Of a stretch of 64,000 nucleotides of DNA, positions 1 to 64,000 are shown in pieces (the first letter of the stretch is position 1; every line of letters begins with the position of its first letter). The notes under the pieces were generated by a model. It ran no database searches. It was given only the letters and a program-made list of their open reading frames with translations, and was not told the DNA's origin. The position numbers and the translations under genes were made by a program. Source of the stretch: Cyanophora paradoxa CCMP329 (Eukaryota; Plantae; Glaucophyta); assembly GCA_004431415.1 (NCBI GenBank), contig QPMI01000096.1, positions 62,001-126,000 of the forward strand, read 5' to 3'.

Positions 1-3000
1 GCTCGGCCGAGCCCGGCCGCCGCGCCTCACTCGCCTCCGCGCGCGCAGCATTGGCGACGTCAGGTACAGCGACCTCGTGGACGCCTTCCCGGTACCCCCC
101 CCCCCGGCCTTTCCGGCCCACGCCGTCTTGAGGGCCGACCGGGGCGCCAGTTCGGGCGACCCGTGCATGTGGCGCTGACGGCGGGGGCCGGCGCCGCGCC
201 GGACTGCCGCCTCTACCTCAACGGCGCTCTCGCCCGCTCCTTTCCATGCGCCGTGCGCCCCTCCTGCGCCCTCTCCACGCCCACGGAACGACCAGTTTCT
301 CATTCCATAAATTCGATCCGCGCCTGTCGGCAGGCGATCCCGAACGCTACGTGGGGCCCCGTGGCGGTGGGTCAGGACTACAACGAGGGCGCCCGGCGGC
401 CGGACGCGCGGGGCGTGCGCCTCGCCGACGTGCGCCTCTGGAGCGCCGAGAAGGGGCCGGAGGAGGTGGCGGCGCTCGCCGCCGGGGCGCCCGCCTCCGC
501 CGCCGGCCTCGAGCTCTACCTCCCGCTCGACGCCGGCCCCGTGCCCCCGCCCCGCCCCGCCGCCCTCCCCTTTCCCTTTCTGAGACCCGGCGGGCCAGGC
601 GGACGAGTCCGGGAGGAGGCGGCACGGGTGGCTGGTGCCGGCGGGGAGCCCCTTCGTCGCCTACGACGCGTTCTCCGCGGCCCCGCCCTTCCCCGCCGGC
701 AGCAGCAACGCCAGCGTACCCCCGGGGCCGTCCGGGGGCGCGCTGCGCGTCCGGGCGGTGGCGACCGCCGGCCAGGCGCCCTCCCTCCGCGAGACGCAGG
801 CCCGCAGCCCCTGCCCCGCGCTTATAAGCTAACCTCGGCTCATCATGTAAGCCGCGCAGGGCGTGCTCGTGAACGGCTCTCTGTACGTCTTCGGGGGCCT
901 CTGCGCGCCCCTCTACGCCCCCTGCGACGGGCCCCTCGCCTACCGCCTCGACCTCGCGGCCGGTGCGGGGTTGGCGCGGCCCGCGCCGGCCCGGCCCGGT
1001 CCGCTTTGAGCGTGCGGGCGGGGCGGCCGCAGGGGAGCCGGCGTGGGAGGCGCTGCCGCCCTTCGCGCGCGTGAGCACGGTTGCGCAGCCCATCGACTGG
1101 AACGAGAAGGTAGACACGGACTCCGCCGCCTCGCGCCCCGCCTTCCCTCGGGCAAACCCGACCCCCGGGGCGCAGACGCGGGTCGCGGCGACGACGGACG
1201 GGGCGGGGCGCGTCTGGCTGCACGGCGGCGTGCTGTGGGACGCGGAGGAACTCGAGCAGGCCGCCCCTGGCTTCACCCTCTTCGGTCCGCAAAGCGAAGC
1301 AGAGCAGAGCAGAGCGAAGCGGCGCCTGACGCCGCCGCCGCCGCCGCCGCTGGCGCCTCAGACTTGGAGAATTGGAGGCGGAGGGACCTCGCGCCGGGGC
1401 CCCCGCGCTTCGGCGGCTGCGGCGTGCGCCCTCTTTGGCCCCCGCGGGCCCGGCCGCTGGCCTCAGCGGGGGCGGGCGGGCGGGCGCGGCGCAGGTCTAC
1501 TACGATAAACGCGTCTACTACGTCTTCGGGCACCAGCGGCAGCTCGCCGGATACGCCTTCCCGCGCTGTGCGCCCCCTTGCGCGGCCCCGTTCCCAGCGC
1601 CGGCCGGGCCCCTTCGGTCGAGCTCGAGCCGCGCCCCGCAGCGGTGTACGCGTACGATACGGTCGCGAACGAGTGGCTCCTGAACGTGGTCCGTGGGGGT
1701 ACCCCCGCTCTTCCTTTCCCGTACCCCCCTCGTCCCCTCCATCCAGCCCCTGGCAGGTGTCGGAGGACGATCCCGACAACCTCGGCGGGCGCGGCTACTT
1801 CGCCTGGTGAGCCGTACCCCCTCTGTCTCTTCCCCCCCTTCCGACGAGGCTCCTCCCAGCAATTTGCTCGGCTCGCGGATCTACGTCTACGGGTACAGGG
1901 TCCTCCCCTCGGCTCCCGTTCCGCGGCACCCGAGCGGGGGTATCGGTTCGCAGCGGACTGCGCGAGGATCGCTCGGAGCGTGACCTGATGGGGTACGCCC
2001 GCGCCCGCCCCGCGCCCGCCCCGCCTCGCTCCGCCGAGCCGCCCCGCTTGCAGCGTACTGGACCTGGCGGCGGCGCCCCTGCGCTGGCGGCGCGTACCCG
2101 TCTTCCGGGCCGCCGGGGCCCCCGTCTTCGATACCCCCGTCTGGTCCGCCCAGCCCGGCCCGCCCGATCGATCCGCTCCGCCCCGCCCCGCCCCGACCGA
2201 GCCGCAGGCACTGGGCCAACTCAGAGCGCCACTGGGCGATCGCGGGGGGAATCAGCGCCGCCTACGCCCTCACGAACGTCCGCGTACCCCGCCCCGGCTC
2301 CTTCCCCCCCCTTCACCTCCCTTTCGAGCCGGGCGATGCCAGGCGAACCGTGCGGAGTTCGTGCCCGTCTCTCGGAACGCGTACCTCTTCGACGCTCGTG
2401 CGCCTGTACCGCCTTCCGTCTTCCCCGCCGTCTCGAATGCCGTCCCCCCACCCCTCCCCCAGGCTGCGAGCGGTGGTACCCCCTGGCTGTAGACGGCCAG
2501 GCTCCATTCCACACGGGTTCGAATCCGCCCGGGGCGCCGCGCGCTCTCTGGGGCCGCCTCGACCTGACCCGAGGCGCAGCGGGCGTCTCCGGCTTCTCGG
2601 CGGGGACGGGGGCGGTCCACTTTGGGGGCGTCACGGGCGGCAACAGCTACTCCGGAGCCCTCCACAGCGCCGACCTGAACGGTGTGCTTCTCTCCCCTCA
2701 ACTCGCCTGTGCCCCTCGCGATGCCGGAGGCGCGCGCGCAGTGACGGCGGAGTGCTACCCGGCGCCGCCGGCGCCCTCGCTGCTCGCCCTGCGCCTGCTC
2801 GCCTCGAACGAGACCCTCGGCTCCAACCGAACCCACGCCCTCAATAACGGTACGGCGACGGCGCCCGCGAACGGGACGCGGCGGTTTCTGGTCGCCGCGC
2901 TCTCCTTTCCGCCCGGCGGCAGCGTCGCGCGGCTCGAGGTCGCCTGCACGGGCCTCGCAAACGGCACCGCCGCCGTCGCCGCCGCCCGAAACGTGACGTG

Positions 3001-6000
3001 CGCCGCCGGCCCCACCCCTTCTAGACCTTCGGCCCGTTTTGAGAGACCGCCTCCCCGGAGCAGGGCGGAGGAGGCGGCGACGGGCGGTCCGGTGGAGCTC
3101 CTCGTCGAGTGGGAGGCGCCAGAAGGGCGCCCGCCGGCCCCCGACGCCGCCTGCGCCGCCGTCGCCGTCGCCCCCTACGGCGTACCCTCGGTCCCCTCGC
3201 CGCCCCGGCCCCTCTTCCCCCCGACCCCTTCGCCTTCCCCGTCCTCTTCCCCGTCCCCCTTGCCCTCTCCCACTCTGGCCGCCCCGCTCTCCTCGCCTGG
3301 CGCCGCGCCCGCGCAGCCCGGTGGCGGGGGCGGCTCGGGAGGCGCCGCCGGCTCGGGGGTCCAAGGCGGTGGCGGCGGCTCGGGCGCCGCCGCGGGGCCC
3401 CTGCCGCAGCCCTCGGTCCCGGGGAGGCAGCCAGAGCAGGTCAGCGGCGGGCCCCAGCGGCCGGCCCCGCCGGGCCGGTCGGCGCGCCGCAACCCTCGGG
3501 GCCCGTGCCCACGTCGCCCGCCTCGCCGGCGCCGTCGCCGTCGGCGCCTCCGGCGACGCCTTCGGCGGCGGCGGCGGCGGCGGCAGTGGCGCGGGTGCCG
3601 GCGCGCGTGCGGCTGCCGCTCGCGGAGCTGCGGCTGGACGGCACCGGCTCGGGCGGGGGCCCCGTGCGCTGCCGCTGGGCGCAGCTCGCGGGACCCCCGT
3701 TGCGCCTCCGCGACGCCGCCCTCTGCGCCGCCGCCGCCGAGCGGCCCACCCCGGCTCCTACGTGCGCCCCCGCCCCGACCGGCCTTGACCTTGCGCACCC
3801 GCGCCGCCGACGCGCGGACGGACGGGCGCAGGCCTTCGAGCTCGCGGTGTGGCCGGCCGACGCGGACGCCGACGCGGCGCCGGCGGCCGCCGCCCGCGCC
3901 GACGTCGACGTCCTCCCGCCCCTCGGTCCGCCCCGCCCCGCCCCGTCCCGCCCCCGGCCAGAATCGCCGCCTAACGGCGGCGAGTTCGTTTGTGCAGCGT
4001 TCTTCGTGCGGGTGCGGCTGGAGACGCCGTTCGAAGCCTTCGTGCAGGCGCGCGGGTGCGGGGCGGAGCTCGCCCGCGCCCTCGCCGCCGCCGAGGGCGG
4101 CCCCGGCCTCCTCCTCGTGCGCCTTTGAGCTTCTGCTTTCAACCGCCGATCAATAGTTAGTTAAGCTACATACAGCTTAAGCTTAAGCACCAAATAGTTA
4201 GGCTGCACCAAAGCATTAATAGTTAGGCTGCGCCAAAGCTTAAGCTACATACAAACAAGCCTTAAGCTCGCGCTTCCTAAAGCTCGCCGCCGAGGGCGAC
4301 CCCGGCCTCCTCCTCGTGCGCCCCCGACTTCGAGCTCAGCTTCCATTAGAGCCGCACTAGAGCTGAAGGTTCATTCAAGCTACGGTGTCGAGCTAAAACC
4401 GAGGGCGGCAGGTCTACCGCCTGGCGTGCCGCGCGGGCTCCGTCGTCCTCGAGCACCGCCTCTCCCACGCCGCCGGCGGCGACGCGGCCGCCGCCGAGGC
4501 GCCGCTGCGCTCCGCCGCCGCCGCCCTCGCCGCGCCCGCCGGCGCCGCGCGCCTCGCCGCCGCCTTCGGGGCTCCCGCCGAGGCCGCCGCCTTCGAGCTC
4601 GCCCCGGCCCCCGGTCCGCCCTCTGTCCCGCGCGCGCCTAGCGTCGCCCTCCGGCGCCTCAGACTTGCCCCGCTTGCGCAGCCGGCGCCGCCCTGCGCGT
4701 GACCGCGCCGGCCCTCCTCCGCGCCTCCGGGCGGAGCGGCCTCATCACTCTCTCCGCTGAGGCGAGCCTTGTCTGATGTGGCGTTGCGTTAAAGGCTCCG
4801 GTTTGAACCGAGCCCGGGGCCGGGCGGGGCGCAGGCGGAGGACGAGGAGGATGTGGTGGCGGGGGGCGAGTGGCGGCTCGAGGCCGGCCCGGCGCCCCTT
4901 TTCGCCCTCGGGCCGGCCCTCGCCGAGCCCGCCCCCTCCGACCCCTCCGGCTCCCGAACCCTCTTCCGCCTCCAGCTGCCCGGCGCGCCCGCCTGCCCGC
5001 CCGCCCCGCCCCGCCCCGCCCCCAGCGCCCCTCAGCTTCTCACGCGCCGCGCAGGGGGGCTGGCGGAGGGGGAGTACCGCTTCGCCTTCACCGCCTGGAA
5101 CCGCCTCAACTCCGCCGCCTCCGCCTCCATCACCCTCCTCGTCTCGTACCCCCCCGCGCCCCCCGGGGCCGGGGGCGAGGAGGCGCCCTCGCCGGTGGCG
5201 GCGGGCGTGGGGGCGGCCCTCTCTGCTGCCGCGTGCCTCGCCGCCGCATGTTTCTCGCTCGAGTGGCTCCTTGCCGCCGGGGCCGGCCCCGCGGCCCCCG
5301 CCAAAGGCTCCCAGGCGTCCTCGCCCCCCGCGGAGCAGCGGACGCCCAGCCCGATCGCGACCGAGACCAGCGGCACGCCCAACACGTCTGCGAAGTCTAG
5401 CGGCGCCGGCGCCGGCAAGCGGGGCGCCAAGGCCGACAGCCCGCGCGCCTGCGAGGCCCCCGCCCCCCGCGTCGCGCTCTGTCCCTGCCCCGCCCCTCCG
5501 GCTTCGCCCACCTCGCCGTCGGGCGACGGGGGCGGCCGGCTCCTGGTGCGCGCCCTCCCCCCTTGCCGTTCGTGTTTTCTTAGATCGCATACACCCCCGC
5601 AGCAATGGCTGCAGCACGTGAGCTTCCTCGCCGGTGCCATCGCCTCCGCCGCCCCTCCGGGCTACGGCCCCTTCGACCGCGCCCTCGGTGCCCTTGCGCC
5701 CCGCCCCGCCCCGCCCGACCCGCGGCCGCCTGCTCGACCCGTCCGACGCGGGGCGCGGCAGGCTGGGCCCTGGCGGTGCCTTTCGCGCCGGCCGCGGCCG
5801 AGGGCGGCGACGTCGACGGCGAGGGGCCGGGGCCGGGCGGGCGCTGCTGGCTGCCCTCGCCTGGACGGCCGGCTCCACCCTCGTCCTGGGCGCCGCCTCC
5901 CTCGCCGCCGCCGCCGCCCCGCTCCGCCGCCGCGGGCGGCCGCGGCCGCGGGCGGCGGCGGCGCCGCGGCGCCTCGCCGTCGCCCTCTTCGCCGGCCTCG

Positions 6001-7516
6001 CGCTGCCCGGCGCCGCCTACCGCGCGGGGCGCGCCCTCGCCGCCCCGCACGCCCTCTACCGGCCCCTCGCCGCCGCCGCCGCCGTGCGCCGTTTCCGCTT
6101 CGCTTCGCTTTGCTTTGCTTCGCTTGCCGCCGGCTGACGCGCCCCGCTCGGCCCCGCAGGCCGCCCTGGGCGCCGCCTCCCTGGCCCCGGGCCTCGTCCT
6201 CCTCCTCCGCCGGCCCACCTCCGACCACGTGCGCACTCTACCCCGCCCCCGCTTCCCCCCCTCCCCTCTCACGGCCTCTTTTTCCCCTCAGGCGTGGCCC
6301 ATCCTGGGCCCGCTCCTCGAGCCCTACGCCCGCCCCGGCCTCGTGCGACCCGTACCCCCCTTCCCTTCCCCCTTCCCCTTTCCCCTCACGCGACCTGCGC
6401 AGCGATACGCCGCCGGACTCGCCGCGCTGCCCCTCCGCGTCTGTGCTGCCGTCCTCCTCGGTACTAAGCCCCGCCTCTGCCCCATGTGCCTGCCCGCGTC
6501 CGCCTGAAGTCCCGGCGTCTCGGCAGGGGCCGCGGCGGCGCCGGACAGGGTCGGCCCGCCTGCGGCCGCCCTCGCCGTTGCCGCGCTGTTGCTGCTAGGG
6601 ACGGCCCTCTGGCGCCCGCACGCCGCCGCGGGGCCCGCCGCCCGCCACGCCGCCGCCTGCGCCGCCGAGGCCGCCGCCGCCGCCCTCCTTCTCGCGCGCG
6701 CCCTCGCGCCTTCCTTCGCCCCGGTGCGCCCCTCGCCGGCCGCCCTGCCCGCCCGCGCGCGCCGGCCGCCTCCGCCGTCTCTGATCATGAGGCCGCGCAG
6801 GCCCGCCGTTGCTGGCGCTGAGCGGCTTCCTGGCGGCGCTGCTGATCCTCGAGGCGCTCCTCTCTGCCGCCGCCGCCGCCGCCGCCGCTGTTCGCCCCTT
6901 TGCGCCCCGCCGCCCCTCCCGTGTGGCGCTGAGCCGCCGGGTCGCAGCGCGCGGGGCGCGGGCGCGGGCGAATCTCGGCGCAGCTCTCAGACCACGGCGC
7001 CGGCGGCGACCAGCCAGAGGGCGCCTGCACTCCGGAGCCGTCGATCGAGGGGCCGCCACCCGAGCCCCGACGGCAAGCGACGCCGCCCGGGGAGCCCTCT
7101 GCGCCGGATGCGGAGCCGCCCCTCGCGCCAGCGCCAGCGCCGCCCCTCTCGCCGCCCGCCCTGGGGCCCGGGGGCCCGCCCTCGGCGTCGGAGAGAGCGG
7201 CGTCTGGAGAGGGGGATCCAGAGAGCTCGAGGGAGAGCGGGCTGTGCGAAGAGGCGCCGGCGCCCCCGGTCCCGCCCCCCCGCAGGCAGCTGCGCGTGCG
7301 CGCGGGGCAGCGGCATCCGGGGCGCCGGCGCTAGCGCTAGCGGAGCCGCCGCTGCTGCCCGTCTCGTTTGACGCGACGCGCGCCCTGCCGGATCCAAGGC
7401 CGCCGCCGCCGCCGCAGCCGCAGCCGCAGCCGTTGCCGCAGCCGCAGCCCCGCCGCTTGCAATTGCAGCACCTGGGCGACCTGCCCCCTATCCCCTTCGC
7501 GCGCGCGCCCTTGTGA
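1..7516 (+). CDS. Multi-exon LamG (concanavalin A-like) + Kelch-repeat membrane protein; 5' end outside window, exon boundaries approximate
   Basis: Exon translations show LamG-type motifs (HVALT..LYLNG; VAVGQDY..LADVRLWS) and Kelch-type motifs (LYVFGG, VWLHGG, VYYVFG, YAYDTVANEW, VHFGGVTG). These are followed by Pro/Ser-rich linkers and several hydrophobic segments, ending at TGA 7514-7516. Whether all exons belong to one gene is inferred. Confidence 0.6.
4081..4323 (+). repeat. ~40-bp direct duplication of an exon end flanking an AT-rich insert
   Basis: ctcgccgccg(ccg)agggcgRccccggcctcctcctcgtgcgcc occurs at 4081-4123 and 4283-4323. The DNA between them is AGCT/TTAAG-rich. Confidence 0.8.
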
Positions 7517-7911
7517 GGGTGTACCCGGGTCCCGAGCTTCAAATCGAAGCCTTCAATCTGCATGTGAGTCCTCCAAGTAGCTATAGGTGCCGCGGAGGTT
7601 AGCGAAAAAGCAAGTAGTCCATCCCTGACATCCGTCGCTCTCTCCAAGCTAATACCGTCCTCGCGGGACTCCAAATTGGTGACTTTGTCTGGACATCCCA
7701 AGGCCTAGTCGGCCGCGTCGTTGGGACTCCGGGAAACCCCCATAGCTATCCCGGACGAAAACCCGGACGAATTGACTTCCGAGGACTCCGATGCGGACCC
7801 TAACTGCCCCCGAGACTCAGAGTATAACTATATATGGGGTGGAACTCATCCATTACTGTCTCACCCCATACGATGGCCTCCCGCCGTCCCTCTAACAGCG
7901 CGGCGATGAAG

Positions 7912-8490
7912 GGCCTCAGCAGACGCGGCCGTGGGGCATATGCGTTTATATTCCGATGAATCGCACGCCCCCTAGCTAGTACCTAGGCCGAGGGGGGCGC
8001 CGGGGCCGGGCCCGGAACCCGGGCCCGGGCGGGGCGGGGGGGCGGGCTCGGCGGCGAGAAAGGCCTCGGCCCTCGAGGAGGGCGGCGAGAAAAGCGCCTC
8101 AGCAGACGCAGCCGTGGGGCATATATGTTGATACTCCGATGAATCGCACGCCCCCTAGCTAGTGCGTAGGGCCGCCCTAGACAAGGCCGAGGGGCGCGCC
8201 CTGCCCGGCGCCGGCGCCGGCGCCGGGCCCCGGGCGGGGCGGAGGGGCATAATAAGGAATCAGTTAAACTCAAATTCAGCGGAGCTTTGAAATTCAGCGG
8301 ATGCGGCGGTGGGGCATATATATACGTTCGTTCGAATTCGCATGGATTTCAACCCTGGGACCCCCTAGCTAGTACCTAGGCCGAGGGGGGCGCCCTGCCC
8401 GGGGCCGGGCCCCGGGCGGGGGGGCGGGGCAGGCTCGGCGGCGAGGAAGGCCTCCCGCCGGCCCTCGAGGAGGGCGGCGAGGAAGGGCCG
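7912..8490. repeat. Three diverged tandem copies of the 3' end (last coding segment + stop + 3'UTR) of the RAP gene
   Basis: The blocks gtggggcatat.. and ..ccccctagctagt recur three times, with ..ggccgagggg..cgcc after each. They start near 7912, 8096 and 8290; the third copy contains the functional stop. Confidence 0.75.
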
Positions 8491-11400
8491 CCGCCGGTGC
8501 CGCGGCAGCGCGTTCCACTCCCGGTACGTCACGTGGTGCACCTGAGAAACCCACGGGAGTCAAGTTATTATGATCAATGATTAACTTAGACTAACTTGTT
8601 ATGATGTATTATGTTATGATTAGATTAGCTTCATTAGCTTCTTGTGATTAAATTAGACTAACTTATGCTCTGATCACTACTGTAGGCTCCATTTTCATCT
8701 CGGGGTTTGGAGGATGCGTAGAGGGGGCGGACCGTCCAGCCGTCGCGGGCGAGGAGGCGGTCCTTGAGCTCCGAGTCGCCGTCGAGGCGCCCGCTCAGCG
8801 CGAGGTAGTGCAGCGGGCCGTCCACCTCCACGCACACCCTGGGGGTAGGTGGGGGAGAGCCGTAGTTAGTTATTTATGGAAAGCCGTAGTTAGTTATTTA
8901 TGAAAGAGTAAGTTATAGTTAGTTAGTTACATAGTTAATGAGGGCGCGCGGGGAGTAAGTTAAAGTTAGTTACACATAGTAGTTAGTTATGTAGCTAAAA
9001 TAAGGGGGGCGCGGGCGCGGCGGACCGCTCGTCGGGGTACGCGATGTCGAGGAAGTAGGCGCCGGCGAAGTGCTCCTCCACGAAGCCGCCCCGAACCTCC
9101 GCGAGCTCCCCCGCCACGCTAGAGGGGGGGGGGGGAGTCAGGGGGCGGGGGAAGAAGGGGGGCAAGGGGAGGGGCGGGCACCTGATGTGGAGCCCGCTCG
9201 AGTCGTAGCCGCCCTGCGCGTGGCGCATGAGGAACTGAGGAGAGAAAAGAAGGCGGCGGGGCGGGGCGGGCGGGGGGGGGTACCCCGTCGACGAGGTCGG
9301 CGTAGTAGGCGGTGACTGCCTCGCGCAGCGAATCGGGAAAGCTCGGCAGCAGCTCCGGCCGCTCCGTGCGGAACGCGAACAGGATGATCCCCAGCTGCCG
9401 TACCCCTCAGACGGGATCCGGGGGGGGGGGGAAGAGAGGAGGGGTACCTGGTTCAGGTTCTCGGGGGAGAGGAGGAGGGTGCGCTGGTACGAGAGGAGCC
9501 GCTGCAGCATCCCAAGCTCCACGATCTCGTCTGGGGTACGGCGTTCGGAGACCGAGGGGGAGGAGGGATGAGGAGGGGGGGGAGAAGGCGAGATCCGGGT
9601 ACCGTGCCGGCCGAAGGCGATGAAGGCCCTGGGAAGGAGGCCGCGTCAGCCGGGGCACAGGGCGCGAAAGCAAAGTGCGGGGCGGGGGGGGGGGTACCAT
9701 GCGAGGTTGGAGACCTCCTGGGGGGAGAACTCGGCGAGCCGCTTGCGGGCCTGGGGGAAGGACGGGAGGCGGGGTACAGCGTCAGAGGGAGAAAGGCGGC
9801 GGGGCCGCAGAATCGGAGGGAAGGGCCGCGGCGCGCTTCCTCGACGAGGTGGTCGATGGCCGCCGGGTCGTCGAACCTGCCCCGAGCCTTCAGCGAAGCA
9901 AACGAAACAAAAGGAAAGGAAAGGAACGGAGAGGAAAGGAAAGGAAAGGAAAGGGAAGGGAAGGAAGGCACCGGACGTAGGCGAATGCGAGGGCGAGCAT
10001 CGTCAGCTCCTGCGCCTTCATCGCCGCCCCCCGCTGCCCAAAGAAGCTCAGCGGGGCTGTTCTAAGGGGGAGGGGGCGGAGGGGCGGGGCGCGCCTGGCG
10101 GGCCTCGTCGGCGAGGGCGCGCATGAGGTCGAGGTTGTCCACCCGCATCGTCCCGAACGCCCACGCCAGCTGCGGGGGGAGGGGGGGCGCGGTGAGGCAT
10201 TCTGAGGAGACGCGCCCTCTCTAACTTGTCTAGGCCTAGGGGCATTCTAAGGCCGCGCACGTTGGCGAGCTGCTGGCAGTTGAGGGCGTCGAGGCGCGTG
10301 AGGGCGTTCTCCGCTAGCGTCCGGAACAGCGGCGCGTCCAGGAACTGCACAGAGCGCGAGGGCAGCGTCAGAGGGGAAAGTAGGGGGGGGGGAGGGGGGT
10401 ACGCGCCTTGACGGTGGCGAAGGCCCAGGCGACGTTGGCGAGGCCCTGCCCCGTCAGCTGCCCCACCCGCCGCCGCGCCTCCTCGCTGGAGGAGGGGGGC
10501 GGGTGGGGGTGTTGGGTGGGGGTGAGGGGGGGGGGGAAGGGGGTAGGGGGAAGGGGTAGGGGCGGACCTGATCCGCCCGAAGAGGCGCGGGGGGGCGAAC
10601 TGCAGCTTCGCGAATCCCCACGCCACGTTCGAGATCTGGGGCCGGGGTTCGGGGGGGGGGGGAAGAGGTCCCGGGGGGTACGAGGGTACGCACGTTCTGC
10701 TCGCCGAAGTCGGAGAGGCGGCGGGCGGCCTCCGCGGCGACGCTCGAGAGCATCGCCTCGTCCCGTACCCCCACCTTCGCGAAGGCCCACACTGCGGCGA
10801 AACTTGAGATGGGGGGTATAGAATATCGGAAGGGGGGTACGGGCGGACCGATGTTGGAGATGGCCTGGGGGGAGAAGTCGGAGAGGCGGCGGGCGACGAG
10901 CTCGCCGGCGACGAGGGTGAAGAAGGCGACCACGGCGGGGGAGGCGAAGGCTGAGGGGGCTACCCCGTTGCTGCTGCTGCTGCTGCTCCCGCCCGCGGTC
11001 CCCGGGGCCGTGGAGGCGGCGGCGGCGAAAGAAGAGGAGGAGGAGGAGGGCTCCGGGGATGGCGAGGGCGAGGGGGAGGAGGCGGAGGGGGTCTGGGCCG
11101 GGGACGGCCCCAGGGGCGTCTCCGCGTCGCAGTTGGCCCCGAACCTGAGCGGAAGGTAAGGGATGGAAAGGAAGGGGGGTACGCGGAGGCGGGGGGTACG
11201 CACGTGGCGAAGGACCAGCAGAGGAGGGAGAGGCCCTGCGCCGCGAAGCTGCGCGGGGGGCGGGAGGCGGTGAGATAGACGGAAGAAGATGGAGCTCTGT
11301 GTGGAACTTTTGTATGGCGGGAGCGCCTCCCGGGGCTGCGCCTCGGCTGGGGGCGGGCGGGGCCGCACTCGGAGAGGCGCGTGACGGCGTGGGCGGCGGC

Positions 11401-13612
11401 GGCCTCGAGGAGGGGCGCCCCCGCGGGGGCCCGCAGCGTCGCGAAGGACCACGCCAGCGTCGCCAGCCCCTGCGGCGTGAAGTGCGACACACGCTGCGAA
11501 GGGGCGGGGCTTAGTGGGCTCAGGGGGCAGCTTGGCTCAGCTTAGCATACGTCGAGGGAGGCCTTGGCGACGGCGTCGAAGAGGGCGGCGTCGTAGTGCC
11601 CCAGCGCCGCGCACGCCCACGCCACGTTCGACAGGTTCTGCCCAGCGCGTCTAAGCGTCTCAGCCGAGGGCGAAGCGAAGGGGGCAAGGAGGGGAGGGGC
11701 CGGGGGCGTGGGGCGGCTGGATCTCCCTAGCCTAGGGGGCAGCGAGGCCAAAGAGGGGCGGCGGCCCCGAGCGGGGCCGAGAAGGGGCGGGGGGGGGGGG
11801 GGGGGGGCGGGGCGGGCCTGCTCGTTGAAGGAGGGGATGGCCTGGAGGCACCGGGCGGCGACGGCCTCGAAGACGGCCGCGTCCCGCTCCTTCAGGGTCG
11901 CCAGGCTCCACAGCAGGTTCGAGCAGTTCTGCGCGACGAGGGGGACAAGCTGAGGTTAGCTTGGGGGCCCGAGCCGAGCTTGGCTTGCGGGCCTAGGCTC
12001 CACAGGCTCTAGCAGTCTGCGCTTAGCTTAGCTGAGCCTAGCTTGGAGGCTCGAGCTAGGTTGAGCTTGGAAGGGGTCGGGCGGGGCGCGCCCGACCCCT
12101 TCGAGCTCTGAAGGGAGCTCAAGGGGGGCGGAGCCGGGCGGGGCGCGCCTGGGCGTCGAAGTCGGCGGCGGTGGCGACGGCGACCCGCGAGGCGGCCGCC
12201 AGCAGCGCCGCCGAGTGGTACCTGCCCCCGGGCCGCCCCCTCAGCCCGGGCCGAGGAGGGGAGAGGAGAGGGGCTGGGCCGGAGGCCTAGGCCCACCGGG
12301 AGAGGGCGCAGCCGTAGATGACGTTGGAGAGCGCGCGGGGCCGGAACTCGTCCGCCGTCTGCCCCGCCCGCCCTCGTCATCTACGGCGCGGGGCAGCGGG
12401 GTACGGGGTGCGCACCTCGATGAAGCGGCCCTCGAGGAGGAGGAGCGCCGGCCGCGCCTGCTGCAGCGTCGCCCGCCGCGCCGCCACGATCTGGGGGTAC
12501 GGGAGTTCGAGGGGGGCTCGAGGGGGGTACGGGCGGGCGGGCGCGCCTTGCCGATGTGGTAGACGGCGGTGGAGATGTTGATCGAGTTCAGGTGAGGCCG
12601 GTGCTCCCGAACCAGCTCCTCGATCCCCCACAGGTCCATCCTGCCCGGCCACGGGTACGGCGTTCAGGAAAGATGGGGGGGGTAGATGGGGAGGGCGGGG
12701 GGGTATCGGACCGGAGGCCGGCCTGCTTGATCTTCTCGTTGACGAGCGCCTCTCGGGAGCTGCGGCCGCGGTCCTCATAGTACGCCTCCCGGGCCGCGGC
12801 GTCCCCCGCCGGGGGGTACGCCCTCCGCGGGCCACCGTGCGCCCCCGTCGGCGCCGGCGGCGATGGCGACCGGTAGGCCGGCGGCGGCGGCCGGGGCGCC
12901 CGCGGCGGAGCCCCGATACCCCGGTAGTGCCCCCGGTCCCGGGTCCAGGTGCGGCCGCCGGCGCCGCCGCCGGGCTCTGCGCCGCCGTCCGCGTTGTTGC
13001 CCCAGTTCCGGGGCGGGCGGGAGTCGTCGCGTTCGGGCGAGCGCCTCCGCCGGCGCTCACGGGGGTGGGAGCCCGGCTTGCGCTCCCGCAGGAAGCGCAG
13101 CGGCGGCCGCTGCGCGCTCGGGTCCTCGTCTGGGTCCCGGAAGAACCACGGGTCTGCGGCGCCCAGGTTGGAAGAGGCAAGGCTGGCGGCGGCATGCAGA
13201 GCGCCCGGCGCGCGGCGCGGCGCGGCTCTCTTTTGTCCGCCGCGCGTCTAGGCAGGAACCGTACGCGACTCGCAGCTGCGTGGGCGCGGGCGGCGGGCCG
13301 AGGCGGCGCACCTTTGCTCAGCGGCTTCACGTCCGGGTCCTGCTCCTCAGCATCCTCACCGGAAGCGAGCTGAGGGCGCTGCAGGTCAGCTTTGCAAGCC
13401 GGCGAAGGCTGCAGCGCCCGCGGGGGCGCACCAGGATGAGGCGCCTGAGCGGCCGACGCGCGCGAAACGTGCGGTGCGCGGCGGCGGGTGTCCTCGGCGC
13501 CGACCGACTCCCCTGGATCGAGAAGCTCCAGCGGAGCCAGCGGGTTGCCCGGCGCGCGCTCTGGGCGCGTGCGAACTGGCAAGACGGGCCCGGCTCCGCT
13601 GGAGACAGACAT
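8365..13612 (-). CDS. OPR/FAST-like helical-repeat protein with C-terminal RAP domain (organellar RNA processing); multi-exon, start codon uncertain
   Basis: Repeated motifs QNCSNLLWSLATL, QNLSNVAWACAALG, FTPQGLATLAWSFATL, FSPQAISNI, LTGQGLANVAWAFAT, LNCQQLAN. Spliced RAP domain: YFLDIAYPDER|VCVEVDGPLHY..ELKDRLLARDGWT|VHHVTYREW. Stop at 8365-8367. Confidence 0.85.
9901..9968. repeat. (GAAAG/GGAAA)n degenerate microsatellite in an intron
   Basis: aaaggaaaggaaaggaacggagaggaaaggaaaggaaaggaaagggaagggaaggaagg seen directly. Confidence 0.85.
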
Positions 13613-13862
13613 GGGACGACCTGCACGCTCGCCGGCATGACGGCGGCGAACGGCAGCATCGCGCTGCCTCGTCGATATCCCCGACTGCCGTACCCGGGCG
13701 GTCTTCCTCCCTCCCCCCGAAGCGTTTGGTTTCGAGCCGCACTGCCGCAGGCGATCGGCTAGGTGTGCGATAGGTAGAGGACCATCCCTAAAACTCCAAT
13801 TCATCCAGCTGCTACCGAGCCTTTGACGCCGGAGGTGGACGTGGCGAGCTCGTCGCAGCGAG

Positions 13863-16800
13863 ATGGGGGGAACCCCGTCGGCGGCGCGAGGCGGAGGCCG
13901 CGTGTCGCCGGAGCCACGCGCGCACGTGCAAGCGCGGCAGGGTCCAGCGCAGCCCATGCTGTTGCCGCAAGCTCCGCCTCCCGCGTACGCTGTCGAGCAG
14001 CCAGCGAGCGCGCAGCCGCCCCATCAGCAGCATCGCTACCACCAACAGCAGCAACAGCAGCAACAGCAGCAGCAGCAGGAGCTGGCGTCGCCTCAGCGGC
14101 GCGCGCACGAGGAACGATCGAACGCGGCGCAGGCTCAGGCGCAGCCGCAGGCGGACGACCCGCTCCACGCGCACGCGCTTCGGAGGCACCGCCTGCTCCC
14201 CAAGATCGGCGATGCGGCGGACGTGCGGCCGGCCCGCGGCCCCCTCCCGCAGTCCGGATCGGGGCTCGATCAGGTGCCTGGGGCTCGAGCTCGCCCCCGC
14301 GGCGCCGCGCGCCGCCTCCCGCTCAGCGGAGCCGCCCCCGCACGCGCGCAGAACGCCGGCCGCTACGCGGCGGCCCCAGATGCGGCGGGGCCACGCGGCC
14401 CGCGGCCGGCCCGCCCCGGCCTCCCGCAGAGCGACTCCGACCTGCGCTCCCGGGGGCACCGCGCCCGCGACGAGGCGCGCCCGTACCCCCAGCCCGCGTC
14501 TGCCCCTCCTCTCTTAACCCCATCCCTTTCCGCAGCGCATCGACAAGCTGTTGGCCGAACTGTCGGCCCTCGACTCGCCTACCCCCCCGCAACCCGCCCC
14601 GGGCCAGCGCCGGGCCCCCTCGCCGTCCCCCTCCTTCCGGCCCCAGCAGGTGGCCGTCAACCAGGGCGGCGCCGGTTTCTACATACCCTCCGGTCGCCCC
14701 GTCCACTCCCGCGAGCGTACCCCCGAGCCCCAGCGCCCCCCCGCGCGGCAGCCCGCCGCTCGCCCCTCCTCCCAGCCCCGGCTGCGCCCCCCCGGCCTTG
14801 GCGTCGGAAGGTCCCGCGTCTCACCTGAACCATCACGCGCCCCCCCGGGGCCCGACATCCCCCCGGAGCCCCACCCCGCCCGCCCCGGCCGCGCCCCCTC
14901 CCTCGAGAACGTCGTTACCCCCCCAGAGCCGCACCTCCCGCGGCGGCACAGCGCCGAAACGTTCGCTTTGGACGAAGAGCGGCCGCTCCGCGCCGCCGCA
15001 CCCCTCTCCGAGGACGCTCTACCCCCCCAGCGGCCCCCGCGGTCGCCCTTTATGGGCGAGGCGCCCCTACCCCCCCTCCCCCCCTCCCCCTTCCGCTCCC
15101 CTTTTCCCGCCTCGCCCTTCCGCTCCCCCGTCTCGCAGCCTCTGTCCCCCCAGGAGACTCCCCCCCGCCCTCCCGTCCACCGCACCCCTCCTCCGGTCGG
15201 CCCTCCGACCCGGCACCCCGAGGCCGCCCCACGCCCCCGTCCGCGCCCTGCCGTCGCGTACCCCCTCCTCCTCCGGCCGCCCGTCCGGCGGGGCTCGGAG
15301 GCCACTACCCCGCGCCGCCGCCGCGGGCCCGCCGGACCCGCCCCGCCGAGGAGGGGGCGATTCCCCCCTGGAGGCGTCCCCCCGCCGGCGGCGGTGCACC
15401 GGCCGGTGCGCTCGCGGCTGATCTCGCCCCCCTCGACCGAGACCGTGCCGGAGGAGGAGGAGGCGCCTCCGCCCTCGGCGGACCAGAAGCACGCGGCGGC
15501 GGCGGCCTTCCGGGGCCGCCTCGCGCGCCGCCGCGAGGCCGGGTCGAGCGGCTCGCTGGGGAGCTCCAAGGGATCCCTGAGCGGCTCTTCCCGCAGGGGC
15601 GGCGGGCCGGAGCCGCCCGCCCCGGCGCCGCGGCGGCCGCGCGGTTCCGGGGCGCCGGGGCCGCCGCCTGGGCGATGATGAGGTCCGCTCCTCCCTACTC
15701 CGCAATGGTATCGCGGCTTGAGTCGTATAGCTAGTCCGTAGTTTAGAGTATGCAGCTTCTCCCATCCTTCCCGTCCCTCCTCCACCCCCCTACTTCTCCC
15801 ATCTCACCTCTCCCCGGGCAGCACGCGGCGGACGCTGGCGGCGTCGGTGGAGATGTCCCTCTCCGCCTCCTCCGAGCACCTCGAGGCCATCGCCCCCAAG
15901 GCCCGCCCGCCCCCCGCCCCCAATACAATATTATATTATATAGATGAAAATGGCTCTCTGCGCCCATCGTACTACATATGGCGATCCCCTAGAGTCCATC
16001 GCCTCCAAGGCCCGCGGCCCCTCTCCCCTAGGAGCGCCTCTCCCCGCCTGAGATCTAATTTAAATCGCATTCTATATACATCCTCCGCCTTCTCCCTCCC
16101 TCCCTCCTCCTCCTCCTCCACCTTCCTGACGCCGCGGCGCAGTCGTACGAGCCGACGGGGATGCGGCCGGTGCTGCCGGCGCCCGGCACGATCCCCGGGC
16201 TGGAGGAGGAGGCGCGGGCCTGGCTCGAGGCCAGTCTCCGCTCCATCGAGGTCCGCTCCAGCGCAGCTCGAAGTTCCTTGCCGCCTGTCCCAGCCTTGCC
16301 TGTCCTCGTCTAGCTCGGCCTAGCCTGTCGTAGCTCATCACAGCCTATTCCACGCCCTAGCCTGTCCTGCTGGCCCCTCTGGCCTAGCCTACGCTGTTAT
16401 CCTTGCTGAGGTCGCGCGGCAGGGGGCGCGGGCGCGGGGCGCGTACGTGAACCTCAAGGTCTTCGTCAGCTCCACCTTCCGGTGCCTGGGGCCCCCTCTT
16501 CTCCTCCTCCTTTCACCTTTCTAAGTAACTTTGCAGGGACATGCACGGTCCGCCCTGCCCGCGCCTCGCACTGCCTCGCACCGCGTCGCACCGCGTCGCG
16601 CCGCCAGTCCGACCGATCGCGAGCGGCCTCCGACGGCTTTCGGCGCAGGGGAGCGGAACGTGATCGCGCGGACGGTCTTCCCGCAGCTCAACGAGTGGGG
16701 CCGCACCCGCCGCCTCAACTTCGTCCCCGTCGGTACCCCTCTGGCGGCCTTCTTCCGATCCGGCGGCGCGCCCTGACGCGCTCGCCCCGCCAGACCTGCG

Positions 16801-19800
16801 CTGGGGCCTCACGAAGGAGGCGAGCCGGCCCCGCCCCGCGCCCGCCCCGCGCCCGCCCCGCGCCCGCCCCGCGCCCGCCCCGCGCCCACCCGCGTGCCCC
16901 GCCCCTCGCGCCCTACCGATCGCGTACCCCGCAGGACACGGGCAGCGGGGGAAAGGGCGCCCTCGCACTCTGCCTCGAGCAGGCAGCCCCGCATTCGCTG
17001 TACCCCGCCGCCCCTCCGCCCTGTCTGAAAGTGCGGTACCCCTGCACGCAGCTCGACGAGTGCCGGCCCTACGTGATAGTCCTCCTCGGAGGCCGCTACG
17101 GCTGGCGACCCGCCGAGTACCAGGTACCCCTCGGCTCTCCCCCTACCCTAGCTCCATTGAATTCGAACCCGTACCCCCCACAGATCCCCGACGACGGCCG
17201 CCTCGAGTGGCTCTCGCGGTACCCAATCGGCCACTCCATCACGTGCGCACCTCGTAACCCCCATCAAACCCCTCGAATCGTTGAATTACTGCACCCCAGC
17301 TCGATGGAGATCGCGTACGCGTTCCTCGCGTTCACGGAGCCGCGCATGCGCGCCGTCGTCTTCGATCGCGACGAAAAGTTCGTGCACCATACCCCCCGTC
17401 TCAAAAAGGGCCCCGCCAGGATTCGAACCCGGGTCATCCTCGCCGCAGGTTCGTGGAGGAGCGCGTGCCGGAGGGCCCCGCCCGCGCCGTCTTCCGCGAG
17501 GACGATCCCGAGGCCGCCGCCATGCTCCAGGCCCGGCGCCCGCACGTACCCCTGCTTTCTTTTTTTGAATCAAATGTTTTCGGCGCAGGAGATGAAGGAG
17601 CGGATCCGGGCGCACCCGTACGCGCGCACGACGAAGTACTCCCCCAAGAGCTTCGAGACGTACCCCGACGGCAGCGTCGGCGCCGGCGGCCTTGACGAGT
17701 TCGCCGACGGGGTAACCCCACCTTTCCTCCCCCGCCTTTCCGGAAAAAGACAGGGGTACGCGCGCGCAGCTCGTGAAGCAGCTGATCGCCGCGGCCGAGA
17801 AGGACTTCCCCCCCACCCTCGAGGAGTCGGACCCCGTCGCCGGTACCCCCCGGCCTTCTCCCCCCCGTTCACCCTACCCCTAACTCCTTCCCCCACCCCC
17901 TCCACCAGTGGACCTCTCGTTCCACGAGCAGTTCGTGCAGGTACCCCCCCTCGCCCTCTTTTCCGACCTCTTCCTTCGTTCTCCGCTCACTCCCTCGCGC
18001 CCGCAGGTGCACTGCCGGAGCTTCCTGGGTCGAGCAGACGTGATCGAACGGCTCCTCGAGCACGCCCTCGGCCTCGGCGGCGCCGGCTTGCCCGCCTTCG
18101 CCGCGAAGGCAGGGGGCGGGGTCGGGGGCGGGGCCGGGGGCAGGGGCGCCGCTGCCCGGCCCAAGGCCGCGGGGCGGGGCGGCGCCCGGGCCGGTGGGGC
18201 CGCCGGCGCTGGGAGTACGGCCGCCAACGACAGCGGCGTCTTGCTGCTCGGAGGGCCGCCGGCACGCCCCTACCCCCCCTTCGTTTCGATTTGTTTGCTT
18301 ACTGTTCCTTGCTCCCGTCCCAGGGGTACGGCAAATCCTCGTGCCTCTGCAAGCTCGTCGACGTCCTCCGCGCCCGCTCCGTCTCCCTCCAGGCGGGGGT
18401 TCGAATCCCGGCCGCGCCACTTTCTTCAGTCTCCTGGATAAGAAACGCGGCCCCGCAGGGCGGGCCGGCGCCCCTCCTCGTTTTCTACTTCGTGGGCCGC
18501 TCCCCCAAATCGACTTCGGTACCCCGTATGCTCCAGGTCCGAAAACGCTGCCCGAATTTCGCGTACCCGCTTTGCTAATCTCTTTCTTACAGATGCTGAG
18601 CGCCCAAATTCGGCGGCGGCTGCCCCGCCCAGAGGACGGAGACGACGCGGACGGGGATGACGTCACCCCGGAGCAGGTCGCGGCGTACCCCACAATGAAT
18701 CCTCAAATCGAGAATTGAAATCCGTGTACTCCGCAGCCGCCGGAGGAGTGGAATGCGCTCGTTCGGTACTTTGCCGAATCGCTGAAGAAGGCCGCCGAGT
18801 GGCGCGTGCCGTACCCCCCGTGTCCTTTTTGAAAGCGCGTAACCCTTCGGTGCAGCTTCCCCCGTGTGGTGGTCGTGATCGATGCACTGAACCAACTCGC
18901 CGGACCCGCCCGTACCCGTTTGATGGCGCGTACCCCCTGCAATTTCCACCCTGCAACTTCATCTCTCTCCGCACCGACGCGTACCCCCCAGGACTGGCTC
19001 CCCGAGGACGTGCCGCCCTCCGTCCGCTTCGTCCTCTCCTCCCTCCCCGGTGCGCTCTTACACCCCCCTCCCCCTCCCCCCCACCCCTCTCTACCCCCTC
19101 ACATATCCCTCCCCCCCCCCCCCCACCCCCCCCTCCAGGGGAGGCTGCGGAGCGGCTGCGGCAGCGGCGGCCGCCCCCCGCGGAGGTGACCCTGGGCGAG
19201 ATGCCCCTGGACGTCCGGATGCAGGTTCGAATCCGCGCGGTTCCCCTTTAAATCGCGCCCCTGGCTTCCCGCGGCTCCTCCAATCCGGTCCGACCGAGCC
19301 GCTGGAATCAGCGGCGCTTCCTGCCTGGCCGGACCTATCCGAGTCTCCGCCTTCCTTCTCCTCGTCTCTGATCCGATCGCTTCGTTCGCAGGTGGTGCGG
19401 GAGCGGCTGGCCGCCTACGCCAAGAAGCTCACCGACACCGAGGCCCGCCCCGTACCCCGCGCCTCCAACTCCGTAACCCCCTTACCCCCCGGGCAGGTGG
19501 CCGCGCTGGCCTCGAAGCCGCACGCCGGCTCGCCGCTGTACCTCGTGACGGCCATCGAGGAGCTCCGCTGCTTCGGCCTCTTCGAGCAGGCGCGCCCCCG
19601 TACCCCCCATCCATCCTCCCCCAATCTGATCATCCCGCTCATCTTCTGCGCAGCTCGGGAACTTCGTGCGGGAGCTGCCGGACACGACGCACCAGCTCTT
19701 CGGCTCCGTCCTCTCCCGCCTGGGTACGCAGAACGAAAGCAGGGGATCAAATCTAATCTAGATCCTGAGCTAGCTAGCTCTAGCTAGGAGGCTCTCGCTA

Positions 19801-22800
19801 GCCTCGCCTCGGCCCGCCCCTCTTCGCCCCTGCCCCTCCCATCGCCAGCTAACCTCGCCTCCCCCGCCCACCCGGCAGAGGTGGACCACGGGCGGGGGAT
19901 GGTGCAGCGGGCGCTCTCGCTGCTCGCCGTCTCCCGCGGCGGCCTCACCGAGGCCGAGCTCGTGCGCCCCTTTCCCGCCCCGCCCCGCCCCGCCCGAGGG
20001 GGCCAGAGCCCAGCGGCCGGGCCTCGCCTCGCCTCGGGGACTTCCCGCCTAGCTCTCCCGGGCTTAAGGAAGCTAAGCTTTGGCTGCCTCTCTTCCGCAT
20101 CTTAGCTCGCCCGGGCCGCGCCTTCGGCCGCTGGCCTAAGGAAGCTTTGGAAGCTCCCTCCACCTCCGCCGGGGCCCCTCGCCCGTAGCTCAGGCTGGAC
20201 CTCCGGCCTGGGCCTAGAGCCTCACCTCCCTCCCCCCGCCCTTCGGCAGCTGGAGCTGCTGGCGCGGCCGGACGACCCGCAGGGGCTCCTCCCCCGCGCC
20301 GTCTGGTCCCGCCTCTCCGGTACCCCCCCGTCCACCCGCCCGCCCGCGCACCCCGCTTCGCTCGTCTCACTGGGCGCGAGCAGCGTCGCTGTCGAGCCTG
20401 CTGATCCCCGCCGGCAACGACGCCGCCGCCACCCTCGACTACTTCCACAGGCAGGTGCGGCGCCGGTGCAGGCCATGCACGCCGCCCGCCCATTCGAAGA
20501 GGATGAACTCGGAATCGCTGACGATTCCCTCGCAGTTCCTTCGGGCGGTCCGTGTCCGCTACCTCCTCCCGTGCCCCAAGGCCCGCCGCCCGCCCCCTCC
20601 TCCTCCCCAACTTCCCTCCACGTGATCTGACGTGCGACGGCAGGGGGCGGGGTGCGGGGCGTTCGAGCGGGGGGACCCCTGCGAGCACCTCACCCCCGAG
20701 GCGGCCCCCGAGGGCTGGGACGAGAAGGGCGAGCCCCTGTACCCCTGCCCCGACCCGCCCCGCCTCGCCCCGCCCTGGAGGTCTAGCGAGGCGGCGCCGC
20801 CACCTGAATCTAGAGATCTAGTCTATCTTAAGATCCAGAGACATCAACAGAACTTCACAGCGGGGCGGTGGCCTCGCCCTCTGGCCCGATCTCCCTCGGA
20901 TCTCTCTCGGCTGATCCCTGCGCGGGGCAGACGGGGCGGTGCACGGGGAGCTGGCCGCGTACTTCCGGAGGAGGGCGGACCCCGCGGGGGACGCCTCCTG
21001 GGCCGCCCCCAGGCCCGCCCCCGTCCCCGCCCCACGCCCCCGCTTGTGGCCCCCTCCATGCCTTCCCTCTTAGAGCGCTCACTGCCATCCCTTCCCCTCC
21101 CTCCTCCCTTCCCCTCCTTCCTCCCTTTCCCCTCTGGGGCTGGGCTTCTCCCTCTGACGCGGCTCTGGGGCAGGACGGCGGGGGCGGACCGGGCCTTCGC
21201 CGAACTCGCCGACCACCTCCGCGCCGCCCGCCAGGCGCCCGCCCCCCGCCCCCGCCCCTGCGCCCTCATCTCATGTCCTGTACCCATCCTCACGCCCGCC
21301 GCTGCAGCACGACGAGCTGCTCTTCGTCCTCTCCAGCCTCCGCTTCCAGGTCCCTCCCCTCCTCCCTAAAGCTCTACAGGCTTCTCCGACGCGGAGTGGG
21401 GCGGCGAGCAGCACGGGCGGGCGGCGCGGGGCGGGGCGGTGGACCTCCTCACCTCCATCCACGACGCCATGGAGGCGCGCCCCCACCCGCCCGCCCCCAC
21501 GCCCCCACGCGCCCCGGGTCTAGAGCTCTGCTTCCGTTCGGTCCCTAATCATCGGCCCTTTCGCGCAGAGTTTGCCGCCCGACGCGGCGGCGGCCCTCGC
21601 CCCCTACGAGCGCCTCGTCCGCTCTCCTCCGCCCACGCTCCGGCCCTCTCCCCGCCCGGCCTCAGGCGGCCCCTGGACAGATCCGGCGGGACGCGCGGTC
21701 GCTGGACGACGCCCCGCACCTCATCTTTCAGAAGGCCCGCCGATGCTAGACGAAGCCCGATACTAGAGGAAGACGATGCTAGAGAATTCGAAAGACGATA
21801 CTAGGGAAAGAAGATGCTAGACGAAGCCCGATGCTGCAGCTAGAGGAAGCTTAGAGGGGCGGGCGGCGTCTGACGCGCGCCCCGGCCCGGCCCGGTCCCG
21901 CAGGCCCTCAACTCGAAGTCGGACAGCGCGCCGGCCCTCCAGGCGCGCCCCGCCCCGCCCCTCGCCCCGCCCCGCTGGCTGTTCGAGCGGGGCCCCGCAG
22001 GCGCGGGCGCTGCTGGAGGCGGCGCCGGGCCTCTTCGAGCGCTGCCTCCTCTGGGTCAACAAGGACGAGGCGCGTGGATAGATGAAGCCTTCGGCCCTCC
22101 CTCCCGCCCCCCGCTCGGCCCTTGGCCCTCGTCGCCCCTCCTCTCTTTCTTACCTGCAGCGCAGGAGGAGACGTCGGTGGTGATGAACGTGCAGGCTGCC
22201 TCCGCCCTCGAGTCCGGCGCCGCCTCGGGCGCCGAGGTGCGGGCGCCGCCGCTTCTAGAACGGAGGGACGCGGCGCCAGGCGCCCCCGCCACACACCGCT
22301 CTTAGCTGGGGACCTAGCTCCCTCGCCTCCAACCACCGCTTCTAGAACGGAAGCTCGCCTAGCTGGCATCTCCTCCACTCCCAGCTCCTTGCTGGGGACC
22401 TAGCCTCCTCCCCCTCCTTCCTACCGCGCGCCCTCGAGCTTCTTCTTCGCCCTTCTGCTTCCCCTCCCTCACCTCCCTCCCCCGCCGCAGACGATCCTGT
22501 GGTGCAGCGTGGCGCCGGACGGGGCGCTGCTGGCGACGGCCGCCCTCGAGGCCGCCCTCCGCGTCTTCGACCTCGTCACCGGCGCCGAGGTCCTTAGCTT
22601 AGCTTCGCCGCTTATATAGAGAGTCGTTCAATTCTTAAATTAGCTTATAGCTTATAGAGTTGTTGAATTCTTAGCGGGTCCCCTCCGCTCACAGCTTCGC
22701 TTCGCCGCTTATATAGAGAGTCGTCCAATTCTCAGCGGGTCACCGGCCCCAAGGCCCGCTCTGCTCACAGCTTTATCGCACCGCCGCGCCTCTAGACCTC

Positions 22801-25800
22801 ACAGCTTGACCAAGCCGCTTGTATAGAGTCTCAGCTTCTCGCCGCGTCGTCTGGCTTGCTGAAGCGGGGCGGGGGCGGGGGGCGGGCGCAGGTGTGCCGG
22901 GCGAAGAAGGGGGCGCGGCCGCGGCCCCCGCGGGAGCTCGAGGCCAGCTTCGGGCGCCCCGCCTCCACCTGCCGCCTGTGCGCCCGCCCCGCCCCGCCCC
23001 GCCCCGCCCCGCTGCTCGCCGCTAGGCTTCTGAAAGCAAGAACTAGCCTTCTAAACTAAGCGCGTGGCACTTCCGCTCTCTTCCGCACGCTCTGAGCCCG
23101 CCCCCCGCCCGCCCCCCGTGCGGCAGGTGCGAGTTCGCTCCGGCGGGCGACGAGGGGACCGCCCCGCGCCTCGCCGCCGTCGACGGCCACGACGTCCGGG
23201 TACCCCCCTACCCTCCCCTTCTTCCCACCCTTATTCCCTGAGGCGGCCGGGACCGCAGCTGTTCGACGGGCGGGCGGGGGCGGAGCTGGCGTCGCGGCGC
23301 CTCCCCGCCGAGCTCGCCTCCGTCTCCTTCGCCCCCGACGGCCGCACCCTTGCCGCCCTCCCCCTCGTGCGCAAATTTAGAATCGTGCTGCTCCTTTCGA
23401 CCTTTCGAGCCGGGCCGCAGGCGCCGGGCCCGGTGGCGCTGCTAGAGGGGCGGACCCTGCGCCCCCTCCGCGTCATCGAAGGCCTGCCTCTCCGCGCCCT
23501 CGTCTGGGCCCCCTCCTCCGTCTACCTCGTCGCCATCGCCGCCTTCCACCCCGCCGTGCGCGCCCGCCCGCCCGCCCCCCAGCAGAGCAGAACAGGAGCT
23601 TAAAATAGAAAGCCTGAGCCTGGCTTGCCCCTCAGATCGCGTCCGAGGCGGCCGGCAAGCGCCTCCGCGTCGAGTACCTGCGCCTCATCCAGGCGGGCTC
23701 GAGCTCGAATCCCCGCCGACCCACTTTATTTTACGCGTCATATAATTACGCTTCGCGCAGTCCTCGACGGGGGCGGAGTTCGGGGCGCTGCCCTTCGAGC
23801 ACCCGGCGCCCCCAGACGCCGCCGCCGCCGCCGGGCGCCTCTGCCCCGTCTCCTACTGTAGCCCCCTTCCCCTCCCCCACGCCCTCCTCTCCACGCCTCT
23901 ATTCTCCTCTCACTCTCTGTCTCTCTGCGCAGGCGTGTTCAGCCCGGACGGGCGGCGGCTGCTGGTGCGGCTGGAGACGGACCACGAGAACATGCACACC
24001 CTCGAGGCGCGCCGGGGCGGGCCGGGGCGGGGCGGGGCCGGGGCCGGGGCGCGGCCTTCGGGACTCTCTAGCTTCTCTCGGCCTTAAAGAAGAGGCTGAA
24101 AGATGCTTAAACAGAGCTCTCTAGTTCTTAGACTCGGGCCCCCTCCTCGCCCTCGAACCCCTCCTCGCCCCTGCTTCGGCGGGGCCCGTGACGGCTCGCT
24201 TCGAGGATGCATAGTCTCGGCTCGCTTCTGACCCCTTCTCGCTTCTGCCTCTTCTCGTGGGACCCTGACCTCAAACTTCCTCCCTCCCTCCCTCCCGTCC
24301 CTCGCCGCAGATGTACGACATGGGGAACCTTCGGTCCATCCAGCGCACCGAGGCCCGCCCCCGCCCCGCCCCCGCCCCCGTCCCCGCCCGCCCGCCCGCC
24401 CGCCCGTACGCGGCCGTCCGACGCTGGCGCCGCCCGATCGCGAGCAGGCGCGGGCGACGGGGATCTGGACGTCGCAGTACGAGCGGCGGGGCGCGGCGCG
24501 GCGCTTCGGGGCCGCCTGGTCCGAGGACGGCTCCCGAATCGTCGCCCAGGAGGACACTGAGGTCCTCGTGCGCGCCTTTACCTTATAAAAAGCTTGAAGA
24601 AGCTCAAAGAAGCTTAAGTAATACCTTAGATTCATGAAGGGAGACTGCTTCTCTTCGGCTGAGGGGCGGCAGGTGTGGGGCGTGGAGCGGGACGGGCGGC
24701 TGCAGCCGATCGCGTGCTTCGCCCCGCACGGCCCCCGCCTCCAGGCGAGCGCGCGCGCGCGCCGGGCCCCGCGCCCCTCCCCGCCCCCGCGCGTTCCCTC
24801 CCCTCCCCGCCCCGCCCACTCACTCCGGGCCTGCCTGCGCATGCAGCACGTGTGCCTGGCGCCGCCGGCCCTCCCCGGGGCCTCCCCCGCCCTCGTCACC
24901 ACCGCCGACGACGGCTCCGCTCGCGTGCGCCAAGCCCCGCCGGCCGGCAGGAAGAGCAGGGACGGGAAGCGAGCCGGCCGCCCGGCACGCAGGTGTGGAG
25001 CCTGGAGGCCGTGGAAAACATGTACCCCGCCCGGGGCCGCACCCGGGGCGCCCCGACCTTCTCCTCCATGCGCGCCGCCGGCGCCGCCGCCGCCCGCGCC
25101 CGGGTAACCCCCCTTTGCCCTCCTCTCCCGACCCCTCCTTCTTCTCTCTTAACCGCTCGCCCAGGACGCGGCGGCGGCCGCCGTTGCCGCGGGGGCGGAA
25201 AAGGCCGCGCCGGGGACCGAACCCTGGAACTTCAGCGTCGTCGCCGTCGTGCGCCGCGGCGACGCCCCTCGTTCGAATTCGAATTCCATCCCGCCGAAAT
25301 CGCGTACCCCCGCGCAGGCGGCCGGCGGGCGCTGGCTCTACTCCGGCGAGGTCGGGCACCTGACTGGCGAGTCCATCATACGGGTACCCCCCTCCCGCAT
25401 TCCGCCGTTTCCCGCTCGGCCGACGCGCCGCAGGCGTGGCCGGTCGATGGGAGCTCCGTCCGCGCGAGCGGTGGCGCGGGGTACGTATACGCGCGCGCCG
25501 ACGCTTAAAAAGATCCGGACCCCATTTCGATTCTTCGTTCGCAGAGACGTGACCTCGCGGGCGCGGCCGGGGTACAAGAACTCGGCCAGCGTCGCGGCGC
25601 TCGCGTGTTCGCCCGACGGGAAGCTGCTCGCCGCGTACTTCCGCCGCCACGGCCTCGTCGTGCGCAACCGCGTACCCCCCCTCATTTTCGAGTTCAAACT
25701 TTCGAACTCAGATCCTGGATGCCGAGACGTTCGCGGTGCTGGGGTCCACCCCCGTGCCGGCGGGCGGGGAGGAGGCGGCCGGGGTGCGGGCGGCCCCCGG

Positions 25801-27380
25801 GGCGGCCCCCGGAGCCGCCGCGGACGTCCTCTTCGACGGGAAGGGGGCGCGGCTCGCCCTCGTGCGGCCCCGCTCGGTGCTCCTTTGGGAGACCTCCGCC
25901 CTCCTCCTCCGCCCGGGCGGGGCCGGGGCCGGGGCAGGGGCGGCGGAGCGGGTCCCCGAGTCGGCGGCGATCGTGCACCGGAAGACGCGCAGCGGCCACA
26001 TCGAGTACTTCGCCTGGTCAGAGAGAGAGAGAGCGCGCAAGCAAGCGAGCGGCTCCGCTGAGGGGCCCGCGCCGCAGGTCGAAGGAGGACTTTGCGGTGT
26101 CGGCGGCGGCCTTCGCGCCCCCGGACGCCTCCTCCCGCCTCCTCGTCCTCCAGGCGACCCTTCCTCTGCCCCTTCGCTCCGCTCGCTCGCACTTTACCGC
26201 TCACGCCGGTACCCCCCTCCCGCCCCGCCCCCGCCCCCGCAGGGCAAGGGCCTGTCGCTGTACGAGGCCGCGACGGGGGCGCGCCTCGCGACGTGGCGCC
26301 TGCCCTCCCCCGCCGACCTCTTTGGCCTCGGCACCCGCCCAAGGTCAGCGCTCGCCTCTCCTCTACTTGCGTCGAGAGGCTCGGGTCGAGCCACGGGGCG
26401 CCTGCGCAGGCCGCCGGGCGGAGGCGGCGGCGCCGCTGGCGCGCCGCCCGCGGACGTGGGCCCGACCTTTGCGGTCGGGGCGGGGCCGGGCCGCGAGCGG
26501 CGGGGCGGAACCAGCCGCAGCAGCGGGCGGACGCGTGGGCGGCGGAGACGGGGCGGCCGCGGGCGGCGCGGGGGCTCAGCGTCTCCCCCGACGGCCGCCT
26601 CCTCGCCATGGACGCTTACGCCCGCTCCGTCCAGGCGCCCGTACCCCCCTCCCCCCACTTCTTTACTTTACGTTACTAACGCCCTCCCCCACCATCCTTC
26701 AGGTCTTCGACGCGACGCGGCTGTGGGGGGCGACGCCCGAGCAGCTCGCCGCGTGCTTCGACGAGGAGCAGGTCACAGCGGACCTCGCCGCCTGGTCCGC
26801 CGGCCCCCGCCCCCCGCCACCTTCCCTCCCTTTCCCTTGGTCTCTGACCTCAGTCTCCCTTAGGTTCCCGCCGCGCTTCGTGCTGCGGTTCGGGCAGCCG
26901 GTGGCGTCGGCCGCCTTCGTGCCTCTGGCCGCGGCTCCCGGGGCGGCGCCCCGGCACGCGCTCGCGACGGCGGCCGGGCACGAGCTCACCGTCCACGAGC
27001 TCGCCCCGGGCTCCGTCCGCCGCGTGCGCCCGCCCGCCCCCTCCGAATTTTACTGTCCCTACGCAATTTCGATGATAAACTCTCTACGATTAGCTCCTCT
27101 TGCCACACATTTCCCACTTCGGGGAGGCTGACCGACGGCGCGGCCGGCTCCGGCTCCGGGCCGCGGGGGGGCGCAGCTGCACGTGTACCAGGCGGACAGG
27201 GACCTCGTCGCCTGCGCCGCCGCCGCCCTGGCCCCTTCGAATTCCCCGCCCCCCCCCCCCTCCGGGGGCCCGACGCTGGGGATCGCGGCGGGCGACTCGG
27301 GGGGCACCCTCCACTTCCTCCGCTCCGCCGCCCCCTCCGGGCCCCCCGCCCCCGCCCCCGCCCCGCAGTCTCCAGCTTGA
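13863..27380 (+). CDS. DUF4062 + NACHT NTPase + WD40-repeat protein (TEP1/NWD-like); many exons. Joining of the Gln/Pro-rich N-terminal exons (13863-16200) is tentative
   Basis: Spliced DUF4062: LKVFVSSTFR|DMH|GERNVIARTVFPQL..V|DLRWGLTKE|..CLEQ|LDECRPYVIVLLGGRYGW..SIT|SMEI. Walker A GPP|GYGKSS; Walker B VVVIDALNQL; GSPLYLVTAIEEL; LLAVSRGGLTEAEL. WD-like repeats (VAPDG, FAPDG, FSPDG, CSPDG) and terminal IAAGDSGGTLHFL. Stop at 27380. Confidence 0.85.
21740..21855. repeat. Intronic minisatellite, ~16-20-bp unit GATRCTAGA-GAAG
   Basis: gatgctagacgaagcccgatactagaggaagacgatgctagagaa..gatactagggaaagaagatgctagacgaagcccgatgct seen directly. Confidence 0.75.
22595..22840. repeat. Intronic degenerate direct repeats (cgccgcttatatagagagtcgtYcaattct)
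   Basis: Near-identical copies at ~22605 and ~22703, plus partial copies at ~22650 and ~22815. Confidence 0.7.
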
Positions 27381-27937
27381 TCGATATCCGGGATCTCGGA
27401 TAACGTTTCTGATCGATGCCTTGTTTGGCAGCACTCGTTCCGTCTGGAGCACACGGCCTAGGGCCTAGGCCTGGGCCCTGGTTCGAGGCTAGGGCCGCTG
27501 CGCCCTTTGGCGAGACTCTTGACTTCACGATCAGCTGCAGGCTGCAGCCTGCAGCAGCATACCGCTGCATACGCATACAAGCAGGGGGGGCTCCGCCCCC
27601 CCCGCACCCCCCCCGCTTGCTAGCTGGGTACAGACCGTACAGCACAGCTCGTATTTTTCCCAATCGACTCGACATGCCCGTTGTATGGGCAAGGGCAGCC
27701 GGCGATCGCGATAACTTTTCACCCGCTTCGAGCCGGCTAGCGCTGTGCGCGCATGCGCCTACGTGAGCGTGTAGCCGGCAAGCTATCGGGTAGATTAGTG
27801 GTAGACCGGTCCCAGCCAACCCAATAGCCGAAGAGCGATTTCATTTTAACCGGTTTTCAGCCGTGTTGGCCCAGTGGGTGAACTTGGGTCGACCGGTAAA
27901 AAAAACGAGCTGTGAGCTATATATATAAGTCCATGGA

Positions 27938-28103
27938 TTTAAATTGTCCAATCACGAAATCGCTCGAGTTTCCGACTGGGGCTTTTTGACTCGACTCGCC
28001 GTAGTGAGCAATTTTAACGTACCCGGCCGGTTTAAGTTTAATTGTCCAATCACCAAATCGCCCGAGTTTCAGACTGAAGCTTTTTGACTCGACTCGCTGT
28101 AGT
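27938..28103. repeat. Two ~67-bp direct repeats, each containing CCAAT, in AT-rich intergenic DNA
   Basis: ttta(a)attgtccaatcacSaaatcgcYcgagtttcMgactgRRgctttttgactcgactcgcYgtagt at 27938-28005 and 28037-28103. Confidence 0.8.
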
Positions 28104-29064
28104 AAACGATTGGCGGTTTCCGCCAGCGAAAGGGTCCCATGGGTACACGAAACCACAGTACTACGCGGGCTGGAACCGCTTGTTTTTTTACTACTCAACA
28201 AATGAAAGAGAGCGTCGGCCGCAGAGTTGCAATTTCCCAGCCTGGCCTGGTACTGTGGTGAAAAGGTACTATAGTTCATTGTACTACTGTTACTACTAGT
28301 AGTACTCTGATAATTAAAAGTTCTGCCGCAGTGCAGAAGGCGCCGCCTCCGCCGCGCCAGCCTGGCAGCGCGCGCGCGCGGCGCCACGCTGGCGCCGGGC
28401 CTGGCGCCGGGCCGCCGGCATGGCAACATTGGCAAGCTACCGGTAGCGCTAAACAGCGCCGCTCCGCCGGCCGCGGCGCGGCCCGGCCCCGGGCCGCCGG
28501 CCCGACGCCGGGGCCGACGGCCGATCGACTCCGGGCCGAGTCCGCCCGCGGCCGCGATTGCGAACTTTCGTTTCGCAAAAAAGGCATTCAGGGGGGGTAG
28601 GCTGTCGGAGTCGTTGGGGCTACGCTTAATTATAAGCTGCAGCTGCCAGCTAGCGCGCGCGCGCGCTGCCCGGCCGCTGCAACTGCAGCCTGCACAGGGC
28701 GCGCGGGCGGCGGGCCTCGAGCTCGGGCTTCGCGATCGGCATCATCGCCGCGCCTTGAACTCCTCGCGGACTAGTACTCGGACTCGGAGAGCGCTAGCCT
28801 GAGCGCTAGCCTGAGTAGGCGGCTCCACACGCTCGCTGGCGGCCGCGCGCGGCTACGGTAGGCGGCTTGCACAGAGCGCGCGCCTTGAACTTTTCATAGC
28901 TCTGCCGGACTCGGACTCGCGCCCGCGCTCCGGCCGCGCGCGGGCCCGGTGCTCCGACCTCCGAGCCTAGTAGCTCATCATCAGCGCGCGGCTCAATGCA
29001 ACGATGATCAGTCTGTAGGTAACAGCCGTCGGAAGTCGATAGCACGACGACCATCGCAACCGAA

Positions 29065-31466
29065 ATGCAGCTGCGCGCGGGACCGGCCGCAGCGTCTAGT
29101 TCTGCGGCCGGCGACCCGCTCTGCCTTCCGCCAGCCGGTCTCATGCATGGCGAGTGGCGCCTGTCGGGATCGTCTCCAGCTTCGAATGCACCGGAACTCT
29201 CGTCGCCAGCGCCCGAACACTCCGGGGCCGGGCGCGAGCCTTCTGGGCTCGCCGGTCTGTCTGGAGCGCCGCTCTCGCAAGGGGCGCGCCCAGCCGCGGC
29301 GCTTCCTCTCAGCTCGGAGGTGGCAGCCGGCGTCGACGCACGCGGGCGGGCGCCGGCGCAGCAGCCGTCTCCCTCGCGCGGCGCGCTGCCGCTGCCGCCC
29401 GCCCTAAGCCTGCCGGCCCCGCCCGACTCCGGCCGCGGTGCTTCCGCCTCGAGCCCCGCCGTACCCCGATCGCGGTCCTTCTCCCCAGGCCCCCCCCACG
29501 CGGAGCACGGGCAGTTCGACCGCGTACGTGTGTACCCCCTCGATCCGGACCGCTTCCCCCCCTCGGCCTCGCTCTTCAGGTCGGGCGGCCCCCCCAAAAA
29601 AATTAGAATCCTCTCGGCTGATTTTCGGCGCAGGCGCTGGGTCGCGGCCACGCCCCGCCCCCGCGTCGTTTCGCGGCTCCTCTTTCTGTATGGCATACGC
29701 CCCCCGGGCCGCCTCTCCCTCCTCCACTCCGTCCTCTCCATCGCCCTGTCCGCCTTCTTCTTCACTTGGGTACCCCCTGCCCGCCCGCTCTGTTTCGTGC
29801 ATGCACCCGCCAAACATCCGATCGCTCACTGCGGCTCCCGCTTGAACGTGCACAGGTCGTCGTCTGGTGCTCGCAGCTCGAGGGCGGCGCGTTCCTCGCG
29901 GTAAATGCAGCGCTAGCCGGCTCGCTTTGCTCGAATTCCTTCGTTCATTTCGGGGTGCCTCCGCTGACATCGATCGCCGCGTGTTCGCTTTCCCGAATCA
30001 GAGCGTCTTCGGCCTCGGAACCTCCGCGATGCTCTTCTCTCACGTCTGTGCGCCCGCGGAGTTTCCTCCCCCGCGTACCCCCCGATTCGTCTGATTCGAA
30101 CGCGTACCCCCAGACGTCGTGTACCTCGTTCGCACGGGCGGCTTCCCCGGCCCCGTCCTCTTCACGGAGGGGGTAGAGGCGTCCCTGGTGCTCCAAAGGA
30201 TCCGCCGGTGCGCTCCCGGGATCGCCGCCACCGAGGCAGGTCCTAATACGGGTACCGGCAAACGGGCAGTTCCGAGGTGACGATTCTGGTGAGTACGCTG
30301 TTCTCCTTCTCGGCGATCGCCACGCTGCACGTCATGACGTGGCACGATACGCTTCTGTGCGGGCCCCTACCCCCCCTCGAGCGCCCCCCCTCCCACTTTT
30401 CTTTCGGCTCATGCCGTTGTCCCCCCCAGGTTTGGGTCGCCGAGGGTCCAGGGAGGCGTTTTTGCGGTCGCCCTCTTGGGATGCATTGGGTAACCCCGTC
30501 CCTCCCCCCCTCCAAAACGCGACTGTACCCTGATCGTGAGCGTCAGGGGCATGCTGGCGACGTGGATCCTCAGCGCGGCCCGCGAGGCTGAAGTGTGCGT
30601 GCTCTTGCCTCGCGCACGCACACGCCTTTGTACCCGGCGACCAATCCCCCCCCCCTCTTCTTTCGACAGCTTCGTGTTCCGAACGAAGTTCTATCAGATC
30701 GCGGGCGGTCTGATGCATCTTCTCGCCACGCCGGCGCCGGCGCCGGCGCCGGTCCCCGTCGGCCTGCAGCCCGCGGGCCCGAGCCAGAGCCAGGGCCAGG
30801 GCCAGGGCCAGGGTCTCTCGTTCCGCCCCAGCGCCGGCGCCGGCGCGGCGAACTACAAGCAGGCGTCCGAGCCGGGGCCCTTCTCCGCCCCCGCCTCGGC
30901 CGCCGCCCTCCGGCGCGAGAGGCGCGCCTCCGTCCGCGCCTCCTCGCCGGCCCAGGCCCTGGCCCAAGCGCACGGCCACAGGCGCGCCTCGTCGCCCGCC
31001 CTCGCCATGAACTCCCCCCTCCTCGGCCCCCTCCCTTCCACCCCGGACGCCTGGTCGGGCGGGGCTCCCTACACGGGAACGGGCCGCCACAGCCCCTCCG
31101 ACCTCTCCGACCGCGGGGCCGAATCCATGCCCGTGCGCGATCGCGATGCTCGTAGAATCTGGCCGAGTCTCACCTGAGATAGTAAATCCCGCGCCCCGCG
31201 CGCGCTCGCAGCTCATTACCGTCGCGGATAGCATCCAGTCCTCGGTCCTCGCCATCGCGCCCCCGGCGGTCCTGGAAGACGTGGAGGAGATGATCGACCA
31301 GGCCATCCTCTTCGGTGCTTATCGCGTACCCAGAGTTTTCTATCTTTAGTAGCGTGAGCTGAGGGGCGGCGCGCGCGCGCGCGCAGGGGAGCTGATGGCT
31401 GCCGCGTGCCGCCGGTGGCAGCCCTACATCGCCTACTGGCTCTTCGCCCTCTGGAGGCGACCCCCT

Positions 31467-31497
<31 letters not shown>

Positions 31498-32227
31498 TTT
31501 CCCTCGAGCGCGACGCCGCGACTGACCCTGGATCTGTACCCCCCGCGCAGCATCCTGATATCCGTCTCCTACGAATTCGTGTACGGGTCCGCGTCCTTCG
31601 GCGGCCGCATCTCCCTGGCCGTCGCCTGTGCGATTATTTCAATGTGATCGGAACACGCGATGGGATTCAGCTAAGAGCCTGTACCCCGCAGCCGTCGTGA
31701 CCCTGGGCACGCTCTTCCCCATGGTGCGCCTGGCCCCTTTGAATATCGAATCATTATTATTGAATCGCGCGGAATCGATTCGAACCGCAGATGATCGGCT
31801 GCGCGCGGGTCACGCACGCCTGGCGCACCATTGTCGAGGTTCGTGCAAGCGCGCATGTACCCCCCTCGAGCTCCTCTTGGGGTCCGAGGCCGGGGCCGCG
31901 CGCGCGCGCAGAACAACGCGCTGGCGGTGGCGTCGCTGCGGGGCTCGGCGGCGCTGCGGGCGCGCCTGCGGGACTTCCACATCCTCCTCACCGACGCCCA
32001 GACCCGCGGCGTCGGCCAGTGGATGGTCCTCGGCATCGGCGTCTCCTACGGTGCCCGGCCCCCGCTTTAACTTCACTGATCATGAGTCCTGAAGAAGCTT
32101 TGATTTGAATTTCGCATCTGACGCTGTACCAGGCCTCCTGGCCAAGTTCCTGTACCTCATCCTTTCTGGCGCTGTCTTCCTCGTCCGCTTCGCCGTCTCG
32201 GGCTCCTCCCGCCCCGGGCCCATATAG
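29065..32227 (+). CDS. Multi-pass membrane protein, DUF3537 / 7TMIC (gustatory-receptor-like) superfamily candidate; start uncertain
   Basis: Spliced C-terminal half: ..WQPYIAYWLFALW|SILISVSYEFVY..AVVTLGTLFPM|MIGCARVTHAWRTIVE|NNA..RARLRDFHILLTDAQTRGVGQWMVLGIGVSY|GLLAKFLYLILSGAVFLVRFAV*. From memory, this resembles the DUF3537 'AAKITH' and 'GITVFG' motifs and the TM7 region. Confidence 0.55.
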
Positions 32228-33343
32228 CTATATAACTGTCGTGTCTTGATATCTATTTATTATAATATTACAACTTAGAAGAGTTAACGTTATTCAATGA
32301 TTTGTGCTTGCGAATCGCATCGCGGTCGATCATCGGATATCGACATCGATCAGCTGTCAGGCTGACTCAGTGATCGACGTCGCCGCCCTGGCGCTCGGCT
32401 ATGGTATTAATTCAGATCACGTCGACTGTCGGTACCGTTTCCGAGAAGTTCCGGTGCAGTATGTATACGTATACGTACGTATACCCGCACCGCGCTGGCG
32501 CCAGCCTGGCAGTGCCAGCGCTAGCGCCGGATGCATGCGCATGCATATCAATTGCAATGCGGCGCGCCGCGGGCCGCGATCGCGCGCGGCCGGCGCCGGC
32601 GCGCCGCGCGCGGGGCCAATCGACATCGATATCGATGTCGACACCGGGCCCGGGGCGCCCGCTAGGCTATATAGCTCCTCCGGCGCCCTCCGCGGCCGGT
32701 GTAGGCCGGGGGCGGCCGGGCGCCGACGCGTACGCCGCCGCCTATGCATGCATGGGCCCTGGGGGCCGCCGCCGCCGCCGCCTCGGGGGGCCGGTACCGG
32801 TGGGGGCCCGATCGCGACCGGGTACCGGTACCTAGGCTGGAAATCTGCGGGAATCCAGGCACGTGCGTGGGTACGTCGTATGGGCATGTATATATGTGTG
32901 CGCCGTGCTGCAATTGGTCGACAACACTCAATCGTGTTTTTTGGAAATAAGTGACCAAAAAATGTACCGAAAGCTCGTTAATGTTGTACCCGGAGCTCGA
33001 GATCGGAGAGCCACTACTGTAGCTGCACTATCGCGAGCTTAGCGCTTGACTTCGACTACGGGGGGGACGAGTACAGTAGGCTACTTGGGCGGCGCCGGCT
33101 GCGAGGGCGGTTCATCCCAGCCAGCAGATTCCCAAGGAAGCAGCAGCTCCCTCGCCGGGCTTAGGCCAGGAGACGGAAGCGCGGACGTCGACCGGGAGCG
33201 AAGCCACTCTACGCAGCAGCGCCCGTCGCCCGGCGAAGTTGGCCGCAGAAATCGCGCCCCAGCAGCCGTTTTTGCGCTCTGACCGACATTGGCACCCCCA
33301 GCGCACTCGCCAGCGTGCACGGTGACGGTGAGCAGCTGCAGCG

Positions 33344-36300
33344 ATGGAAGAGCCAGCTGCGACAGCGGCGGTCGCTCCGACCGCGGTTGCCGCACCCGCA
33401 GAACTGGAGCCCGACAGCAAAAAGGCGCAGGGAGCTGCAGCAGCAGCTGGCGCCGATGCGCCTTCCAAACTTGTTGAGCTCGACACGGAGCCCAGCGGAA
33501 GCCCTTCGCGCTCCTCCAGCGCAGACATCGAAACCGGCCGCTTCGGCGCGCCTCCGTCAAACTCGGAGTCTGTCGCTTCCCTACCTGCACCGGACTCGGG
33601 CGTCGAGCCCACGAAGCGATCAGAGATGATCGGGTGCGTCCCCGCCGCCGCCCCGTGCCGCCCCACAGACCCACTTGACCGCGAGGCGCCCCGGCAGCTG
33701 GGTCATGTACGCCTCATCGATAGCGCCGTACTACTACCTGAGCACCTCGTTCGTGCCAGTGCTCCTGCGCCGCTTGGCTGCGGGGGCGATGGACGAGGCT
33801 GGCTTCGTCTACTTCGGGGCCATCCCCCTCCGGCCCGCCGCCTGGTGTGCACGCGCGCGCCCTGCCGGCGGGCGCGCGGGCGTATCCGCGGCGGCTCACG
33901 CACGCACCCGGGGCCCCGCAGGGTCACCACCACATCCACCGGCATCGCCGTCATCCAGGTCCGTCCGGCGCCCGCCCGCCCTCCTCCGCGCTGCCGCTGC
34001 CGACACCTGCTCCTTGTACACAGCTCTTCACGTTCTTCTTCATCGCGCCGCTGGCGGACTACGGGCGGAACCGGCGGAGGATATGGATGACCTGCACGAC
34101 GCTCGGCGGATGCATGTCGATGTGCATTCTCGCCCTCTCGCGGTGCCCCTCGTCCCGCCCCGCCCCGCCGACCGGCCGCCACGCGCCCTCTGCGGCTCTC
34201 CATGAACTCAACGAGGCGCGCGGCAGCTCGGAGCTCTGGCTGATCGGCGGGCTCATGCACATATTCGCCTCCATCTGCTGGGGACTCTCCAACGTTATGT
34301 GCGCCGAGTCCCGGGGCCGGGGCCGCGCCGGCGCTGGCTTCCTTCCCCCTCGCGCCCCGCGCCGCTGACCGCTGGCCGGCATGCCCGCAGGCAAAGCGCG
34401 TACCTCCCCGTCCTGACCACCTCCCACCCGGGCGTCATCTCCGAGCCGGACAACGAGCTGCGCAAGTCCAAGCTCGCTTTCGCTAGGTACCCCCTCGCCC
34501 CCTGTCGTCCTGAATCCGTACCCCTCCCCTCTCCGGGCGCCGACGCCGTACCCCAGCACGGCGCTCTCCGCGCACGGCTCATCGGGGGCCTTTTCCACAA
34601 CCGTCGGTGCGCCCGCGTACACCGCTGCGGCTACTTGCCTACCCCCCCCCCCCCCCCCCCCAATCCCCCCCTCCTCTGCTCCTGACGCACGTACCGCCTC
34701 CAGTGATGCTCCTGTTCGCCCTGGGGCTCCTCTTCACATTGCCGGTGCGCCCCGTACCCCCAAATTGGAATTCGTCCCCGCCGGACTCGAGCCGGCGCCT
34801 CAGGAGCCGAACGACGCGTACCGGGCGATCTCCTGCCTCGTCGGCGCCTGGGTCCGCCCGCGTGCCCCCCGCCTCGCTCTCCCCCACCCCGGCCCTCCGT
34901 CTCACCTCTTCTCCGCTCGCTCGCCAGTGGCTGGTCCTGTCGCGGGTGGCGTTCCACCTGGTGGGGGCGCGCCCGGGCCCGCCGACGCCGCCGGCGCGCA
35001 TGATGTTCCTGGACATAAAGCGGCGCCTGCTGCGCATCGCGTTCCTGTTCCGGCGCATGCCCAACTTCGCGATCACCCTCTGCGTCGCCTTCTTCGCCAA
35101 CACGGGCGCGACGGCCATGACCCAGTCCTCCAACGTCTTCGCCGACATGGTCCTCAAGATGTCCAGTGCGCAGTCTGTCTGTCTGAGTCTGCCTGAGTCT
35201 GCCTGATTCCGAGGCTGGCTGGCGGCAGGCGTGGAGATCGGGCTCCTGACGCTCGAGTTCATGATCTTCCTCACCGCCGGCGCCTTCAGCGTCGTCATCC
35301 TCATCCGGTGCGCCCGGCCCTCCCCGCCTCTCCAGTCCAGTCCAGTCCAGTCCACTGACCGCCCGGCCGGCCGGCGTGCTCCCGGCCGCGGCAGGACGCT
35401 GCACATCCCGGCGAAGCGCGTGCTGATCCTCGTGCTCGTGATCTTCACCCTCGTCTCGGGCTACTTCCTCGTGGGCCTGTCCGACAGCATCTCCTTCGGC
35501 GTCAAGGCCGCCCCCGAGGTCAGTCGGCCAGATCAAATCTGGATCAAATCCAGCTGAACGCTCGTCTTCGGCGCAGGCGTTCGGCGTGGTGGCGATCGCG
35601 GCCTTCGCGGGGGGCGCCCTGCTCCCCATGGGCCGCGGCATCCTCGCCTCCATGCTGCCCCACTCCCTCGAGGCCGAGTTCTTCGGTGCGGCATATTCGA
35701 TCCGCCCGCCCCGCCCCGCCCCGCCCCGTCCCGCCCCGCCCCGCCCTTCCCCACGAGAGATTTGATCTGGTCTGATCCCGAGGCCGCTCGTACGACCGCC
35801 AGGGTACATCGGCGTGCTCTACAACATCGGGAATCTGATCCTCCCCTCGATCAACACGTCGATCATCAACGCGACGAACAACCTGCGGCTGACGTACTTC
35901 GGCATATGCTTCTGCTTCTTCGTCTCCGCCATCGCCATGTGCTTCGTCGACATCGAGGAGGGCGTCCAGAACGCAGCCGAGGTCGGCCTTATTGTGATTC
36001 TACGATTTCCTTCTGTGCGTCCTTATCTAACTCACTTTATCCTCGCTCAGGTGAACGTTGAGATTGCCCGGCACGGGTCCCTGGAGGCCGCCATCGCCCA
36101 CGCCTGGCACCTCGGCCGCGCCTCGGCCGGCAAGGTCGCCCCGGAGCCGCCCAAGGACCCGAACGCGGCCGCGGCGCCGGCCCCCGCCCTCGCGGACTCT
36201 GGGGACGAGAAGCCGGCGGCGGCGGCGGCGGCGGTCGGGGCGCCCGTGCCCGTCTCGCTGGCGCCCTCGTCCGCGGTCGCAGTGGACATCTCCTCCTCCT

Positions 36301-36374
36301 CCTTCGCCGTTCTGGCCCTCCAGGAGGCCGAAGCGCCCGCCACGCCCGTCGGCGGCGGCGCTAGGGCACCCTAG
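33344..36374 (+). CDS. Atg22/UMF1-like major facilitator superfamily transporter, multi-exon
   Basis: DREA..SWVMYASSIAPYYY; FIAPLADYGRNRRRIW; SAYLPVL; FFANTGATA; GRGILASMLPHSLEAEFF|GYIGVLYNIG; roughly 12 hydrophobic segments. Confidence 0.8.
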
Positions 36375-36990
36375 GCCCCCACGCTCCGCTCTCCCGCGGC
36401 CCCGCTCGCCGCGGGCCGCGCTGAGGCCCGGATCGTCCACCGCCGTCCTCGCGTTCGAGAGGCGGCGTGCGTGCGCATCCGTCGGCCTCGCCCTTTGGTC
36501 GTGTGTCTGCCGCATCAGCTTCTAGTTATTAGTGCTTAGGAAGGTTTACGCTTAGTGGGTGGCTCGCGGCCCTCCGGCCCCGAGCACTCCCCTTCGTTTT
36601 TCGTTCGCAGTCGCTCGCCCGTGTGTCGATGTACTCCCACCCTGTGGGCTAATCATCTTTTTAAACCGTTTGCTTGTTACTACGATAGTGGCAGCTTATA
36701 TCTCTTCATTTTTTAGTCGAGTAGAGAAGTATGCATGCACGAATTACGGTACTATTTTCCTAGATCTAGACTGTATGTTCTCTGCGTTCATGATCAGTGT
36801 CAGTCGTTGAAATTGAGTCCAGATCTATCGGACGCGACTCGTGAATGAGAACCCGGGCCGGCCAAGGCCATATGCGTGGCAAATTAAACATGAACGTTGA
36901 CGTTATAGTGCATGCGCACGTGCCACGGATCACGGCCGCGGTACGGTAATTACTAAGTTATAAAGTGCCATGTACACGTAAGTTCATGTA

Positions 36991-37315
36991 TTTTTTTTTT
37001 TGAGAGACTACGGTGGGGCGAACCCCCCGTAGGTAGTGATATTAAAGACAACAAAGCAATCACAAATCAAAGATACAGTAAACTAGCACAAAATATATAC
37101 AGAATCAAGAGGGATCACGAGAAGGGACACGATCAGAAGAACGCAAAAGATAAGGAGAACGAGCACGAGGAGAAGGAGTAGAAGAGCTCAAGGGCGTCGA
37201 TGCAGAAGTACTAGTCACACTAGAACGACGAGGAGCACGGGGACGCAGCAAATAAGGAGAACGAGCACGAGGAACTACAGTCGAAGACGAAGATCTAGAA
37301 CGCTGCATGCGCACA
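36991..37315 (-). mobile_element. Probable 5'-truncated non-LTR retrotransposon 3' fragment (poly-A tail + terminal stem-loop)
   Basis: On the minus strand: C/T-rich ORF end (..PRARSPYLLR repeated twice, stop), T-rich UTR, hairpin CTACGG-GGGG-TTCG-CCCC-A-CCGTAG (37008-37032), then A11 (36991-37001). No clear TSD. Confidence 0.55.
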
Positions 37316-37395
37316 CGAAATTGTCACGTGCTCGTACTACGATCGCGAGCTCAAATTTCGAATTCGTGTCACGATCATCGATGAGCTTGACCTCG

Positions 37396-37540
37396 TGTTG
37401 CCACTCCACTACGTACCCTTTTGCACCACGTAGCAGAATCGAGTTGGACGGGCCTATTACATGATTGCCGGGGCCCCGTGCCCAAATCCGCTTTGGGCAC
37501 GTCGGGGCTAGGGCGCGTCGTGCCCAAAGGCCTGGGCACG
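37396..37540 (+). repeat. Left terminal inverted repeat
   Basis: tgttgccactccactacgtaccc..cgtgcccaaatccgctttgggcacg..cgtgcccaaaggcctgggcacg; reverse complement of 43358-43502. Confidence 0.95.
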
Positions 37541-37578
37541 GCGGGTAGAGCAGCGTCGTGCCCAAGTCGTGCCCCGCG

Positions 37579-39165
37579 ATGGCGGGAGAGCAGCCTGGCA
37601 GCGCGGCAGGCGGGGGCGTGCAGGCTCCAACTATGTGGTCGTTCTGTGTGTACTTGCATAGCGAAGTTGGCAATCCAGCGGAGTGCTTGCCGACGATGGG
37701 CAACATGGTCCCAGCACCGCTCATACCGTCGGCGGAGCCCATATTCAGGAAGCTGGTAGACAGGAAGCTTCTTCGTCCGGAGATACAGCAGATAGATCAG
37801 CTGCGCTTCTGGCAGTGCTGGCGGGGAGCTACTGTGCGACTCTATCATGACGTGCGAGTCGTACTGCCGCGTGCAAGCAACGCCGATCGACTGATCTGGA
37901 CTCGGGCATGCGCAGGAGTTCGCCGTGGTGGTCGAGGGAGGGCCCGTTACCCTCATCGTCGCGCCGGCCAAAGTAGTGCAGCCCGACCTGGCGCACTACG
38001 GCCTGGTGCGCTAGCTAACGTGAACGATATCCCGCGCCTGATGTCTCCTGCAGGGCCTCCCACCGGCCGGCCCTGCAGCTCCCGCAGCGCTAGCAGCGGT
38101 AGCGCCTCGCGCCCCCACGGCCGCATCCAGCGCGGGCAGCGCCGCCGGGAGCGGTGATGAGGATGACGGGCTGGAGCAGTATGAGCGCTTCCTCAGTCTG
38201 GACACGGATGGCATCTTCGGCGGGATCAGCGCTGACCAAGCGAAAGACCAGGTACATGATCCGGGCACGATCCGGGCACGTACGGGGCACGTCTGAGCAC
38301 GGGCCGTGCACGCAGATCTTTGGAAAGGGCGCGCGAGCGAACATCAAGAACCTGAACCGATTCCTTGCCGCCCCGTTTCGTCTGCACTACGGGGAAGCTG
38401 ACGGCCTGAGCAAGGTGAGAGGACAGAACACGCTGGTCATTGCAGACATGGAAGACGCGTGAGTGGCTGCGTTCTTTTGGAAGCAGCACAAGAGCAGCGC
38501 AAACCTTGCCTCGCAGGTTGGCCGTCCTCCTGGACAGGACGGTGGAGACCTCAAGCATCCCAGCGAAGATCAAAGAGAAGTGCACGGAACGGATGAAACA
38601 GCGGCTCCAGACCCTCAACCCGTACGAGAAGACCCGAGCACTGCTGGAGGTCAACAGGATAGCACTCAGGCAAGGCTCAGGAGCAATCTTCGCACAGGGG
38701 GCCCAAGCATGCGCCCTCGCGCGACGACGAAGCCAGCACTCAGGCTCCCCCGTGCGTTCCCGTGCTTGGGCACGGTCTGGGTACTATTTGGGCATGTCGC
38801 GTCCTTGGTCGTGCTGCACTCTCGTGCCCAAACGTGCCCCAATCGTGCCCCAACGTGCCCCATGGTTCGATGCCGAGCACGCGGATTCCAAGGTGCTCAA
38901 CTCCAAGAAAACACCTCCGGCGGTGAGAGCACTGCTCCTCTTATCTCTCCTTTCATTTCTTAGCGAATCCCAGTTCAAGTACTTCCTGTGCATACGGGAG
39001 ACGGTCAAGTCCAAGAGCACATACAAGCAGGGCCACATCTTCCCCAAGTGCAACAAGCACGGCGATCCGCCGTCGGGCTGCCTAGGGGTGTACGGGATCA
39101 AGCAGCTCATTCAGGACACCGCAAAGCTAGCTGCGGCCCAAAAAAAGGCGGCGGCGGCAAAGTAG
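37579..39165 (+). CDS. Transposon-borne second gene of unknown function (multi-exon; C-terminal Cys motif weakly zf-GRF-like)
   Basis: ATG at 37579. GT-AG introns join MAGEQ..RLYHD|EFAVVVEGG..HYGL|GLPP..AKDQ|IFGKG..MEDA|LAVLLDRTVE.. and a last exon FKYFLCIRETVKSKSTYKQGHIFPKCNKHGDPPSGCLG..AK*. The exon structure around 38650-38900 is uncertain. Confidence 0.65.
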
Positions 39166-39816
39166 ATCCAGTGTCTATCTCCTAGTAGCAGTCCTAGTAG
39201 CTCTACTAGCATTGATAGTGTTGCTCTATTAGGGTTTTTGCAGCGTATCTTCCTTAGAATTGGGTCGTGCACTGGTCGTGCCCGGCTCGTGCCCAAACAT
39301 GCCCAAATGTGCCCCGTCATGCCCAAACCGACTTGATCCTGAATTTAGCAGTGATTGACGTCGCGGAGCACGATTGCGCATTGAACTGCACATTTGCCAT
39401 GTGAACTTAACAGTATTGATATTTTACAACGTTTTGATGAAGAAAGGCGATGCGAAGAACTTCAGCATGACATGTTCCGCGTCGCTCAGAAGTCTGACCA
39501 TCGGACTCGCATTATGATGTGAAGCCAAGGGTCATGAACTCATGATGAGGCCTCGAAGACCTGAAGCAGTTCCGACCCGTCCGAGAGGCCGCACAAGTTG
39601 AATTTGAGAATGCTGAAGCCTTGTTTAACTCGTATTCATGAAGCTTCATGGTTCGCTCCCTCTTTACCGGTTTCTGCTACTTGCTCGTGCCCACGTCATG
39701 CCCAATCGTGCCCAAGTACGTGCCCAGACGAAGTTCGGACATGCTCAAGGAGGGCACGACTCGGAAACTCTTTCACAACGAAAGGCTATTCCAAAATCGA
39801 TCGTAAACTGGCTGCA

Positions 39817-42800
39817 CTACTTGGCATTAGAGGGGCCCGCCTCAGCCTCAGGCTCGGCGGGGCCAGCCGCGGCCTCTGCCGCGGCAGCGGCCTCCTTCTC
39901 GGCGCTCTTCTGTACTTTCTTCCAAGGTTTCTGGATGCAAGAGCGGTTCTTGCACGCGTCCCTCCCCGACTTCTTGTGGCACTTTGACGAGCAGATGATG
40001 TCTTCGTACTTGCAAATGCACTTCTTGTTCGTGCAGCCAGTCGTGCAGTTGCAGATCTTGCTCGGCCTGTCGATTTCGATGGCGCACCAGTCAAAGAACG
40101 CTTTTCTGCCAGGCAAGACATGGCAGTCAGAGCGCTGAGAAAGAATGCTGGAGGAAGACGGACCTGAGGGTTACAGGTTCGGTGCTGGCGGCGGTGATGC
40201 TCTCGATGAGATGCTTGAACCCGGCAAAGCCGCCGGTCTCGCCTGGAGGGGCAGGATGCCGCATAGAGCACACTTCGTCGGCCTGGAAGAGGCGGGGCTG
40301 AGAGTCGTCATCGTTGCGCTGGACTATACCGGCAGCAGTCTTGAGGATGTACTTGTTGAAGCCCGTGCCGACCGCAGCAATGACCGCGTGCACCATTGCG
40401 GGCATGCGGGCCTCGTCCAGGGCACGCGGATTGCAGTCCTTCACGCTGATGGATACCAGCTGCGCGCCCAACGTGAGCTCCATTGTCGTGTCCAAATGGT
40501 GCTCAAAACCATACCCAAACGTGCCTCGCGGGGCACGTTTGAGTATGATTTGGGCACGTCGGAGCATGGGGTTTGGGCATGACAGAGACGCACGTCGCCG
40601 ACTGCAAGGTTGGCGATCTCCCCGGCTCTCTTGCGGGCGAAGTCAATCATCCTGTTCCTGTACGCCGAGAGACGATCGTTCAGGACCCCTACGTAAGCCT
40701 TGTACTTCTCGTGCTCCTTCTGCGGGAACAATGTCAGTGCCGACAGCCATTAACGTAAACAGGACATAGCGAACCATGAAAGCGATCGGCATCCCCTCGA
40801 TGGTGCCACGACGGAAGCCGCCTTTGAGATGGCGCTCTGCGGAGTCCAAGTACTGCTCCGATTCCTTAGATTCCTCCTCCTCCATGTCCTTCACATACTT
40901 GTCCCAGAGGATCTGCTGCTTGTCGGTGGGCACCCAGCTGTCCCGGGCAGCTGCAGCCTCAACATCTTCGTCCGTGCCGACATCGACAGTGATTCCCGCA
41001 TCCTGCACGACGGGCATGGGAGGGAGCAGCATCAAAGCGTTCAAGAAGGCCTAGGGAGGTGTGCACCTTCATGAGCTCCTGGAGTGTAGTGCCCTGCACG
41101 ACCTCCCGCTCGTTGTAGACACGATCAGAGGAGGCGGGAGCCAGGTTTCCGAATCGCTCGGACGGATCTCTGTTGAACATGACCTTGAAAGGCGTCTGCT
41201 TGTGCCCCTTGGTGAAGATGGATGTGTTCATCTGCCACTGGACCTGTGCCTGGGTTGGTTGCAGGGCGCGAGCATGTCGGCACGGTCATACCGGGCCCAG
41301 GGCGGACACCCAGTCTTTCGTTCCGTTGAAGAAGCAGTACGCAGTGACTCGGCGGCCGAGCGTCCGGTTCGCGCGCTCCACAGAACCTGCAAAACACGGT
41401 CATACCCGAACATGCTCAAACATGCTCGGCACGTGCTCAAAAAGATCGTTGGGCACGATTGAGCATGATGTTGGGCATGTCGCGGGCATGACGCGGCATG
41501 GCGGGGCATGGCGAACCTTGGTGCCAGGGACGGTAAGGCGCGCCGGTGATGATCACTATCTTGCGCCCCGTCACTCGCTGCCATTGCTTGCACGTCGAGC
41601 GAACAACCTGCGTCCACTTTCAGCTGATATGACGGCCCTAGGCAGACGTCCAAATGTACCCTGTTTACGAACTCGGACCCGTTGTCGTGATGCAGCACTT
41701 GTGGGACTCCCATCACCTGGAAAATCTCGACAAGAGCCTGTGCGACGCACCAGGCGGCCTTGAATTCCAGCGGCCTCAGGATGCTGAACCGAGAGAAGTG
41801 GTCCTGTAAATGCACCCATCATGATCAATGAACAGCCAGACAGATGGTGTTGAACAGCGAACCCGGACGTGCAAGACGTATCTGTACCGGCGAGTCGGGT
41901 GATCGAACCACTCGACATCCTCGCAGTCGAGCCTGTCCATGGCCGCCGCTTCCTCGTCGGTCTCAGGGATCCTTGGCACTCGAATCGGGATGGGAAGCTT
42001 GCTGAAGTCCTTGAGGTCGATGACGACGCGAGACCAGGCGGACTTTGCGACGATAGGCTTCATGCCCGCGAGCTTCGCAGCGAGCTCGACCGCCCTGTTG
42101 ATGGCACAGTACGGGCAGCGCTGCGTACGGGTGTCAGTCTTGCTCAGGGTCCCCGCGCGGGCAGCTGCAGCGAGCACCTTGCAGAAGTACTCGACGAACT
42201 TGTCTTTGATGGCATAGACGCGCGAAACCTTGCCCTTGACGGTGTACGCAGCCTCGTGCGCCGCGTTATGGTACTCCTGCGCGCGCGTCGTCACGTCGTG
42301 CTCCGGGCACGGTTTGAGCACGATTGGGCACGATGTTTGGACACGTCCTTACCGACAGGATTTCGAAGACCTCGCGGGCGTCCTTCGGCAAGATACGCAC
42401 TTGAGTAGGGGCCGTCGCCGCCACCGCTCCAGTGTTGTTCTTCTGGCGCTTCTTGGCCACCTGCACTTCCTGCATGACATACACCGCGGGTCCGTTCGGG
42501 TCGCGCGGGTTTGGCTGCTCGACTAGAACGTAGTTGCCGGTGCGGTTCTTGATCCGCTGATCGTTACTCTTCTTGGCCCTCCCCTCCGCTCGTCGCTCTT
42601 GTTCGGATCCGCTGGCGCCTCCAGGTCCTTCCTCTGGACGCGCGCACGCACGACTGGCTTCGACGCGTTCAGCCGCTTGATCGCCTCCTTGTCGTTCGCG
42701 TCCCCGGCTGCCTTCATGTCCCGCTCCCAGACCAGCGCGTTGTAGCGTTCCGTCTCGTCGAGTGCGCGCTCCGCGTTGGGATTCCCCTGCTCGTCCTGCA

Positions 42801-43090
42801 TGTCCTTGTGCTTCCGGAATGGCGCTAATTCGTTGCACGCCTTTATGAACTCTTCGTACGTCCAGCGCACGGTGTGCCGCGTGCTGGTCGTTTCCTCGCT
42901 GGGCGCTGCGCCGCCGTCCGAGCCGTCCGATTGCCGCTGGGTCGCAGCAGTTGGTGCCCTACGCTGCTCCGGAGGGACGACATACGCGCCAGGCGGCGGG
43001 CCAGCTGCTGCCGTGCTGTTCCCGCCACCATTGCTTGAACTGCTCGAAGGCCCGCGCGTGCCTGCTGGAGCTGATCTAAGAGAGATCTAG
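39817..43090 (-). CDS. Ginger transposase/integrase (HHCC-like + rve DDE + C-terminal Cys-rich domain), at least 8 introns; apparent 1-nt frameshift near 42580; start uncertain
   Basis: Spliced: EYHNAAH..RCPYC; SRVVIDLKDF..YVLHVR|DHFSRFSILRPL..VLHHDNGSEFVNR|VVR..GAPYRPWHQG|SVERANR..WVSALGP|VQWQMN..TPFKVMF; C-terminal CNCTTGCTNKKCICKYEDIICSSKCH. Introns include 42277-42352, 41804-41862, 41608-41659, 41387-41516, 41244-41291 and 40460-40593. Confidence 0.9.
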
Positions 43091-43357
43091 CAAGATGCCC
43101 GCCAGGACAATGGCCGCGGTGGCCCTCCTTGTGATCGCAGTCGCAGCTCGAGAACGACGAGATCAGCTGCTCGATGTGGCAGGTACACTTGCGGCCGCAC
43201 CACGCGCGACCCGCGAGCACAGCTGTCTGTAGCGCGAAGCTGCAGAAGACGCAGAACTGCAGAATCTGGCCGGCCGCCTGAATCTCCTCCGGCGACAGGC
43301 CCAACATCGCTGCAGCTGTCTGGGCTCTAACACCTGTCGTGCCCAACACAAAGCTTA

Positions 43358-43502
43358 CGTGCCCAAGCCTTTGGGCACGACGCGCCCTAGCCCCGACGTG
43401 CCCAAAGCGGATTTGGGCACGGGGCCCCGGCAATCATGTAATAGGCCCGTCCAACTCGATTCTGCTACGTGGTGCAAAAGGGTACGTAGTGGAGTGGCAA
43501 CA
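43358..43502 (-). repeat. Right terminal inverted repeat
   Basis: Ends ..ggtacgtagtggagtggcaaca and is followed by the TSD cctcg. Confidence 0.95.
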
Positions 43503-43721
43503 CCTCGATCGAAAACGCTTCACAGGGGTACGAGATCTAGCACCTCCAATCGGAGCCGGCTTGTCGCCGCAGCAGCACAGGCTGGCAGCAGCAGTTCATG
43601 TACAAGCAGTTCGCATGAGAACGCTTCTTCCGGGCCGCTGCTGGCCCGGATCCAGGCTTATGACCGGACGGACATAGCAAGCCTGGGCGGACCAGCGGGC
43701 GCTCTGCCCAGCGGGTAACCC

Positions 43722-46700
43722 ATGGCGCCTGAGAGCATGGGCGAGGCGCCCACGCGGCCCCTGGCCCCCTCTTCCTCTGTCAAGTCGGGCGTCGCATCTA
43801 AGAAGCTGCGCATCGCCTTGGAGGAAGCGCAAGATGGCTTGAAAAGCATGGGCAATGGAGGAGGAGGTTCCAATCCAGACAGCCCCGCTCGGAGCCAGCG
43901 ACGCCTCGGTGGCGTGAGAATCGGTGTGCCTGCTCCGAGTGCCGCATCGCCGCCCTCACGCTGCGCAGTCGACGCAGCAGATGCGGAGCATGCGGCAGAC
44001 AAGTCTCCAGAGACAACGCGCAAGCTGAAGATAGCACAGCTGCCGCTGGCGACGGCAAATGGCGGGCACGAGGGGAACGTAACACCGGGCGGCGGCTCCA
44101 CGCACCGCTCGGCGGGGGCCCGCTCGGGCTGGAGCACAGCGCGGGGCGTCCTTGCGACCGCGCGCTCCGGTGCTTTCACGGCCCGCTCGGCCGGCCTCCG
44201 AGCCCTGCGCCAGATCCGGAGCCTCATCCCCAGCCTGGCCCTGGACCTCCCCAGCGGCCCGACGATCGAGGAGCAGGGGCACGCGATGCCCCTCCCGCTC
44301 TGCAGGCACTACGTAACTGCGGCCACGATCTTCGCGTGCGTGCAGGCGGCCCCGAACGCGCCGCCGCGCCGCCGCGCCGCCGCCGACCGCGCCCGGCGCA
44401 GCGACGTGAGCGGCTTCTCGCGCATGTCGGACCGCCTGTCGCGGCTCAGCGAGAACGACGCCGCGGCGCCCCCGCGCCCCTCCTCGGCCACGCTGGAGGG
44501 AGCTCCGGCTGCGCCCGCCGCGGGGGCGGAGGCCGAGGCGCGCGGCGCCAACCCCTCCGCCTCCGTCGGAGTCGAGGTCCTCGCCCAGATCCTCCAGGCG
44601 AGCCCGTACCCCCTCGCCTCGCGCTTCTTCCCCCCCCCCCCCCCCCCCCCCCCCCAACGGCCCAGGCCGAACGCGCACCCCCAGGTCCTCCTGGAGCGCC
44701 TCACGCAGGCCATCATCGATCAGGGCGGCGACGTCATCAAGCGCGTAACCCGCGCTGACCCGCGTTTTTGCGGTACCCCTCCCTAACGCCCCCGGCGCAG
44801 GTACGCCGGGGACTCGGTCATCGCGGTGTTCGTACCCCGGGAGACGGACGGGAGGGAGGATCCGTTCGGGGGGGTAGAGGCGGCGGTGGGGAACGCGCTG
44901 CGGGCGGCTTGCGCCCTGCAGCGCGCCGTGCTCGACGTCTGCCGCTCCTTCGCCGTCCTCGAGGTGCCGTACCCCCCCTTCATCCCCCCCCCCTCCCCCC
45001 CGCCCCCCGGCGCCTCACGCGCACGCTTTCGGCGCAGCTGGACCTGAGGATCCGGGTGGGGATCGGCGTGGGCCCCGTCTCGGGGGTGACGGTGGGGGCG
45101 CCGGCCCGCCGGGAGTACTTCATCTGCGGCGCCGGGCTCTCCCAGGCCTTGGAGGGCGAGCACCTGGCGCCCCCGGGGCACGCGGCGCTCAGCCCGTCGG
45201 CCCTCGCCGCCCTCCCGCCGGGCATCGCCGCCGCCGTGGCGGCGCTGCGGCCGACCCCGGCCGGCCAAGTGACGCCCCCCACATCGTCCGGGGGCGTCCT
45301 GAACGGCGGGGGCGCCGGGGACGCGTCGGGGGCCCCGCGGCGCGCCAACTGGAAGAGCAGCATCCGCTCCTGGTTCGGGGGCGGCCGCAAGTCGGGCTCC
45401 GCCCCCGCCTCCTCGGCCAGCGTCTCCCCCGCGCCCCCGGAGGAGGCCGGTACCCCCCAGCCGCAGCCGCAGCCGCCGGCGTCGGGCTCGGAGCGGCACT
45501 CGATCGGGCCGGACGGGTACTGCATCGTGGAGCTCGCCGGCCTCGTCGGGGCGGAGGCCCTGGGGGCCTCCTCGGCAGCCGACCTGGCGGCATCCCTGGA
45601 CGCCGGTTCGACCCACGGCGGGACCCTTTTCGGCGCGCAGTCGCCGGCGCCCACGGCCCGATCGGCGGCGCTGACGGAGGAGCCGGGGGCGGGGGAGGAG
45701 GCCGGGGGCCGGCCCGCCTCGCGGGGGGGCGCGCACCTCGCGCACTCGCCCTCTGTGGCGAGCAGCCTCGGTGCCGGCATGGGGCAGCGCAAGGGCAGCC
45801 GCACGCTGATGGAGCGCCTGCGGGGCGCCCCCGCCGCGCCCGGCCTGAAGGAGGGGCGCTCGGGCAGCCGCCAGGTCCTCTCGCTCCAGACGGAGGAGGA
45901 GGAGGTGCTCGCGACCGTCCACCCCACCTCCAAGGTGCCGCGTTCCCCTCTTCCCACGGATACCATCCCGCCCCCTCACCCTCGCCCCAGCCCGGCCTGT
46001 CGACGCTCCTGGAGGCGATACAGGGCCCCGGGCCCGGGCCCGGGGCGGCGGGGAGCCCGGCGCAGAACGGGCCGCGCTCGACGCGCTCGGGCAGCGCCGC
46101 AGGCGGCGGCTGCTCCACAAAAGACTTCAACAAAGACTTCAAGGAACTCCAGGCGCGCCCGCCCGCGCCGAACCCCCTCCGCCGAGCCCTTCCGATCCGC
46201 CGAGCACTAACCGGGCCCGGGCGCGCGCGCAGCTGGGGGCGTTCCTGACGGCGCCGCCTGCGCCGCTGCACTCGGTGGAGACGGACTCGCTGGACCTGAG
46301 CTCGCCGGCGGTGGCTGACTACCTGAGGAGCTTCGTGCCGCGGCCCGTGGCGGCCAAGCTCGAGGCCGGGGGCGCCGGCGCCACCCGCGCCTTCGTCGCC
46401 GAAATGCGCCGCATGACCGTCCTCTTCATCTGCTTCCCGGGTACGTCGTCCGCCTCCGCCTCCGGATCCAGGAGAACGTTCGCTTCGCTCGTTCGCCCGT
46501 CCGTCTTTCTCACCCGGGCGGCAGGCGAGCTGCTGCGCCCGGGGCCGGACGGGGCGCCCCTGCCCGACTCCCTCGCGGACCTCAGCGCCGTCGTCCGCAC
46601 CCTCCAGGCGCGCCCCGTTTGTTTGTTTCTGCGACGACGCCGGTACCCCCCTCCCCGGTCGTACCAAATTCCGATACCCCCCGCCCCGCAGGAGGCTATG

Positions 46701-49700
46701 GACGCGTTCGAGGGCTCCATCCGCCAGGTCGGCCCGCGCATCCCCCGCCCCGCCCCGTCCCGGTCGCTTGAGCTAGCTTCCTTCGAGCGGGTCGGCGCGA
46801 TCGGCGCGATCGCCGCCTCTGCCTCTGCCTCTGCCTCTGCTTCAGAGCAGCTCCGAGCCACGACACCCGGGCCGGCGGGCGCTCACCTGAGCCGCGCAGG
46901 TCTGCTTCGACGACAAGGGCCTCGTCCTCATCGCCGCCTTCGGCCTGCCCCTCCAGGCTCACGAGGGTGCGCGCGAAGAAGCTTGAAGCTTGAAGCGTTG
47001 GGGGGCCCCGCTTCGCTTGCACGGGCCCGCTGAGCCGGCCGCAGACGACGAGCTGCGGGGCCTCAACGCCGCGCTCTACATGTGCCGGCAGGTCCCCCGC
47101 CGCGTCGGGTACGCGTTTCTTTCTCCTTCTTCACCCTGTCCGTCCTCCTCCTCGTCCTTCCGCCGCTGACCGCCGCGGCGGCGGGCAGGGAGGGGAGCGC
47201 CTGGCGGCCGCACTGCGGCGTGGCCACGGGCCCGGCTTTCGCCGGCTTTGTCGGATCCAAGTCTCGGTGCGCTCCAAGCCGCCTTCTCTCTATCTATCTG
47301 TCTATCTACCCCTCTCGGTCTCTGCCCGCCCGCCCGCCCGCCTCATGCAGGCCTGCGCGCAGGTGCGAGTACATGGTGGTGGGCGACTCGGTGGTCGTCT
47401 CTGCGCGCCTCATGGCGCTGGCGCTCGAGCGGGGCGAGCCGTGCCTCTGCGACGAGCGCACGCGCGCCAAGGCCGCGGAGGCCGGCGCCGGCGCCGGCGG
47501 CGGCACCCGTTTGGCATTCGATGAGCTGCCTGAGCCCGTCCTGCTGAAAGGGTGAGCGGGGAAGGCCTTCACAGCTCCCGCCCGCCCGCCTTCGTTCTCT
47601 GAGCCCTCCGCCAGGAAATCGACGCCGGTGCGGGTGTTCCGCGCCTCGAACCGGGGCGGCGGGCGGGGCCGCGACGAGGACGGCGGCTCGGCGGGCGTCG
47701 GCGGCGGCCGCGGCTCCCTGCCCGTCTCCCGCGCGGGGAGCGTCGTGAGCCTGCACTCGGCCAGCCCGCCGCCCGGCTCGGCCGACGAGTCGTCGCCCGT
47801 ACCCGGGAACCCCTCCCAGACCTCAATCCCCTCCCTTCGCATCCGCCTCCCCGCGCAGCCGCCCATCCACTCCACCGACGTCTCGGCCGCCGGCACGCCG
47901 CGCTCGGGGGCGGGAGGGGGCGCCACGGCGCGGTCCCTGGCCGCCGCCCACACCGCCGCTCCCTCGCCGGGAACGCCACCGCGCGATCCGTCGCGCTGCG
48001 GCGCGCCGCGGCGCGCGGGGGCAGCCGCCCGTCCGCCTCGGCGGCCGGCGAGTACGCGGACCGCCGGATCTCGACGTCGACGGCGGGGGCGGTCTCACCG
48101 CCCGCGGCGCCGTCCGGCGGGCCCGCGCCACCGAGGAGGAGGCCGGCGCCCCGCCCCTCGTCGGCCGCCAGCGCGAAATGGCCGTCTTCGGTACCCCTCC
48201 CCTCTTCTCCCCCCGTCCTCCTCCGGCCGGGCGCCGACCCCCGCGCAGCGCGGCTTGCGAACGGTCTGGCGGGCGCGGCGCCCCGCTCGGCGCACCTGGA
48301 GCTGGAGGGCGCCGCCGGCGTGGGCAAGTCGCGCCTGCTCCTCGCCATGCGCGCCGCCGCGCCGCCCACCGCCCTATGGGCCGCCTGCTCCGCCGGCCCC
48401 GTCGAGCGGTGCGCGCCCCGCCCCGCCCCGCTCCGCGATGCTTTCTCTTTCTCGGCTCACTAACGCGGGGCCAGGCTGCGGCCGTACCGGGCGCTGCGGG
48501 GGCTCTTCCACACGCTCCTCGGGGCGGAGCCGCTCCCCGCGCGGAACGCCCGCGTGGAGGCGGCCCTCGCTTCCCGCCCCGACCTCCTCCCCCTCCGCCC
48601 CCTCCTCTCCGGCGTCCTACCCGTCCGCTTCCCCCCCTCGGCGGCCGCGGGGGGTATGGACGAGGGCGCCCGCTCCGCCGCCCTCCGCTCCCTCCTCGTC
48701 CACCTCGTCGCCACGCTGGACCCCACCGTACCCCCCGAGGGCCCCGGCCATAACTTCGTACCCTCCCCGTCCGCCCGCCAGAGCGTCGTCTTCCTCGGCG
48801 GCGCGGGGGGCGCCATCGCCTCCGCCTCCTCGCTCGCCGGCGGTAGTCCCCACCTGCTTCTCCCCCCCGCCTCGATCTCGAGCCTGCCCCCCGCTCTGCC
48901 CGCCGCGCTCCCGCCCGCCGTCGATGTGGACGGCCTCTTGGCCTCCGTACCCCCCCTGGCCGTCTCCGGGCCGGACCTGCGCGCCCGGCGGCACGTCCCG
49001 TCCCTCACCCCCCTCCGCGTCGCCCTGCCCCTGCCCGTCCCCACCGCCTCGCCGCCCTCCCCCGGGGGAGCCTGGAGCGCCCGGCGGGCCTTCCCGGAGG
49101 GCCGGCGTCCCTGCCCCCTCATCATCTCCATCGACGACGCCCAGCACCTCGGTACCCTCCCTGTTTCACCGCCGCCCTTCGCGCGGGCCGTACCCCCCCC
49201 CCCCTGATTCTTCTCCCTTCCGCCCCAGACTCGGCCTCGTGGGCGCTGCTGGCGTCGCTGGACTACGCGGCGCGCCCGACGCTCCTGCTGGTCTCGGGGC
49301 GGCCCTTCGGAGACGGGAGCGGGCCCTACGGCCCCGCCTCGGGCCACGGCATCGCCTCCAACGGCTCCGCCAACGGCGCCCGCACCGCGCGCCTCTCAAG
49401 CTTCGGCGCCCGGCAGGACTTCTCGTTCCGCGGGGACGGCGCCGGCGCCGGCGTACCCCCCGAGCTCATCCGCATCCGCCGCAACGTCACCATGCTCCAC
49501 GAGCAGGCGAGCCCGCCGTACCCCCCCCCCCTCCCATCATTCTTTCTTTCTGATTCGCCCGGTCAGATGCGGCTGCCGCCGCTGCCGAAGGAGGCGACGG
49601 CTGCTCTGCTCTCGGCGCTGGCGCTGGGCCCGCAGGCGGCGCAGGCGGCCGTGCCGCCGCCGGCGGTGGACTTCGTGTACGAGCGGTCGGGGGGTAACCC

Positions 49701-52700
49701 CCTCTGGGCCACCGAGCTATTCTACCAGCTCCTCGCCGACGGCGTCCTCGCCATCCGCCAGGTCGCCCCCGTACCCGTACCCCTCTCCACGCTTTCCCCC
49801 CCCCCCTTTCTGACCCCGCCCCGGACGCGCAGACGTTGCTCCCGGCGCCGCAGGGCCCCGACGGGGCGCTACCGGGGCCCGTCGTCACCGCCGTCGACAA
49901 CTTCAACGGTACCCCGGCGCCAACGCCCCCCCCCCTCCCCTCCTCCCCCCGCCCCACCTCCTTCCTTCTGATCTGACGCACCCGTCTTCTCCTTTCCTTC
50001 CATCCAGAGCGGGCGCGGAGCGCGGCGATCCCGCAGCGCCTCAACAACCTCCTCATCTCGCGCATGGACAGGCTGCCCCCCCGCCACTCGGTCCGCCCCT
50101 GCCCACGTCCTCCTCCTCCCCGCACGGCGTAGCTGGCTGGCTGACTCGCGGTACCACCCACCGGCGCAGCTGATGCTGAAGGTGGCGGCGGGGCTCGGCC
50201 ACCGCTTCTCGCGCCTGGCGCTCATCGCAGTCTTCCGCGCCGTCACGGAGGGCGCCGCCGCGCTCCGGCTCCCCGGGCGGGGCGAGGGCAAGGCCGGGGG
50301 CGACGGGGAGGAGGAGGGCGAGGGCGAGGGCGGGGACGAGGAGGAGGCGACGCACCCCGCCGAGGCCCTCGGCATGATCGAGCTGCTGGTGGAGGAAGGG
50401 CTTCTGGAAGAGGAGGACGAGGAGGAAGAGGAAGAGGACGAGGACGAGGACGAGGAGAAGGAGGGCGAGGGGGCGGGCGATGGGCCCCTCCCCCCCGCGG
50501 AGGACGCCCTCTCAGACGAGAGGCCCCCGGCGGGCCCCGCCGGCCCCGCACAACAGAACGGCGACCTCGGACGGGCGGCGTCGGGCGGCCGGCGCGGCGG
50601 GCCCCTACCCCCCTCGGCCCTCAAGCCCTCTACCCCCAGCCAGCGGGCCGGGCCGGGGCCGGCTCCCGCCCCTGCCATTTCTCCCCCTCCGGAGCCGGTT
50701 CAGCTCCCCTCGGGCCCGCCGTCGCCCCCGCCCAAGCCGGCCGCCTCCGTCCCCCACCCGCGAGCCCTGCCCCCACTGCCTTCGCAGCAGCCGTCGCCGC
50801 CGCAGCCGCCGTCACGGGTGCCGGCGTCTCCGCCCCTGCCCCCGGGAGGCGGGACGTCACCGCCCAAGGCCCCGCCCCCCCTCCTCGACCCCCAGTCCGC
50901 CTCCAGCTCTCTGCGGCGGCTCGTGGCCGCCAAGCAGAGCCTCCCCGGCTCGCCCTCCTCGCCGTCCCTGCGGCCCGCCCCGCCGCACACGCTGCCGCGG
51001 AGCCCGACGAACCCGCACCCCCTCGAGCACCCCCGCTCCGGCCCGCTGCCGCACGGCGCCTCGTTCAAGAGCACCAACCGCTCCGGCCGCTCCAACGGGA
51101 GCGGCGGCGGCGCCTCGGCCGGAGGCGGCCCCAGTGCGCTGCTGCTGCCGCGCAGCGCGTCCTCGGGGGCGGGGGCCGGGGAGGGCCGCGTCCTCCCCCG
51201 CAGCGCCTCTCAGATCGCGGCGCACGCGGCGCTCGGCATCGTCCGGCACCTCCCGCACAGCGGCTCCAGTCGCGAGTCCCTGCTCTCCCGCGTGCCCCGC
51301 TCCGCGAGCGGCACCAACCGCCGCCGCTCCCTCCTCCCCGCCTCCATCCTCGCCCTCCAGGGCCTCCCGGAGGCCCGCCCCCGCCCCGCCCGGCCCCGCC
51401 GACCCGCCGGCGGCCCCCGCGCCGGCGCCTGCGGCACAGCCGCCCTCGTCGCCGCCGGGGCCGCCCGCCCGCCTGGCCTTCTCGAACCTCCTCGGCGAGC
51501 TGGGTCGCGATCGCCAGGCCGGCAAAGCCGAGGCGGAGGCGGAGGCGGCCGCTGCGGCCGAGCCGCACGCGGACTCGCCGAGCGAGCAGAGCGGCGGCTC
51601 GGGCCGGCCGCAGGTTCGTATCGAGACGGTCCACGAGGAGGAGGAGGAGGCGGAGAAGGGCCACACGGACGGGGAGGCCACGGGGGACGAAGGCCCCTCG
51701 CCCGGGAGCGACGGGCACCATGCGGACGACGAGGAGGAGGGGTACGAGAACGAGGACGAGGGGCCCCCCGAGTGGGAGCGCGAGGCCCACTACCGCTTCA
51801 CCCACTCGGTGCGTGTACCCCCCCGGGGGCTCCCTTCCCCTTCCAAAAGGAAAAAACGATGTAACGACGTTCCCTTGTTGCGTTTGCAGCTCGCGAAGGA
51901 CGCTGCGTATGGTACCCTTACGAGCGAGCAGAAGCAGGCCGTGCACGCCGCCGCCGCACTTTACTTCGAGGTGCCGTACCCCCCTTCCCGACCGCTCGTT
52001 CCCCCTCCCTTCACTCCCCTTTCTAACTCGGTCCCCCTCCAGTCCGTGGCGAAGGCGGAAGCGGAGGGGTCGCCGAACGAGGGCGGCGCCGGCTCGGGGG
52101 CCGCCGCCGGGGGGACCAAGCGCGGCGCCCAGCGCGCAGCCGACGCCAAGGTGGGACCGTACCCCCCCGCGCTTCTTCTCCCGCCGATTTTCTGAATCCC
52201 GTACCCGCAGTCGCTTCTCGTGCACCACTTCACGCGGGCGGGCCCCGCGCACCGCCCCCGCGCCATCCAATGTGCGCGCCGCCGCGCATCTTACAGAGGG
52301 AAACCTTTCGAGCTCGGCGCGGCCTCACACGCGCGCCCCGCCTCCCGCTCAGACATGGAGGAGGCCGCTGGGGAGGCGCTGGGACAGGGGGCCCGCGTGG
52401 AGGCGCTCCAGATGTACCGCCGCCTCGTCGCCCTCGCCTCGGAGGGTGCGCCCCCGCCGCCGCCGCCGGCTCCGGCTCGGGCTCGGGATAGCGCAAGGGG
52501 CGGGGGGTAGCAGCCGATCGCTCTGGCGGGGGCGGCCCCCTCGAGCCCGCTCGCTGACCGCCGATCCCGCGCACAGGCTCCGGGGCGGGCGACCACGCGA
52601 TCGAGATCGCGGCGCTCGAGACGGCGGCGGCCGGCGTCGGCGCCGGCTCGTTCCGCGGCCTCCGCACGCGCATCGCGGCCGCGCTGGGCACGCACCACCA

Positions 52701-54886
52701 GCGCCGCCGCAGCAGCAGCCTCATGAGCCTCGGGTCGGGCCCCGGCGCCCTCGGCCTCGCCCCCGCCCGCCTCGCCGCCTGGTGCCGCCGCGTCGCCGAG
52801 CTGGAGGCGGCCGAAGGGCGCCCGGCGTCCTCGGCGCGCTACGCGGCGCGGGCGCTGGCGGTGGGCGGCGAGGCGGCGCTCCGGGCCGACCCGGGGCCGG
52901 CCGTGCGCCTGGCGCAGGCGGCCCGGCACCTCTTCCGGCGCTTCGGACTGCGCCCCACGGGCCTCGGCACGCTCCTCCGCGCCGCCCGCCGCCGCAGCGC
53001 CTCCTCCTCCTTCCCCTTCCCCGCAGGCGAGGGCCCGCGCCCCGCGGGCCGGCCGCGGCCGACGAGCCGCCGACGCCGCCGCCGCCGCCGCTGCCGGCCC
53101 CCGCCGAGTCGCTGCTGGAGGTGGCGCGGGCGTACCGCCTGCTCTCGTCGGCAGCGCTCCTGCGCGGGAGGCGGCGGCCGGCTGGCAGGCCGCGCTGCGC
53201 GCCCTCGAGCGCGTCGAGTCGCTGGCGGGCGGGCCCTGCCTGGGCCACCCCTCTGCCCTCCGCGAGCTCGCCCTCTGCTGCGCGGCGGCCGCCGCCGGCG
53301 CGCTCCTCTGCGGGCGCAAGGGCGAGGGCCGCCTCCTCATGCGGCGCGCCGCGACGCTGCGGGGCGCGGCGGACGGGCGGCGGCGGCGACGGCGGCGGCG
53401 CGGGCGGAGCTGGCGGCGGCGCTCGCGTGGGCGGCCTCGGTCGACGTCGGGGTGGACGCGGAGGCGGACGCCCTCCGCTGGGCCCGCCAGGCCCTCGCCC
53501 TCCTGGGAGCCCGCGAGGAGGAGGGCGCCCCGGGGGCCCTCGGCACCGCCGCCGCCCCCTGGGCCATCGGCGCCCGCGCCGTCCAGGTGGGCGAGCGTTC
53601 CTCCGCCCGTTCTCCCGGCTGACTTGACGCGACCGAGCAGGCCGAGTTTCTGGTGCTGGCGCGCTCGGGCCGCCTTCGCGAGGCCGCTTCGGCTGTGGAC
53701 GGCTTCCTCTCCTCGCTCCGCCTCTCCGGCGCCGGCGGCGGCGCCGCCGTCGGCGCCCCCGCGGCGGATGGCGACGGCGGCACGGCCCGCGGCTCGGGCG
53801 GGGCAACCCGGCCGGCTCGGGCGGGGCGGCGGTGCGGGGGCGGCGGCGCCGGCGGCGGCGGAGGTCGTGGCGCTGCTGGCGTCGCAGGCGTGGGCGCAGC
53901 TCATGCTGGGGGACCTGACCGCCGGCCTCGCCCTCGCCGAGCGCGCCGCGGCGCTGGGCGCCCGCGGCGCCGCGGGGCCTCCATTTCGACGACGTCGCCG
54001 TACGCGGCGGCGCGCGGCGGCTTCAACGCGATGGAGAGCGAGGCGGGCCCGTCGGGCGCGCCGCCGTCCTGGGCCTCCTCGCCGCCGCGCGCCACGGCAC
54101 CGCCGAGCAGGCGGCGCAGTCGACCGGCGTGCCCTCCGACGCGGGGCGGCAGCGCCGCGCGGCTGCGGCGATGGCGGAGGTGGCGGCGGCGCTGGTGGAG
54201 GCGGCGGCGCGGGGCGCGGCCTGGGCGGCCGCCATCGCCGGCGAGGAGGCCGACTCGCCGGGGGCCGCGGGGGCGCGCGTCCCCGCCGGCGTCACGCCCA
54301 GCACGCTGCTCGGCCTCCACTCCGCCTTCGACGTGCTCCTGAGGGAGCTCGGCGCCGAGCGCGAGGCCGGCGGCGCCGGCGCCGGCGCCGCCGACGCCCG
54401 CCTGCGGGTCCGGCTCGCCCAGTACGCGCCATCGTCCCCCAGGAGCCGTCCCCCGCGGCCTCGGCATCCGCCCCGTCGCCAGCGCAGCCGGCGGGGGCGT
54501 CCGGGGAGGGCATGGGCCCGCTGGCGGCGGCCGAGGCGATCGCTGCGGCGGTGGAGGCGGGGGCGCGCGGCAACCCGCTCATGCGGCCCATGTCCCTCTC
54601 CATGGCGGGGCGCCTCGCGGCCGCGCGGGGCGAGCGCGGGCCGGCGCTGCGGCTGCTGCGCGCGGGGCGCGCGGAGGCGGCGCGGCGCAAGCAGCCGCTC
54701 GTCGAGGGCTTCGCCCGCCTCCGCTCCGCGGAACTGCTGGCGAGCCGCGGGACGGGCGGCGCCCTCCGCCGCGCCCGCGCCGACGCCGTCGAGGCCGAGC
54801 GCCTCTTCCAGCTCTGCGCCTGCAAATACGGCCTCTCCCTCCTCCGCTCCCTCCCGGCCCCGCTCGCCCCGCAGCTCGCCCTCTAG
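43722..54886 (+). CDS. Soluble adenylyl cyclase-like (ADCY10-type) protein: two class III cyclase domains + STAND ATPase + helical C-terminus; multi-exon
   Basis: C1: TIFA|DVSGFSRMS, GGDVIK|YAGDSVIAVF, LRIRVGIGVG..RREYFICG. C2: AEMRRMTVLF, CFDDKGLVLIAAFGLP, CGVATGPAFAGFVGS..R|CEYMVVGDSV..ARLM. Walker A LEGAAGVGKSRLL; Walker B ISIDDAQHL; ERSGGNPLW; YRFTHS. Confidence 0.88.
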
Positions 54887-55954
54887 TCGCGCCAGGCGGC
54901 CGGCCCCCCGCCCGCCGGCCGCTTGTATCCTTGGACTACTTATTCTACCAAATCGCAGTTCTTTCTAGTGTCTAGGTCGCAGCAACTCTTTTTAATTTTC
55001 ATGTTTTCGCTATGAGTGTAAGGTGGCCCAGCGCATGCGGCCGTTTCTATTGCCAAGCTGGCGTATTTCGTGCGCAAACGTGCCTGCATCAGTGTAGCAC
55101 CGTAGTACCCATTACGCATTACGAAGTTAGTCAATCATATTGGATGGGCCAGCCCGGTCCAGAGGACGTTATCCTTTGGAAGCAGGATATAGTGAGGTCC
55201 CGGTGTATTAAATGATTTTTATACAATATCAACTACGCATGCAAAGTACTGGCAAAACCTTCATGATCACTGCACGTGGCATCTCAGGGTTGTGCGTGAA
55301 GTTGCACTTGCGAGCAAATGAAATCTCTGAACGAAGGGGGGGGGAAAGGCTGTAATACAGATCCAGGAATTCGAAGAAGAATGAAGGATCCGGAAGGCCT
55401 AGATCCGGGGGAATCCAGATCCAGATCCAGAATTCGATTCATTTGAATCCAGGATTTTGGATTCGGATTGAAATGATTCCGGGCTCAGGAATGCATATTC
55501 ATTCGAAACTGCACATGTACATGAAAGTTCAAAGGCTCTAGATGAGAATCCAGCCCGGCAGCCTTCCGATCGAGGGGAAGATCGAGGCCCTGAGGGGGAT
55601 TAATTATAGAAAGGGAAATCAAAGGGGAAATTTTGAATTTCGAAGGCCTCGAATTCATGCACGTGCACTGATCATGAGTGAACTTCGAATCGAATTGCAA
55701 GCAGTTTCAGATCTAGACAAGATACATTAATATTCTTCAGATCTACAGATCATGATCAACGTACAGGTTATATCGATCAACTCATGATCAGGAGTACTAG
55801 TGCCTCGAGAGGGCTTTTAAAGCTTGAGCTAGGGGACGTCGACTCTCTCTGGAAATTTGGACGAGAGGAGGGATCTCCACACGTGCGCACGTGCGCAAGG
55901 GCCGGCATTATAAAATCAATTATTCTCCGGTCGGCCGCCAGTTCATCGATCGAT

Positions 55955-57096
55955 ATGGCGCGCGGCTCGAGCTCTCTCGCCCTCCTGGCCCTCGTGCTCT
56001 GCGCTGCCGTCGCGGCCGTTCGGGCCGGCGCGTTCGCGCCGCCGGAAGGCGCCCCGGCCGGCCAGGCTACGTACCAAGGTTACGCGATCGGAGTGGCGGA
56101 CGGATTTCAGGAAGTGCCGTTGAGTAGCGCGCGCGCGCGCGCCGCGCCGGCGCCAGGCCCGCGGGCTCTAGATCTAGATTAACTGTACATGTCCTGGCGC
56201 TCACGTTGCGCGCGTCGAACCGCGGCCGATCGCGATCGAATTTAATTTGATGCGCGCAGATCCGTCACTACGCCAGCCTGGGGGCGCGCGCTAATCGCTG
56301 TGTACAGTACCGGGGACGCATACTTCGGTCTCGTTTGGGCGCGCCTGGCGAAGAAGTGAGCTGAATTCGAATTCGCAGCGCGCGAATGATTAAATTCGTT
56401 TCCGGTCCGCTGATTCGGTTTCGCAGGCCGGCGACCGCCGTCGTCGCTTCGCATCTCCACGGCCCGCACGCAGTCCTGAACGTGCGCAGTCCGAAATTAA
56501 ATTAGATCAAATTCGAATTTTCCGGCCGCCGACTGCAGCGTCGAGTCAGCCTGACCCCGAATTGCAATCAGAGCGCCGGGATTCGGATCCCGCTGCCGGC
56601 GCAGACCGAGCTGACGGAGGTGCGCCCGGCCTCCTGTTTGCAATGTGATCATGAGCTTAGGTCCAATATATATATATATTTTTTAATATCGATATCCGCC
56701 GACGGCGCTTTAGATTTTAGATTCCGGCATTATTCACCAATACCGATGTATCCATATCGCTTTGATCTCGAATCTCGAACCGCGCAGTATCGCGTGGACA
56801 TCAACGCCGACCAGTACGCGGCAATCACGAAGAACTCTTTCTACTACAACCTCCACACGTCCGCCTACCCCAACGGCGAGATCCGCGCGAACCTCATCTG
56901 GTACAGTGCGCCAAATTTTGCAATCGAACAATTGCAAGAATTTGACTTCTTTTCGGCCTGGCCGTGGGCCGCGCGATAAATTGGATATTATTCGAAATTC
57001 GGCTCACGCACGCGCTCGCACGTGTACGTCTCGCGTGCAGCGGGGCCGCCGCCATCTGAGGACGCCTTCGGTGCCTTCGGCACGATCGCAAACTAG
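55955..57096 (+). CDS. Secreted single CHRD-domain protein, copy 1 (6 exons)
   Basis: Signal peptide MARGSSSLALLALVLCAAVAAVRA; DGFQEVP|SVTTPAWGRA..; ASHLHGP; YYNLHTSAYPNGEIRANL (CHRD signature); ends GAFGTIAN*. Confidence 0.85.
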
Positions 57097-58032
57097 CTTG
57101 GTGGCGTGTCGCAGCGCGCACGGCCGCGGTGCTTGTATTATGCCTCGGCATATCGAGATATATCGTATAAGTAGATATCGATCTAGATTTCTCCTCTCTG
57201 GTCCTGGATCCGTTGTCAATTGCAAAGTCTTGAATAAACAAATGCACTTGCAATGAAATTGATAATGAGGACCAAGCTTATAATTATAATTAATCGCTTA
57301 AGCAATTAATTGCAAGTTGTAAGCTATGCGTTCAACAGTTCGGGACACGCGCCTGGCCCAGTGTCCATGGGCCTGGTTGCGGGCGCGCGTGTGCCACGCG
57401 CCATGCCGCATATTTAATGCAGCAGTGCATGCCTGCTGCATGCGCAGCTGTACGTACGTATACACGCGTGCCCGACGCGGACGCCCTGGCGAGCGCGGGC
57501 CCTGTCGAATTCGAGGCCCTGGCCGTCCCGCGCCGAGCTCAACCCGCGATCGCGAGCGCGCTATATAGCTAGCGCTAGCGCTAGTACTGCAGCTGCCAGC
57601 TGCAGGCTGGGCTGGGCCTGGGCAGGCCGGCGCCGGACCCTCAAGCCCCGCGGCGCGCGAGAGCGAGCTCGCGATCGGACCCAGCGAGATCCAGAACAGA
57701 ACAGATCCAGAACATTCGAATCCAAATCCATGAATTCGAATTCAGTCGAAACTGTACATTAACTTCACAAAGATGAAAATGCAGCCTTGCAGCCTGCCGA
57801 TCGAGGGGAAGATCGAGGCCCCGAGGGGGAATTATATTAGAAGGGGATCCGGAAAATGTGGAAAGGGACTCTTAAGACTCTGAGCTCAAGATCTCTCGAG
57901 CGCTAGCTCTCCGGAAATTTAACAGAGAGGAGGGATCTCCGCACGCTCGCATGCGCACGTGCGCGGGTCCGGCGCCGGCACTATAAAATAAGTATTCGAA
58001 TTCTCCGGTCGGCCGCCAGTTCATCGATCGAT

Positions 58033-59107
58033 ATGGCGCGCGGCTCGAGCTCTCTCGCCCTCCTGGCGCTCGTCCTCTGCACAGCCGTCGCCGCCGTTCG
58101 GGCTGGCGCCGCCGAGGGCCAGTACCAAGGTTACGCAATCGGAGTGGCGGACGGGTTTCAGGAAGTGCCGTTGAGTTCGCGCGCTCGCGGCGCGCCAGGC
58201 CCGCGGGCCTTTAAAATTTGCCTCGAAATTAAACTGTCCTGGCGCCGCGCGCGCGCGTCGACCGCTGCCGATCGAATTCGATGCGCGCAGATCCGTCCGT
58301 ACGCCAGCCTGGGGGCGCGCGCTCATCGCTCTGTACAGCACCGGGAACGCATACTACGGTCTCGTTTGGACGCGCCTGGCGAAGGAGTGAGCTGAATTCG
58401 ATGCTTATCGAAATTAAATTTCCGGTCTGTTGATTCGGCTTCGCAGGCCGGCGACCGCCATCGTCGCGTCCCACTTCCACGGCCCCCACGAAGTCCTGAA
58501 CGTGCGCAGTCCGAAATCAGCTCGAATTCGAATTTTCCGGCCGCCGGCGCCGCCTGCAGCGTCGACGTCAAGCCAGACTGACCCCCAATCAGAGCGCCGG
58601 AATCCGGATCACGCTGCCGGCGGAGAAGGAGCTCACTGCGGTGCGCCCGGCCTCCTTTTGCAATCTATATAGCTGATCATGAGCTTATAGAAATTACGTT
58701 CACCAATACCGATCTGTATCCATATCGCTTTGATCTCGAATCTCGAACCGCGCAGTATCGCGTCGCCATCACAGCGGACCAGTACGCGGCCTTCACGAGG
58801 AACTCGTACTACTACAACCTCCACACGTCCGCCTACCCCGACGGCGAGATCCGCGCGAACCTCATCTGGTACAGTGCGCCAAATTTTGACTGCGGATATA
58901 TATATCGATCGGATTAAGAGCAAGAATTTGATTTCTCCTTTGCCTGATCATGAGCTGCGCGCAAAAACTGTTCGGCTCACGCACGTACGTATACGCCTCG
59001 CAGCGGGGACGCCGCCGTCCGAGGATGCCCTGGGGGCCTTCGGCAGTACCCCTCCGGCCGCAGCCGGCGGCGGCCCCATGCATATGGATCCGGACGGCAC
59101 GTACTAG
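58033..59107 (+). CDS. Secreted single CHRD-domain protein, copy 2 (6 exons)
   Basis: Same intron positions as copy 1; ASHFHGP, YYNLHTSAYPDGEIRANL; longer tail ending MHMDPDGTY*. Confidence 0.85.
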
Positions 59108-60433
59108 CTTAGCGGCGTACGCTTGCAATTGTCGCAGCGCCGCGACGCGCACGGCCGCGGTGCTCCTATTATGCCGGCGCCTGGGCATATCGATCTAGAT
59201 CTAGATCTAGACTCCGATCCTCCTCTGGCCATATGCATGCATATGGATCCAAGGCCGGGCGCCATGGCCAGCTCCTAGGCCTGCAGCTCATGATATCCGA
59301 TCATGATATCGATCAGTGGTCAAATTTCTGAGTAAAATTAAAACAATTGCACTAGTACTTGCAACGGAATTCAAAGTGAGGACTGAGCGCTTATAATTAA
59401 GCATGCGCAAGTAAGCTTTAGCTGTGCGTTCGGGATACGCGCCTGGTCCAGTGTCCATGGGCCCGCGGCCGGGCCGGGAGACCCGGAGTCCGGAGGCTGG
59501 GTCGGGCGTCCCGGAGTCCGGTTGCATGCATATGTGCCCGCGGCCCTGGCAAGCGCGAGCGCTAGCCCTTCGCGGTCCTGGCCATGGCCGTCCCGCGCCA
59601 AGCTCGAGCGCGCTGGCAGTACTAGTGGGCCGGGCGGGCTGAACCCCTCGCGAGGCGCGCGCGCGCCGCGGCGCCGGCGCCGGACTCGGCGGAACAGAAC
59701 TTGGCCATAGAAGCTCGAATTCGAAGGTCATCGGCGCCGGTGGCGATGTGCAGCGCCGACGCGACTGTGTTGGCCGAGCACAGAGGCTCGACCTATACGA
59801 TTCCAAAGCAAAAGCTTGTCGTTGCTGATCATGAGCTGGTGCCGCGGATGCGGCGAGCACGAGACATTTGATCCGATATGGGGGGGTACAGTACACAGCA
59901 ACTTCGAGCTTGCGCCCGTCAGCCGGATTGCGATCCTGTCAAGAAAGAGCCTGTAACAGGTGCGAGAAGCTCATCGGGACCCACGTCCGCCCGGACGCTC
60001 CGCCCCTGGCCGCACCACCCGCCGAAACCCAGCGGCTCCTATCCCGGCCTTCCCCCAGCCTCAGAGTGAATCCCAGAAGCTTTGTCACACAGATCACGAG
60101 CTCCACTTGTGGCAGCTGCAGCTTCGTGACTCGGCGCCAGCTTTTCGGAGCAGAACCGCGGGAGCCAGCCACCGCGGCCGGCGGATGCCGGCGGCGTGGA
60201 CAAGACATTTCCGGGTTCCTATCAGCCGTCAAAGCCGTCAAAGCCGTCTCAGCCGGCCAGATCCGCCTCCCATTGTTGGGGCCAAGCTTGCGAAGCCGCT
60301 GCTCTCAGCCCCCAGCTTCGCCGCGGCCGCTCGCGTTCCTCCAGCTTCCCGCTTTAAGCTCCCGGCATAGATTTCGTGCCCCGCCCAGTGTCCCATCTGC
60401 GTCCCGTGCGATGACGCGCACACGTACGCAGCG

Positions 60434-61600
60434 ATGGCAACGAAGGCAGAGCACCCGCACCACGACTTCCACCCGCACCCGCGCGAAGACTTCACCGATG
60501 AGGACGCCCCGCAGCACCACCTCGTGCGCCCGGCCCCGCCCGCCAGGCCGGGTCCCGCGCTTGATCGGTCCCGCGGCCGCCGCCGAACCGTCCGCCGCTT
60601 CACGTGATAATTCTGGCGGTCTGGGCCGTCTTATGAGAATCTAGAGGGGAGCCCAAGCCTTTCCCAAGCCTTAGTTCTCCCCGGAACCTCGAATTCATCC
60701 TGTCCGCCTGCCCCGCCTTGCGATTCCGACCGCCGGCCCGCCCCAGCCAGCGCCGCGCTGCCCTCGAAGTGATCGGCCTGACATTCTGCGCAGACTTTCC
60801 ACCCCGGCGAAAAGGTTATGTTCCGCGCCCCGGGTGGCGGCCAGGCGAGTCGACGCGCCCCCTCCTGCTCTTACTGCGAACCCCTTCTCCCCCCCCCCCC
60901 CGAGCCGGGCCTGAAGCGCACGTGTACCCCCGCAGATGCTGGCGGGAAAGATCCTGAGAGTGGCCCACCACTGCGTGCACACCTCCAAGGACGCCCATTC
61001 CCCCAGGGGGCACGACCGGGTACGCTGTTTCCTCTTCCCCGCCCGGAAGCATCGGTACCCCGCTCCCTCGTGATTTCCCGTACCCCCCAGGTCTGCCTGG
61101 ACGAGCACGAGGACGACGGCACGGCGGGGATACCGTACTACATAGTCTTCAGCGAGGCGCTGGGCAAGAGCGCCGGTGCGGCCCGCCGGGATCCGGATCC
61201 GCCTTCCCTTCAATCAAGGCTTCCCCGAGCTGAGGGGGCTTCTGGGGGCGCCAGGCTTCTACGCGCACGAGCTGAAGTCCGTGACGCCGGCGGCGCTGGA
61301 GGCGGTGGGCCTGAACCCCGCCCTCGCCGCCGACTCCTTCTCGGCCCCGCACACGCACGCCCCCGCGCCGGCCGAGAACGCCGGACCCGCGCACGCCCCG
61401 GCCCCCGACGCGAAGGACGGCGCCGGGAACCGCAAGGTTTGCACTACCCTCCCTCCCCCCTTTCCCCCCCCCCCCTCCTGATCTGAGCGAATCTGATCCG
61501 AGCCGGCCCCCGGCAGGGCTCGGTGACCTCGACCTCCTTCAAGGCCGCCGCCCACGGCAGCGTCGCCATCCAGCGCAAGAACAGCATGAACAAGAAGTGA
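60434..61600 (+). CDS. Small protein with a DUF2945/Hva1 Tudor-like domain and His-rich N-terminus
   Basis: Spliced: MATKAEHPHHDFHPHP..QHHL|TFHPGEKVMFRAPGGGQ|MLAGKILRVAHH..HDR|VCLDE..IPYYIVFSEALGKSAG|FYAHELK..|..KNSMNKK*. The pattern F.PG.KV..G.I..V..PYY.V.S..GK.A resembles DUF2945. Confidence 0.6.
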
Positions 61601-62063
61601 GCCGGAACCGGAGGCTGGACGCGAGCGGAGGCGAAGGCATATACGGTTTCAGGCTTGGCCTGCGGCATGTGTATATACGTACGTACTGCTGTAGCCTGTA
61701 GCCTAGTAGCCGTCTTCCACAGGGTAGGGGAGGGGGGGGGGGGGGGGGGGGGGGGCTCGTTTCGGGGGCTTAAATGCTCGGGCTGAAAAATCATAATTAG
61801 CGAATAGGCCTATAGCTAGTTGTCACAGTGTCACAGTGTTGCCGCAGTGCGAGTGCGTGCATGCATGATTTGTAACGTATATATAGTGTCGACATCGACT
61901 GTACGTACTGTATACATACATATATATGCATGTACACAATCGCAAGTCATGATACCGCGCAACGCGTACGTTTAACTGCTCTAAATCTAGCTGGCTTAAG
62001 CCTATAGCTAGTCATGTATTCGAATATATCTTACTAAGTTAACGTTATTTAACCCTATAGGCC

Positions 62064-64000
62064 TCTTTTTGGTCTCATAACCCTAGTGGTCAGGCCACTC
62101 AGGGGGTTGCCGCTCTCTTTCCTGGTGATTCCCCTTTTCAAATTCGGTTGTTGACTCCAGCTGATAGTCCTCGACTTCAACTTTTCTTGTTCGAGACCAA
62201 ATTTGGTCCCATTTATTTTTGCAATGTATATGCTCCTACAGATGATTCTGAGCGTCGCGGTTTCTATGAAACTCTTCTTTATACTCTCGAGTCCGTGGTT
62301 CCTTTCGACAGCCGCCTCATCTTAGGAGGAGATTTTAATTTCCACGAGCTCCCCTCTGATGCTCCCGGCCCTAGTCGTGGAACCCCTCCCCCGACGCCTT
62401 TGAGTTGATCCGAGCTCGTTATGGCCTTTTCGATGCCGGGCCTCACACTAGAGCGTGCTTTAAAACCTGGAGCCGGCCGCGGCCGGCGGGCGGGACGATT
62501 GAGTCCCGGCTCGATTATTTTTTCCTCTCGTCCTCCCTCCGCGATTGGGCCGTCTCGCTTCGGCCGTGGACGGCTTACTCTGCAGTTGGCGAGCCACGCA
62601 ATTCTGATCATATAGGCATCTATCTCACACTTAAAGCCCCCGGAATCTCTCGCCGTGGCCCCGGTCGCTGGCGCATGAACTGGGCGGCGTATGGGACATG
62701 CCCGGAATATTCTGGTTTCATTTCTACTATAATTCGTGACTGGCGCGCCGCGTGGCCATTAGTTACAGATCGCGTCCGTCGGTGGGACGCCCTCAAATCC
62801 GAGCTCCAGCGTCGTGTTCGGGCCTGGGAGCTTGATGAGAAGCGCAGGCGGAAGGACGCTTACATCTCCGCTGTTCGAGCTCTCGAGGCTCTCATCCGTC
62901 GCCACGCCGCTGGCTCTATTGATGATGTCGCTTTCCGTACACTGCGCACTTCTATGATGCGCAGCTTGAATTCGCTTGTGTCTGACTATGCCAGACAGCA
63001 TTCACGCAAAGAAATTCGTTTCGCCGCAACTCAAGATGGACGGTCTAGTAAAGCTTTTTTTGAGCATTATTTACCGGATTCTCATGCTCAGTTCCCGGAG
63101 GGGCTTCGGGCCCTCGACACCGAAGGCCCAGAGGCCGCGTCGGACGACCCCCGCACTTTGCTCGAGCTTTCTTCCGCCTATTACGCTCAACTATATGACG
63201 GCGCTGCAGCTCAGGCCGCGGTTGATCGGTCGCTAGCTGAGCGGTCTGGCGTTGCCTCTCTCTATTCCCCTCACCGCCTGCTCCCTACTGAGTCTGCTGA
63301 TCTTGACTCTGACTTATCGTCTGGAGAACTATTTCGTGCTTTTAAGGAGATGTCTGGCGGAGCCAAGTCTCCTGGCATCGATGGTCTCCCTGCTGAATTC
63401 TACGTTCACTTTTTTGATGAGATTGGCCCCGATTTCTGTGCTTACATCGCTGCTATGTATGAGTCTGGGCAGCCGTCCGAGTCTTTGCGGCACGTCCTCA
63501 TTACTCCTATTACTAAACCGGCAACGGACCCTACTTTGATTGCAAATCGCCGCCCAATTTCTCTCTCTAATGTCGAAGAGCGTGCAGTCGAGCGCGCCCT
63601 CTCCAACCGCTTAACGCCACTCATGTCTGGTCTTGTATCCCGCTTTCAGTCTGGCTTTATTCATCGTCGGTCCGCAGTGCACCAGGTTATGCTTGTTTAT
63701 CTTCTCATGCATTACGAGGGCGGTAATCCTGCACTTGAACAGCTGTGCTTCGGATTTCTTGATTTTTCAAAAGCCTATGACCGCGTTAACTGGAGCTTCC
63801 TTTTCTGGTCGCTCGAACAGTTCGGTTTCGGGTCCCAATTTATCAAGTGGGTCCGCCTGCTCTACTCTGATCTGCAGGGTTCTGTTCACATTAACGGCTG
63901 GACCTCCGCCCCTTTCCCCATTCGATGCGGTGTACGTCAGGGTGGCCCCCTTTCGCCCTATCTATATAATTTGTGCACACACCTTTTAGCCCTTTTGATT
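62064..64000 (+). mobile_element. 5'-truncated L1/Tx1-type LINE ORF2 (APE endonuclease + reverse transcriptase), continues past the window end; one frameshift near 62390
   Basis: NVYAP, ILGGDFN, SRLDYFF, SDH, GPGRWRMN, KSPGIDGLPAEFY, RRPISLSN, QSGFI, FLDFSKAYDRVNW, GVRQGGPLSPYLY. The sequence begins mid-endonuclease. Confidence 0.93.

Follow-up and report, generated by a model that had tools for sequence, protein, structure and literature searches.

Words repeated near transposon ends and bound by the transposase are textbook knowledge. Among plant transposons, En/Spm and Ac carry subterminal repeat arrays, made of the 12-bp motifs of TnpA and of hexamers respectively, and in both of them, as in Galileo, a protein of the element binds the end repeats and pairs the ends. 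MuA of phage Mu, a member of the retroviral-integrase superfamily, binds several repeated sites per end, and in Mu a single internal enhancer, whose sequence is of another class, is in addition bound by the transposase to assemble the synaptic complex. PIF/Harbinger elements have two genes, the second protein binding the subterminal repeats sequence-specifically and recruiting the transposase. The end sites of Galileo are THAP sites in long terminal inverted repeats (TIRs; PMC3688188), and TnsB of Tn7, from the same superfamily as MuA, likewise binds several repeated sites per end (PMC9308760).

Ginger2/TDD transposons are cut-and-paste elements with a retroviral-type integrase comprising an H2C2 finger and a DDE core; they have spliceosomal introns and neither a GPY/F nor a YPYY motif (PMC2836005), and the locus described here is alike in all of these points. 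Ginger termini read TGTNR...YNACA and the TIRs measure 40-270 bp (PMC2836005), compared with TGTTG...CAACA and 146 bp here. The target-site duplication is 5 bp in TDD-4 and TDD-5 and 4 bp in the others of Ginger2/TDD (PMC2836005); here CCTCG on either side, as read from the flanks of one copy, fits 5 bp, a 3-bp reading being possible as well. Ginger1 differs in having both GPY/F and YPYY and a CCGG/CCGT target, whereas our element has neither motif and the target CCTCG. Described Ginger elements have one transposase gene with 1-4 introns (PMC2836005), and here a second, convergent gene is present and the two genes have 10 and 6 introns.

The locus lies in the window, the whole 64,000-nt stretch of DNA that was analysed, and is a young cut-and-paste transposon of Cyanophora paradoxa with the following features.

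37396-43502: whole transposon, two convergent genes between TIRs, TGTTG termini
37391-37395: left target-site duplication CCTCG, same five bases at the right end
37396-37540, plus strand: left TIR, terminus TGTTG, inverted repeat I1
37705-39165, plus strand: second ("cargo") gene with 7 exons, supported by spliced contigs of 4 studies
39817-43307, minus strand: transposase gene, 11 exons, ten CT..AC joints in 4 runs
42587-42588, minus strand: 16-nt gap, frameshift; all four RNA-like runs, P0007 and P0013 have these bases
43050-43051, minus strand: 1-nt (C) gap, frameshift; C present in all four runs
43358-43502, minus strand: right TIR, inverted repeat I1
43503-43507: right target-site duplication CCTCG, matching the left flank

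The initial annotation had confined the element to 37470-43425, a span that proved too short, the TIRs carrying it out to 37396-43502. The terminal inverted repeat as detected measures 146 nt (37395-37540 and 43358-43503) and is 99% complementary. The CCTCG flanks were read from one copy and may represent a 5-bp duplication or a 3-bp one (CTC) with GTGTT termini. In the left TIR the outer ~80 bp is free of the motif CRTGCYC and the inner half contains two inverted pairs of CGTGCCCAA; the inverted pairs first reported in the TIRs are thus seen as matches of alternating strand at 37477 (plus), 37495 (minus), 37519 (plus) and 37534 (minus). At both ends of the element the motif copies are found only in the inner TIR half and just inside the TIR.

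The locus had been read as a Ginger-like, integrase-type transposon with two genes, and matches to rve, H2C2 and PFV integrase bear this out. The transposase comprises, in order, an N-terminal Cys/His-rich region, the H2C2 finger, the DDE integrase core and a C-terminal CxCx3Cx4CxCx6Cx3C region, and a full-length paralogue (P0013, 934 aa) matches the gene exon by exon. PF00665 (rve) scores 35.9 bits on the paralogue P0009 (cut-off 32.6), the window ORF at 41228-41815 matches rve with an E value of 4.9e-6, and the match to the PFV integrase core has an E value of 1.8e-13. The motifs VVIDLKD, HHDNGSEF and SVERAN of P0013 give D392, D483 and E525 by motif position, and the H2C2 finger (HNAAH...CPYC, residues 327-362) stands N-terminal to the core; Integrase_H2C2 (PF17921) matches P0009 with an E value of 6.5e-4, below the Pfam cut-off. 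No GP[YF] or YP[YF]Y occurs in P0013. Contigs of transposase transcripts extend to 39695. As assembled, the window copy of the gene carries two frameshifting deletions, and across the 16-nt site P0013 reads ...KSDEQNQKAAEGRAKK, while across the 1-nt site P0006 and P0013 read ...QQARAGPSSSSSNGGG. The CxC-like pattern of the C-terminal region is a lead, not a finding. A PDB sequence search with the C-terminal Cys-rich exon gave nothing below E = 1, the Atlas gave weak leads only (MSL2-CXC and CSRNP_N at 0.82), and the AF2 model of this exon (pLDDT 61) is too poor for use. In run X16 only, a joint with a 29-nt side connects 43201 with 40105; the short isoform that it implies was considered as a Cys-rich DNA-binding protein and rejected: its junction codon is TGA, so that it is either unproductive or derived from a deletion copy.

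The second gene has an in-frame upstream ATG at 37580, its RNA-like contigs extend to 39392-39463, and the EukProt protein P0004, a model of another copy, maps onto it. Its product showed no Pfam family, no Myb/SANT and no other recognised domain, and its AF2 model (pLDDT 38) is too poor for use. The family is multi-copy; its transcripts, with correct splicing, appear in four studies, and the observed copies are ~99% alike. Protein relatives found among 1.8 billion representatives were from Cyanophora only; the integrase-type transposase and the orphan second gene each have almost no relatives in current databases. A remote search with the ORF of the H2C2 finger and first D gave one real match of three, P0002 of Cyanophora, the other two (P0001 and P0003) being spurious bacterial giants of Big_1 repeats. 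P0008 and locus L002 were set aside as an unrelated cluster member.

A motif scan of the whole window recovered nine clusters of CRTGCYC (at least three matches, neighbours no more than 40 bp apart) at the positions originally given, all within the element and none in the remaining 57.9 kb.

37477-37574: array A0, CGTGCCC six times without mismatch; left end, in the inner TIR and subterminally
38252-38315, plus strand: intron with array A1, 64 nt, GT-AG; joint in 4 of 4 runs, splice ends checked
38752-38892, plus strand: intron with array A2, 141 nt, GT-AG; 7 strict units, inverted arrangement
39266-39324, plus strand: array A3, six units, all direct; in the 3' UTR of the second gene
39686-39758: array A4, five plus-strand units and one minus-strand unit; 3' UTR of the transposase gene
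40460-40593, minus strand: intron with array A5, 134 nt; joint in 4 runs
41387-41516, minus strand: intron with array A6, 130 nt; four plus-strand then six or seven minus-strand units; joint in 4 runs
42277-42352, minus strand: intron with array A7, 76 nt; one plus-strand and four minus-strand units; joint in 4 runs
43338-43421: array A8, five units without mismatch; right end, subterminally and in the inner TIR

The element holds 56 matches (9.2/kb) versus 48 outside it (0.83/kb), and the outside rate is that of chance (dinucleotide-shuffle expectation 53.6 per 64 kb); for the perfect word CGTGCCC the counts are 31 and 18. Another word, CAACGC, gave 16 matches scattered over the window, none of them clustered. 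Within the element the TIRs hold 8 matches in 292 bp (27.4/kb), the RNA-supported introns 30 in 1159 bp (25.9/kb) and the spacer and 3' UTRs 11 in 654 bp (16.8/kb). Exons contain four isolated matches in 3793 bp (1.05/kb; Fisher p = 1.5e-15 for intron versus exon density). The arrays are indeed absent from exons, and within the 64-kb window both exons and outside sequence stand at the chance frequency.

The helical spacing of 10-11 bp was also recovered. Gaps between same-strand neighbours are 10 or 11 bp in 18 of 54 cases and 20-22 bp in 7 more, and the resultant vector length is maximal at 10.5 bp (R = 0.77), a phasing reached by 0 of 2000 random placements within the same arrays; this test used 66 units, 10 of them added by a spacing rule that favours phasing, and the 56 strict matches alone gave the same pattern. 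The unit consensus is tCRTGCYCaaa, with high information content in the 7-bp core only, and the 10.5-bp period is kept despite the differing spacers of CCCAAA-type and CCCGGAT-type units.

Spliced contigs of four studies support every one of the 16 introns, as do independent EukProt gene models derived from other copies, and all are GT-AG. They place five internal clusters in introns and two in the convergent spacer, as proposed; the location of these last two stands and is refined, in that each gene has one of them in its 3' UTR. The title of the initial annotation, according to which the introns are arrays, was overstated, 11 of the 16 being plain, short and array-free (48-64 nt, compared with 64-141 nt for the five array-bearing introns). 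The intron of A2, previously tentative, is real according to spliced contigs and the reading of P0004, and its limits are 38752-38892 (141 nt) rather than 38760-38880. Exon 5 of the second gene ends at 38751 and a 30-nt micro-exon at 38893-38922 supplies the shorter flank at the 38921>38973 joint; here P0004 reads ...HSGSP/VLNSKKTPPA/FKYF. The A1 intron is almost all array, its five units running antisense to the mRNA at a spacing of 10-11 bp (TRF period 11), and A5 is a near-perfect palindrome centred at 40528/40529 (I12, arms of 23 nt, 87% complementary, 0 nt apart). The form that 5' splice sites take locally (GTGCG/GTGCT) resembles the motif word. The alignment of P0002 is ungapped over one array intron and one plain intron alike, which is neutral as to whether array introns were gained.

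The arrays are spread at 0.4-1.1-kb steps over the full 6.1-kb element. In a post hoc test, designed after the data had been seen, the array-bearing introns were the most even selection by standard deviation, coming first among 120 for the transposase gene and first among 15 for the second, and by largest gap they ranked 5 of 120 and 2 of 15. Outer TIR sequence has no internal copy in the element (blastn), which rules out eroded nested MITEs as the source of the arrays.

From the sequence we propose that the arrays are dispersed docking sites for an end-binding protein encoded by the element, a reading to which we assign an even chance. In its favour, the internal word is the one whose inverted pairs mark the inner TIR and the subterminal sequence. 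The confinement of the clusters to the element, the phasing, the even placement of the array introns and their greater length also favour it, as do the repeated end sites bound by TnsB and MuA of the same superfamily and the expression of the family in a host that methylates most repeats. The arrays would be extra scattered copies of the subterminal repeat, with the putative protein-binding unit CGTGCCCAAA, persisting only where coding is unharmed, that is in five introns and both 3' UTRs. A protein that reads the inverted motif pairs of the inner TIR might also load cooperatively onto the arrays, where the ~10.5-bp spacing would set all sites on one helix face. Candidate binders are the N-terminal Cys/His region of the transposase, its C-terminal CxC-like region and the orphan second protein, and, apart from the integrase H2C2 finger, domain scans recognised no sequence-specific DNA-binding domain. 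Protein contacts between arrays could then fold the element and join its two ends for transposition, since nowhere in the 6.1 kb are neighbouring arrays separated by more than ~1.1 kb, and the same protein coat could also hold the chromatin of the element open. Local duplications, tandem and inverted, would enlarge the arrays, and GC-to-AT transitions would be the main cause of their decay. We infer the motif's role as a binding site, the identity of its binder and the effect of binding alike.

Terminal and subterminal units are perfect CGTGCCC in 11 of 11 cases and internal units are degenerate, about half being perfect, which fits weaker constraint on the latter, or none. The alternative that survives best, although we consider it unlikely, is that the arrays are a functionless by-product: short stretches of the subterminal repeat would have been seeded into the interior, perhaps through template switching in post-excision gap repair, grown by slippage and foldback, and remained in introns and UTRs only, since copies in exons were purged. 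TRF resolves the arrays into tandem repeats of 10, 11 and 20-21 bp with adjacent units alike, and tandem duplication of a 10-11-bp unit yields a 10-11-bp spacing without selection. Both arms of the palindrome contain the rare variant unit CATACYC, which an inverted duplication would produce; GC-to-AT transitions are numerous in the internal units, in contrast to the perfect end copies; a structural breakpoint between variants of the second gene (38865) adjoins A2, so that arrays coincide with rearrangement; and neutral insertions too would be kept out of exons. However, seven independent seedings of one word would be required, with no other part of the TIR (blastn), and neither the most even spacing, nor a constant period with different spacers, nor lasting introns of 130-141 nt versus plain ones of 48-64 nt is predicted.

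A signal read by the host, be it a transcription-factor site, an intron enhancer or bent nucleosome-positioning DNA that boosts or shields both genes, seems improbable. Motif pairs do stand at the transcript starts of both genes (inner TIR and subterminal region), the arrays lie within transcribed regions, the GC core alternates with an A-tract every 10-11 bp, and the element is expressed in a repeat-methylating genome. On the other hand, in the 58 kb of host sequence the word is no more frequent than chance and forms no cluster, and A1 has no A-tract.

Least probable of all, and very unlikely in our view, is a role at the RNA level, in which intronic hairpins shorten the effective intron length for splicing or feed a small-RNA pathway regulating the family: the 134-, 130- and 141-nt introns fold far better than shuffled sequence (z = -5.0, -5.8 and -3.4; none of 200 shuffles folded as well), but the two longest hairpins fold as well or better antisense with no sense-strand G-U signature, A1, A3 and A7 are mostly direct repeats of ordinary folding (z = -0.4 to -1.6), unit orientation relative to the mRNA varies among introns, and the word occurs also in the outer TIR context, which is untranscribed. 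Selection for sense-strand RNA structure was rejected on the same ground, antisense strands folding equally well (A5 z = -5.0 on both strands, A6 z = -5.8 and -5.6). Palindromes that fold equally on either strand point to a feature of the DNA rather than the RNA.

Returning to the docking sites, a broader generalization may be ventured, tentatively and with more doubt than the docking itself. Integrase-type transposons of Cyanophora could possess whole-element self-recognition, a family-specific protein coating or looping the element via evenly spaced, phased arrays of its own end word in introns and UTRs, pairing its ends and shielding it from silencing by CpG methylation, with introns as storage for cis-acting DNA signals. 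In this host most repeats carry CpG methylation, and genes that are methylated are silent (PMC12344493). Bound arrays would show how a long eukaryotic transposon of the cut-and-paste type could pair its ends or evade silencing with its coding capacity spared, and would give the introns of selfish genes a role at the DNA level. The element would then also be a compact study system: the unit is 10 bp long, there are three candidates for the binder, the alga can be cultured and its methylome has been published.

Our literature searches found no account of an end word in phased, near-evenly spaced arrays along an element, in its own introns and 3' UTRs. Compared with Ginger, which it resembles in the features given above, the Cyanophora element has extra its long N-terminal Cys/His region, its C-terminal CxC-like region and the internal arrays of the TIR word, and the word "subterminal" is absent from the Ginger description (PMC2836005). 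Introners are alike in being introns of transposon-related repeats, and some array introns are nearly all units; they differ (PMC9860276, PMC12130899) in that our array introns have no element termini and no consistent border duplication, the flank overlaps at their borders being an inconsistent 0, 2, 3 and 6 nt. These two papers mention neither Cyanophora nor glaucophytes, and in the window the 58 kb outside the element contain no introner-like arrays. PIF/Harbinger elements also have two genes each, with a transposase of another superfamily, and the second protein here is without Myb/SANT. In Mu and Tn7 we know of no multiple evenly spaced internal arrays and of no involvement of introns. 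En/Spm, Ac and Galileo are alike in their many direct and inverted copies of a short word near the ends; their arrays are, to our knowledge, confined to the terminal few hundred bp, whereas the Cyanophora element carries seven further arrays through its whole length, in spliced introns and 3' UTRs.

The element is a complete DNA transposon. A repeat search of the window returned one long inverted repeat, 37395-37540 against 43358-43503 (146 nt, 99% complementary), and when the ends are taken as TG...CA the element spans 37396-43502, with termini TGTTG...CAACA and CCTCG flanking it at both ends. Its target duplication is probably 5 bp. Judged by its sequence features, it appears to be Ginger2/TDD-like in the terms set out by Bao et al. 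(PMC2836005), since it has TGTNR termini, 146-bp TIRs, the probable 5-bp duplication and an H2C2 finger with a DDE core without the Ginger1 motifs. The left flank (37090-37340) is notably A+T-rich for a window of 69% G+C and may be the remnant of another repeat; a direct repeat within it, spaced about 110 bp apart (…ataaggagaacgagcacgagga…), explains the four isolated CGTGCTC matches just outside the element.

Contigs from four RNA-like public runs belonging to four different studies were mapped to 37450-43440. The "RNA" label of the runs is the tool's guess, and we take the contigs to be spliced transcripts because their joints are canonical, strand-consistent and in agreement with the gene models. 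Fourteen segments were skipped in all four runs, with ends GT..AG in the plus-strand (second) gene and CT..AC in the minus-strand (transposase) gene. With the 38459-38516 intron, whose donor and acceptor were read by hand, and the evidence for a micro-exon added to the model, the plus-strand gene has 6 introns and the minus-strand gene 10, all 16 of them GT-AG. Gene models of other copies, P0013 (the full-length transposase, 934 aa) and P0004 (the second protein, 344 aa), match the window exon by exon and residue for residue, so that the introns of the initial annotation are upheld by spliced contigs and independent models alike. The one it had placed tentatively at 38760-38880 does exist, but with other borders:

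38752-38892, plus strand: intron holding array A2, from the end of exon 5 at 38751, the micro-exon and the P0004 reading
38893-38922, plus strand: micro-exon of 30 nt, which in three runs forms the shorter side of the following joint

Over the micro-exon P0004 reads ...HSGSP / VLNSKKTPPA / FKYF. Many 5' splice sites among the 16 introns are GTGCG, GTGCT or GTGCA, near the array core GTGCC/GTGCT, and given this resemblance an array unit could easily act as, or become, a donor site. An abundant contig seen in one run only (X16) skips 3095 nt with CT..AC ends and joins 40105 to 43201 (side of 29 nt); it fuses the initial 110 coding bases of the transposase gene with its last exon through a TGA junction codon, and stems either from unproductive splicing or from a copy with a deletion. 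All four runs differ from the window copy by 16 additional bases after 42587 and an additional C after 43050, and the transposase models P0006, P0007 and P0013 read through both sites. Because these 16 nt and 1 nt are absent from the window copy when set against the runs and the EukProt models, its transposase frame is broken twice in exon 1, and the copy is either defective or misassembled.

The window contains 104 matches to the word CRTGCYC, where shuffles give 53.6 +/- 7.6; 56 of them lie in the 6.1-kb element (9.2/kb) and 48 outside it (0.83/kb, the chance rate); the perfect form CGTGCCC is found 31 times inside versus 18 outside. Grouping matches no more than 40 bp apart gave the same nine clusters that had been claimed initially, and none elsewhere in the window. 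Exons were said to be free of arrays, and indeed hold only 4 isolated matches in 3793 bp (1.05/kb) versus 30 in 1159 bp of intron (25.9/kb; p = 1.5e-15); the density is 16.8/kb in the spacer and 27.4/kb in the TIRs. The five array introns measure 64, 141, 134, 130 and 76 nt, and the other 11 measure 48-64 nt with 0-1 matches each. Both spacer arrays lie within 3' UTRs, as plus-strand-gene contigs extend to 39392-39463 and minus-strand-gene contigs to 39695. Within the TIRs the word is confined to the inner half, where it forms two inverted pairs; more copies lie just inside the TIRs, and the end copies are perfect in 11 of 11.

Of the 54 gaps between same-strand neighbours, 18 measure 10 or 11 bp and another 7 measure 20-22 bp. 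When every same-strand pair separated by at most 65 bp is included, the resultant vector is longest at a period of 10.5 bp (R = 0.77; a spacing rule had supplied 10 of the 66 units), and 2000 random placements inside these arrays never reached that value, which bears out the helical spacing of 10-11 bp first proposed. Aligned units are informative in tCRTGCYCaaa only, and the spacers vary by array (CCCAAA-type versus CCCGGAT-type in 38252-38315) with an identical period. In TRF the arrays come out as tandem repeats of 10, 11 and 20-21 bp, which indicates growth by local duplication. Most departures of internal units from CGTGCCC are GC-to-AT transitions, with positions 2 and 6 the most affected (single-transition variants over the six G/C positions number 8, 5, 2, 1, 1 and 0, duplicated units not being independent), a hint of position-specific tolerance. 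In a post hoc test that kept the end and spacer arrays in place, the three array-bearing introns of the transposase gene (gaps 805, 925, 863 and 1066 bp) were the most even of 120 picks of three of ten introns and those of the second gene the most even of 15 choices, in line with the 0.4-1-kb rhythm already remarked; ranking by largest gap gave 5/120 and 2/15.

The main rival explanation, neutral seeding followed by slippage, explains the degenerate units and the tandem structure but neither the even spacing nor the equal period with different spacers, and we consider it possible though rather unlikely. That the arrays are regulatory or nucleosome signals read by the host is a weaker proposal, which we find improbable. 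Three arrays are palindromic, and folding of the 134- and 130-nt introns gives z = -5.0 and -5.8, yet RNA hairpin roles seem very improbable: the antisense strands fold as well or better, which points to a symmetry of the DNA itself, as in the TIR pairs, and not to sense-RNA structure. Rare variant units (CATACYC) common to both palindrome arms indicate inverted duplication.

P0009, a 733-aa transposase model from another copy, matches the integrase core family rve at 35.9 bits, above the Pfam threshold of 32.6, and the integrase H2C2 finger below Pfam's cut-off (E 6.5e-4). Among solved structures it is closest to the integrase cores of foamy virus (E 1.8e-13). P0013 contains HNAAH...CPYC and VVIDLKD / HHDNGSEF / SVERAN, and a motif scan of its 934 aa found no GPY/F or YPYY. 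Eight Cys lie within residues 19-67, and there is a second Cys-rich region:

39820-40104, minus strand: CxCx3Cx4CxCx6Cx3C block and further Cys, a C-terminal motif pattern (P0013 residues 836-885)

This block is reminiscent of CXC/tesmin-type zinc clusters; the Atlas gave a weak MSL2-CXC lead (0.82), Pfam and PDB sequences gave no match, and the AF2 model has a pLDDT of 61. When the H2C2/first-D ORF was run with HMMER against all 1.84 billion representatives, its single true relative was P0002 (tig00000849_g4765), which comes from Cyanophora and shares 40% identity over 206 residues from the H2C2 to the second-Asp region. P0002 represents a second, diverged integrase-type transposase family in the same genome, and the element's own family is very isolated.

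Database relatives of both genes are exclusively EukProt proteins labelled EP00741_Cyanophora_paradoxa. The second protein has no Pfam family and no useful Atlas look-alike, and its structure model (pLDDT 38) is unusable. Annotated relatives of the element genes lie on at least nine other contigs, with transposase P0015 and second gene P0004 adjacent on tig00000385. P0007 (tig00020934) and P0010 (tig00021463) appear to be internal-deletion products in which the catalytic core is wholly or partly missing. P0007 retains the N-terminal region together with the H2C2 finger and the Cys-rich block at the C-terminus but has no DDE core, and is possibly a regulator or a non-autonomous copy; the H2C2 finger and the first two catalytic Asp are absent from P0010. 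Over 38752-38973 the second gene has at least three transcribed forms, that of the window and P0004, that of P0005, and one with about 31 other letters in place of 38753-38954. P0005 has both ends in common with the window form around a different middle, in which the model translates an array (GARLGTARAHLGTTRAR), and its similarity to the window begins at 38865-38866, immediately 3' of array A2. Array A2 thus adjoins a rearrangement breakpoint.

We found no description in the literature of end-motif arrays in a transposon's own introns; the Ginger paper (PMC2836005) does not contain the word "subterminal", and introner surveys mention neither Cyanophora nor glaucophytes. Cyanophora has heavy CpG methylation (32% of CpG), with most repeats methylated and methylated genes silent (PMC12344493). 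The element family nevertheless yields spliced transcripts in four studies, and a CpG is present in every unit of the word.

The anatomy of the arrays is as would be expected for candidate protein-docking sites, in that the word is common to the end-recognition region, the core is conserved and the spacers variable, sites recur once per helical turn and in inverted pairs, and the arrays are distributed regularly over the whole element. We give roughly even chances to the arrays being dispersed candidate binding sites for an element-encoded protein, which would load on them and fold or coat the element, with end pairing or protection from methylation as the candidate pay-off. This docking-site reading draws on analogy with phage Mu, which has an internal enhancer and a transposase of the same superfamily, with En/Spm TnpA and the Harbinger second protein, element proteins that bind subterminal repeats, and with Tn7 TnsB. 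The last (PMC9308760) also belongs to the same transposase superfamily.
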